Both the position numbers and the translations under genes were made by a program. This document shows positions 1 through 64,000 of a DNA stretch of 64,000 nucleotides, piece by piece. The notes below the pieces were generated by a model. The model ran no database searches. It saw only the letters and a program-made list of their open reading frames with translations, and was not told the origin of the DNA. How positions within the stretch are numbered: position 1 is the stretch's first letter; every line of letters begins with the position of its first letter. The stretch is from Sphyrna mokarran (taxonomy: Eukaryota): the NCBI GenBank assembly GCA_024679065.1, contig JAGIQG010000006.1, forward strand, positions 68,386,001 through 68,450,000, given 5' to 3'.

Positions 1-155
1 AGCTAACAAATGAATGAGGATTTCAGCAGTAAATATGCTGAGGCAACAGCAAAATTGGGTGATAGTGCAGAGGTAGAATTTGGCGACCTTAGTGATGGCA
101 CAAATATAAGGTCAGATGCTCATCTCAGGATCAAATGATACAAAGCTTGCAAACT
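1..155 (-). mobile_element. L2 LINE ORF2 (RT thumb region) fragment, old
   Basis: Reverse strand resembles the L2 segment 'LGVLFDPEMSF.PHI..ITK.A.FHL..IA.L.PCLS...AE.LIHA' in decayed form; runs off the window start. Confidence 0.6.
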
Positions 156-159
156 TGAT

Positions 160-720
160 CATTACCTGTAAAATTAATTTTATCCAAATATTACAATTGA
201 GCGTGAACTCTTAATGCATTAATTCATACTTTTCTGTATATACCTGCTGGGTGCCACTCATTCCTCCAGTCTATTTATACCTTTTTGAAGTTTATCACTA
301 TCCTTCTTCCAGTTATGATTACTTCCAAGTTTTCTGTTATCCACAAATTGTAAAATTGTGCCTTGTACTCCCACGTCAAAATCATTAATAAAAATCAAGA
401 AAAGCAGGGAAGGTAAAATAACAGCTGCTGGAGAAGATCACATATATTCCTCTAGTCTGAAAAATAAGCTTTCACCACTACTGTCTGTTTCTTCTCTCAC
501 AGCCAGCTTCATACTCACACAGCAACTGCCCCTTTTATTTCATTGGTTTCAGCTTTGCTGGCAGGATTTTAATGTGGCACTTTACTACATTTTGGCCTTT
601 TAGAAATCCATATACACCACATCAGCTGCATTACCCTCAATAATACTTTCTGTAACCTCAGCAAAAAAACTTAATGTAATTAGTTAAATATAACTTCAGG
701 TTTTCCTTGTTAATTCTAAA
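160..720 (-). mobile_element. Degenerate CR1 LINE RT fragment
   Basis: The reverse of 'ggccttttagaaatccatatacaccacatcagctgcattaccctc' reads EGNAADVVYMDF*KA, the CR1 'DVVYMDFQKAFD' motif. Confidence 0.7.
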
Positions 721-1858
721 ATCTAGTTAAAAGTGAAATAAATTGTTTTAGTTAAATAACATATTCTGGTCTTTTCTGTTTCTCAAATACTTTCTTCCAG
801 AGACAAGGTTCTTGACAACATAGACTCATATCTAACTAAGAGGACAATGTTGATCTGACATTATGACCTAATGGTTTAAAGAAGCATAATGAACTTCTTC
901 AAGAGATCCCACCTCCATTGATAAGAGCTTGTTTACTGCATTATTCTGCTCTGTAGGGATTCTATGTTTACTCTCTCTGAGATTTAAAACTAGTTGTAAA
1001 ATACAAATTTGAACCTTCTCACTTGGACCACAGCCTGCAAGTACACTTAAGGTGTTCCTTTGTCTAAAAATTATCAGGGTACAATTCCATTGACAACCTG
1101 ATTCCTTACAACATCTGTTGAACATACTCTGTATCTGTGTAGGATCTTTTGCACCCTCCTGTCCCTGACCCTGCCCCAGCCCCAGCCCCAGCCACCTAAG
1201 TCTGTGATAATCACTGATGTAATGTTTAAGGGCTGAAACAATTGGAACAGGTAAACTATTCCTAACATTATTTATATAGACCAGTTGAACTCATCATGTG
1301 TGATATCCCTGTCCTTATCTGATGTCCATACAAGCAAAGATTCTAGCATCCATACCTCAAAAGCAATCAGGAATAGGAGCACTTGCAGGGGTTTTTCAAC
1401 AGCCTAGCCTAGCTTTTTGGTTTTAGATACACTAGGTCAACTTGAGTGGGAATTTGCTCAAGGTTAGTGAGCACCGGACAAGTTTAGCACTCACATCACT
1501 TGATCCCGTCCAGATTAGTTAGTTCATATCAAGTTGGAAATCAAGCTTGAGTCCTTATTGGTTGCCATATTTTGGTTTCAGGCAGGTACACTGAAGTTAT
1601 CGGCAAAGACATTTGATTGCGAGTGTCACCTTTATTTTTTAAAGAATTTTTTCTAAATAAATATGACAATCTCTACTTAAGGTGTAATTGATTTATACTG
1701 ATCTCTATGTGACTGACTGATTGATTAAACCGGACAACAGAAGTTTAAGAGAAAATTGACTGAAAATATAAGCTTTATATATATAGTATTTAAATTAAGT
1801 ATTAATATCAATTTTATTAAAAGACAGAATGCTATAGTCAAACCTTGATGACATCATG

Positions 1859-1922
1859 GGTAGTTGAAACATATTAGACCTATTCAGACAAAGCCTGTTG
1901 CTGTTAACAAGGCAAATCATGT
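1859..1922. repeat. 64-bp direct repeat, copy 1
   Basis: ggtagttgaaacatattagacc...ggcaaatcatgt matches 3075-3138 at 61/64. Confidence 0.95.
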
Positions 1923-2104
1923 TCTGTACCATTACACACCCTCAAGCACTATTTCATTAAAGACATCACAGAATATCCCTTGCTGTTGAATGTGTTGAAA
2001 AATCTGTGTATACAAGGGAACACACTGAAAGTTTAAATAGAGAAAATTGTGCAGTCTAAATGTTTAAATGTACTAATTCTGTTTAAATGTTGATTGATGT
2101 CAAT

Positions 2105-2500
2105 AGCCTGAACATTTAGCCGTCGGCTGTGCACATTTGGTGGGCCAGGAAGCTGGTGCAAAACACGATTCCAGCTGTGGTCAGCCCCAGAAGGTGATTT
2201 CACACTGGCTGGCCAAATAATGGGCAGCCAGCAGGAAAGGCCTGCAATGAGTGATGTTGGAGAAGCAGGAGGAGGAAAGTGAAAGTGCAGGCTGGCTCTT
2301 CCAATATGCTTCCTCAGAAGTTAAGCCAATGGGGACCTGTCTCAGGAAGCTGCACAGCTGTAAAAAAATAAATAAACTGCAATGGAGAAATGCTGCAAAG
2401 AGCTTCTAGGTTGTACAGTCAAACACAAGCCTCCATGCCCAGGCAACTTCTAAAATTTTATTTCAATCCAGGTTGAAGCTAAAACATAAAAGCAGACAGG
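2105..2500. mobile_element. Fragment of a Harbinger-like non-autonomous element
   Basis: Starts 'agcctgaacattt', resembling the GGGCTG(A/G)ATTTT termini seen elsewhere in the window; GC-richer interior. Confidence 0.4.
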
Positions 2501-3074
2501 TCATGTAAAATAGTGTCAGTTGTCAATAATGCTTGGCTGTTGGCAAGTGTGCTTCTGAATCCCAACCAAATTGTTGCATCAGAGCATGGTGACATTGGGA
2601 TATACACCCAATGTCTTTTTGCACAATTTCATATGCTTCCAGACTGAACGCACATCTACATGCCTGAGCACCATAAAATTCTGGCCAATGTAATTTCATT
2701 GTTTGCAATGATTTTCAGCATTTCCCTGATTATCCTATTGCCACATTGTAAGTTTTGTAAGGGTGCTTCTTCTCAGGAAACTAACCAGTCCCTTCAGCGG
2801 GAGGTGATTTTGGACATCCAGGGCTTTATTTTTATGCTTCCATCCATGCTGGAATGGAGGCTGCTGATTTTAAAAATGGTGGGTTTGTCCAATTCTCTGA
2901 TTCCTGTCCCAATTGTCATCTTGTGTGATAAGAGTGCAAATAACAATCCTGCCCTTACCTTCCTCCATTGTGAACATCAACATTTCAGAGCCCCCTGAAA
3001 TATTGATGATGTTTGTTGAATTATTATAAAGGTATAATATTTTATGCTTATTTACTGCACCAGATACAGATCTT

Positions 3075-3138
3075 GGTAGTTGAAACATATCAGACCTATT
3101 CAGACAAAGCCTGCTGCTATTAACAAGGCAAATCATGT
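3075..3138. repeat. 64-bp direct repeat, copy 2
   Basis: Matches 1859-1922 with 3 transitions. Confidence 0.95.
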
Positions 3139-3139
3139 G

Positions 3140-3270
3140 CTCATTAGCGATTGGGTAAACATTTTATGGGTTCATTTATTAAGATGAGACACATGAGCAC
3201 AGTTATACACAGATATAAAACTTGACGGCATCAGAGTTGTATGTTGTGCTTAAAGCAAAAATGTAACTTA
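3140..3270 (-). mobile_element. Short LTR-like repeat fragment related to 5330-5490
   Basis: Shares 'atttattaaga...cacatgag..ca.ttataca...ataaa.cttga...atcagag.tgtatgt...aaagcaaaaatg' with 5340-5440. Confidence 0.45.
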
Positions 3271-3284
3271 GTCAAGTAACAGCA

Positions 3285-4246
3285 CTTGACTAAGTGCTGG
3301 ATGGACTTAAAATGGGAGTTTCAGATCCATCTTTTGGGCATGATTTTAGGCCCCCTCCATACATTCTCTGCCTGCAAAATTCTGAGTGAGCCTGTTGCTC
3401 ACTGCAGAAGCTTGTGGGTGGGGTTTAACACACCCGAAAGCCTGCAGAGGGAGGCAGTACACCTGTACAGCTGCTGATGCTGCACATGTGCATTAGCAGT
3501 AGCAGGGCTCTGACAGGAAAGAGAGAGCTATCAGACCCCTCCTACTGCAGGTAAAGTGAAGCAGCTCCTTCCTCTGCAATTGTGGGGCCTGCAACCAGAG
3601 ATAGAGCCCCCATTGACCATCCCCACTGCCCAAGATGATTATGGACCCCGCCCCTTCCCTCCAATCGTGGCCCAGCTGCACTCCCCCTACTGATCATTGC
3701 AGACTGGCAGTGGGCGCCACCTCAACTAGCCCTGCCCCACCGACCCCTCCTCCATTATCTCCCCCATTAGCACCACTTCTTGACATTGAAAACTGGTCAT
3801 TGCCCAGGTGCCGGTAGGCATTGCCCAGGAGCCAGGTTGGCATTGCCAGTCTGGCACTGCCCAGGGGGAATTCCCTTGCCATCAGCCTCCCTGGGATGCC
3901 TCAATGGCCCACTCCCATTCCATCCAAATTGACTGTTTCTCATTCATGGGGAGCACATCTATTCCTTACCAGTGAGAACCTTTCCTGGCGAGTTCATAAA
4001 AGGGAGTGAGCCAGGATGATAGAGCACTGGGCTCACTAAACGGATGTTAAACGTCATTTAAATAAATTTCCATAGAGTAAGCCATTTCTGGTGAGCATCT
4101 GACCACGACGAAAATCCAGCACTTGTAAAATGGTGCTGATCGTGAAAACCAGCACCAATCATGAAAACTGGCACCAATTGCTTTACCCCCACTTTATGAC
4201 TGTGTTGCACCTGAAAACAGGAACAATGCGATGGTAAACTCACCTC
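3285..4246. mobile_element. Harbinger-type non-autonomous DNA transposon, same family as 9203-10205, left end lost
   Basis: Collinear with 9230-10200, including an identical 34-mer (3474-3507 vs 9413-9446); right end 'gtaaactcacc' resembles the family TIR. Confidence 0.7.
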
Positions 4247-5089
4247 CTACATCTGGATCAATGACACACTTCCACTCTAATAACGTCATACTGATGTCAT
4301 ATCCCTTAAAGGCAAATCACGACATTCCTTTCCTTTTTAAAATTACTTTCCCACATTTTAAAGAAGCACACCGGCTACAAGGCATATTCCTGTTTAGTTA
4401 CCATTCCATTATGTAAGTAAATAAAACTCATGAATCTATAAGTTTCTAAAGCATGAAAGTAACCTGCTGGTAAGCCCAAATGTTGTGATGCTATCCTTGT
4501 CTAGTTCAGACATACCTGAATCAAGAACCCATACTTCTATATGTTGGTTGAACATGTTGAATTCAAACAGTATTTGGGATGAGTCAGTGCAACCACTTCT
4601 ATCTTATTTCTGAATTCTACCCATATACAAGTTGTGGTGGGAGCACACTGCAAAGTAATGGCAACTTTGTTAATTTATTTTTTGTTCAGCAACTCCTGAA
4701 GCTGCCTATTATAATTGCAAACTCCTCTGGCCCGATATATATTATGGTTTCTTTGTTTTTACTTGTTTGGCTCTCCCTTATTCACACTGAACCAGGTCAT
4801 ACCCTGGTCACTCACTTTTTCCAACTGAGCTAACCTGATGCTGTTCCTCATGTGCTGTTCAACTCATAGAACTGACAGCCTGGTGCTGCAATCTCATTGT
4901 GAAGGATCCATGTGTTTACAAGCTCTTTGCTTGAATGCCAGCTCAGCACTGTGTCTTCAAAGCATTTCTTCATAGTGACCATACTGCATTTTGAAAACTC
5001 CCCAATACTGCGACTTAATTGTCGTCAGACCAATGCGTTTAGGGTCTTCTCTTGCCACCAGAATGATCTAAGGCTGTTTTCCATGTCAT

Positions 5090-5200
5090 AGTTTTATTTG
5101 TTCATGAGATTTGGATATTATTGACTAGGCCAAAAATTATTGCCCATCTCTAATTGCCCTGACATGACAATGATGTACTAACTTCTTGAACTGCTTCTCT
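5090..5200 (-). mobile_element. 3' end of a CR1/L2-group LINE (same tail as 26040 and 54510)
   Basis: 'ttattgcccatctctaattgccctg...cttcttgaactgc' is the reverse of the shared tail. Confidence 0.6.
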
Positions 5201-6149
5201 CCACTTAACCTTGCTGTAACTTGCCTTACCATCTCTGATCACCATGCTGTCTGATGAAAATGATAGAATACTTTGGACTTATTTACTGTGCAAGACACAA
5301 AGCAACAATCGCTCATGTGGGATTAGATGAACACTTTGTGCTTATTTATTAAGACTTGGCACATGAGAACAATTATACATAAGTATAAAGCTTGAAGATA
5401 TCAGAGCTGTATGTGTGCTCTGTGCAAAGCAAAAATGAAACATAGATGAGAGAATATGACATATTTCCCTTCCCTCCTAGTGGCATCATGCTGATATCCC
5501 TAAATGGCATTTGGAACTGAAGCTTTTTCAGGAGACATGGGTCACATCTCCTCAGAGGTGAAAGTACCCTTCTGCATTCTAAGCTATGGAGAATCAAATA
5601 TTCAAGTGTGTAGGGAACACTATGGTTTGATATTCACATTTATTTAATACCCTGACATCATCTGAGCTTTGAGGCACTCTTCCCCACCCACTAAGAATAG
5701 CACAAATGTATTCAGCTGATTGCTAACTTCCTTGACAAGTTAGTTATTTGTTCAACCTACTTCGAAGGTTTCATTGCATTCAAAGAACCTTTATTGACAC
5801 AGCTAGGCAGTGGAATCTCATTTGAATTCTTGATTCATTTCCAAAACTGGATAATGGATTCAGCTCTACAATGGATTGGTTACATTGCTGTGAAAGGACT
5901 TTTCAGCTTTGTTAATTTACAGAATTATGAGATTTTAATAATTTTCCTCCTTTGCAGTAAGTTTTTAATGCCTATTTGTTTATTTGAACAAAAATAACTT
6001 GTTTTAAGAGCGGTAAAACTTAATTCCATGGCTGTATGATTGGTTGTGTTTGATAGTTTTCTGAGTGCTGGGAGAATTATGTTTCTTAAGTTGTTTATAA
6101 ATGCACGTTTGTTTATTGTGAAAAGTTCATGAGTATTTCAAAAACCTGG

Positions 6150-6563
6150 CAATGTTATTATAGAGTTCATTTGTGCTATACCCAGTGGTTTGAAAGGGGT
6201 AGAGTTAGCATGGATTGGGTGTGGATAGTATGTAAAAACACGAGGCATATGGAGGATATAGAGAGGATATAAAGTGGGCATGAGTGTGCATTGAGGAGTG
6301 AGGGTTACCGGCTCAACAAATGTTGAAACCTAACAAATGTCTCAGCAGACAAAAGTGAAGGTTCAACCTGCATGCTTCAGCATTTGCCCCACTCCATTGT
6401 CACCATGGGTCGACTTCAGGAGACGATTGGCCCATCTCCAACCAGTGGGTGCCTCCTTAAAATGAAAAGAAGACGGGAAGACTCTATTAGGATGAATATG
6501 GAATCTCGGAATCAGGAGAATTTCTGATTCCTAATTCCTACCTTAAAGAAGAAAAGTCAGCCT
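6150..6563. mobile_element. Right-end fragment of a Harbinger-like TIR element (related to 46200-46640)
   Basis: Ends 'aaaagtcagcc'; GT/GA-rich interior like 46250-46640, which ends 'aaaatccagcc'. Confidence 0.45.
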
Positions 6564-9202
6564 TGGGGTCCAAACGTAAGTGAGACATGATTATTGCAGT
6601 CTAATAGTGGATATCTGGAAGAGGATAATAAGTCCTCTCATCTTTCCCTGCAAACAGTGCTGGTTGGCACTTACCTGTTCCAAGTCTTGTCACCAACCAG
6701 CTTTCCTGAGTCCTGGGAAACCACTGAAACAGAAAAAATATGTGAAATAGGCTGTATTACAGGCCCAACTCGGTAGAATAGCTTTAACATCTGTACCATT
6801 AACCATCTGTATTCTCATTAACACTGAAAAGTGGACTCATTGAGTTGGATTTACCATTTCTGAACATTTATCCACCCCCACCTCCTGGAGTTTAAAATTC
6901 CTCTAGTTGATTGTGAACATCAATATTCCTAAATAAAAATCATTGCTCACAGCATTTGTCACATCAGTCAATGTGTTATCCAAATGGAGTTCATTTTTAC
7001 TTAGCAGGACAAAGATTAGTAAAGTGCAGTCTGTTCCCAAAGGGTATATTGTAAGTACATTAGAGAAACCTATTGGGGTTTGCACCCCTATTTGCACTCA
7101 TTTCTCTTACATGACTAAATCTGAGCTGCTCTCAAAGTGCTGTAATCTAGAAATTACTTCTCGTTCAAGGTCCAAAGATATTGCACAATGCAGTTGATTC
7201 GCTATTATGTGACAAACAAAAGAAAAAAGATTGCTGAGGGAAAATGTCAAATTTAAATTTTTTTTACTTTAAAACAGTGCGTTAAGAGTAATAATGTCAA
7301 CATTTTCAGTGGTCTTGGGTGTGAAAACATTACATTCATACAGTTAGAGAAAGGCCAAGACCCATTAGTTATACGGTCATATTCCTCAAACCACCATATG
7401 TTTTGTTCAGGACGCAATTGTACAGGCTGGCACACACAAAACTGAGAGTCAAACAGAAGACTTGTGCCTTTGTGCTGTAACACAGTAGCTAGCACATCCT
7501 TCAAGTCAGTGATATTGTAAGGATGCAATGTTTTAATATATTTTGTTTGATAATATCACATCACTTTTTTTTACAAATATATATTCCTTACTTTTCATTT
7601 AAAATTCATCGTGTGTCTCATATTTATAAAATTAAAATAATCTGTACATTGAACAAATGTAATATTGTATTGTAAAATACATTTCAATAGATATTGCACT
7701 AATAGCTGGAGCTGTCATCACATGGGCATTTGCTCAGCAGGGAGGCATAAACATTACTGACAGCCAGTATTTTGTTAAGGGACAGTAATTTCATTTAAAC
7801 GTCTGTCAGTTCTCAGGGATGCATGGAGATGAATAGACTCTAAACAATAGCCGCATTTGTCACACCACCGGCTTCCCTAATACTCGATGGGACAATCAGG
7901 CTAAACCATGCTGAATACAAAGGCATAATTAATCAAACGGACAAATGGCACAAATTGTTCTAGTGTGCATTATAGTGGTCTGGGATTTCCATGGAAACAC
8001 TGGCTTCAGCATCTACGTTAATGACCACTGTTTCTAATCAAGTGCAAAACATAGTGAGTGGAGCTGTCAGGTAGAATCATGTAACAGTTTTTGAATTGTG
8101 TCCCACTATTAAAGCTTTCCTTTTGACAAGATAATACTTGGCATAATCTTTTCAACACCGTATTTTAAATAAATTATAAATTAATACATATGTCAACGTA
8201 AAATATTATAAGATTAATAGATAACATGTATTGTCTAAATATGTCATCATTCGTTTTCTTTTATAATTATATTTGTAACAACTTTGTAAGATTCCATAAA
8301 TCCATGACTAAGCATTGTGAAAATAGTTATACAATGTTAAAATTATTAAAAGTAGTAGTATCATACATTAATTCGCATTACATTTTGCTCATTTGCAGTA
8401 GTAGATTTTGATTAAGCTCATATACAAATTACCTACAGTCCAAGGCAAAGCAATTTTCAGTGGTAAAATTCACAGCTCACTTTGCCTCTCCTACTTTATC
8501 AAAAACAACAGATATAGGTGGGCATGACAGATGCTGTATCACCACATCCCAGCTGCAAAACTGCAGAAAGCCACTGAAAAGATGAACAGGTTAAAATTAA
8601 AAATCAATCAGAAATGTATTTCTTATATGGTGCATGGATTAACAGCTGATGAACCTTTCATGTTTATGACAGCAATCACACAGTGAACTCAGCTTGTACT
8701 TTTGAGTGCATTTAAGATTAATTCTGATTAGATCAAATCCCACGAAAGGTTAAAGAATTTCCATCCGCAAAAGTACTGTTGGGCACTGTATCGCAAGATT
8801 TCTACCTACTATATGAACACAGTCCAAATTAATTCCCGATTGAAATGTTGACACCCACATTTTGTTGCCATCAGTTTAAAGTCAAATATCCACCGCCCTT
8901 CCCACACACACAATAGTTATTAAAAAAGAGCAACACAATATGGTCTGTCTGGCTGCAAGTCAACATTTTAACAGATTTGTTTTACCAGTTAGCATTGGAA
9001 AAACTATCAGTTGCTAGTGATTTACATTAGTAGCCTTAAGCGAGATTTGATTTTATTGGGAATCCTATACAATTTGTGAATGATTGATAATGTTTTTAGT
9101 CAACAGCAAAATTGTGAATTTCAGGGCTTTATGCAGGTTTTAAATCATGCACTGTTGGCTCTGGGCAGTCAGGATCTCAAATACGTTGCAAAGGAACATT
9201 AA

Positions 9203-10205
9203 GGGTGAAATTTTACAAGATTTTTTTCTAAGTGTCTGGCAGGTGTGAAACTGGGAGAGTTTCAGATCCATTTTTTGGGCATGTTTTCCGGCCCAAGCTT
9301 ATGCATTCTGTCTCTGGAATTTTGGACTACTTTTTTTCAGCCATAGAAGCAATGGGCAGAATTTAACTCACCAGGTAGCCTGTAGAGGGAGGTATTGTGC
9401 ATGTGCAGACCTCTGATGCTGCACATGTGCATTAGCAGTAGCAGGGTCTGACAAAGACAGAACTGTCAGGCCCCTGCTACTGCAGGCAGCCTCAAATAGC
9501 TCCCCCCACACAATCACAGGGGCTCGTGGTCCAAGATTCGACCCTCATTGAGCCCCCCACTACCCAGAGCTGATTGCGGGCCCCTGCTTTCCCTCACCAA
9601 TCGTGGACCTCCTTCCTCCCTCACCTATTGTGGATATCCTTCCTTCTTCACCAATCATGGACCCCGTCCTTCCCTCATTGATCATGAATCCCTTCTCTCC
9701 CTCCCCCACTGATTGCATGCAGCATGACAGTGGGTCCCCCCACAGGCCCACCTCCCACAGATCCAGCCCCTATTATCCCCACCCCTGTTGGGCCCATCCC
9801 TGACACTGCTTGGCGGGCATTGCCAAGGTGCCAGGGTGGCACTGCCAGTCCAATACTGCCTAAGGGACACATCTGCTTTGCACCTATTCTCCCCAAGTGG
9901 CCTCAATGGCCTCCTGGTTCCACTGTTGAGGTCAACATGACTGTTCCTCATTCATGGGGAACAGCTGTTTTATTCTCCGGAGAGAACCTGGATGATTGAA
10001 TGCCGGGCTTGCAAAACACATTTTAATAAATATTTAAATACATTAACCAGTCTCTCACTCATTTCCAGTGAGAGGCTGAAACCTGGCTGCCATAAAACCC
10101 CGTTCATCGCAAAAACTGGCGCCATTTGTGCCAGCTGTATTACGCCTGATTTTATGACATTTACCAGAGGCAAAACGGGCATAAAGTGGCTGTAAAATCT
10201 ATCCT
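9203..10205. mobile_element. Apparently complete ~1-kb Harbinger-type MITE
   Basis: Imperfect 15-bp TIRs: gggtgaaattttaca (9203-9217) and tgtaaaatctatcct (10191-10205). Preceded by TAA. Non-coding interior with ~25-bp C-rich subrepeats (9570-9720). Confidence 0.75.
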
Positions 10206-10599
10206 CAGTATCACCATATATCAAGAGCATCTACTTAATTATTAGTAAATGGAAAAGCATGAATAAAAATTATTGTAAATTACTTAAGTTTGGATTGCCT
10301 CTTCTCGAAAACAATTGCCTTTTTTTCATGGTGTTATACGTTGCTTTAATTTAATTACAATAATTGATGCTACATCTGATGCATGTATATGAAGCTGGAT
10401 TCCAGAAAATAAGCGTTAAAGAAATTTCAAAGTGTCAACTTCAGGCTTAGAGTCCAACTGTTGTAACCTGTATCTATTTAGTACTTCTAATATAAAAGAA
10501 TGACCAAAGGAATTCATCAGAGAGTAATCAGACTAATATTAACATTGTGTTAAAATAGGCAGTTACTTCTTCTGTATTAATTTCAATGTAGAGTATTAA

Positions 10600-11108
10600 A
10601 TTCACGGAACCATCGAGCTGTAGAGTAATTTGGGACAAGGTTAATGGTCACATGGAATAAATGTGGGTTAATTAAGGAATGCAACTGGCACAAATGGCGC
10701 CAGTTTTTCTTAAAGGAAAGTCAACTTGCCTGAGTTTTTTGAGTCGGTTGATGAGGGCAAAACTGTTGATGTGGTGTACATGGACTTCCAAAAAGGGTCT
10801 GATACAGGGTCACACAATGGATTTGTGAGCAAAATCAATAGCTTATGGAAATATGGGGAGAGTAGCAACATGGGTAGCGAACTGGATGGGTGCCAGGAAA
10901 CAGAGAATAGCGATTAATGGGTGTTTTTTGGGCTAGAGGAAAGTTTATAGGGGAGCACTTTTGGGATCCTTCTTTTACTTGATTTCTCTTAATGACCTAG
11001 ACCTTGGTATACAAGACACAATTTCAAAGTTTCTGTATGGTACAAAGCTTAGAAGCTGTGAAGAGGATTGTGTAGAAATTAAAAAAAAAATCTTAGACAA
11101 GTTGCCGG
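10600..11108 (+). mobile_element. CR1 LINE RT fragment, left part, interrupted by a solo LTR
   Basis: ORF 10726 reads 'EFFESVDEGKTVDVVYMDFQKG'; continues through 'aatgacctagac' to 'tagacaagttg'. Confidence 0.85.
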
Positions 11109-11947
11109 TGTGGAAGGGAATTTCTAACTAGTGAAGATTTATAGGCGGAATGCAATCTTTCAAAGGACAAGAAATCAGCAAAGAGTTAAATGAATCCTGG
11201 ACAAATTAACATAAACAGCTTGCACATATATGAAGGCAGTAAATGAGTCGAAACAAATAGTTATGATTTTTAAAAATATATGTTGGTATTTTAAATGTAT
11301 TTTAATGCATTTAGCCAAGAATGATAGTAAAAGTCATTCCCTTAAAACCAAAGGTTCTGGGAATAGGTCAGTCAGCAAGTCTTATTAGGTGGCATTCCTA
11401 AAAGGGTACATATTATTCAACATTATGAATAGATGTATTCGTTGCCCAGATATGAACCTGGACATGGGAACATATTTATTCAACTTGGCAGTGAGCTGGT
11501 GGGAACATCCATTTTGACCTTGTGGTAATGTCTGCCATCACCAAGCAACAGGGAGTTAGTGCCAAGAGAGGAGATTACGTCCAGAATCATTTGGACGAAT
11601 AAGATGTCACCATTCTATTAGGTATCTTATTGTTGGCTGAAGTACTTGTCAGAGATTTGTATTGATGTATAACTGTTAAATGGAATTGATTTTAAGCTAA
11701 TGAAAGGTGGAATTATTGATTAAGGAAAAATATAATTGATTTGAACTGTAATTCAGTTCTTCTGGTGAAGTTCTGTAGATCTGCCTGTAGAGCTGTTTAA
11801 CTCTTTGTGAGGTTCTGGTTGGCTGTATGTTTGTACTGCCTTGTGTTTTAATGTTTCATGTTAAATAAATTCATTACGTCTTTTGCATAGAGATATTTGT
11901 CTTAGGTACAGACACAATTGTCTACCTCTTGAAATTTCCCCACAACA
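11109..11947 (+). mobile_element. Solo LTR inserted in CR1
   Basis: TG...CA ends with imperfect inverted termini (tgtggaagggaatttc / gaaatttccccacaaca); AATAAA near 11864; CR1 sequence resumes in register at 11948. Confidence 0.7.
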
Positions 11948-12210
11948 GTGGAATGGCAGAGGTGACAGATGAAGTTCAATGTGGAGAAATGTGAAGTGAT
12001 ACATTTTGATAGAAAGAACACGGAGAGACAATATAAAACACAGCTGAGGGCACTCATGTGGGAGCAGGATCAGAGTGATCTGGGTATACATTTGCATAGG
12101 TCATCGAAGGTGGAAGAACAGGTTAGAGAGTGGTTAATAAAGCACAGGGTATCCTAGCCTTCATTAATAGGGACATAAAACAGGACAGCAAAGATGTTGG
12201 GCAAAACATT
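11948..12210 (+). mobile_element. CR1 LINE RT fragment, right part
   Basis: ORF 11969 reads 'MKFNVEKCEVIHF...DLGIHLHRSSKV'. Confidence 0.85.
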
Positions 12211-12696
12211 ACAAAAAAAAATTCTAATTGCTGAACAAGTATGAAAATAGGAGAGAATCAGACTTTTTTTGGGTGAGCTCCAAGTTGCAATCTTCTTGCT
12301 AGTGGGGAAACGGGGGATGGAGCCTAATATCATTGAAGTTAGCTGCTGAGCGTTTGGGGTGCAATTGCTCAGATGCCCTGATCTCTCAGTGAACCGGGAG
12401 ATCTCTTTCAATCACCCTACCTCCCTTTCCCACACCATGGGCACTGGGACACACTGCCAAACACTCCCTGTGCTGGTCTCACCCCCACACCTCTCTGGTA
12501 TCTCTGCCACATATCCATGTACCTTGCACTGTATGTCCAGCATCTTATGCCTGATAGACAACTCCAGAGCTCATCACCAGCCTGGGGTTCAGCATCTAGA
12601 TTCCCTCCAACATTCTTCTAACTGCCAGAGTTCTGCACTATCCCAGTTTCACAGCTGGTCTTGTGACTGTTACTGATGATCCTACTGGACATCTGG

Positions 12697-13998
12697 TTTC
12701 AGGACGGAACTCTGATTTATTAGACCATAACTTTTATTTTTTGTTTAAGAGAGGAAGATGAATAATTACAGGACTGACAATTAACTTTTATTAAACATGA
12801 AACATTTGACTATAACATAATACTCTTTCAACCCACCTATATCCTCATAAGTATACACAGTTTTAAGGATAACAAAAGTTACAAAACATATTTTAGAGTA
12901 TAATGTTCTCAGTAAGTAAACAGTCCTTGTACACTAACAGGCCAACTGTGATTAGACACACCACACTCTGAAACTGAATAGCAGATACCAGATAACACAA
13001 CTTCTGTGGATTTCAAAACAATCCCCCCGCCACCAGACACTTATCACACTGTGAACCAACCGGTTTCACTGGAACTCCGATTTCCCCATGAGTGTTTCCA
13101 AACTTCATTCTTGTAAAGCACATCTTAGATTCTTCCCCCAAACAGCACTTTCTTTAGGATGCCTTCACCAAGGGTCCACTTCCAAGATTTTGGTCTCCCC
13201 TTTCAGTATTCCACTACCGGAAATTTTTTTTTTAGTTTAGTTAGAACATCATGATTTGCGCAAGCTTGAAGGGCCAAGGGGTCTGTTCTTGTGCTGTACT
13301 TTCCTTTGTTGTTTCTTTGTTGAATTGACATGTGCATTCAAGCTTCCAAGGAATTTTTTACATACCAAACCATGCCAACAGAACACTACTGCTTTACAGG
13401 CTGCATGAACTTTCTAATTACTTTGGACATCTGGCTTCTTATTCATCGACTTTGCAAGATCTGTACCTTTCAGCTCTTGTCTTTAATGTGAGCCTTTCTT
13501 TGCCCCTTTCTTTAACTTCAAACAAGAGTATCTTTTACCTTGTTCAATTTCCAGTTCCTTTTGTTCCTTGACTTCCTGGAATTTCTCATTCATTCTCCGG
13601 TTACTAAACTGTTTTGTCAGCTTCTGGGATTTGCTTTCTGCCCATTATTCCACTGTCCTGTCTGTCTGCTGACAGTTTCTGTTGGATTACGTTCTTCTCA
13701 GATACCTGGTTCCAGATGTTTATGTATTTCGTTGTGGAACCCCTGGTTGCTAAGCAACAGTTGAGTCTTTCTTTAAACTCTATTTGTTTCTATGCTGTAA
13801 ACTCTTATAATTACAATGAAGACAGTTTGAAATGAAACCAAAACAAATAAGCATGCAGCCATCTTTGTTTATTATGAGCTAACAGAAGTCTTAATCCTTT
13901 CCAAAAATTAAACTCACTTAAATTTATATCTTTTTTTCTAATGCAAATGTAGATCTAACACAAATACAATTATAGTTTACTTAAAGCTACCCTTCACA
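12697..13998 (-). mobile_element. ~1.3-kb solo LTR with 4-bp target-site duplication
   Basis: CTGG flanks both ends (12693-12696 and 13999-14002); right end ...ccttcaca, left end tttcagg (decayed tgtcagg); TTTATT near the left end implies minus orientation. Confidence 0.65.
13222..13322 (+). mobile_element. CR1 3'-tail fragment nested in the LTR
   Basis: 'gcaagcttgaagggccaaggggtctgttcttgtgctgtac' plus a T-rich tail; compare 18660-18722. Confidence 0.75.
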
Positions 13999-14979
13999 CT
14001 GGTGAGAGCACAGCAATGAATAGATCTGTTCAAATAAGCTTGCAGACACTCACTGAAGTACTTACACCTAGAATGGTACTAGGTTGGACCAAGGATGCAC
14101 AAGGTTTCCTCCTTTTCCTTTTGGGTCTAGTGGATACAGATGCTGATGTGGTGGAAACAAATCAAGAACTTGAAGGGCAACATCGTTACTTGAGAAGACT
14201 TCAGAGAGACATGCTTCTTCAAAAACACACAAGCACCATTGGAAGATGGTAACCAAGGTTTCAACCTCAGTCCCTTTGACGTTGAAAGATACATTCATCC
14301 CCAGATTCTGAAAACCTGCAAAGTCTGAAGCCATTTACAGAACTGTAGGCAGATCCTTTTAATGAGCCCATATCTATTCACTACCTCTAAGAGTTGAAGG
14401 GTTCAAGAATTATGTCTTTTACTAAACACTTATTATTCAGGAGAGGAATCAAATAGATGTGTTTCTTCATTGATAAGGGTGTTGAATTGCACAATAGTCA
14501 GCAACATTAAAAACAAGTTCTTAACTGCTGTTGCTCTAATAGTTCATTTGGATTTCTAAGTCTTCTTGTTCCAAACTTCTGTCTCCAGGCCACTAATTGT
14601 CATGTCTAACATTGACCAATTTTTGATTGACAACCTGACCCCTCACATACTAGATAGCTTGTCCTGGAACTCTGACCGGATGTACTGTTCACTGTTCTTG
14701 TTGGGTGTTGACTGATTTTCCAAAGGACGGCTGTTAATTGGTCAATAAATACTTTATTTACTGACTTTAAAAGGGGAAGTGTGAGGTGAAGAACCATTCA
14801 CTTCCAGGTCAGACACCTGCCACTTGCCCTCTGCCAATGAAGTATAAAATTCACCCCACGCCTTCTTTTTCAAGCCAAAGGGTTCCATTTTAACTTGTTC
14901 TGGTAGCTTCAAACATTTGTCTACACACATCTGCGTGTTTCTCTATTCCTCCAATTTCTTTAAAATAGGCCCAGTTAGT

Positions 14980-15060
14980 TTAGTTTAAGCTCAAGTTTCA
15001 GTTCATTTATTAATGTTATAAGTAGGCTTACATTACAATGAAATTACCATGAAAATCTGC
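14980..15060 (-). mobile_element. SINE 3' tail (same family as 62325-62480) within a decayed CR1 fragment (~14860-15200)
   Basis: 'tttattaatgttataagtaggcttacatta.caatgaaattac' is the reverse of the 62415-62470 tail. Confidence 0.6.
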
Positions 15061-15544
15061 TGCTTTGCCTGTTCTCATTTTTCCTACCAAAATGCATCAC
15101 TGCACACTTCACTGTATCAGATTGTATCTGCCATTTCTTTGCGCACATCATAAGTCGGTCCAAGGCCTACTGAAGCCAGTAACTATCCTTCACAAAGTTT
15201 ACAATAAATTAGAGCAAATGTTTTACGTGCTGGACAAAGAGATTGATATAGTGGGCTGGAGATTTCTGTGAACATCAGAGAAATTGTAGGACAGATCTTC
15301 CATTCAAGCATTCATTCTTGCTAGCAGCTGACTAAATTTGCTTTGGATGAATAGTGGACCTTAGTTATTATGAATAGTGTGTTTGGAACCAACACCTGCT
15401 TCTGATAGGTTGGTGTGATACTTCTCTCTGAAGTACTATCATCTTGGGGTAGATTTACATGATAAATGGAATAAAATGGATTATTTACTGCTTTAAGAAA
15501 ATGCCACGTGAATGTACATCAGATTATTTTTCAGCCCTGTTTTC

Positions 15545-16735
15545 AAGTTCCAGGGTTCATCCTGACCCAGGCAAATTTGAAAATGTGTAACACATGCCTA
15601 ATTGGCAGGATAAAGACAACTTGCAGAACTAACTTGAATTTTTTCAAATGCAACTTTGCCAATAAAGCATCATCACTTTGGGAACTGCTAAGCAAGGATG
15701 TTCCATGTGCATGACAGGAGGACTATCAACATGTGTTTGAAATACCTAAACCAGGATTGTCAGGAGAGACATGTGGTTTACAAAACTGCAATTCAAGAAA
15801 AGAGATCATTTAAAGGTCAACACATTTCAAAAAAGGACTAGGAACATGCATCATGCAAGATGGCAACCAATTATATTTGACTCTAAAACACTATCACAAG
15901 CATAGCCCAATTATTCCAGTGTAGAGCATGAGACCCTTGCTCTGCTTTTCAGTATCTCAAGGTTCTACACACAGCTATTTAGGTAAATAATTCATTGTGG
16001 GAACTGACAACAAGCCTCTGGAAATGATTTGGTGTAAGCCACTGATGAATGCGACTACAACTTCTGATTAAAAAATATAGAGATACGCCCACATCTATAC
16101 AAACTAGGCAAGAAAATGGTTGATACAGACATACTGAGCAAAGTATCCAATCTAAAGACTGCAATTGTTTTACTAAACTTACAAGTGAATGGCTCAGAGG
16201 TTTGAAATAGACGACATACTCAATGTCAATATATGTTTTAGTCAACACAAATGGAATCACCTTTAGGAAAAAATGATTGATGACTGAAGGCATTATGGAG
16301 AATTATTGTAAAAGTTGGATCTGATACGATACAAGGCATGTCAGATCACTTTAGATATTTTATTGGCCATACAGAGTTGAGGGAGATATATCAAGAGATA
16401 TGATTTTCAAAGAAAAACAGGCATTTGAAACCAAAGCTCTTTGCCAGGACAAATTGTCCCAGTTGTACCTGGGACATACAGGCATGGAGTGAACAAAATG
16501 CCTGGCAAGGGCATCTATGTACTGATCAGGGATCAATAATAATATTGAGAAGCCAATAAAGGTGTGCAAAGCATCTCAGAGGCCTAACTACGGCAACACA
16601 AAACACCTTTATACTTTTATGAGATTCCAGTATATTCTTGGTCGAAAACTGTAACAGATCTATTTACTATCTGTGACAATAACTTTACCTGAATCACTGA
16701 TTAATTTACCAATTTCCTAATTATCAGACTATTGA
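15545..16735 (+). mobile_element. Ty3/Gypsy pol relic (RT end, RNase H, integrase N-terminus)
   Basis: With frameshifts and stops: GVHPDPGK; GLGTCIMQDG...DSKTLSQA*PNYSSVEHETLALLF...FIVGTDNKPL (RNase H; TDNKPL at 16003-16020); LYLGHTGME*TKCLARASMY*SGINNNIEKPIKVCKASQ (integrase zinc finger); PVYSWSKTVTDLF. The order RT-RH-IN is Gypsy-type. Confidence 0.9.
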
Positions 16736-16748
16736 AGTATAATTTAAG

Positions 16749-17045
16749 TGAATCCATGAAGCCTGGCCATGAAGCTGGAGACCATTTCTCCTTGCTATCT
16801 AAACACAGAATGAAATTTGTATCTTGGCATGATTGTGGAAGGTCGGGGGTTATAGTGATCCTTAAGCAAATTGACTAATTAGTTAAAAGATTTTGTGTCT
16901 AGAGCTTCTGGTAATGTTCAGTCCCTCACCAGGTTGTAAGCCTGCTGGCTGCAGACTGTGAGTAGAATCATCTTTTGGTTTTTCTCAGCTACTATTTCAT
17001 TTGCTATTAAAATATGCCACAGCTTCTCAATACAAAAGCTCATTA
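16749..17045 (-). mobile_element. Ty3/Gypsy gag relic
   Basis: Reads CIEKLWHILIANEIVAEKNQKMILLTVCSQQAYNLVRD*TLPEALDTKSFN*LVNLLKDHYNP..STIMPRYKFHSVFR*QGEMVSSFMARL, typical of metazoan Gypsy gag N-terminal regions. Confidence 0.8.
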
Positions 17046-17126
17046 GAGAAGAGATTATGAGAAATGACTGGCAGCCAACATAAAGGGAGTCCTTTTCCAG
17101 ACTTTGATAGTTTTCTATCGGCATTT

Positions 17127-17732
17127 AATAGTAAAATAGGGTAAAATGTGGAGTAGGGCAGATTAGAGAGAATATACACATGGAGGTGGGGTCATAGCTG
17201 AAATATTAAGTGAATACTTTACATCCATCTTTATCAAGGAGGTAGATGCTAACCAGGGCATGATGATAGATGAGAACATTCTGTTCCTAACAGGGTTCAA
17301 AATTGATAGAAGGATGTGTTGAATAAATCATTGATACTTTAAGTTGACAAGGCACTATGAACGGATGAAATACATCCAAAGATATTGAAGGAAGTGAGCT
17401 TACAAGTTGCAGGGGCATTGACCATAATCTTCCAATCTTTTCTAGACTCAGGGGAGGTGCCAGAGGACTAGAAAATTACACATATTATACTCCTATTCGT
17501 TAAAGGTTATGAAGATAGTCCCAGCAATTACAGACCAGACAGTTTAACATCAGTAATAGGCAGGCTTCTAAAAACAAATTGGGATAGAATGAATGGTCAC
17601 ATGGAATATGTTGAATTGATTAGGAAGAGGCAGCATGGATTTCTAAAGGGAAAATCATGTATACTTAACTTTCTGAATGTTTTTGATAAAGTAACAGAAA
17701 GGATTGATGAGGGTAATGCTGTTGATGTGGTG
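17127..17732 (+). mobile_element. Old CR1 ORF2 fragment (RT N-terminal part)
   Basis: Motifs EILSEYF.SIF, DEIHPKILKEV, GEVPED*K, PSNYRP.SLTSV, QHGFLKGKSC, DEGNAVDVV, with stops and frameshifts. Confidence 0.9.
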
Positions 17733-17829
17733 CAGCCAGGATGTAGAGCAGCATGTGACCAGTAGCTAATAGTGTGTGGTGTGTTTGTGCAAATAGCAAC
17801 AGTATTTGCTATTGCTATAGCAACAAATA

Positions 17830-18723
17830 GCAGATGATACTAAAGTTGGTGGTGTGGTAGATAGTGAAGAGGGGTGTTTTAGTTTACAGAGTGACTTGGA
17901 CAAGTTGCAGAGCTGGGCCGAGAGGTGGCAAATGGAGTTTAATGTGGAAAAGTGTGAGGTAATGCACTTTGGCAGGAACAATAAATGTGTAGAGTATAGG
18001 GCTAATGGTAGGGCTCTTAATAGTGTTGAGGAACAGAAGGATCTTGGTGTATGTGTCAATAGATCCCTGAAAGTAGGCAGTCAAGTGGATAAAGTTGTTA
18101 AGAAGGCATATGGAGTCTTAGCTTTTATTGGTAGGGGGATTGAATTTAGGAGCCGCAGCATCATGTTGCAACTGTACAAAACTCTAGTGCGGCCGCACTT
18201 GGAGTATTGTGTGCAGTTCTGGTCCCCACATTATAAGAAAGATGTGGAGGCATTGGAGAGGGTACAGAGGAGGTTTACCAGGATGTTGCCTGGTATGGAG
18301 GGCAGGTCCTATGAAGAGAGGTTGAAGGATTTGAGGTTGTTTTCGTTAGAAAGGAGGCGGCTAAGAGGGGATCTTATTGAAGCATATAAGATGATTAGAG
18401 GTTTAGATAGGGTGGACAGTGATAGCCTTTTTCCTAGGATGGAGAAAGCTAGCACGAGGGGACACAGCTTTAAATTAAGGGGTATGAGTTATAGGACGGA
18501 TATCAGAGGTAGGTTCTTTACTCAAAGAGTGATTAGGGAGTGGAATGCCCTGCCTGCAGCTGTTGTAGATGCGCCAAGTTTGGTGGCGTTTAAGAGGTTA
18601 GTTGATAAGTATATGGAAGAGAAGGGAATGGTTTAGTTAGGAGGGGCATTGCTTTTTATTTTGGTCGGCACAACATCGAAGGCCGAAGGGCCTGTTCTGT
18701 GCTGTATTGTTCTATGTTCTATT
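17830..18723 (+). mobile_element. Young 5'-truncated CR1 LINE with intact ORF2 3' portion, 3' UTR and (TGTTCTA)n tail
   Basis: Open from ADDTK (17830) to the stop at 18636; CpGs retained; canonical tail 'ggccgaagggcctgttctgtgctgtattgttctatgttctat'. Confidence 0.97.
17854..18636 (+). CDS. CR1 ORF2 C-terminal fragment (RT thumb/C-terminal domain); transposon-derived, not a host gene
   Basis: 260 aa with WQMEFNVEKC, KDLGV, LYKTLVRPHLEYCVQFWSP, LERVQRRFTRM, RRRLRGDLIEAYK, TRGH, FFTQRVIREWNALP. Confidence 0.9.
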   Translation: MVDSEEGCFSLQSDLDKLQSWAERWQMEFNVEKCEVMHFGRNNKCVEYRANGRALNSVEEQKDLGVCVNRSLKVGSQVDKVVKKAYGVLAFIGRGIEFRSRSIMLQLYKTLVRPHLEYCVQFWSPHYKKDVEALERVQRRFTRMLPGMEGRSYEERLKDLRLFSLERRRLRGDLIEAYKMIRGLDRVDSDSLFPRMEKASTRGHSFKLRGMSYRTDIRGRFFTQRVIREWNALPAAVVDAPSLVAFKRLVDKYMEEKGMV

Positions 18724-20082
18724 GTCCTTGCGAGTTCGTGAAGTAGATCTTTTTGCTGATCCATCCTGCACTATATCTTCAGATAAATTGAGCCTATGAC
18801 TAGTTTACTAGCCATGCTGCGAGATATGTAGGTTTGTGTAATGCAGACATATAAATACAACAGTGGCCATCAGTCTTTTGCATTTCTTTGTATCTGAGTC
18901 TTTCTGGACAGGTGACTGTTGCCACTTTAGTCAGACAGTTGTGCATCTGGTATCAAGGAGGTCCTAATGCTTTATTTGGGGTGGTGGCTTAATTCCCAAA
19001 GAAAGCTGACAGAGACAGAGAGAGCTATTCAGTTCTATAGACTGGCAAGGACCACACATAGTGTAAGAAGCCATTAGGAATGAATGAGACACTTAAGTTC
19101 CATATGAGAGCACCCTTCAATATGAAACGGAAAAAAAAACTTTAATGCTATCAATATATGGCGAGTGAGCAAAGCTAATTATCTTGCATGTCAAAGTCAA
19201 GTAGCCAGGAAGCTGGCATGACACTTACATCATGCAACCAACCTGCATGCTAGACTTCATGATTTGGAGCCACATGTCTGGAGACTGATTAGTGATCAGA
19301 TTTTTGAAGCTTCCTCTGATAGAGCGGAACAATAGATACAGTAAATCCCATATCACGACAAAAAATGCCATAGAGCAACTATAAAAAAAAATGCAAGTCC
19401 CATTTTAGATGCCTGATTATATCTAGAAGAACTGCCAATATATCCAGCCGAAAGTCTTGAGAATGATGGTGGCATGTTGCATTCTGTTTAATACTGCAGT
19501 GTAAATCAGTTAGTTGTTTCCATAAGTTTGAAGTAAGAATGATGAAAGGATTGTAAAAGCATGTTTGTTCCCTTGACATGAGGACAATGCACAGAGAAAA
19601 GAGGACACAAATGGTAACTCAGTATTTTCACAAATAAAGGTTCACCAATAAAAAATAAGTCGCTTCACACTAATCTGTTCCCCTTCAAAATCCTCATAAA
19701 GTCCTTCACTGGCAAAGGTTTTGGCCGATTTCCTTAAGACAGAATCTATGGAGGCAAAATTGATTCAACCCCCAAAATTGATATATGGATCATTATGCTC
19801 CATATACTTATGCCTTATATACTTATAACTTGTGCCTTTTCAAATGCTGCAGGCAAGCTTCATACTACCTGCCAGTTCTAATCATAACAGCATTCAGCCC
19901 AATGATGCGTAGTTGCACATCTTAGTCGGGGACCCAATTCATATGAGGTGAAGTCCAATTGAACTTAGGTCTACCTCACTTAAAACCAATTGGCAATGTT
20001 TCAATAAAAAAAAGGCTTTCTGGCTTCAGCAGGAACAGGAAGTGGTGAAAGCAGAGTTAAAAATTTGGAAGAACATTGAAAC

Positions 20083-20310
20083 ATGACCAGAGATTGTTTC
20101 CCAAGACTCTCTGATGAAGCACTGGAGGTCTTGGTCCAGAAGATGCCCAATTGGAGAGTTGTCCTCTTCCCCCAAGGGATCAGGAGGCTCCCCGTGCTGC
20201 TTCAAAAAAGGCAGTAGATGCAAGCATTCATCATAGACAGTGTCAGCAGCTTAGCCTGAGGGTCTGCAGTGCCAAAAGAAGTTTAATGACCTCACATGAG
20301 TGGTGAAGGT
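20083..20310 (+). pseudogene. Harbinger-type Myb/SANT-like DNA-binding protein, first-exon relic (element ~19750-20560)
   Basis: ATG at 20083: MTRDCFPRLSDEALEVLVQKMPNWRVVLFPQGIRR...KRQ*MQA, then a frameshift to QCQKKFNDLT*VVK followed by GT. Matches the Myb/SANT pattern 'PRFS..ELE.L......LF....W......QC.KKFNDL'. Confidence 0.75.
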
Positions 20311-20620
20311 CAATAAATACATCTTCATGTGGCAATTGTTTACAAATGAAGCAATGGCCTCATACACTGCTCCATTCATCACGGCCCATTCAGTCACCAA
20401 CAATAATTTCTACTGAATATATCTCACATGCAAAGCTTCAACTCACCCTCCAACACCGTTACACATTCACGTTTCAGAGTTTTCACACACTGTCAAGCAC
20501 ATCACACACACCGTGCAGAAACTAGTCTTATTTTGGATTAAATAATCCAGTATGTGAGATGAGCTAAGATAAGAGAATCTAATCTGGTGCAACTTCAAGG
20601 CTTCACATGGCTCCATTGAC

Positions 20621-21350
20621 CATAAGACTATAAGATCATAAGACATAGGAGCAGAATTAGGCCGTTCGGCTCATTCAGTTTGCTCTGTCATTCAATCATG
20701 GCTGGTATTTTTCTCATCCCCATTCTCTTGTCTTTTCCCCATAAACCCTTATCCCCTTATTAATAAAGAACCTATCTATTTCTGTCTTAAAGAAACTCAA
20801 TGACCTGGCCTCCACAGCCTTCTGCGGCAAAGAGTTTCATAGATTCACCACTCTCTGGCTGAAGAAATTCTCCTCATCTCTGTTTTAAAGGTTCATCCCT
20901 TTAGCCTGAGATTGTGTCCTCTGGTTTTACTTTTCCTACTAATGGAAACATCCTCTCCACATCCATTCTATCCAGGCCTCGCTGTATCCTGTAAGTTTCA
21001 ATAAGATCCACCTCATCCTTCTGTCACCTGGTTCTCCTTTATCTAATTTCCTTGATACCTCCTTAAAGAACTCTAACAGATTTGTCAAGCATGACATTCC
21101 CTTGACAAAGCCGTGCTGACTCAGGCCTACTTTATCACGCACTTCCAAGTACTCTGCAATCTCATCTTTAATAATGGACTCTAAAATCTTGCTAATGACT
21201 GAAGTCAGGCTAATCTGCCGAGAATTTCCCTTTGCTGTGTCCCTCCCTCCTTAAATAATGGCATTATACAGTAGTTACCTTCCAATCCTCCGGTACCCTC
21301 CCTGCCTCCCAGTGATTCCTGAAAGATTACCACCAACACCTCCACAATTT
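20621..21350 (-). mobile_element. CR1 LINE with 3' end and an internal deletion
   Basis: Tail 'cataagactataagatcataagacataggagcagaattaggcc'; ORF 20939-21148 'SQHGFVKGMSCLTNLLEFF..V..KLDKGEP' jumps to C-terminal sequence near 21022. Confidence 0.9.
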
Positions 21351-22309
21351 CTGTGTAAGCCCATGGACAATGACCCACCCACAAAAAAATCCATCAAACC
21401 AGATGAAAGGGCAGGAAATGCAACACTAGCAGACATTTTGAGATGCTTGGTTGTGTGTGAATTACTAGTATAGATATCAGAATGCTTCCAGCATGGCAAA
21501 ACTGGACATTTCAAGCATTTCTGCAAGTCCAATAATTTTAACTGAGGTAGAACACAAGAAAGTATTTAGGAAATATACTCTATTCAAGGAATGGAAAATC
21601 AAGATGAAGGTGAAATTATAAAGTTCCTGGGGCGATATTGTTAGTTTTATCTGGATCATTGGTCAGTTAGAATGTAAGTTCAAGTCTTCGATGTCACTTT
21701 TAAATTGATGCTTGAGCTGCTGTTAGCAGATAATCTGCCAATGAGTCTTCCCCATCAGACTTCACATTATATGGTCCTGGTGGCATAGACTTTCCAATTA
21801 AAGGCAGGATTATTGCTCCTCCTCACCACAGTGGCTTGTCAATTCACCCTATGCTGTTCATAATCAATATATGTCTTTATTAAATGATAATGTTAGCATC
21901 CTAATAGGGATTATAGAAAAACTAGATGATGTCCATTATTTGAATGACTCATTGTCATTCATGCCACAATCTTCTTTCATTTAGAAGAAATGGAAATTCA
22001 AAAGTTGAGGAAGCTAAGACACTCAGCAGTAAATTCCTTTCTTTCACATTGGCATGAATTTACAATTTATGCTCAGGTCCACTGGTGCTCGACAGGGCGA
22101 TTTGGAAAACCCATTAAAGACACTGTGTACCTTACTTGCATCCTATTAATGGGATGCAGATGAAGGCTTGACCCCTCCGTGCCAGATTCTCCACAGTGCT
22201 GGCAGGAAAACACACTACTATGAAATACACGTGGGAACAAATGGCACACAGATTTGGGATTCATCTGAACAATGCCTAGATTTGTAGTAACTGAGTCATT
22301 AAATATGTT

Positions 22310-22470
22310 CAACATTGATACAGACCAATTTTTAATCATTAAGGGAATCAAGGAAATTGGGGATAAGATGGAAAGTAGAGTTGAGGATTATCACATCAGA
22401 TCAGTCATGATCTAACTGAATTGATGTGTAGTCTTGATGGGCTGAATGGCCTTCTGTTCCTATATTTTGA
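22310..22470 (+). mobile_element. CR1 3' UTR fragment
   Basis: 'aagggaatcaagg...agatcagtcatgatct...gggctgaatggccttctgttcctat'. Confidence 0.75.
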
Positions 22471-22845
22471 TGTATCAGTGACATCAGTTAGCCATGTGTT
22501 AAACTCTCTCTTTTTCTCTCTAGGGAGAGAGAAGGAAAGGTTGGAATCATCCTGAGGAACAACATGTTTATTCTGTAACTTGTTTAGAAATAATACTAAT
22601 AATCATATGTTAAGCAGATACCAGGATAAGTCTGTGTACAGTACCACACCTAGAGTCCAAGGTAGAAGGATCATCCTAGAACAGTGCACAAGGAAATGTG
22701 ATGGGCATATCCAATGACATATTTGGTGTTGAGAGAACGTTACCTTTTTGGTTGAATTGGGAATTTCAGAATAGAAGTTGCCAATATATGGAAATGAGAA
22801 GGGATTTCTGCTCTCAAAGTTGTTAATCTTTAGAATTCTCTAGCT

Positions 22846-23836
22846 TAGCCCTGAAAACTGGGATCCTCCCAAAAAAAGTTTAATCTCCCAATTTGCATAA
22901 AAGTGGGAACAACTCCCACCAGTTTTTTCAGCATGATTTCCAGAGCAAATCTCTAACACACTGTACATTATAGAGTGTCCTAATGTGGTTCCCTCTGAAA
23001 ATCTATGAGCGGGACTATTCTTTCCTGACAGACCACTGCACAAGCACAATCCGTCAGCACTGAGATCAGCACATGCGCAGTGGCCCTATGTTACTGGCCT
23101 CACGACCACTGGTCTTTCGAACCTTCCCAAATCCCCCAGTTGCAGGCCACCTGGACCTCCTCAGGCTAGCCCCGATGTGTCTCCCCTTCTCCGTTTCCTG
23201 CCCCTTTCCAGACCCGATCTCCCTGAACCCCTACCCTCAACAGTCCCGAACTCCACCCCCCGTCCCTACCAATATAGTCATTACTGATCGCCATCCTTTC
23301 TCCCTTTGCTTGTGATCATAGGTGCAAAGTGTCAGCATGTTCCCCTCACTCTACTGATCGCCGCACCAATAGATCCTTTGGCACTGCCTGATGAACTGTG
23401 TCAAGATGCCTGTTGGGCAGTGCCCATTTGCCCCTTCAACAGTTCCAGGATGCCAGGCTGGGGCAAGGAGCACCTGTCCTCCTTATTCCAACCTCCTGGG
23501 AGGGCATCAGTGGCCTCTATTCTCTCCACAGGATCAGTTGCCTGTTTCCCATTGGCTGGGGGCAGTTGTAAATGCTGCTGGAATGAACCACTCCTGGTGA
23601 CAGGGGTATGGAAGAGATGCTAGTGGGCACAGTGAATTCATTCCAGGCCCACTAATGATATGAAAATGAAGATTTCCACATTGTAATCAGCTCCGTGCCA
23701 ATTTCCGGCATAGAGCTGATTACATTAGAAATCTTTGGCTGAGAGATGTATAGATGCACTCCCTCCAAAAATCAAATTCAAATCCCAATTCAATCCAATT
23801 TATGGTCCCCACAAGAGAGACAAAGAAAATCCAAGC
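22846..23836. mobile_element. Harbinger-type MITE, left end eroded
   Basis: Right end 'aaaatccaagc'; interior has 'gcacatgcgcag', C-rich subrepeats and 'ggcactgcc/gggcagtgcc' blocks as in 9203-10205. Confidence 0.55.
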
Positions 23837-23861
23837 TGAAAAATTAAGACATTGCACCCCA

Positions 23862-24210
23862 TCTTGGGCTGTGCCCATCTCTTATTGCCCTTAACTTGAG
23901 TGGTTTGCAAGGCCATTTCTGATTACAGTCGAGAGTCAACTACATTGCTGTGGATCAGGAGTCACATTACACCCAGTACAGATAAGGATGCAGGGTTCTT
24001 TATCTAACAGATACTAGTGACCCAGATGGGTTTTTGTAATTGATGATAGTTTCGTTGTCATTATTACTAAGGCCTAGCTTTAGATTCCGGAATTTTATTA
24101 ATTGAATTCAAATTATAAAAACTGCCATGGTGGGATTTGAACATTTATTTCCAGACTATTAGCCTAAACCTCAGGATTACTGGTCCAGTGATATTACTAC
24201 TACACCATGA
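23862..24210 (-). mobile_element. tRNA-derived SINE with CR1/L2-type tail
   Basis: Reverse strand begins 'tggtgtagtagtaatatcactggaccagtaatcc' (A box), has 'gttcaaatcccaccatggcag' (B box) and ends 'aagggcaataagagatgggca'. Confidence 0.8.
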
Positions 24211-24719
24211 TCACCCTAATGACAGTATTAATGTGGAAGTGTATGGAAACGGCATAGGTGGCATTTTGGTATCAAAACAATTTCATTTATGTTTCCTCAT
24301 TTCCTCCTAACAGCACCATTATCTTTTTCATCATTTAATCTCTCATATCTTCCAATTTATTGTAAATCTTCTCATTTATTCTATCCTTCCCTCCTTCCTT
24401 TGGCTGCCTCTATCATGGTTATAAATTTTACCCGTTCAAGAAAAACATTAATTCTGTTTTTCTTTCCAAAGACGTTGTCAGACTCACAGGCTGGAGTTCT
24501 CCAGTTATTCATGCCAGTGGGATCTTTTGTTCCCATTGATGGCTTACCCTCACGACAGGTTTCTCAGCAGCATGGGCTGCAGTCAGTGGGAACTCACTGA
24601 CAATGGCGACACCACGCCTCCTACCCTGAGAAAACATGCTATGCGTAGACCAGAAAATTCCTCCCCTCCACTCAAAAGATATTTCCAACATTTTCTGTTC
24701 CTACTTCAGAAAGAGAATA

Positions 24720-24835
24720 ATTTGACAGTCTCTTCAATTCCTCCTCCTCCACCTTTTCGTCTTCCTCCTCACTTTCTTGCCATTTGTCTAAAGCCTCACA
24801 ATGGTGAAGTTGTGCAGCATGTAAAAGTCAGATCA
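24720..24835 (-). pseudogene. Harbinger (HARBI1-like) transposase C-terminal relic
   Basis: Reverse reads YMLHNFTIVR (cf. 'CC.LHN.AI.R'), followed by an acidic E/D-rich stretch. Confidence 0.55.
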
Positions 24836-25084
24836 TTACTCATGCTCCTCAAGGATAATTGAGACAATGAAAGCATTGGAAGCATTGCTTATAATTAGTT
24901 CAATGACATTTTGTGTGGCAGCATGCATCTCCCTATATGCATATTGCATCCACTTATGCTTAGGTTTCTGCACTGGGCATGGACATACTCCAATTACAGA
25001 TTCAGGATATAGAACCCTTTGGGATTATCGTAGATGGTTGTGCATTCAAATGCAACACCTTTAAATCAATGTACGTGCAGTCCT

Positions 25085-25885
25085 TGGTATTGAGGATTTG
25101 GCTCTGTCTATGAAAGTGTTAAATTTTAACTCCACTTAAAACACAGACAAAAAAAATTGCAAAAGATCAGAAAGAGAGACACTAAATTCACACATATACA
25201 AACACAAGAACCTTGAGGAAGAGATTTTTCCAGACAGGGAACCAGACTTAAAGTGATAACATTGCAGTTGTGATGCTGAGACAAACACATTTCGATTTTG
25301 ACAAGTTCTCACACAAAGAGCCTTAGCAATATAACAGACAATAGCTAAATATTTCCCTTCAAAATCAGAAATTTAGGTGAACAAGTCTGTCTGACTTGTG
25401 AGCCCTATAAGGCAGACAGACCTTCATGACTGTAAAAGAGACTGGGCCTTATAAAGACAGCAGAAAGCTATACTTTGCACTTTTGATTGTGAGTCTAAAA
25501 AGTTTGTAGTCATTTGTATCAATATCCTATGTTTATTTTCTAAATGGATTGCAAGTTTGTATTTACTACATTTAAGTGAAATAATTTGTCTTGCACTTAA
25601 ACTCTGTAAAATTCAAAACATTATGAGTATATAATTCAAGATTTGAGCTTATAATAGTTTTATCAAATCACCATTATAAAAAGTTGTAGACTCTCTTTTA
25701 TGTATCTCAAGAAGTCTTTTTTATCTAGGATTATTTAATAGTGAATTATAGATTCTGGGAAAGGTAAAAATGGACATTTCTGCTGTAATATACCTGTAAA
25801 CTGTTCATTTTGTTCGAAAATATCTTTGTTTAGTCTAGACATTCCTGCGAGAGATGGTACTTTATCTTAAGATCGGGCTCATAGC
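25085..25885 (+). mobile_element. Probable solo LTR, old
   Basis: LTR-like organisation (TATA-like 'cttataaa', AT-rich middle, end 'gggctcatagc'); termini decayed. Confidence 0.35.
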
Positions 25886-26039
25886 TAGCGTAGTAACTTA
25901 GACACATCATTTAAAATCTCTTTTAGTTGAGAACTTAAACTGTCAATAAATTTGACTGAATAAATTTATATTGCAGGGGAGTAAAGATAGCAGAACCCTA
26001 ACAATGGCACCCTGCACAGTAGGGAAGGTCACTACCCTA

Positions 26040-26968
26040 ACACCGCTGTGGGACATGGGCGTCACTGGCTGGCCAGCACTTATTGCCCATCTCTTGTTAT
26101 CCTTGAGAAAGAGGTGTTGAGCTGCCTTCTTGAATCGCTGCAGTCCATATACTATGGGCTGATCCACAGTGCCGTAAGAGAGGGAATTCCAGGATTCTGA
26201 CCTAGCGACTGCGAAGGAATGGCAATATATTTCCAAGTCAAATGGTGAATGGCTTGGATAGGAAATTGCAGGTGGTGGTGTTCCCATTTATCTATTGCCC
26301 CTTGTCCTTCTAGATGGAAGTGATTGTAGGTTTGGATGGTGTATCTAAGGACTTGTAGTGAATTGCTGCAGTGCATCTTGTATTGCTGCCGAGCGTTGGT
26401 GGTGGAGGGATTGAATGTTTGTAGATGTGGTGCCAATCAAGTGAGCTGTTTTGTCCTGGATGGTGTCAAGCTTCTTGAGTGTTGTTGGAGCTGCATCCAT
26501 CTAGGCAAGTGGGGAGTATTCTATCATACTCCTGACTTGTGCCTTATACATGATGGATAGGCTCTGGGCAGTCAGGAGAACATAGAACATAAAACATGGA
26601 ACACTACAGCACAACCAGGCCCTTCGGCCCACAAGTTGCACCGATCATATCAGTACCTACCAGGCCATAGAACTGTCTGTAACTCCCAATCACATTAAAT
26701 CCCATGTACTCATCCAGAAGTCTCTTAAAAGACCCCAGCGAGTTCGCCTCTACCACCACTGATGACAGTCGATTCAATTCACTCACCACCCACTCAGTGA
26801 AAAACTTACCTCTAACATCTCCAAGAAGAATTGCTCACCACAGTATTCCTAGTCTCTGACATGCTCTTGCAGCCATTATGTTTATGTGGTGAATCCAGTT
26901 GAGTTTTTAGTCAATGGCAATTTCAAGGATATTGATAGTGGGGGATTCAATGATGGTTACATCATTGA
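26040..26968 (-). mobile_element. CR1/L2-group LINE 3' portion, interrupted by a CR1 tail
   Basis: Reverse frames give 'SWNSL', 'GLQRFKKAAQHL.LK' and 'YKMHCSNS'; tail 'gggcaataagtgctggccagccagtgacgcccatgtccc'; host resumes at 26822. Confidence 0.8.
26577..26821 (-). mobile_element. Young CR1 3' fragment nested in an older LINE
   Basis: ORF 26604-26789 'VVSELNRLSSVVVEANSLGSFKRLLDEYM'; reverse tail 'gaacatagaacataaaacat'. Confidence 0.9.
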
Positions 26969-27084
26969 TGTTGCAGATTATTATGATCTTGGCTGAAAGC
27001 AATAACTTTAGTTTTAAAGAAGGAATTCAAAATTCCAGTTATTTACTGAAAGAATGAAGCTACAAGATTCCAAGATTTAAAACA
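26969..27084. repeat. 116-bp local duplicate of the CR1/LTR junction at 28028-28143
   Basis: Near-identical, offset 1059 bp, including the 10-bp flank tgttgcagat. Confidence 0.95.
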
Positions 27085-27771
27085 TCTTGCTCCAGATATT
27101 TCTCTAGATAATGAGAAATCAATGTTTTTCCTCATTTGGCATACAGAGCACCGGTGACCTCTTTTGGTAATATAATTATCTGATAACATCCATCGAAAAA
27201 CTGAAAAATGTTAGAAAAGTTATCTGCTCGTGTCTCGAAGGATCCTGACATGAAGAATTTTATGACTGTGATCAAATTTAGAGCCACTGTCAGAATCTTG
27301 CCTAAGGCTGGAAATCTATCTACAATTATTTTAGATTTCCATGAGCATCTCCTTCGTAATCAACGTTGCTCCTTACATACCTCAACTTTGGCAAGGAAAG
27401 ATGTAAGGGAATTACTCCCTAAAGACCGTGGATAGATATGGAGAGGGAAGATTTTACTATGGGTGCAAATCCCTTTATGGCCATAACCTCTCACAATGGG
27501 GACATAATATGATTTGTGCCAAAGAGATCTCAGAATGAAATCCTCATTCACTCCATCTCTCCCTATCACCTACCCCTCTCCCCACCCCCTCCAAGCTGGT
27601 GATGCAAACAAGTTCACGCCCGGTGAGAGCTTGAAACTGATTACCATGAACTCAAATAGACTTAAATATTCTTAAATGGCTTAACATTTCCAGCAGTCAA
27701 GATGATCACTACAGGAGACTGGCGTAGCCTCCAGGTGGTCTGGAACATGGTGCAGTAGTGTCATGTAATAA

Positions 27772-27813
27772 CAATGCCAAGAAATGTCAATGCCAAGAAA
27801 TGTCAATGCCAAG
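27772..27813. repeat. 16-bp tandem repeat (caatgccaagaaatgt) x2.6
   Basis: Directly visible. Confidence 0.9.
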
Positions 27814-27829
27814 GACAGGGGCATGGGGG

Positions 27830-27915
27830 CAAGGAAAGATTTAATGCTTCAGTTAAATGACTTTTCATCAGAACTGGGAACAGTTTGAAAAGTTATAGGT
27901 TTTAATCAGATTTAA
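27830..27915 (-). mobile_element. Penelope-like pseudo-LTR fragment with decayed minimal hammerhead
   Basis: Reverse: tt CTGATGA aaagtcatttaact GAAG catt aa. The CUGAUGA box is intact; GAAA and the ACGU palindrome are mutated. Confidence 0.6.
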
Positions 27916-28037
27916 GTAGAATTGAATATCAAAATTTCCAAATGATATTAAGAAGGACAGAAAGCGGTATAGATAGGAGCAGGAAGTTAATAAGGGACAT
28001 TGATAGATGTGAGCATGTCGACAAAAGTGTTGCAGAT

Positions 28038-28956
28038 TGTTACGATCTTGGCTGAAAGCAGTAACTTTAGTTTTAAAGAAGGAACCCAAAATTCCAGTTA
28101 TTTACTGAAAGAATGAAGCTACAAGATTCCACAGTTTAAAACAGAAGATTTTTCTTTATCAAACAAGAGTCAAACAAGGAATGCTATCTAACCCAGAACT
28201 AACTCTAAAACCCAGAATCAACAAAAGTTAAATGTGAATTAACAAATAAGTTGTGATTGATTATAAGCTGCAAATTACACATTGAATTGCAGATATACCT
28301 AAGGCAGACTTTACAAATTTGCTCGACACTTCACCAGCATTATGTCATCAATCTCACTCAAAAAGTCATTCAGCACTCTGTCTACCTCATAAAAGCTGTC
28401 AACTCTCTTCTTCCAGAATTCAGCCTGATCCCCAACTGACAGCAGTGTGCAACTAACCCACGTTCCACGGAAATGGTATTCAGCAAAAACTGCACATATC
28501 TGCAGAATTTCCTCAACTCTGAATATGACCAACTGGATGGCGTAGATCCATCAATGTTATCTTCAAATAACAGAAACAGCACGACAACTGCATCTATGCT
28601 TAGTTTCCACTTCTGGATCTAGCCTCAGTCTCCTTCAGCTTGTATATACTGCATTGCTGGAGCCATCATCTACCATCTCTTCTTATGCATAGTTTCAACC
28701 AGATGCCTTGGTTTCCATTTCTTTGTTTCAGTTTTAGTTTCCTTAGAAAGTGGGTGAGCCAGTTGCCCTTCTCAATTTCCTTTTTAAATCAGAATCTGTA
28801 TCAAAAAAGGTTTGAAACTATGGATTCTATCACAAGGTGGAGTTCCCATTTGAGAAGTGAAAAGTTAGCATCCGAGCAAAAACAATTGAAATATTTCTGA
28901 ACGGAAAAAGACTGTTAACTAAAAAAGGGCAAAGGAAATTATTTTGCCATACAACA
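28038..28956 (-). mobile_element. Solo LTR within CR1 debris (27925-28037 and 28957-29060)
   Basis: Termini tgttacg...tacaaca; CR1 sequence on both sides ('gggacattgataga...ttgcagat' and 'ttttatttcaaaggaattggattacaaagc'). Confidence 0.65.
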
Positions 28957-29064
28957 TAAATCACCATTACACAAATTATAGATGGAAAATGTATTCAAAA
29001 AAGGTTCATGAAATATTGACTTTTATTTCAAAGGAATTGGATTACAAAGCAGTTGACATTTATG

Positions 29065-29325
29065 ATTATAGAATCGTATAATGGCTACAGTGCAGAAGGA
29101 AGCCATTTGGCACATTGTGTCTGTGCTATCTCTCCAAATGAACAATTCACTTAGTGCCATTTGCTGGCCTTCTCTCCATAACTCTGCATATACTTTCTTT
29201 TCAGATAATAATCCAATTCCTTCCTGAACACCTTGATTGAATCTCCCTCTACCACACTCTCAGGCAGTGCATTCCAGATCTTAACCACTCATTATAAAAG
29301 AGGTTTCTCCTCATGTCAATATTTG
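29065..29325 (-). mobile_element. CR1 3' end fragment
   Basis: 'atagaatcgtataatggctacagtgcagaaggaagccatttggc...ctaccacactctcaggcagtgcattccag'. Confidence 0.75.
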
Positions 29326-30289
29326 CAAGCAAAGTACAGCTGTAATTTCAAATGATCACAAAATAATGATGGATGAGGGAAGCTGTCTATCAAAGCTCAT
29401 CTATCCAGTTGACATAAACATACTTCCACTGCAACATCCAATTAGTTCTTAATTAAAGCAGAGATTTTTATTTCCACTACATTGAGTGGGAGAATATTTT
29501 GTGCATTTAATATTCTCTTTATATGAAAGAAATTTCTGATATTTGACTCAAATTTTCTTATTAATTACTGTCTTGAAACTGACCTTTTGTGTTTATAGTT
29601 TAACATAATTACTTCTCTAAATGTTCCTTTTTCACACCTTTAACAATCTAACCTGCATCTACAAAATCACTTCTCACACATCTCTTTAGAAGGCTGTAGA
29701 GGCCAAGTTTCTTCATGACCGTATCCTCCAGCGTATTATAAAAGGTTTATATCAAATACATAAATCTATGTCTACATCATCAGTAATGCAAGATCATGTG
29801 ACAACAGAGCATGAAGAGAGATAGTTCCATATACGGTTTCATGCCAAGTCTGTATTGCACATAGCACAATGTTAAGTAACAGGTAGAGTTTCCTAACAAC
29901 CTTGTCTCCTGCAGTATCTGTAAGACTAGATTATGAGCAACGCCATCAAATGTCCACATTGATTATAACAAATCCAGGGGATCAGCCTCTTGGCTCTTCC
30001 TTGGGCTTTGCTGGCTGGGTTTAGGTGATAGCTCTTGGATAGGCCATGAAATATTGTACCTGATTTTCTTTTCCACTGAGGTCATTGCAAAACAATGTCT
30101 AGTGTACGCTGATAAATGATTTGCTATCACCTTGTTTTTCACTATAGATCCAGGACAAATTTCCACTCCTGTCATTCAAAGAGTGATTTAATCATGGCTC
30201 TGTACAGTTTGATTATGACTTTTTCCTGAAGTTTTTCTTCTATTTCTGGTGATAAAGTTTAAAATTTAACTGAATTTGCTGAATGCTGC

Positions 30290-30880
30290 TCTGCACCAAT
30301 TGGATATAGGTCAGATCCCATTGGATACTGTGTAGAGTTTTGAAGAAAGATTATACTAATGGGTAGAGCACGGATTTAACGGAATGATGCCAGAATTTAC
30401 AGGATCATGTTATGAGACTAGAATGCATTAAATGGGCCTTTATTCTCTTGAGTTTAGAAGGTCGAGGGGGAATCCAATTGAGCTGTTAAAAATGAAAAAG
30501 GAATTTAATTGATGAGCAAAACAAAAACTAGTTATTCTGCTAGGGGAATCCAGAAAAAGGGATCACAATGTTGAAGTTCATACTGGGCTATTCAGCAGTG
30601 GAATCAGGGTGCATTATGTTCACCACAGAGATCATAAGAAATAAAAAAAACTCTCCTCCCAATGCTATGGATGCTGGGTCAATTGAAAGTTTTAAGTTTG
30701 CGATCATTAGATTTTTGGTAGGTAAGGGCATCAAATAATACTGAGCAAAGGGCTGGGGGGGGGCAGAGGGGGAGAGAGAGGGTGGGTAAGTAGAATTAAT
30801 ATACAGATCAGCCATGAGCTAATTGGATAATGGAACAGCAACAAGACACTGAATGGCCAACTGCTCTTCCTATGCTCCTA
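30290..30880 (+). mobile_element. Old CR1 3' fragment
   Basis: 'tttagaaggtcgaggggg', 'cagatcagccatga', tail 'gaatggccaactgctcttcctatgctccta'. Confidence 0.8.
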
Positions 30881-31365
30881 CTCCACAATTAACAGAATGC
30901 ACAAAAAAAAGAGCCGAGGAATGCTAGTGCTATCATTTTTTAACAGTATATTTAAACAAAAATTATGCAATCTCTAGTTTTTTTCTTTGGCACTAAATCA
31001 GCAAAGCAAATTTGGATGCATTTAAAAGAATACACTTTCTTTGAAGTTGAATATGACTGCAAGACAATCTGCTTAGAATATAAAGAAAGTGGAAATGTGT
31101 ATATGCCAGCTCAGAATCTGCAAAAATGTGGATTTTGCTCTTTCATCAAGATTCAAGAAACAACTGAATTTTCGGGACAAATTCTATAATTCAATTGGTT
31201 TCAATCAGATTTGGAAAAAATCTCCCTTTCTCAGTTAGCAAAGTTCTTCAAGCTTGTTCTCATTTGGTGTCACCAGCTATTGGATAATCAAAAGAAAATT
31301 AACAAGTTAACATTAATAGAAAAAAAATTCACTATAATATTTTAAGTGGTATTTCTTCTATGGTG

Positions 31366-32264
31366 AAAGGAATTTTCCCAAGTGTCAGTTTAGGTGAGAA
31401 AACAGTTTTGAGTCGTGTTGTCAAGTCCGGCACAAATCAGATAGGAATTTTCCCACACTTCATAATTTTTTTGGGAGGGGCGAGCTTTACACAGGTTTTG
31501 AGAGGAGCAGGGACCAAACAAGCTGGCAATCTCAGCCATAGACATCAGGTGGCATTTTAAATGATGCCCTGATATCAAAGTGAAATTGAAGACTCCCCAT
31601 CCCCTTATGGAGATAAAGACCTCTCCCGTTGAAGACATGTTTTTGCACCCTCTTCCTTAACATAGATTGCTGGCATCGAGTCATTGAGACCGTCGCAATG
31701 GAACCCCCTTTATGCTCCACCCCTCAAGCCACCCCTTTCATGCCCCCTCCCTTAATGCCCCATCAGGCCCCCGTCCACTTGGCACAGTCCCCCCAGTATC
31801 TGACAGTGCTCATCTGGCCATGCAGGACCCACTAGAAAGTACTGCCTTGCATCCTAGAAGTGCCCACTTGGTAGTGCCACCTGGCATTGCCAGTGTGCCA
31901 ATTGGCATAGCCAGGTTGGCACTGCTAAATGGGCACTGCCCAATTATTTTCCTTTCAATGGCCTCAGACCCCCTCACATCCCCAGCATGCCTACTGCCTG
32001 TTTGTAGAGAACAATAACGTAATCATGCTGGATTCCCAATGTGCTTGGAGCTCAAAGAATCTTAGAACAAGGAGAATCTAGCTTGGAATTGATTAATCCA
32101 TGGTTATTTTAATATGCAAATCTTGTTCCCACACTCACTGGATGGGAACCAGATTATATCTGGGTGGTGGCTGGGAGGATTCCAATGAGATTTTGCGCCA
32201 GTGCTAAACATGCTAAGCCCCTCCCAACCCTGTGCCGCATCAATGCGACCTGCACAATATAGCC
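31366..32264. mobile_element. Harbinger-type MITE
   Basis: Ends 'gaaaggaattttcc' and 'aatatagcc'; interior 'ggcattgccag...ccaggttggcactgc' is shared with 3820-3860. Confidence 0.55.
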
Positions 32265-33251
32265 AAAATAATCACAGCTTTTAAGTTGGAACTATTACAT
32301 TTCTTATATTAATGTTTACATTCTGTTTTGGTAACTATATTAACATTGCTTTCCATTCCTCCACGGGTCCTATTGAAGGCCAATGAAATTTGACTCAATC
32401 ATGGCAAACAGGTTTGAGATACAAAATCCTTTATTATTAAACTTGCAGTCACCTGGGTGAAAGAGGAGTGGTTTAAAGCCTTTGAAGTTTTTTTTAAACA
32501 AAGTCTTTGTATTAGTTACTTTTAGTCAGTCCCAAAAAAACCCTGAACCTTGATTTTTTTTTTCCAAACAGTAATACAATGCGTGAACATTTCATGGGAG
32601 GATAGTGTCTTTTCATGAAATAACAAGGCACACTGAAATGTTCTATCAATTGATACTGGGACTTTTGTTTCACATAGCTTTTCATCAGTAAAATTGGATG
32701 CTATAATTGGCAGTGCTTTATTGTCGCTTGTTGACGTAATTTCATCAAGCCAGAGAATCATCCTTGAACCATTAAATCCAGATAATGATGTTTTATTGAG
32801 TCACATACGTCAATGTTTTTGACTCCCTTCATTAATGCAGGCTGCTTTCTACTGCATTAGGGTGGTATTATTTCGTTATTAATTGAATAATAATTCATAC
32901 TATCAATCGCTCATGTTGTTTTTCTCCCTTTTGGCATTAAGCCACTAAAAATATGGACCTTGGCAACTCACATTAAAATAAGAAAATAATAGACAGATAT
33001 TTATATCCCCAAATAGAAATTTTGTTTGATCAATATACTGTAATCACAGTTGGAATGATTTTTTCCCTTTGCCAGAGAGGGCATGTTTGAACTTCATTTT
33101 GATTCTAACAAGTAAATCAAGAAAAAGAAACTTCTCAATTATCCACCTGTACGTTGATTGTTTAATTTGTCCCGAACAATATTTTTGAGAAATTCAGAAG
33201 TTGCTTATATTAGCAATTAAAGGACAAATTTTTCATTATCTTCAGAAACAT

Positions 33252-33724
33252 AGGCCAGAAGTTTATGTTCCCTATAGCATCTGACCCCCTGTGGCGGTTG
33301 TCGAGGGGGAAGTGGGGGAGTGTAAAATAGCATGGGCAGGATCCCCTTTCTTCCCTGAACTGGATGGATTCTCTGATTAATGGCAATTTAAGGGTCTTTT
33401 CTGCTCAGACAGTAATGAGTGATGACTGAGGGTGGGAAACAAAAGCATTTCTCATTCTTGATCTCAGGTGGGAATGGGAAAGAAGGGAAGGAGGGTTGCG
33501 TGCCTTCATTGGAAAGCTCCTTCAGACTGGGAGGTGCCTTTCCCTCAGAAACCTTCTCAGAAGTTGAGATCTCCAACCCTCCATAACTATCACCTCAGCC
33601 TTGCCTTCAAGATAATCACCTGACTAGTAACCCCCAAAAGCATCTAGTACGCTCCCCTCCCCAGGACTATTCATGTCATAACAAAGTTCACTGACATGTG
33701 ACTGGGGTATGGAAAATCCTGCCC
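33252..33724. mobile_element. Harbinger-type MITE (~470 bp)
   Basis: Left 'aggccagaagttt'; right 'ggaaaatcctgccc' followed by TTA. Confidence 0.5.
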
Positions 33725-33950
33725 TTAGTCTCAGTCATGACACCATAGTACATCTTCTAGCCACTGTAGCATTGTGCCTGAAAGACTGGAGGGACTGGAG
33801 AACTGTCAGTCAAACTGTTTAGCTGATTGACCCTCCGAAGTGGACTTCTTTCCAAATTTGGTTGCTCATTAGAGTGTGAAATGGAAGCAGGCTTCTCAGA
33901 GTCAGCAGGGAACATTCAGGTCAGAGGAACAAAGTTCTAAAATACATACA

Positions 33951-34189
33951 TGTAGTGTAGAGGTCTAGCACATTCATACACTGATGTAGGAGAACACATG
34001 ACTTGCACCTATGGGATAGGTTCACGTTGGACAGCGCTGAGTGCATAAGCAAGCCTGGAGACAGTTCTCTGCTTAAACTCTTTATTGTGAGTATATAGAT
34101 GGTTCCTATAATTAATAAATATATAGTTAACCTATTTAAGACTATAAAAACTTTTTGAGGACATACAAAATGGTATCTAACACCCTACA
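33951..34189 (+). mobile_element. Short LTR (same family as 37487-37812)
   Basis: tgtag...ctaca termini; AATAAA; shares 'aacacatgac', 'gtgcataagcaa', 'ttaataaat.tat..agttaa', 'aagactat' with 37630-37812. Confidence 0.7.
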
Positions 34190-34237
34190 TCCTGGTGCCA
34201 TTGAATAGAGAAAAAACAAAACCTTGCAAAAAATGTA

Positions 34238-34890
34238 GGGCTGAATTTTCTCAAATTTTGCTGAGTGTCATAATGGAGTAAAAATGGGATAAACTGCATT
34301 GTCTCTTGTGCATGTTTCACATCGCAATCCTTCGACACTTAGTCACTTCTTTCGAGAATTGAGAGTTTTGTGCTGGTACTGAGGGAAGCAGGGTCTAAAC
34401 ATGTTGGTGAATCCAGTTGCAGAGAGCTTGGGTGCCACTTTACAAGGGTGCCACTGATCTTACAGTACAGTGGGAGACATCCCCTCCCTCACCACACAGA
34501 TATCAGGGAAACTTCCCCCACCCATCCCCACCCTCTCATTGGGAGCATGTCTCCCCCCATGACATGGATTGCCTACATTAGGCATTAGGGTCCTCCACCC
34601 TGAGGGTTGCCTATCATCACCCCAATATGCCCTCCTCTCCCCCCCCCCCCCCCCCCCCCCCCGACCCTCATCATGACTCCTTCCATGATCCATCCCTGCA
34701 TGATTCCTCTTGCATAGCTCTCCATCTTGGCTCCTACACAGCTCCACCTCCTGGCTCACTGATGTTGCCCAAATGGCAGAGCTAGGATGCCTGGTGGATA
34801 CTGCTAGGGTTCCTGGTGGGCAACAGCAGGTAAGAACTACCTAGCCATGCCCCTGACCATCCAGATGGCTTCAATGCACCCCAGCCATTG
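34238..34890. mobile_element. Harbinger-type MITE left part, truncated by CR1; contains a C24 run
   Basis: Begins with a clean 'gggctgaattttc'; poly-C at 34639-34662. Confidence 0.6.
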
Positions 34891-34904
34891 TGATCCATTA
34901 CTAA

Positions 34905-37162
34905 CAGCAACATTGGTGAGGATCACTTTGGGACCATGACCATAATTCTATTGGTTTTAAGATAGCTATGGAGAATGATAGATCTGTCCCAAAAGTTCAA
35001 ATTCTAAACTGGGGCAAGGCCAATTATGATGGTATCAGGCAAGGACATTCAAAAGTTTATTTGGGGAGTCTGTGGGAAGGCAAATGGATATCTGGTAAGT
35101 GGCAGGCTTTTAAAAATGTGTTAACCAGGGTTCAGGGTAAGCACATTCCTCTGAGAGTGAAGGGCAAGGCTGGCAGACTTGGGTACCCTGGATGACTTGG
35201 GATATTTAAGCCCCAGTCAAGAAGAAGAAAGAGGCATATGACAAGCGTAGGCAGCTGGGATCGAGTGAATCTCTTGAACAGTATAGGGGGTGTAGGAGTA
35301 GAGTTAAGAGAAAAATCAGGAGGGCAAAAAGGGAACACCAGATTGTTTTGGCAGCTAAGACAAAGGAGAATCCAAAGAGCTTCTACAAATACATAAAGAG
35401 CAAAAGAGTAACAAGGGAGAAAGTAGGGCCTCTTAAGATCAACAAGATCATCTATGTGTGGATCCACAAGGGATAGGTGAGATGAATAAATGAATATTAC
35501 CTTATCATTATTTACTATTGAGAAAAGCATGGATGTTAGGGAACTTGGGGAAATAAATAGTGATGTTTGAGGACTGTACATACTACAGAGAAGGAAGTGC
35601 TGGAAGTCTTAAAACGTTTCAAGGTAGATAAATCCACAGAACCTGATGAAATGTAACCCAGGACATTGTGGGAGGTTAGGGAAGAAATTGTGGGTCCTCT
35701 AGCTGAGATATTTGAATAATTGAAAGTTAGAGTGAGGTGTCTGAACATTGGAGAGCTGCAAATGTTGTGACTTTGTTTAAAAAGGGCTGCAGGGAAAAGC
35801 CTGGGAACTACAGGCCAGTGAGTCTCACATCCATGGTGGGTAAATTGTTAGAAGGTATTTTGACAGACAGGATCTACAGGCATTTATAGATGCAAATACT
35901 GATTAGGGACAGTTAGGATGACTTTGTGAGTGGCAAATCATGTCTCACAAATTTGAATGAGGTTTTGAAGGGATAACCAAGAAGGTGGATGAGCACAGTG
36001 CAGTTAATGTTGTCTACATGGATCTTAGAAGGCCTTTGACAAGGTACTGCATGGTAGGTTGTTGCATATTTTTAAATCTCATGAGATCCAGGATGAGGTA
36101 TTGAAATGGATACAAAATTGGCTTCTTGACAGAAATCAGATGTTGGTTTCAAACTGGAGGCTTGTGACCAGCGGTCTGCCTCAGGGATCAGTGCTGGGTC
36201 CACTATTATATGTCATTTATGTTAATGATTTGGATGAAAATATAGAGACGTGGTCAGTAAGTTTGCAGATGACACTAAGACTGGTGGCATAGTGACAGTG
36301 AAGAAAGTTATCTCCAATTGTAACAAGATCTTGATCAATTGGGCCAGTGGGCTGACAATTGGCAAATGGTGTTTAATTTAGACAAATGCAAAGTGAAGCA
36401 TTTTTGTCGACTGAACCAGAGCAGGACTTATTCAGTTAATGGTAGGGATTGGGGAGAGTTACAGAACAGGGAGATCTAGGGGAACATCTTCATAGCTCCT
36501 TGAAAGTGGAGGCACAGAGTGAAGGACAGAGTGGTAAAGAAGGCATTTGGCATGCTTGGGGGTTTCATTGGTCAGAACATTAAATGCAGGAGTTGAGACA
36601 TCTTGTTGAAGTTGTACAAGGCATTGGTAAGGCCACACTTGGAATATTGTGCGCAATTCTGGTCACCCTATTATAGAAAGGATATTATTAAACCAGAAAA
36701 AGTGCAGAAAAGATTTGCTAGGATGCTACTGGGACTTGATGGATTGAGTAATAAGGAGAGATTGGATAGACTGAGACTTTTTTCTCTGGAGTGGTGAAAA
36801 AGGTCTATAAAATAATGAGGGGCACAGATCAACTAGATAGTCAATATCTTTTCCCAAAGGTGGGGGAGTCTAAAACGAGACGGCATAGGTTTAAGGTGAG
36901 AGGAGAGAGATACAAAATTGTCCAGAGAGGCAATTTTTTCACACAGAGAGTGGAGTGTCTGGAGCAAACTGCCAGAGGTAGTAGTAGAGTCATGTACAAT
37001 ATTGTCTTTTGAAAAACATTTAGATAATTACAATGGCTATAGAAGGAAATGGGCCAAATGCGGGCAATTGGGATTAGCTTAGAGGTTTTAAAAAATAAAG
37101 GGTGACATGGACAATTTAGGACAAAGGGCCTGTTTCCATGCTGTAAGCCTCTATGACTTTAT
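34905..37162 (+). mobile_element. CR1 LINE, ~2.3 kb (endonuclease end, RT, 3' UTR), decayed
   Basis: [73 protein letters not shown]; tail 'ggcctgtttccatgctgtaagcctctatgac'. Confidence 0.95.
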
Positions 37163-37474
37163 AAGCTCCCTGCTCTGACTATTGCACTACTGTAATGCTG
37201 CTATAGCTCTGCATTCAAAGGCCAGAAGATGCCTTGCACCGGATTCTGCATGGACTTTGTATATTTAAATGCTACTTTAAATTTGCTAATTGCCTTCCCA
37301 CCCAGAAAAGACATGAAAGAGTTCATATAGGGACAGGGAACATAACAAATCATTTGGCGCAGCGTGCCAATCGAATTATTACCTCTGATGCTAGTTTCCC
37401 AAGTCACTATGCTGTTTGTTAGATGGTGAGGTGATAAAATTGTGCCCACAGAGCCAAGTTGAAATCAGGGACTT

Positions 37475-37812
37475 GAAAGGGGGAGATGGGGCAATAATAA
37501 TGATGTAAGTACATAGGGTAAACTAGAATACCTTGAATTATGTTGGTTAAAGTCTTGGAGAGATGATAAGGTTCTGGCACATATAGGATTGTGGGGCAGA
37601 GTACAGTACCATATGCACAGTAATGTTACAAAACACATGACCTGTACCGAGTGTTCAATCCCATATTGGACTGAGCCATGTGCATAAGCAAACATGCGAC
37701 TGTTCCTAACTTTACTTCATATGTCTACATAGATATTGTAGTTAATAAATGTATGCAGTTAAGACTATGAAGATTTTATTGAGATTTTACTGATGATATC
37801 CAACCTCCTACA
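37475..37812 (+). mobile_element. Polypurine tract plus 3' LTR
   Basis: 'gaaagggggaga' (37475-37486) directly before TG at 37487; ends 'cctaca'; homologous to 33951-34189. Confidence 0.6.
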
Positions 37813-39195
37813 ATATATTAACTTACAAAAGTGACCAAAAGGAAAGGTGACAACTTCAAAATTGCCCAGTATTGTTACATTGACTCATATTAACAAACAG
37901 TAACACATAGGGCAAAACACTTATAGTCTAACTTAGAATTGTGAAGGCACTCCATTGTGATCCTATAAAGATCTAATTATGGAATCAGAAAAAAGTTAAA
38001 GGTCAAAGATATCCTTTCCTCCTTCAATGAATAAGTACAGTATGGCAGGTAATAAATATCATGTAAAGCAAGGCTGAAATAAAAACAAAAGAAGAAAAAA
38101 GACACTGGTCATGAATAGTTCAGTTCCTTTGCATTTAAATATCCTTTTTAAATATAATGGTGTCTTGTGCTGAAATGGGATATTTTGTGAACAAAGTCCT
38201 ATCTGTACACATAAAATTTCATTTTGCTGTTTGAATTTGGTATAACGTTTGTTGTTTTCAACCCCTTTGACTAACTATAACACTCTTTTTGTGCATTAAA
38301 TTTAGAGAATTTCTGTCAAGGCTCCTCTGATTTGATCATTTATTTCATTAATACACTGGAATAAATATCAGTGCAAAGGGCCTTACAAACTTTCAAAGAC
38401 CTTAATCTCATAACAGACTCTTGCTTGCTCTCTCTAGTTTTTATTCGATACTCTGCTGATGTCTGTAAGACTTTGATTACTGGCACTAGGAAAATGTCAT
38501 GATTCTCTTATGAATGTAAATAAGAAGGCATTATTCAAAAGCCATTCCAACACCTGATTTAATGGCAGATGCCCATCTCAGTCATTAATGACTTGTTTCC
38601 TTCTTAAGTTCTGCCTATTACTAATATAACAAGATGCATCACAGTCTTTTCTGTTCACATAAATCATTTCTTTCCTAATTTTTGTTAATTTTTAGTTTTA
38701 ACATTTCTAATTTTTAGTCTCCTTTTATATTAAAGCCAATCTTCTTCTCTCCTGGAATCTATACTTCAAGTGAAGTCCTTGTTGTCTCATTTTCTAGCTG
38801 TTTGTTTCCCTCTCAAAAAGTAACAGCCTTGGTCTTGGAATTATCACTTCAAGAGCACATATGTTCCATGCTTGTAGTGTTTTTTTTCATGTGATTAATT
38901 TTTCCTTCATTATTTTCTTTTCTGATGAAAGGTTCCCTAGAAAATGGCCCAAAGCTTCAATCAACATTGGAAATGCTGATCGGACAGAAAACTGCCCACT
39001 CACCTGGAGATGATTTTTCTGGCCAAAACGTCCAATTCAAGATGCCAGAAGAATGTGCAGAATTCAGCAGAACAATCTATGGAGAGAAGAGCAAAGAGAA
39101 TCAGTGCCAAAGCCATGCCCACTTTCGAAAGCACTCACTGCCATATTGTGATAAGTGTATAAATGTCCGAAGTGTTTCAGTGTATTAGATAAATT

Positions 39196-40172
39196 GGGCT
39201 AAATCTTAGTGAATGACGGCAGAGTGTTGTTCCTGGCAGAAAAAAAGACTCAGCATGTTTCTCTGAAAAGAAACATGTTGGTTGTCTCTCCAGATCTTAT
39301 GACACTCTGCAAAGAAAATTCTAGGCGGTGTGCTTCACACCATTATATGGGGGCGGGGATGGTTCGGGGTGTGGTGGAACTCAACATGCCAGCAAAGTTC
39401 AGTGCACAGAGCCATCTTTAAAGGCAGCCTGATCATATCCTAAATAAACCTCCTCCTAGCCCACCACAGAAGCCTCAGGGGTTCCTTATCCCACTCCCAA
39501 TCAATGTCAGCACTTCTCTGACATCCTCTTCTGATCATTAGCACCTTTCTTCCCTCCCCCCCACCCCCCATTCCAGCCTACAGTTTGAGCCAGCATTCAC
39601 ATGGACAGCAAATGTGGACTTAAGATCACCCCCTGAATGTGTAAGTGAACGGATGAGTATGTCAGTGGGTAGATGGGTTAGGTAAATAAGTAAGTGAACA
39701 GGATGGTAGATGGGTTTGGTGATAGGAAGGTAGCTGGGTGGAATGGCATGATAGCAGGTGGGTAGGTTGGCAGTGTGGAAGTTGGGCAAGGTGGCAGGTG
39801 GGTGGAGTGATAGTGTAGGAGGTTGGTAGACTGACAAGCAGGTGAGATGGATAGGTGTGTTGGGCGTAGTCAGGTTGGTGGAGGTGGGATGGAAGAGGGC
39901 GCAGGAAGGGACTCAGTTGTATAGTTACCAAGGAATTTTTTGTCTAACATTTCCTCTGTAACTATTCAACCTGGTCAGAATTGTACAAAGTCTGACTCTA
40001 ACTCAGAGTGAGAGATATTTTCGGAGGGTCCTGGGGAATTGACCATTGGAAGTTCAGACAACTTGGCCAATTCCCACAAGAGCCAATGCATCAAGACTTC
40101 CATTGGATCCAAGATTTGCATCTTAGGCTTTATGTCTTGTTTTTGACAATCGGGAGATTGAAGGTCTAGGCC
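39196..40172. mobile_element. Apparently complete Harbinger-type MITE
   Basis: TIRs gggctaaatctt / aaggtctaggcc; 3-bp AT flanks att / aat; a partial inverted copy lies at ~45520-45900. Confidence 0.65.
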
Positions 40173-41379
40173 AATATCAATTCACTTTTCACTTCCCATT
40201 ACTCCATCTTCAGGATAGATCCTCAATCCAGAATTTTAAAAAAAGATTCATTCCCAAAAGATGGGAATGCCAGATGCATTGATTGAATATTTCAGGGATT
40301 ACTCCAAGATAATTCAGATTGCCAGGCTGGATGCTGCAGGATTATCCGAAAAGGATTAAAAGCACTCAGAAATAATCATTAGACCAGATATCAAGTGGTG
40401 TTCGCAAATTTCTATCCAGTCTAACCATAAAGCAGACACATGTTCTGCTGTTTTCCAACACTAACACAATAATATGACTTCATAATATCAGAGGATAATA
40501 GAGTTATGTCACTTCAGAGATGACATAAGAACATTTCTCAAGTCTATCAGTAAACTTGCAATTACTGACAAGAATCACTGAGAAATCTGGTTCAGAGATT
40601 GGAGCCTGTCCTTTCCATTATGGAAGTGATGGCAAACTCCATGATAGCACTTGTGGAACAGATCATGAAGCAACAACTAAATGGACCATGTCTCAAATTG
40701 TATTGCAGCACGATTAGAAATCTAACACCTGAGTGCTGCAGTGAAAGCTGAGACTGAGATTACAGTTAACAAGGGGGTAAAAGGTTATTATGGGTAAGCA
40801 GGAATATGGGATTAAAGTTACAATCCGATTTTACAAATAACCTAGTGGATTATGTGATTGATGCACCGCAGAACATTCACGAGGGTTTTGGGGCAGAATC
40901 ATCCCTGGGATCAGTAAGCCATCTCCTTCTTCAATGGTGGATACCACTATATGAGCATCTTTCATATGTGTGGTTGGATATAACAGCAGGAACACAGGGC
41001 TAACCTGCCCATGCTGCCTTACGAAACATCAGGATACCTCTGATCACATAGTTAGGCCAGCATCACACAAAATTACACAAATCCACACAAGTCTCCCTGC
41101 CAAGAAATATTCCAATTCCCAGTCCTTGCCAGAATGGAAAATCCTACCAGTAGATTCTAATTATCAACCATGACCAAATATCAACGTTTATCACAAATGT
41201 GATTACCTTTACCTCAGTATTATATGTCCAAGCATCTTCTATATTTATAATATAATCTATTTTAAATAAGAAAGAACAAATAATAATCTCAGTTTCACTG
41301 TCATGTAGACTGATCACAAGATTGAACAGGTATATGCACATTACTAACCACTAAAAACATCATTAATAACTGCAGACAC

Positions 41380-43010
41380 ATGATTTTTCAGTGCTTGCAA
41401 CTTTGGATTGTTTTCCCTGGCAATGAAGACTGCTCACATCTGCCTCAGGAGAGCATATATTTCAGCACTGTTTTTGTTGAACCCATCCTAGTGATGACAA
41501 TGCTTGAACCCAATTGTCTAGGCACAGGAGTCTAGTGCGGCTGACTCTATTTGATTATTGTTCTGAAAGTGAGTTGCATGTTTGAAGACTTTCCACATTG
41601 TTCATGAGCTGCATCTGGAATTTTTCTCCTTGGTCAGGCTACTTTAAGGCTGCAACATTGACCTGCTTTCCTCCGAGAACTTTGGATCTTGCAATGGCTG
41701 GGTGGATGCTTATCTTTGAACAAGTTGACAATTTGTCCAGCAGATTTCAGCCTCTCACATGGATTGAGTGATACGTAAATCATTTAGATTTTTGACTTGA
41801 ACAATTATATAATCTAGGAGGTGCCAATGCATTATGGATTGTCCATAACCTATTCATCCTTCTGGCAGTAGAGGGTGTTCCTTATATTGAATGTATTTTG
41901 CCAGCATGTGGATGCCATTTGCATTATTTTCTCCCATCTTGGTTTTGCCAATGCTTGCTCTCCAGACACTGGAGTCACAGCCAACCCTGGCATTGAAGTC
42001 ATCTAAAAGGATGACCTTTCAATCTTTGGGACAGCTGTGAAGACTTTATCAAGGACAGAATATAACTTTTCCTTCACATGTTATTGGAGACAAGGTTTGG
42101 GGTTTAAAGTGCTGATGATTGTGGCATATTGAAAATGAGCCTTTCATTTGCAATTGGGGAATTCATTTACAATTGGCAGTGCATCCAAGATCCTATTCCC
42201 AATGGCAAAAACTAAACTGTGGAGATGAGGATTACAATCAATCTTTTCTTTAAAATAGTTGGTGTATCCATCTGTTTGTTCCTTCGGTTACCTCTCCCCA
42301 GGAAAGTGGCTCTCACTGAGGCGACGATGTTAATTAGAAATCTTGATAACTTATTATACAATTATAGTTCTTCTTTCTGCACAGTCATTCTTAAGAATAT
42401 CCATGAGGGTTCTAAGATTCCAAATTGCAAAATTTAAAGTTCTCTTCCTTTGACCACAAAATTGGTGATTCCACAAATGCGGTTCCCCAGCCAGGAGAAG
42501 ATGGGCACCTATTTTTAAGGCACATTTTATAACATTCTACTCATTTGAGGTGAGCAGAGGGTATACTGAAGAGCACTACTCAGCTGCAGATGCTTTCTCC
42601 AAATACACCTATGTTCCAATATACACCAATGACCTTCGTGCATTTGTCACTTGTATGCAGATTCTCAACTCGGTTCAAAATCCTATCTCGATCAACAATT
42701 TTTCATCATCATAGGACTTGGCGAATGGACACTGGTAGAAGCCTGCATGCAACTTTGTTTAATGTGGAAATCTTGAATTACCACCTGTGCAAGATCTCAA
42801 TTGGTTGGTGGTCAGAGTTTGGTGGCGTATTGAGCTACAATGACCAGGACCTTTTTACCACTGCAGTCTTCTCCAATCTTTTCAGCTGATGAGACACACA
42901 GTTTTCCTTTGCCAGTTCTGCTGTTGAGGACAGTTTTAGATTGCATTTTGTCTGGCAGCGCCCCTAACCTTGCCACCATGGATGGTTTTACCAAGAACAA
43001 GGAGCTCCAA
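41380..43010 (-). mobile_element. RTE-clade LINE 5' portion (5' UTR plus AP endonuclease), decayed
   Basis: Reverse frames: TLNFAIWNLRTLMD (42399-42440), LLDDFNARVG (41980-42009), HWHLLDYIIV (41801-41829). Confidence 0.85.
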
Positions 43011-43281
43011 ACAGCATCGCTCAAAATATTGTTGGAGTGCACAAAACTCTTCACTGTGTCAAGGTGGAAATCCATGCATGCTATATCCCACAAAATGTTA
43101 GACATCTTCAAGTTTTCAAATTCTTTAGTGATAAGCATTGAACATTTCATATAGGAAGGTGAATGTCTTCTGGCTCCTGAACTCTCTAATAACATGTAAT
43201 TCCTTAATCTGACACTAAATAACATTAAGAAGTCTCACAACACCAGGTTAAAGTCCAACAGGTTTATTTGATAGTAAACAC

Positions 43282-43316
43282 CACAAGCTTTCGGAATGCT
43301 GTTCCTTCATCAGGTG
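43282..43316 (-). ncRNA. Minimal type I hammerhead ribozyme, intact core
   Basis: Reverse RNA: CAC-CUGAUGA-a-GGAA-cagca-UUCC-GAA-AGCU-U-GUG, giving stem I CAC/GUG, stem II GGAA/UUCC and a palindromic AGCU helix III. Confidence 0.8.
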
Positions 43317-43550
43317 AGTGGAGAGTTCTGTTCAGAAACAGGGCAGAACTCCACTCACACCACTATCTCTATCATTATTTCCATTCACATTGTTTGCATG
43401 ATTCCACTATCTCTATCATTATCTCCACTCACATTGTTTACACCTTTAAGATTTGAATAGCAGATTAGCTGTAAAGACTCGCAGTCTAATCAGTATTCTG
43501 TAAACTGTGTGTGCCTTTATATGCCTTGTTTCTGAACAGAACTTCTCATT

Positions 43551-43585
43551 CACCTGAAGAAGTAACAGCGTTCCAAAAGCTTGTG
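43551..43585 (+). ncRNA. Minimal hammerhead ribozyme, mutated copy
   Basis: CAC-CUGAAGA-a-GUAA-cagcg-UUCC-AAA-AGCU-U-GUG; GAAA changed to AAAA (CpG-type) and one stem II mismatch. Confidence 0.7.
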
Positions 43586-44444
43586 GCATTTACTATCAAA
43601 TAAACCTGTTGGACTTACCCTGGTATTGTGAGACTTGTTACTGTGTTTACCCCAGTCCAACGCCGGCATCTCCATATCATGACTAAGTAGCAGTATCAGG
43701 GTTCAAAATACCCTATTCTGTTTTAGTTGGGTAATATTCAAACTGTGCTTTTTCATTAAAATTGAAATATAACAGATAACTCCCAAATAAGTGTATGCTG
43801 AGTCTTTCAAACCATTCCCATGTAATATTTAATTTCCAACACTCAAGCTATATTTCAGGATGTTTGGAAATGGGATGTGTAGATACTTCTATGACTCTCA
43901 TCCAACCCCACGCAAGTTTCTCATTTCTTTGACCATTAATATGCAGAAAATGTGTTCTCCAGCCTTACCTTTCTACATTAAAAAGGTGTAACTGTGGATA
44001 TGCTGATGAATTTTGTGGCAAAAACAGGTGAACAGCATGTTGCCAACACTTTATTGAGAAATGATAGAGGATGTCCCTTTTTTCTAAAGAGGTTTGTACA
44101 GAGCTATGCTGTTATCATGCTTTCATAGGCACCTCTTTCAGTTCAGTCCCAGTGCCTCCTGCTCTGATTTCAGAACACAGAGCTGAGCATATATTCCTTA
44201 TTTCCAGCTTTCTTGTGATATGAGTGGAAGAAAATAAAGTGATGCTTTTGTCATTCATTAATGTCCTCATGTCCTTTTTGTTGTGAAGTTGAGTTTATAC
44301 GAAGTACAGAATATCTGTAAAGTATGTAAAATACTAAAGGAGAAACAACAATGCATAGTTTCTTTAAAAACTGGTTCTGATAATGTCATCAAAAACTAAT
44401 TTTGTTCATTGCAGAATACACACAGACTCTATGTTGCCAAAATT

Positions 44445-45270
44445 TGTTCTGAGGACCAGACAACACGGTTGCTTTGATAATTGGCTCTGCAGGTTTTTGT
44501 ATTTTGTTTTTTGTATTTTGTTATCCTATGAGTTTAAAGAAGACAGTCAGCTAGCAGCCTATGAGTTTAAAGGAAACACTCAGCTAAAGGGAGACTGTAA
44601 GATTTGAATTTGCTCTTGTTGTCAGCATCAAACCAATCTGACTACAGGGATGTTGAAAGGTCATAAGGATTATAAAAGAGGGACTCAATTGCCTTGAGTT
44701 CAGTTGAAGCAAAAGTTGAGCCAGGAGTTCAACCAGAACTGGGGAAAGATCAGATCCCTGCCAGTTTAAAATATCTCTAGAGCCAATGGTCAAGGCCACC
44801 TCAACTGGAGCAGTTAAAAAAAGTTAAGGGCAATTATCTCAATTTAAGCAGTTAAGTCAATGGGACCAGTTAATCCTTAACTCTGCTAACTTCAGATAGG
44901 TCTTAAGATAACTCATTCTAACCAGCAAAAAGTACCAAATCAGATAGCACTTATAGACAGTGGACAACTACCTGATTCTATATTTTCTTCGAGAGTGGCA
45001 ATTTTATTATTTCTATATTGGTAATGAATGTTCCTCGTGTTTATTTAAATAGCACTTTAGTCAAACTTTCCTTTAATTAAAATGTTACTGATTTAAATAT
45101 ATTTCTTGTTTGATTAAAAATAAAATAACTTGTTAATTATTCTCTTAAAGTGAATGTCAGAACTTTATGTTAATGAATCTCTAAATGTTAAGGTAAACAG
45201 TTAACACCTTCCCAAACACTCTAACAGATTGTGAAGTGAGGTAAAGGGGATTAACCTCTACATTGTAGCA
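44445..45270 (+). mobile_element. Probable solo LTR
   Basis: tgttct...tgtagca termini, TATA-like 'tataaaa' near 44671, AATAAA near 45119. Confidence 0.55.
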
Positions 45271-46199
45271 TTTTCCCAATCTAATTATTTCTTCACCAGA
45301 ACACAAACTGCAATCAAGTCTAGATGACATTGGAGCTTAAAAGATTGCCAACACAGATTAACCTATCAGTTTTTTAGGTTCCACAATTCTTTACTATTTG
45401 CTGCATTATGCCCCAGGGGGTTAGTTCAAGAAACATCAGCTATAAGAACAAGCTCAAAAGGTACAGGCTGAAAAGTTTCAATCTTGGATAGTTGCACTTC
45501 AGATGGTAAACACCCTCAAAGTGCACTAGGGTAGCTCTTGGAAGTTCTGGGGGAAACAATACATGGGATTTTTCTAGGAAGCTTGGACTTCAGGTGGGAA
45601 AATCCTTTGCTATTGGAATCCCCTGGAACCTTGAAAAAGTTAGATACTTTGGATAGTTACAACTCACCTAGAATAGTTATCTAGGAAAAGTTAGAATTAA
45701 AACTAGTTTTAATTCATGGGTAACTCTACTTTGACCCCCCCAGCTCCCCATTGGACTTCCTCCGACTGCCACATCCAACTATGTCCTCTGACCATTTGAC
45801 TACCCTCCCAACTACCCAAATATCCTCTAACCACCCAATGACTTCCCATCCACTAAGTAGCCTCCAATTTGACCATCATCAAATCTGTAGCTCCCTGCTG
45901 AATCCTTGAAGGATTGTTATTATAGCTGAGGTCATTATGAACACTTGGCTAAGTTTCAAAAACTACAAAAGCACTTATCTCAGCACACCACGGATTGAAT
46001 TTGCAATATATTGGAAGTTTAAAATGGCTATTAAAAAATTAATGGTCTTTGATGTGTTACAGAATAGAAACTTATTTTTAGAGCAATTATCATGATTTAA
46101 ATCTTTGGATGGTTTTCATGGAGGAGAGGCTTTTTGCATTATCAAGTATGCATGAGCTCCATCAGATTACTGAAAATTCATATTTTCTTTCTTATCATC

Positions 46200-46640
46200 A
46201 CGTGGCTGCTGAGATCTGCTCATGTTGCATGTTGGGTGAGTAGCAATGGAGTCAGCATCAAGATATGAGATGGCATGCAGGTGGTATGGAGGATGCATGA
46301 GTTGGCATGAAGGGAGATTAAGGTTAAAATTAACATGGCATTATTTGTGAAGTTTATGGTTCATGAGGGTAAGGGCAAAATGGCCCAACCACTTTTATTA
46401 CAACTGGGACAAAGTCTCAAAGAACTTAGATGGGCTTTCTCACCAGCCAGCCTCAACAATCACACACACTGTGGCCACCTACAATTGGTTTTCTGCTTCC
46501 AGGATTAATGAATCTGATTCTATTCACCATGTCACCTCAGGCTGAAAACTGGTAATATAGAGTCCATGTACACAAAGGCAGATCTGCCAAGAAGGGAAAT
46601 TTCTCAAATTGAGCCACACCTCAGGAGCAAAATCCAGCCT
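46200..46640. mobile_element. Right-end fragment of a Harbinger-like TIR element
   Basis: Ends 'gcaaaatccagcct'. Confidence 0.45.
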
Positions 46641-46674
46641 GCTGTCTATAGTCCCTGCTATTTTCAACATGTTT

Positions 46675-47465
46675 TAAAGGAACAAATGTCAGGAGTACAG
46701 TGTCAGGCTCTTTGGCCCACCAAGCCTGCATTGAATTGTAGTTTCTATCCCTTTGTTCACCTCCCATTCACTTTTTTTAAAGTTACACCTTGATTGTTGC
46801 TAATATGCCTGCTTTCTCCACCTCTACTGACAGTGTGTTCCACCACTTTCTGTGTGAAAACTTTCCAGCACTTCTCCTCTAAATTTATCACCTCTCACCT
46901 TAAATCTGTGCCCGCTTGTAGTTGACCCTTCCACCCTGGGGAGAAAAACCTCTGATTATTCATCTTGTCTATGCATCTCATAATTTTGTACACTTCTATT
47001 AGGTTTCTCCTCAGCCTCCGTTTTTCCACTGAAAAGAATCTGGCTTTATCCAATCTCTTCACATACTTAAAACTCTCTAGACCTGGCAACATCCTGGTAA
47101 ACCTTCTTTGCACTTTGTCCAATATATCCATGCCCTTCTGGTAATGTGGTGATCAGAACTGCATGCAATATTCCAAATGCTGCGTAACTAAAGTTTTTAT
47201 GGTTGTAACATAACTTGCCAACTTTTATACTCAATTCCCCAGCTGATGAAGGCAATAATGCTGTATGGCTTCTTGGTCACCTTATCCACTTGTATTGCCA
47301 TTTTCAGGGATCCATGTACTGTGCACCCAGATCCCTCTGTATGTCAATGCTCCTAACGGTTCTGCCACTTACTATATAATTCGCACCTGAATTTGAGCAC
47401 TTCACATTTTCTGGATTAAACTCCATTTGCCATTTCTCTGCCCAAGTCTGCAATTTATCTATACT
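46675..47465 (-). mobile_element. CR1 3' fragment
   Basis: ORFs 'DKLQTWAEKWQMEFNPE', 'QRDLG', 'LDKVQRRFTRMLPGL...RRLRRNLIEVYKIMR'. Confidence 0.92.
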
Positions 47466-50400
47466 ATCGATGAGGATGAACCATAATTTCACAATTCCCT
47501 TCTACCACAGATCCTGAAACCTCTGAAAATTAGATCACTGAAGAGCAGAAGAAGTATAATAATAATAGTGTAGTCATGATGTGCGTTGACAAAGAAGTCA
47601 CTAGAGTGTTCAAGTTGCAGTTGAGGGAACTGTTGGAAGGATTATGTAGCATAGAACTGGTCGCTTGTTCTAATACCAAGTAAAATGTAGATGAGGAGAG
47701 ATGTGAATGGAATAGATGGGCAAGTGAGAGTGAGAAGAGGTGCATTGCAGGATCTGCTGTCTGCTGATGGATACTAACATATTAGGTTACAGCATTGCAT
47801 CTACATCTTCAATCACGATTTTGCTGCCAATCTCTACTACCTCTATTTATGCCTTCTTCATTGTGGCAGCTGTTTTCTTTCCAGCTTGTGGAAAATATAT
47901 CTCTTTTCGCATTTACAATAGCAAATGTTTCCCTTAGGCAAGTATCAGTGTGTCTGAGGGGAAATCTTCCCTCCCTTCTCAATAATATTCTTCTACCTCT
48001 CCAGTCCAAACCTCTGTCTGTCTGTCTGTCTCTCTATCTCTCAGTGTCATACTGTACTTGTTAGTAAGCACTGAGCAATTGCATCCTATAGATTTGCACT
48101 GTGGCTGTTGAGGCAAAGTGTAGATGAGAAACCTGGCAATGGTTATCAAATTATACTTGACTGTTAAAATGTGGTAATATTGTGAACAGATCAATTGCTA
48201 TTCCTTCTTACTCCAACTGATCCCTTTATATCTCTAGGTTAATACTGGGGTCTGTGTGCATGAAGTTCATTATGTATTGCTGGGTGCTCTGTTAAACTAT
48301 GAAACTGCAACTGGGTAAACTACACAAATAGATTTTTTTTAAACAACATCTTTTTAGGTAGGTGGAGAGAACAGAATTATGCTGTACATATATTAAAATG
48401 CTTTAAGAAGTTTCTAATCAGATTTAAAACATATTTATGTGAGGAATGCCTGGTTAGTAGAATATCACAGGACTCCCTGGTGTGAAATAAGAGTTTTTGT
48501 TTATGATTTTGCTTCAAATGTTGGTATTAGTAATTCAGCAAGTTACTATATCCAGAATGAAGCACAAAATGATAGATAGCTAGATTGATTTTATCTGTCA
48601 TTAGAAGTCTAAGACAGATAAGGATTGAGGCCTGGAAAATATCCTTAAGCTATAATCAGGTGTTTTGTTTATATTGCACTGGTATGTCTGAGTTGGCTAT
48701 AGTTAAATGTGAATAATTTATTTGAGTATTTTTTTTCTCTATTAGCTTGTCATTTTTATGCTGTGGAATACTGCAATAATGTGATCGTGTTAACCGAGTC
48801 GGAAGAATAATATATGCAAAAAAATATATTTGGTCAACTGTTCAGCTGAATGACCTAGCTATTCAACCATAACCTGCAGTGACTCATCACACCATATGTT
48901 TCTTTGTTTTGTTGGCATGTGATTTGATTACTTTTGACTGCTACATGTATATGAAAGGATGGTGGACTATGAAAGGGAGGAAAAGAGGCAGAAGTGAATG
49001 GATGTCAGGTGGTTTAAGGCTGGCTGGAGCTGATTGGATTTGACAAGCACTGTAGCCACTTGTGGTAATGGATGTCTCTGCTATAGCAGTGAAAAGGTGA
49101 AAAGGATTTAATTCCCCTTGAAAGAAGGAAACATGAGTCATTATTTAATTACTGCCTTCAGTGAAAATCCCCCAGCATCCCATGTTGATTTATAGGCCTG
49201 TCTCTTACTTCTTATATTAATGAACAAATGGGAATTTTAGATCTGCTCAGAATTACTTTGCTTCCTCTGATCTGCATAGAATTTACTTCAGGTTCCTTGA
49301 AATACGGTGCAAAGTCGTAAGGAAAAGTTAACCAGCTCTAATAATAACTGAGATAGAAAACCCAAGAAAATGTTCCCAAAATTCATATTATTGAAATTGG
49401 TAGACTATGATTATAGCTGTAGTTTGTTATTTTGAGATTTATTATCTTGAAAAGAAATGCTGGAGTAGCAGTGTGAGGGAAGAAACAGATATAGCATTTA
49501 GTTTGCACAAACGTTTCAGGTTTGCTGCAAACTGTCTACAGCAACTGCCTGGCATGTATGAACTATTTTTCTATCAAAGAAAATCAATGAGAGGTATATT
49601 ATTAAAATAAAATTCAATTTGAGAAGGAATATTGTTTATTTTACTGATATTGAAAGCTGATATTACAGAGATTTGTTTCTCATAAATTAATGCAAGTTAC
49701 CTTGGGAGATAAATCAGCTGAAGTCAAATTGAAGAAGCAGGACTCAAGTGAACAGAAACATTTTTTTCTCTTTGCTAATAACACAACCAAGTTTCCTATG
49801 GAACTATTAGGTGGTAACTAGTTGATACTAAATTTTATTACAATTCATATTTGCTTCCTTTCCAGCAATAACAAATTCAAATTTACTATATTTCCCTGGG
49901 TGGTAACTGGTCAAAGTTATATAGGTTGTTAATTTCTATATTAGCACAACATTAAATATGCCATAGATAAATCTCCAGTCTATTTATGATGGTGAAATCT
50001 ACCTAGCAAATCTAAAAATTATTATCAAGTGTGGCAGTGGGTCAATAGTGTGGAAAAGACTCATTTTGTCTCTAAATCTTCAGTTGTCTTTAGACTAAGA
50101 TGCTAACAGTTTTGACTATGATCACTTTTTCACCACAGGGAGCTGCTAGAGCTGTTTAATTTGCATCTGAATCCGTCGCATTTTTCCCTGTCTGCATTTC
50201 AGAAAAGTAGCTTAAAAATAATTCAATACAAATGTACATACGTCCAGTGTGGATTTTTTTTCCTTTTAGAGAGCCAAGTCTTTGGAGATTCTTGATGTAA
50301 TTCATAATGATCTATAGCAAGAGCAATTAGAAATCTGTTCATCTCTTGTATTCTTTCCATTGTTCCCTCCATGGGCTGATTTGGAATATTGTTTTACTAC

Positions 50401-50504
50401 ATATTGAAACAACGTTTGAAAAGCATAACACAGTGTTAAGTTCAGATTTAAAGTTGGACATTAAAATAACAAAGAATTTTACTATCAGGAAATCTTTTAA
50501 CATT

Positions 50505-50630
50505 AAAAACTATTATATAGCACAATTACGGCAGTAAAACATCCCAAAGTGTTTCATTGCACTAATAACAAACAATATTTGACCCTACGACATAGAAGGA
50601 ACTATTAGGGCAAATGACCTAAACCTGTTC
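50505..50630 (-). mobile_element. L2-type 3' end fragment
   Basis: 'ttatatagcac...gtaaaacatcccaaagtgtttca' is the typical reverse of an L2 3' end. Confidence 0.5.
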
Positions 50631-50640
50631 AAACACATCA

Positions 50641-50880
50641 AGAGTGATCTTACCAGCTTGTCCCGCTGGTTGATTGGTGTGGCAAGCCGGTAAAATCTGT
50701 CACAGGATAAAAAATAAGGTTCGCGCTCTTTTTTTGCCTCTCGCAATGTTACCGTTACTGATTTGTTGATAACATTGGCTTTGCGCCCAAAACAGGCTGT
50801 TAAAATGAACCACCATAAAGCCAGGATCCAATATTATTGAGGGAGGTTGGAGAACAGCAGATGACGTCTCTACCTGAACA
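50641..50880. mobile_element. Left-end fragment of a Harbinger-like TIR element
   Basis: 'gagtgatcttaccagcttg...caagccggtaaaatc' forms a subterminal hairpin like that of 62986-63122. Confidence 0.45.
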
Positions 50881-50949
50881 TCATGAGGCTCCAGGTAAAT
50901 CAGAGGCATGCAACTGTAAGAAGTAAGAGAGGGAGGTCAAACTCTGTCC

Positions 50950-52720
50950 TGTATTAGTATAGCCTCACCATTTCAACACACAGATAAAATGGCATTTTCC
51001 AAAATTGAAAGTAAGTTCAGTTCTGTCTAGGAGGGTTATGATGATGTGTGGAAGGATCACTAAGCTCTGGGGCTCCTTCTTGGATCGTATACTTACTTAT
51101 CGGTCCACTGCAATGGATAAGATCCAGGTCAATTATACAGGATTTCCATCACATTGCTCAATAAGCAACAGCAAGCCAGATTTCTAATTTTACACTTTGA
51201 TAGGGATTGGCATTATTCAATAGTCCCATGTCAAACTGGAAAAGTTACATAAATGAAGACAGGACTGCAGCCTTGGAGAGTGAAGGCTGGTGGAGGGGGC
51301 ACAGCTGCCTCAATTCTGTCATCCCATCAGTAAAGGAAGCCATGGGTTAACAATTATTGTCATTTATTAGTTGCCAAACAGATTCCATTCATTCAACATG
51401 TGCAACTGAAAGCTCGGTTATACTAAATCAAAATGTGGAGTTCAGAGTCACATTAGTTCAATGATATAATTCATGAGTTCTCATTCCCACAGGGCTCCAG
51501 GTGTAACATCCATGGGGTGGATTACTGCTTACCTCCAGGTTAAGGTAGCATGAGGAACAATGCAATCTAAGGTACCAATGCTTAGCTCCCCAACTTTTCA
51601 TACAAGTCACTGATTCAAAGCTTTGTATTCAGCAACCTTTAACCATTCTGGCTTTCAATATCTCTCTTCAGAGAGAAGGCAAAGATGCAAATGGATCCAG
51701 TGGTTCAGAGATCTTTTCTATGAATCCTAATTCGAGGCAAGACATGAAGCAGGTAAAGACATCTGTGCATGCAGCTCCATCGGGAAGCACTGCATGGAAG
51801 ACAAGGCCAGGGGAAGCATGAGCATCAAAAGGAGGCAGAGAAGCAGAGACCCAGACGGTGGAGCCATCTGGCAACACCATGGATCTATCATCCACAAGTA
51901 TCCTTTCTGCAAATGAGTGAGAGGCAGTACAAAGTAAAGGTGCAATTCTCCAGAGATCTGGTCCACCACTAATGCAATATGTTATGAGAAGACTTGTTGC
52001 CATGTGTGTCTGGAGGGTCCCTGCATCAGTGTCCCTGAAGGTGATGACAGTATTCTATTTCATTGCTCCTGTGTCATTCCAGGGAGCAACTGGGGACCTA
52101 TGTGGCACTTCTTAGTCAACAAGACATTGATGCATAAAAAAGATGACCGATGCCCTTTACAGAAGTGTCCATCATTATGTAAACCACGCACTAGACACGG
52201 ATAGCTCGACTCAGAGTCTCATGGGCTTTGCAACTGCGTGAGTGTTCCCATAGTGCAGGGAGAAATATACTCCAACACTGCAATAAGCAGGCTCCCTGAT
52301 AGCAGTCTTTGGTGTTTGTTAACCACAAGAGTCTCCAATCCATCAATGTGCAGTTGTTCTGTGACCATCAAAAGTGAATACTCCACATTTGTAGACAGTT
52401 CTCTGGGAATTGCAGTGATTCCTAAATCCTCAGTCATTCCCAGTTGCCTGAGATCTTTGAGGGGATGGTTGCGGGGGATAAATGTTATCCACTGAAGCAT
52501 TGTCTCATGATTCTGGTGTGCCGCCCTTGAACTCCAGCCATGGAAAGATACAACGCTGCTCATGCCACCACACAGTCCTTCATAAAGAAGACCATAGGAC
52601 TGCTGGATGCCTTGACTACTCAAGTGACTCTCTACAATACAGACCAAAGAGGGTTTTCCAAATGATCACAGTTTTCTGTGTCCTGCGCTATCTGGTTATG
52701 TGCCAGGTGAAATCTTACCA
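50950..52720 (-). mobile_element. Highly decayed L1/Tx1-like LINE (endonuclease to RT)
   Basis: ORF 52219-52647 starts 'VCIVESHLS' (cf. APE 'ICLQETHL'); downstream 'LPDGST' linker-like and a weak 'FPV..G....C..S'. Weak overall. Confidence 0.4.
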
Positions 52721-53154
52721 AGGGTGAACGGAAGGACTAATACCTCCGGAAAAGATGAAGTTAAGGAAGTGCAGGAAGCTAGTGGGGGGGTGGGGGGGGG
52801 AATGGTAAGAGACAGCATGAGTGCACTGATACCATTGAGGAGGAGAGGGTATGGGAGCCATACACTTGACATCCTCATAGCTGAATGATCCAAGAAGTTT
52901 AAAACTAAATACAATAATCAGGAGACATCTCCTCAAATTCTCCCATTTATTTTGTGACTTCTGAGGGTATACCCAAACCATCACTGAGAGGAAATGTCCT
53001 ACATTCACACTTGGGCCCTAAAAACTCATCACTCAGAGCAGGTCATAGGTGTGGTCATTGTTGTCCTGCTAATAAACTCACTCTATCAACTCAAAGTGCA
53101 GCGAGGAAGAACAGTAATGTAAGTTCAAGCTGGATGTTTCCCAAACTGTGTAAA

Positions 53155-53476
53155 AATCATTGAATCCCTACAATACAGAAGGAACCCATTCAGTCCATTG
53201 AATCTACACTGAAAGCAATCGTGCCCAGGTTCTATCCTTACCCCACATATATATTCTATTAAGTTGGGTAAATATTGCCCTTGATACTAAGGGGCAATTT
53301 AGCATGGCCAATCAACATAAGCCACACATTTTTGGACAGTGGGAGGAAACCGAAACAATCAGAGGAAATGCATACAGACATGGGGAGAATGTGCAAACTC
53401 CAGACAGTCACCCAAGCCAGGAATCGAACTCAGGTTCCTGGTGCTGTGAGTCAGCAGTGCTAACCACTGTGCCACC
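53155..53476 (-). mobile_element. HE1-type V-SINE, near full length
   Basis: Reverse: A box 'ggtggcacagtggttagc', B box 'gagttcgattcc', V-domain 'ggagtttgcacattctccccatgtctg...ggtttcctccca', CR1-like tail. Confidence 0.92.
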
Positions 53477-53824
53477 ATATTGCAAGGTTGCAAACACTGC
53501 TGTGACAGACATACGGATCAACATAGGATTCTCATTCTACAGTGCATGCCTTGATTTGGGAAAATATCAGTTTGGATACTCAGATATGCAAAAAGTCACA
53601 TATTTGATGAGCTTATGTCTTGAGACCTAACGATTGAGAACTCCCTCGTCATATACTCATAATAAAGAATTACACACATCTCCCTGACAACACACAAGAT
53701 TTCAGTAACAAGTTGCACTGAAGTTGATATCACATGAATGTTAACAATAAAAGTGGATATGTTTAATGTGAGAAGGATTGAACCTTGAAATAAGAGGATC
53801 GCAAAGACTCAAAGCAAAAGTTGA

Positions 53825-54014
53825 CTGAACAGCTGGTTCGTGATGCAAAGTGACGCCAACATCACAGGTTCAATTTGCATACCACGTGAGGTTATTCATG
53901 AAATCTCTGCCTTCTCAAACCTGTCCCTCATCTGAGGTATGGTGATCCTCAGGCTAAATCACTTCAAAGGGGAGAACAGCCTCTGGTCTCCTAGAACTAT
54001 GGTGACTTTACCTT
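53825..54014 (+). mobile_element. tRNA-derived SINE, another family
   Basis: B-box-like 'aggttcaatt'; hairpin 'tgaggtatggtgatcctca'; tail 'actatggtgactttacctt'. Confidence 0.55.
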
Positions 54015-54509
54015 TCACATACCCGCGCAATGGATTTCAAAGAGTGTGGTTTATTCACAGTGATAGAGCAGCCTGACCCTGAGGCAATGTCAAAACTCTG
54101 AACCCTACCACTACATTGTCCTGCAGCCTCGACATCTATAACAGGGTTCAGGCAGTGGAATGTCTGGCTGATGATCACCTTTCCTGTTGTGCCAGAAGGC
54201 TCTGGTCTGTTTCCTGCAGGAGGTGGTGTATGTTGGGAGAGTTCAAGGTACTTTATTCCCATGTAACTGACAACCTGATTGTGCTCGCCAGAGTGTATGG
54301 CCATGCGTTGCAGGGCTGAGTGCAAATCCAGCAGACCAATCATTTTTATGGAATTCTAAATCAATAAGTGCATTGTCATGCAATGAATTACATGTCAATT
54401 TGTGTTCTTTCATATCACTGAGGGACTCAATGAAGCACTACCAAGCAGCCATTCGGGAGAAAGCAGTGATCCTCACAGGTAAGTGGATGGGTTAATCAGG
54501 ATGAGCACT

Positions 54510-54650
54510 AACAGTACTGTGGATATACCGACACCTCTGAGATTGCAGCAGTTCAAGAAGGCAACATACCACCACCTTCTAAAAGGCAATCAGGAATGGG
54601 CAATAAATACTGGCCTTGTTAGTGAAGCCTACATCCCACAAATGAATTAC
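54510..54650 (+). mobile_element. CR1/L2-group LINE 3' end (family of 26040-26968)
   Basis: 'LQQFKKATYHHLLKGN' and tail 'gggcaataaatactggccttg...catccca'. Confidence 0.8.
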
Positions 54651-54990
54651 AAAAAAGAATATCCCTTCTGTTCCTTACTTCATTCAAACTTGTTCTCTCC
54701 ATTGTTCCATTTAACTTTTACTATGTCAGATTCAGATCCATACAACTTCTAACATGTCTTTCATCTACATGCACCACCCCTTTAAGAGGTGTGGATTAAC
54801 TTTACATGATGCTCGGATATTCTGAGTTTGGATCCCTGCTGATGAGTGCAGCCAATGATTGGCACAATCATCGATCATTCAAACAGCAGGCAGGACAAAG
54901 TTGCTATGTTCATTGCATTCAATAAATATGGCTTAATTGTACATTGTGATTCCGATGCCCATTTTTGGGTGTTATGCTACTCAGTCGCCA

Positions 54991-55594
54991 CACACAAAGG
55001 ATAGTGGGGGTGTGGAATGCACTGCCGAGTAAGGTGGTGGGAGCAGGCACGCTAGGGTTGTTTAAGGGTCTCTTGGACAGCCACATGAGCGGTCTGAAGA
55101 TAGAGGGATATAGCAGGACTGTCTAAATATCTTATTTGTTTCCACAGGCAATTCAGTCCACCTTGTTGACCAACAAGGTGCATGCATTCGGCAGGTCGTG
55201 CGAGGGCTGCTCTTGGATGTTGCTTCAGGAGTGGCCTAGTGCTTCAAGTCGTTAGTGTATGCTTAAACTGGACCATCTGATGGGCAACATGACAGCTCAG
55301 AGACTATCGCTGTTGCTGTGCAGACACATGGATTTGGGCCTGTGTCTGCGGGAGTTTGCGCGTTCTCCCCGTGGTTGCGTGGGTTTTCTCCGGGTGCTCC
55401 GGTTTCCTCCCACATCCCAAAAATGTGCTCTTAGGCTGATTGGGTAACAAATTGTTCCTATATTGGTCCCTATATGGGAATCTTCCACAATAGGCATAGC
55501 CTAAAGTCATGGATATGTCATTAAGACGTTAGGACGGCGGCGTGGGCTCGTTGGGCCGAAGGGCCTGTTTCCCATGCTGTGTTGCTGTGTTTCT
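54991..55594 (+). mobile_element. Young CR1 3' fragment with a long 3' UTR containing a V-SINE-derived segment
   Basis: 54992-55126 is open: TQRIVGVWNALPSKVVGAGTLGLFKGLLDSHMSGLKIEGYSRTV*. V-domain at 55344-55414; CR1 tail 'gggccgaagggcctgtttcccatgctgtgttgctgtg'; CpG-rich throughout. Confidence 0.8.
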
Positions 55595-56199
55595 TTTGTG
55601 AATTGCTGAAGAAAATTTTGATTCAGAAAAGACTGCATACATTTCATTGTATTAAGGAGACGATGCGTATTCTCTTTAAGTTATAGCTATTCTAACCATA
55701 ATCCTCCAACAACTATTATTTCATTTAGATCTTGTGTACCCATTAAGACACAACCATTACTGAATGATACATAAGTGGATTATTTCTTGCTTTCTGTTAC
55801 ATATTGCAGAAGTGGCGATATGCATAAAGTAGCAAATATTTCACTTAGGCACACTCTATTTTCCCTCAGAGAATTATTCCAGATGGACTACTTTGCACTA
55901 TAATTAAATCCAGCACTTTACACATTGGCTACTAATGTAATTTTGTGAAGATTTTGATTATGGTGCCTACTTCAATACAACTGTGAACATTGAAATGGTA
56001 GAATAAGAACATGATGAGAAAATGTGTATGTTTATTAAAATGCTATGTTAAAAAAATGACAGGATGCAAATGACAAAATTAGTGATGAGCATTTTGTTTT
56101 CTGGCGAGGAAGACGACAGTTGAGCTGTGGAGATTTATGGTTCAACATTATCATATCATTGAGAAGTGAGAATTGAATCTGATGCTGCGTTAATGTGGA

Positions 56200-56490
56200 A
56201 CGGATGTAACTACCCGCTGAATTTGAGAGCAGGACAAATGATGGCTAATGGAGGAACTAAGGAGAAAAGCCATAGAGGGGTTAGAAAATAGGAACAGAGA
56301 TTTTGAAGTTGATTTACTAAAGAATAGGGAATCCATAAGGTTGGGTGAAGAGGGTGCGACATACGCAAGGCATTATTTGAGTCATGTCGTGGCATCCTGG
56401 ATGAAATGTCTTGTGGAAGGTAAAGGTGGGGAATCCAAAGCAGGAACTTGACAAATCAAACCTTGCAGATCAGCAAGGTTTCATCAGCCA
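56200..56490 (-). mobile_element. Old L2 fragment
   Basis: 'agccatagaggggttagaaaataggaacagagattttgaagttg' is the reverse of the L2 'NFKI....F..L.GL' region. Confidence 0.45.
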
Positions 56491-58229
56491 ATGGGTAATT
56501 GGGATAAATTGTATGTGTACACCATTGAAAAAATGGCAAAAGGAGAATTTGGAAAAGGAATGGAGAAAGCAGAAGAAATTTTACTCAGGACTGAAGACAA
56601 CAAGAAATTTCAGCGCTTGTGACCACATTCTGAGTGAGCAATCAAGAAATTAACAAAATTAGCAAGAAAAAAAAGCAAGTAGTGGAGAGTACTAAACAAA
56701 GTGGTTTGAGTTTTACTGATGAGGGAATGAAAAGAGGCAACTCTTGATTTAATTAGATCAAACCTGAGAAAAATAGACACGGCTTTCATTTCATGTATAA
56801 TATGCAAATTTCATCTTGATTTTCCTGTATAAATGTGATGGGAGGACGTAGTACCATCTCCCCAAATTCTGCATGGCTAAGTCAGCCTAGATGCTGGGCC
56901 CTGTATCTCTGTCATGGCTGTTGGCCAGGTTCAGCAGCCCTGCCAACTGGTGGCATTAATTATTGGGGGCATGAAGTGAGTGGACTTTTCTGTGCCAAGG
57001 ATTCCCTTAGGATTCTGGAGCATTTTCAGTGGGCTCACGGGGGGAAGGGGATGCGGTGAAGTGAGCGTTGCAGACACAGAGCGGATGACATGCTGGCTCT
57101 CAGGCAATGGGAAAAATATGTGAAAACTGGGAAATAAGCTAAAACTGGTCTTGTCTACCTTAAAATGGGATGCCAGTTTGGCCCAGTGCTCATATTTCCT
57201 AGTTCTTACCATTCTTTCCCATTAGGGATGCTGGATTGAGGTATTAAGCTCTTAAAAGTTTGATTTATATTATCTTCTCAAGGTAACTTTTCTCACTTAA
57301 TATATTTGGTGCCATGAAATAAAGACTCACTGAACCGTCAGGTGCTTGCTGTGTTTTTGCCTGCAATACATAATCATTTTACAAATCAACCTATCGGTTA
57401 TTCCTTTTGAATAATGTAGGAGCAATATATGGTGGTTGCATGTGGAGAAATCATACATCCTCATTAATCTATGAATCAAATAATTCTTTTGGAATTATGT
57501 TATGTGGTTTTAATAATTAACTCTCCTTATACAATCATAAATAGGAATGAATTTTGACAGGAATATCACATATTTGTACGTCAGCTAACAAGTCATCAGT
57601 CCATAGATTGTTTTACGCATCAGAAAAAAAACTACAGTGCTAAAGAGGATTAGAAATATATGTTTTTGATATCAGCATGAATATAGAAGAAAATGAGTTT
57701 GTCTTTGAATTAACTAAAAATTAAGTCACAGCAAAGGAACTACCAGTCAACCTGCTTTTTCACTCTAATGAGCCTGACCTCATTATATAAAATAACATCA
57801 CAAAAATTATCACTTTACCTGTAATGGAGACAGGTACTCCACCACTCTTTAATTTTAAATTATTATCTCCCCTTGATATTAGAAGCAAATTATTCAGGGC
57901 TATTGATGCAGTAGAACTGGTAAAATAGTTCACAAGTATTGAAAATATAAAGAAAAGAATTTCTGCATTATTATTCAGTTTAATGGAAGTTAAATGAGAA
58001 ATTATGAATTGATCATAAATTGCTAAGTAATTCAGAGCACTGTGATACAATGGGTACAATGATTGCAAGTATCCAACACATTGGTGTGGTGTGTCTAGTG
58101 TATGGGTGGAAAGAGTTAGCATGCTTTCCACATTTATGTGCTGGCTTGCTTCTCACTTACAACCTACACCACTGGCTAGCAGCAATACAAAGTAGAGAGT
58201 CACATGTTTAAGTCTGTCTCTGTCTGACT

Positions 58230-60410
58230 CTGCATCAGCAAGTCCTCAGCTATGGCCGCTCATGGTTTCAGAAGGAAACTGGATCTCTAATGACCCCAGG
58301 TCAATGCTTCAGAAGAGCTCTAGGCCCCAGACTTGCAACGTGTAAGTTCACTTGTCGCCCTTGAGCCAAACTTCCAGCTTTGGGAGATGGCTCCAATGCC
58401 TTGTGGATACCTATGGGAGAGTTGACGATTAAAGGAGTTATCCCCAACCAAACATTCTGGAATGGAGCCCAAAGATGAACTGATGCCTAAATCCATCAAC
58501 TTTCTTGAAATTCCTGCAACCAGTCCAATGCCAGATGAATGCTTCACATTCCTTTGGTCTCAACAAGAAGATCGAAAGATCTTCATAAATTCCATTTTCA
58601 TTGCAGAGTATCAACATAACATGGGAGACAGCAGTCATTAGTGATAAGGCCAATGTGATTGGTGTAAAGAAGGGTGTGACAGGTTGTGTCTGACAATTGC
58701 CAGGACAATAGCATCCCATTGGTCAATCATTGCCAACATCAAGTTGGATAACCCTTTAATAAGATGCTGATTCTCTGATCTTTCTGTTTACAGGGCAGCT
58801 TGGAACTTAACATTTCTGCTCAACAAATTAACTGAATCCAATACACCAAACAATTGAAACAAGGGAAAAGCTGCTAACTCTTCAATTGGCAAGCTGGAAC
58901 ATCAGGACCATTTGCAGAAGATGGACAGACAATTTGAAGCAAGTCAATAAAGTATGCAAAACCGTTATGATTGAGATAGAATTCGATAGGTTGAACATTG
59001 GCAAAGCATCCCTATGAGAGATCAGGTTCACTGAGAGCAGATCACTGAAAGAAAAAACATTACACATTCATCCAGCAGGGCAAATTTTCAGAAACAACAT
59101 GTGAGCAAGATACAGGCTTACTGTAAAGAACTCATCACCCTCAATGATAGGACAAGTTTTAGGTGGTTCAGAACATGTTCTTTACATCTGCGTCTCAACT
59201 CAAACAAGGCCAGTTAACCTCATGATTATTTGTGCTCCAGTGCTGTGCTGACCATAGAGGCAAAATAACAGCTCTATGAGGAGCTTGACACTATTATCAG
59301 CAGCATCCCTTAGTTAGAATGTCTTTACCTACTAGGGAATTCCAACATAAGAGTGGATGCAGACTATGGAGCATGGCAGTCCTGCCTCGGACATGTTGTA
59401 CATGTGATGTAAAGATTGTGAACAAGAATGAGAACAAAGGTACCATAGAGATTGCAACAACCTTCAAGCTATCTCTCTACTGAATGTTGAGGGGAAAAAT
59501 GTCTGCATTGCCCTTGTGAGATTGCAGATCCTGGCTGAACTCATCTACCCAAATTCCCAATGCCAACTTTCAGAACAGGAAGATCTACAATTGCCATATT
59601 CTTAGTCTGGCAGCTGCAAGAGAAATGTTATTATTAAAGCAGACCACTATTTAATCCCTTCATCAATGTCAGTGCATTAGATAAATAATCAGAACTGGTC
59701 TATTAAGCTACTGGGGAAAACTGGCTGCCTGGTGAATTGCTCAGTGTGGTTTCCTCTTTTTATGACTACATAAGGGTAAGATCAAGTGATGGAAAATGTT
59801 ATAACCTGTTGAACATTTTGTAGTCTGCAGTGGAGTCAAATAGGGCTATGTTCTAACACCAACGTTCTTCAGAATATTCCTCTGTTGCTGCTGTCATTTG
59901 CTGCCACTGCTTTCAGGTCATCTAAAGAGGATACTTAGGTATGCACCAGAATTGACAGGAAGATGTTAAAGCTTGCCTCCCTAAGATCCAGGACAAAGAT
60001 ACAGTTAGTCTTCATCAAGAGAATTGTTCTACGCTGACAATGTCACACTAACATCCTAAACTGAAGCAAATAGACCCTCTTACACATGCAGAGAGTTTGG
60101 TTTCATCATCAGCATCAGTAAGACAAATGTTATGGTCCAAGATGTTCCCTTGCCACCATCTATCAGCATGGGCAACGTGATGCTGGAGTGGTTGATAATA
60201 TCACATATTTAAGCTCCACAATTAACAACAATCTGGCACATAATGCTGAAATCAACACATGAATTACTAAAGCTGCAGTTGCTACGTTCAAGCTAAGAAA
60301 GATAGTGTAATATGGCAACCTGATTGAGAACACCAAACTGCAATTCTATCAATCCTGTCTAACCTCACTGTTCTACAGTTTTGAGTTGTGGATAATACAT
60401 GTTAGAAAGA
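58230..60410 (+). mobile_element. RTE-clade LINE (5' UTR, APE, internal deletion, RT), decayed, 3' end lost
   Basis: LQLASWNIRTI (58880), LLGNSNIRV, DCNNLQAISLLNVEGK, YPNSQC, WQLQEKC, GVK*GYVLTPTFF, LFYADN, TYLSSTI. Confidence 0.88.
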
Positions 60411-60419
60411 CGAAAACTT

Positions 60420-61958
60420 CAACTTATTTAGAATGCCACTGTCCTTGAGAGGGAAAGAGAAAACAGGAAATTTCAGTTAGCTGAACATCAATAATAGGAA
60501 AATCCTGGAATGTATAATAAAGGATGTGATAACTGGACACTTTAAAAATATCAACAGGATTAGACAAAGTCAAGCTTTGACAAAGGGTTATCTGGACTCA
60601 AACCATCAGCTCTTTTCTGTCCTTACACATGCTGCCTGATCTGCTGAGATTTTCCAACATTTTCTCTTTTGGTTTTAGACAAAGCCAACATGGATTTATG
60701 AAAGGGAAATCATGTTTGACACTTCTACTAGGTCTTTTGAGGATGTAACTAATAGAATAGATATTAATGGACCAATGGATGTAGCATATTTGGATCTTCA
60801 GAAAGCTTTTGATAAATTCCCACATAGAGGTTAGTATGTAAGATTAAAGCCTGGGATTAGGGGTAATGTATTGGCATGGATTGAAAATTGGTTGGCAGAC
60901 CAAAGACAGAAAATAGGAATAATGTTTATTTTTGGAGAGACATGCAATGGCTGTTGAGGTCCCATAGAGATTAATGCTTGGGCTCCAGCTTTTCACAATA
61001 TACATCAATATACATCAATGACTTGGATGAGGGAACAAAATTATTTCCAAGTTTACTGATGACAGAAAACTTGGTGGAAATGTGAGCGATGAGGAGGACA
61101 TTAAGAATGATGATTTAGAGAGTTGAGTGAGTGGGAAAGTTCATAGTAGATGCAGTAATATTTGGTTATATATGAAGTTATCCACTTTGGATGAGAAACA
61201 GGATGGCAGAATATTATTTAAATGGTGATGGACTGGTAAATATAGATGTACAAAGGGACCTAGGTGTCCTTGTATATCAGTCATTGAAAGCAAGCATGCA
61301 GGTATAGCAAGCAGTTAGGGAGGCAAATAATATATTGACTTCCACTGTAAGTGGATTTGAGTACAGAAGCAAAGATGTCTAACTGCAGCTGTACAGGGCC
61401 TTTGTGAGACCACATCTGCATACTGAGTGCAGTTTTGTTTTCCTCGTCTAAGAAAATATAGATTTGTCATAGAGGGAGTGCAGTGAACATTTGCCAGACT
61501 GAATCCTGGGATGGCTGGATTGTTTTATGAGAAGAGTTGGGTTGACTGGACATGTATTCACTGGAATTTCAAAGAATCAGAGGGGAGCTTATTGAAACGT
61601 ATAAAATTTTGATAGGACTGGACAGAGATATTGTTTCCTATGGCTGGGGTCTAGAACAAGGAAATCACAGTCTCAGGATATGGGGTAGTCTATTTAGGAT
61701 TGAGATGAGGAGAATCTCCTTCATTCGAATGGATATGAACCTGTGGAATTCTCTATTGCTGTGGAAACAAGAACATTGTGGAGACCAAGTCATTGAATAT
61801 ATTTAAGAAGGAAATAGATGTCTACACTCTAAAAGTATCAAGGGGAGAATGCAAGAGAATGGTTTTGAGATAGAGGTTCAGACTTCATTACATTGAAGTG
61901 AAGCAGCCTTGAAGGGCCAAATAATCTACTCCTGCTCCTATTTTCTAAGTTTCTTTGT
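60420..61958 (+). mobile_element. CR1 LINE RT plus 3' UTR, decayed
   Basis: SQHGFMKGKSCLT, DVAYLDLQKAFDK, FTDDRKLGG, QRDLGV, LYRAFVRPHL, RIRGELIETYKI; tail 'ctactcctgctcctattttcta'. Confidence 0.93.
60574..60674 (+). mobile_element. 101-bp Penelope-like 3' end with decayed hammerhead, inserted in CR1 with a 14-bp TSD
   Basis: TSD ttagacaaagtcaa (60560-60573) / ttagacaaagccaa (60675-60688). Insert starts gct-ttgacaa-agggttatctggactc-aaacca-tc-agc, read as decayed CUGACGA...GAAACGUC. Confidence 0.75.
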
Positions 61959-62324
61959 ACCTAAACAGGTGGCATTGAGTTAAGATTGTTTCAAATGCCA
62001 CTCTATTATTTTGAAATCTGGTCTGAATATATCCCAGATCTTATAAAAATTAAACAATAATCGCTGAACACTATTCTGCGATTGAATGTAGCTGCCATTA
62101 TTAGGATTGAGTTGTTATTCTATCTGGGTGGCTTTAGTGAGAAGAGGCGCAGGACTAGAATAGACCACAATCTGTACTTTCTTTTGACTTTCATTGAGGG
62201 CCCTTTGTGATCTTCTAGGTCCCACAAGAAAAGCTTTCCCCTCAATTACTATGCAATACCCTATTTCTTGAAAATGAGATCCATGTGCAATGGCCATGCA
62301 GGTGAATTCCACCACCATCCTCCA

Positions 62325-62480
62325 AGATGTACTGATTAGGTGCATTGGCCATGCTAAATACTCCTCCAGTGTACACGAACAGGCATTGAAGCATGGCAAC
62401 TAGGGGATTTTTGCAGTAACTTCATTGCAGTGTTAATGTAAGCCTATTTGTGACATTAATGAATAAATTTTAAAACCTTA
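62325..62480 (+). mobile_element. V-SINE 3' fragment with alternative tail
   Basis: 'ttaggtgcattggccatgctaaat' as in the 53155 SINE, then the tail 'cagtaacttcattgcagtgttaatgtaagcctatttgtgaca'. Confidence 0.75.
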
Positions 62481-62985
62481 ACTTTAAATTTTAAAAATGG
62501 TAAGCCTTATTATTGTGGTCTGCTGCTCACTGACTTCCTGAATGGCGAATTCCCCCTTTTATTCATCCGGCTGGTGTTGTTGTCAAGGCTCAAGTCTTAA
62601 CCTGAAATCTGTTGCAAATTTTAAAGTTGCACTATACAAGCCAAAAAAAAGCAGCAGTTAGTTCTCATTCATGCTTGATAATGTGGATTAAGTTACTTTT
62701 TAATGTGATGTAATATGATTGACAACATCAAACAAAAAATCCAGGAAATCGATTTCATGAATCTTTTCAAGCGCATTAAATTTTGGTTAACTAGGCCCAT
62801 TTTAGCTATAGATAGTCTAACATGCTTAACAGACCTACAATATCCCAAACAGTTCCCTAGTACTGTCACCTTGGTCACTATCATTGGATAGTTTGCATCA
62901 GTAATCTTAATTTTTGATTTGTCAGTTTCTCTTTTCTGATTGTCCCATCCTTTTGTGATTAACTGGCCTCCGACACTAACATATA

Positions 62986-63122
62986 GGCTAAAAATCTTCT
63001 GTCTCGCCAGCCGTGGGCATCGTAGCGGGTGAGACAGAAAATTTGGCGGACTACTTAAAGGTTTGTTGAGCTCGGATAGGAATTTCCGGTCTTGAGTCTC
63101 TCACGGACAGAGAATCCTACCC
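62986..63122. mobile_element. 137-bp mini-MITE with 3-bp TSD (ATA), Harbinger/Tourist-like
   Basis: ATA on both sides; TIRs ggctaaaaatcttctgtc / gacagagaatcctaccc; internal hairpin ttctgtctcgcc / ggtgagacagaa; CpG-rich. Confidence 0.75.
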
Positions 63123-64000
63123 ATAATGTGAGGCAACTATGTTGAGTTTCCTTGCCCCAATCTCTCAGGCTCTTACATTGTATGTTTGTTGTTCATTCAG
63201 GTGACAGTTCCTCATTACCTTGCCAACATTGCTGCCTCCTTTCCCTGCATTAACTGAATGAGCTTCAGCTGTGTTATTATTTTAGGCGAATGACAGGTGG
63301 CTTTTTTATCAGACTACAAAGTGCCGCAGTCTCTGCTGCTGGACTCTGTCCTATTTCTGTAGTTTAGGTGACTGGCATTTCACTACCTGCTTGGCAAAGA
63401 TGCTCTCACTGCAAATGTCAGCCTTCACTTCAATGGTGTTGTTTTGATTATCCAGGACTGTGATTCATCATCGCCTTACCTTGCTTCCATGTTCACATGA
63501 ATTGACTGTGGTGTCTGTATGATATACTCTGATATGCAAATTGGTGTCTTTCAAAATTTTATTTTTATCCTGGAATATTTAATGTTCGGATGAAAAAAAA
63601 TGACTGCATTGCCTAATCTAAGCATTGAGGGCAGAGCATGAACACTTAATCTGCTTGTCTGAAGTTCCTCTCTCAGCCATTTTAATGAAAATGTTAACTC
63701 ATTTCATTGAAACTGCTTATTGCCTCCGCTATGTTAGATACGCTTGTTCTGGGAAATAGAACACTTTTTTAAAAAATTACATACACACAGGTTCATCTTT
63801 ATATTTTGGCAGATTTTAGATTTGTGGGTGTGGGTTGGAAACTCGCTTAGTGCTGCAAACACTAGATTTAGTCTATTTTAATTATTGTACCTCATTAACA
63901 TGCCACTGGTCCATCAGCAGATTATTGTAGAAAATTATGCAGTGGGTCTTGCATACTCATCATTCAGCTAGCCCCCACAAAGGAAAAAACAATTTTAACT

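Follow-up and report, generated by a model that had tools for sequence, protein, structure and literature searches.

The window (the whole stretch of 64,000 nucleotides of Sphyrna mokarran DNA that was analyzed) contains a 456-bp insert at positions 43226-43681 that we assign, with a probability of about 0.9, to one old, truncated insertion of a Penelope-like element (PLE) encoding a reverse transcriptase (RT) and a GIY-YIG endonuclease, likely formed in a single step by priming from both strands of the target and likely inert since. The insert carried no ORF, was composed solely of sequence from the 3' end of its family, and was enclosed, both arms together, by a target-site duplication (TSD).

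Architecture and family of the insert

Two inverted arms, 43222-43345 and 43522-43644, formed a 124-bp pair with 87% complementarity (E 3.5e-38), the sole self-match within the window and in agreement with the ~120-bp arms of the preliminary description, whose two-armed unit stands with its right end moved one base past 43680 to complete the ATG of the tail. The left arm was an inverted, tail-less, 5'-truncated pseudo-LTR end on the minus strand (43226-43345, or from 43222 when the bases that overlap the TSD are included), and the right arm lay in a sense 3' stub on the plus strand (43420-43681), which consisted of 3' UTR, pseudo-LTR end, and tail and was 87-89% identical to the family over ~260 bp. 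An unpaired tail was present as described earlier, but it measured 37 nt (43645-43681, plus strand) rather than 40 bp; in near-intact tandem copies, the ATG that closes it serves as the start codon of the ORF. A TATA-like octamer in the stub (43516-43523, plus strand), ~36 nt upstream of the hammerhead core, may be a promoter element of the pseudo-LTR. Between the arms, the supposed spacer proved at 43420-43521 to be ordinary sense 3' UTR common to the family; only about 43346-43419 (~74 bp, plus strand) was private, a head-to-head junction composed of a short piece in sense orientation (43344-43361) plus a single unit of a tandem duplication with a 44-bp period (43360-43398 / 43404-43442).

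The two TSD copies flanked this unit at 43214-43224, where the last three of the 11 bases also match the continuation of the element (microhomology), and at 43682-43692, where the first four bases also match the continuation of the ORF. Within the window, these copies were identical at 9 of 11 positions, giving a score of 7 that was reached by 267 of 2756 mismatched flank pairs and is weak alone. A contig of run X14, from a related genome, spanned the right junction and had A at both mismatched positions, making it identical to the left copy at 11 of 11 positions and bearing out the 11-bp TSD that had been thought likely.

The proposed Penelope-like origin was supported by RT and GIY-YIG domains in linked copies and by the tail, which runs into the ORF. 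Longer copies extended upstream into a frame for RT followed by the endonuclease, and copies carrying the 3' end of the window insert, or one 72-78% identical to it, scored 36.6 bits for RVT_1 (Pfam cut-off 29.6) and 24.0 and 23.5 bits for GIY-YIG (Pfam cut-off 22.6). The Neptune/Nematis group is defined, in the accessible text of PMC8557442, by a CX2-5CxxC linker before the endonuclease and two cysteines between GIY and YIG. Loci L107-L111 had these marks, with the CX4CxxC linker CHSNLCKTC and YLIRCKKGCPEAWYIG, and, as judged from the linker motif, the family would be of Neptune/Nematis type. In L305, L311, and L312, the 3' UTR, hammerhead, and tail were followed by the ATG and an ORF, an arrangement in which the pseudo-LTR arises from partial tandems, and in near-intact young copies the terminal ATG of the tail was the start of the next ORF.

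The family is abundant. A search of the same genome gave 13,893 first-look candidates, and 39 other scored places either were 87-89% identical to the 260-bp sense part or showed a similar fold-back. An exact 44-mer from the arm occurred 3,503 times in the genome and an exact 37-mer from the tail 595 times, with 0 occurrences of either control. At the level of the family, we found the combination of an inverted 5'-truncated copy, a one-sided tail of 30-40 bp, and a TSD. A young subfamily (L108, L110, L111, and L300-L324) had 96-99% mutual identity, long open frames, inverted arms that were kilobases long, and other letters in helices I and II.

Fold-back insertions and their formation

Inverted partners accompanied 51 of 97 copies in a first sample taken in genome order (median 226 bp) and 54 of 90 in a second (median 217 bp; 90 of 100 listed places), compared with 3 of 90 in the control. 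Two members of the second sample, L211 and L212, lie 0.8 Mb apart on C1, have in common a run of 58 bases that includes private variants, and are possibly a segmental duplicate; they were counted separately. Of 85 similarity-selected loci, 51 were within reach of an inverted arm. A set of 53 two-armed insertions, the window copy included, ranged from 143 to 1,670 bp, and fold-back lengths were continuous from ~100 bp to more than 1.6 kb. TSD scores of at least 8 were found for 40 of these 53 insertions vs 81 of 2756 mismatched pairs, and in the second genome-order sample TSDs surrounded both arms in 36 of 54 cases vs 46 of 1500 mismatched pairs. The breakpoint pair of the window copy (both ends within 10-15 nt) occurred in 1 of the 53 insertions, the window copy itself. 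Seven pairs of insertions had both breakpoints in common within 3 nt; five of the seven fell at a hotspot or at the ends of alignments to divergent subfamilies, and those pairs that were inspected differed in junction length or subfamily. A few small self-copying families would still be compatible with this sample, which is not a census. The frequency of the fold-back, its varied junctions, and the TSDs around both arms therefore establish it as the ordinary insertion product of the family, formed anew each time.

These results bear on the two origins offered by the preliminary description, an extreme truncation or a self-contained, non-autonomous ribozyme retroelement, for which differing breakpoints were to mark ordinary truncation. 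Among the copies sampled, no other had the breakpoints of the window copy, and the truncation branch stands. A retrozyme-like element copied as a 455-bp unit would account for a TSD that encloses the whole unit, for the lack of an ORF, and for the great number of short two-armed units. Against it, a query spanning the junction matched no other copy in the 40 candidates scored out of 736, the sample (as opposed to a full census) held no recurrence of these arms with this inner junction, and the size range was continuous. Moreover, retrozymes are tandem units with motifs in the same sense (10.64898/2026.07.22.740005, accessible part), whereas the window motifs lie on opposite strands, one of them dead, with neither a head-to-tail unit nor same-sense hammerheads. 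We thus abandon the self-contained element, which we consider extremely improbable.

How fold-backs form is suggested by their ends. First, the outer ends were fixed and the inner ends varied: the sense arm ended at the end of the tail and the inverted arm ~37 nt further in, at reference positions 1733-1753 in 53 of 53 two-armed insertions, a count limited to arms ending at reference positions 1700-1757. Second, a few bases at the TSD ends doubled as element sequence, and the four positions next to the tail agreed with the ORF start in 37, 33, 34, and 29 of 60 copies. Third, the two arms of one insertion shared subfamily alleles in 83% of comparisons vs 62% between insertions, and therefore one RNA or close relatives served as template. 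In the mechanism that we propose, the endonuclease would nick both strands ~11 bp apart; one 3'-OH would prime at the end of the tail (the ATG of the ORF) and the other ~37 nt further in; and both cDNAs would stop early, to be joined in head-to-head orientation with some filler between them. The hammerheads were carried along because they lie ~100-135 nt from the end of the element. There is precedent in vitro, where both target strands were extended and the tail was bounded by the two start sites (PMC11167929, accessible text).

The inverted arm could instead have arisen, with the same origin for the insert, by self-priming fold-back or template switching on one cDNA, an explanation that we regard as unlikely yet deserving of weight. 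Alleles common to both arms fit it as well, palindromes occupy the center of some junctions, and self-priming fold-back is proposed in the accessible text of PMC3846280. It is opposed by the inverted arm having a fixed end, ~37 nt before the end of the tail, and overlapping the TSD by several letters, both expected if target DNA primed there, and by arm lengths that are usually unequal. A further point against it is the discordance of A and T between arms at two sites, hammerhead position 17 (43285 / 43582; 7 of 46 pairs) and a position 18 nt upstream of the core (5 of 34), compared with a background of 1.7%, which could mean two templates. Discordant pairs often shared private variants otherwise, a pattern that could stem from two templates, from mutation driven by palindromes, or from error at the site of cleavage.

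The inner ends piled up immediately 5' of the hammerhead core. The ordered samples held 292 arms, of which 277 were mapped with a reference panel cleared of short hairpins. Ends fell 1-10 nt before the first C of the core in 52 of the 277 (32/146 and 20/131 by sample) and 11-20 nt before it in another 25, or 77/277 within 1-20 nt. The end rate 1-10 nt before the core was 0.031 per nt at risk vs 0.002-0.005 further upstream, with a peak at -6/-7. By contrast, the cleavage site had no clear end peak among the mapped arms, with seven arms ending at +28 to +30 (0.010 per nt vs 0.007 and 0.005 beside it). When 67 piled-up arms were re-inspected, 50 passed directly into the inverted partner and 17 had no common upstream sequence, and the piled-up ends are therefore real. 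The arms of the window copy, with ends near -32 and -134, fall outside this class. Of 37 long arms, 20 had a TATA-like hexamer at -38 to -35 relative to the core; the young subfamily lacked it, and PLE promoters are placed in the pseudo-LTR by the accessible parts of PMC2377424 and PMC6765202.

On the simplest reading, the piled-up cDNAs would have reached the 5' end of the RNA, and a pile-up without a peak at the cleavage site would fit reverse transcription of uncleaved RNA as far as its 5' end, primed on either side of a staggered cut. Joined together, these observations suggest that both cut strands prime on uncleaved RNA at two fixed internal sites and that most of the resulting cDNAs, strong-stop-like products ending just before the hammerhead, are joined head to head, a proposal that we advance tentatively and at slightly under even odds. 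If true, the tens of thousands of stubs would be a fossil record of PLE integration, and double priming would account at once for the TSD, the tail on one side only, and the inversion of pseudo-LTRs; it would also place the start of transcription and imply that the ribozyme leaves the copied RNAs uncut.

The two hammerheads and the host locus

The preliminary description recognized two minimal hammerheads, an intact one on the minus strand and a mutated one on the plus strand, and the core letters agree. The minus motif (43316-43282), of type I, had CUGAUGA, an extra A, a 4-bp helix II, GAAA-GC-U-U, and a 3-bp helix I, with every core letter intact and a predicted cut between 43285 and 43284. 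The plus motif (43551-43585) had the tolerated change U7A, a mismatched base in helix II (43563), and, within a CpG (43575), G12A. G12 is the catalytic base of the hammerhead. In a search for CUGANGA, GAAA, and UH with helices I and II, the minus copy passed and the plus copy failed at G12. A scan of 40000-47000 with Rfam covariance models gave no hammerhead family at E ≤ 10, and the call therefore depends on the letters of the core together with covariation between subfamilies. In a set of 62 motifs, helix II was paired in 93% vs 75 ± 2% after shuffling (0/2000) and helix I in 88% vs 84 ± 1% (2/2000), by a statistic that ignores kinship. Covariation of helix II across subfamilies therefore indicates that the hammerhead was under selection in active masters.

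Activity within the window copy appears improbable. Its motifs lie on opposite strands, and one transcript thus holds one motif and the antisense of the other, which excludes a cis dimer and excision of the unit by the two motifs. As had been anticipated, a read-through transcript is predicted to form a long dsRNA hairpin. The accompanying idea of a switch between hairpin and ribozyme fared poorly: in a minus-strand transcript, the antisense arm is made before the arm with the intact motif, and forcing the hammerhead fold out of the hairpin has a predicted cost of 51 kcal/mol. Without the opposite arm, the predicted fold was still other than a hammerhead, and a swapped dimer of the 35-mer evaluated at -5.7 vs -17.4 kcal/mol for the best alternative fold. 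By these predictions, a switch is unlikely and neither motif would cleave within a read-through transcript; the ribozymes of the window are likely silent, one mutated and the other predicted to be folded shut.

Nor do the cores of the family appear to be maintained after insertion. G12 was changed in 29 of 97 arms, similar to other CpG guanines (25/89 and 31/100), and discordance between arms in the core was 25 observed vs 26.7 expected after base matching. An apparent conservation of the core (3.2% in the core vs 5.5% downstream, p = 0.005, without base matching) was gone once bases were matched. As read from these substitutions, hammerhead cores diverge at a neutral rate after insertion.

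Host co-option, in which the intact minus hammerhead would cleave a host transcript under the control of the hairpin, is very improbable in our view. In addition to the intact minus core, it could draw on the insertion having been kept in related genomes and on private non-CpG changes, 0 in the minus arm vs 8 in the plus arm (p = 0.008); 0 changes were also found in 4 of 80 arms, however, locus L025 was lopsided in mirror image, and the window copy had been selected for its intact core. Intactness of the inverted arm only was found in 5 of 41 pairs. Co-option is further opposed by the order of transcription and the predicted cost of opening given above, by the fold predicted in the absence of the other arm, and by a requirement for a dimer partner or protein help (PMC4209133 and PMC11167929, accessible parts). 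Finally, no host exon was recognized in the window, where 307 stop-to-stop frames (all 223 of at least 62 aa plus 84 shorter ones, a search that short exons can escape) gave RT fragments and one sub-threshold DUF hit only.

The insertion is old. Orthologous flanks in X14 and X15 differed at 77/1136, 66/724, and 121/1748 places (7-9%), which places the insertion before that split, and a contig of X14 spans its right junction. No contig of any sequencing run covered 43360-43401, and the presumed RNA runs X1, X2, X5, and X7 matched the repeat part only; neither result carries weight as evidence.

Other repeats surround the insert. A 140-codon open frame just to its left, considered as a host exon whose 3' splice site would hold the element, was rejected since 42480-43076 is an old dispersed repeat, with 41 other places among 40 scored candidates at 65-87% identity and no Pfam match. 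On the minus strand, 41400-43076 is an old, decayed repeat, and the Penelope stub lies ~150 bp from its edge. Within it, 42400-41800 resembles, across frameshifts, what we take to be an RTE-type LINE endonuclease, for which Pfam gave no hit. LINE-type RT fragments (RVT_1) were present at 17821-18636 (plus), 20939-21250 (minus), and 36029-36289 (plus), and short local duplications with 25-, 33-, 14-, and 18-bp periods, together with a weak 32-bp inverted pair, occupied 44355-44875.

Comparison with known systems

The layout seen in the window is already published (accessible parts of PMC4209133, PMC8557442, and PMC3846280). EN+ PLE insertions, as described in the accessible text of Craig et al. 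(2021; PMC8557442), Arkhipova et al. (2013; PMC3846280), and Schostak et al. (2008; PMC2377424), share with it 5' truncation, an inverted copy at the 5' end, a one-sided tail, and a tail that overlaps the ORF start, with partial tandems in longer copies. The TSDs of rotifer EN+ PLEs are given there as ~8-10 bp, compared with 11 bp here, and the window copy, at 456 bp and without an ORF, differs from the published insertions in being a stub of the type that dominates the family in this genome. Dual hammerheads on opposite strands, ~100-700 bp apart and probably derived from truncated PLEs, were reported by Cervera and De la Pena (2014; PMC4209133, accessible part). The window copy itself is minor, one of very many decayed stubs, and its value lies in the junction statistics of its family. 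Tens of thousands of short hairpins, perfect at birth, may contribute appreciably to the dsRNA of such genomes.

The motifs resemble the minimal hammerheads of metazoan PLEs, as far as these are described in the accessible text of PMC4209133, in being of type I, with an extra base 5' of helix II, G10.1-C11.1, a palindromic 15.2-16.2, and no real helix III. Schistosoma helices I and II are 4-5 and 7-8 bp in that source vs 3 and 4 bp in the putative ribozyme here. Animal non-LTR retrozymes (10.64898/2026.07.22.740005; PMC7229834; accessible parts) are likewise non-coding, hammerhead-bearing, and of PLE pseudo-LTR origin, but they are arranged head to tail with motifs in the same sense, whereas the two arms of the window insert meet head to head at a private junction.

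The origin of tandem and inverted PLE structures is called undefined in the accessible text of PMC8557442, and our searches of literature listings found no account of a breakpoint pile-up or of PLE inversions by twin priming or strong-stop cDNAs. The closest parallel is the Poseidon element of Anolis carolinensis studied in vitro (Frangieh et al., 2024; PMC11167929, accessible text), in which two start sites, extension of both strands, and the use of uncleaved RNA fit the footprints seen here. Differences from Poseidon include a separate clade (here with the Neptune-type linker), a hammerhead located ~125 nt before the ATG rather than across it, and junctions with short matches between target and template, whereas initiation at a non-homologous site is reported for Poseidon. 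The constant outer ends, the TSDs that enclose both arms, and the pile-up of inner ends just 5' of the hammerhead provide testable in vivo counterparts of the 2024 in vitro results.
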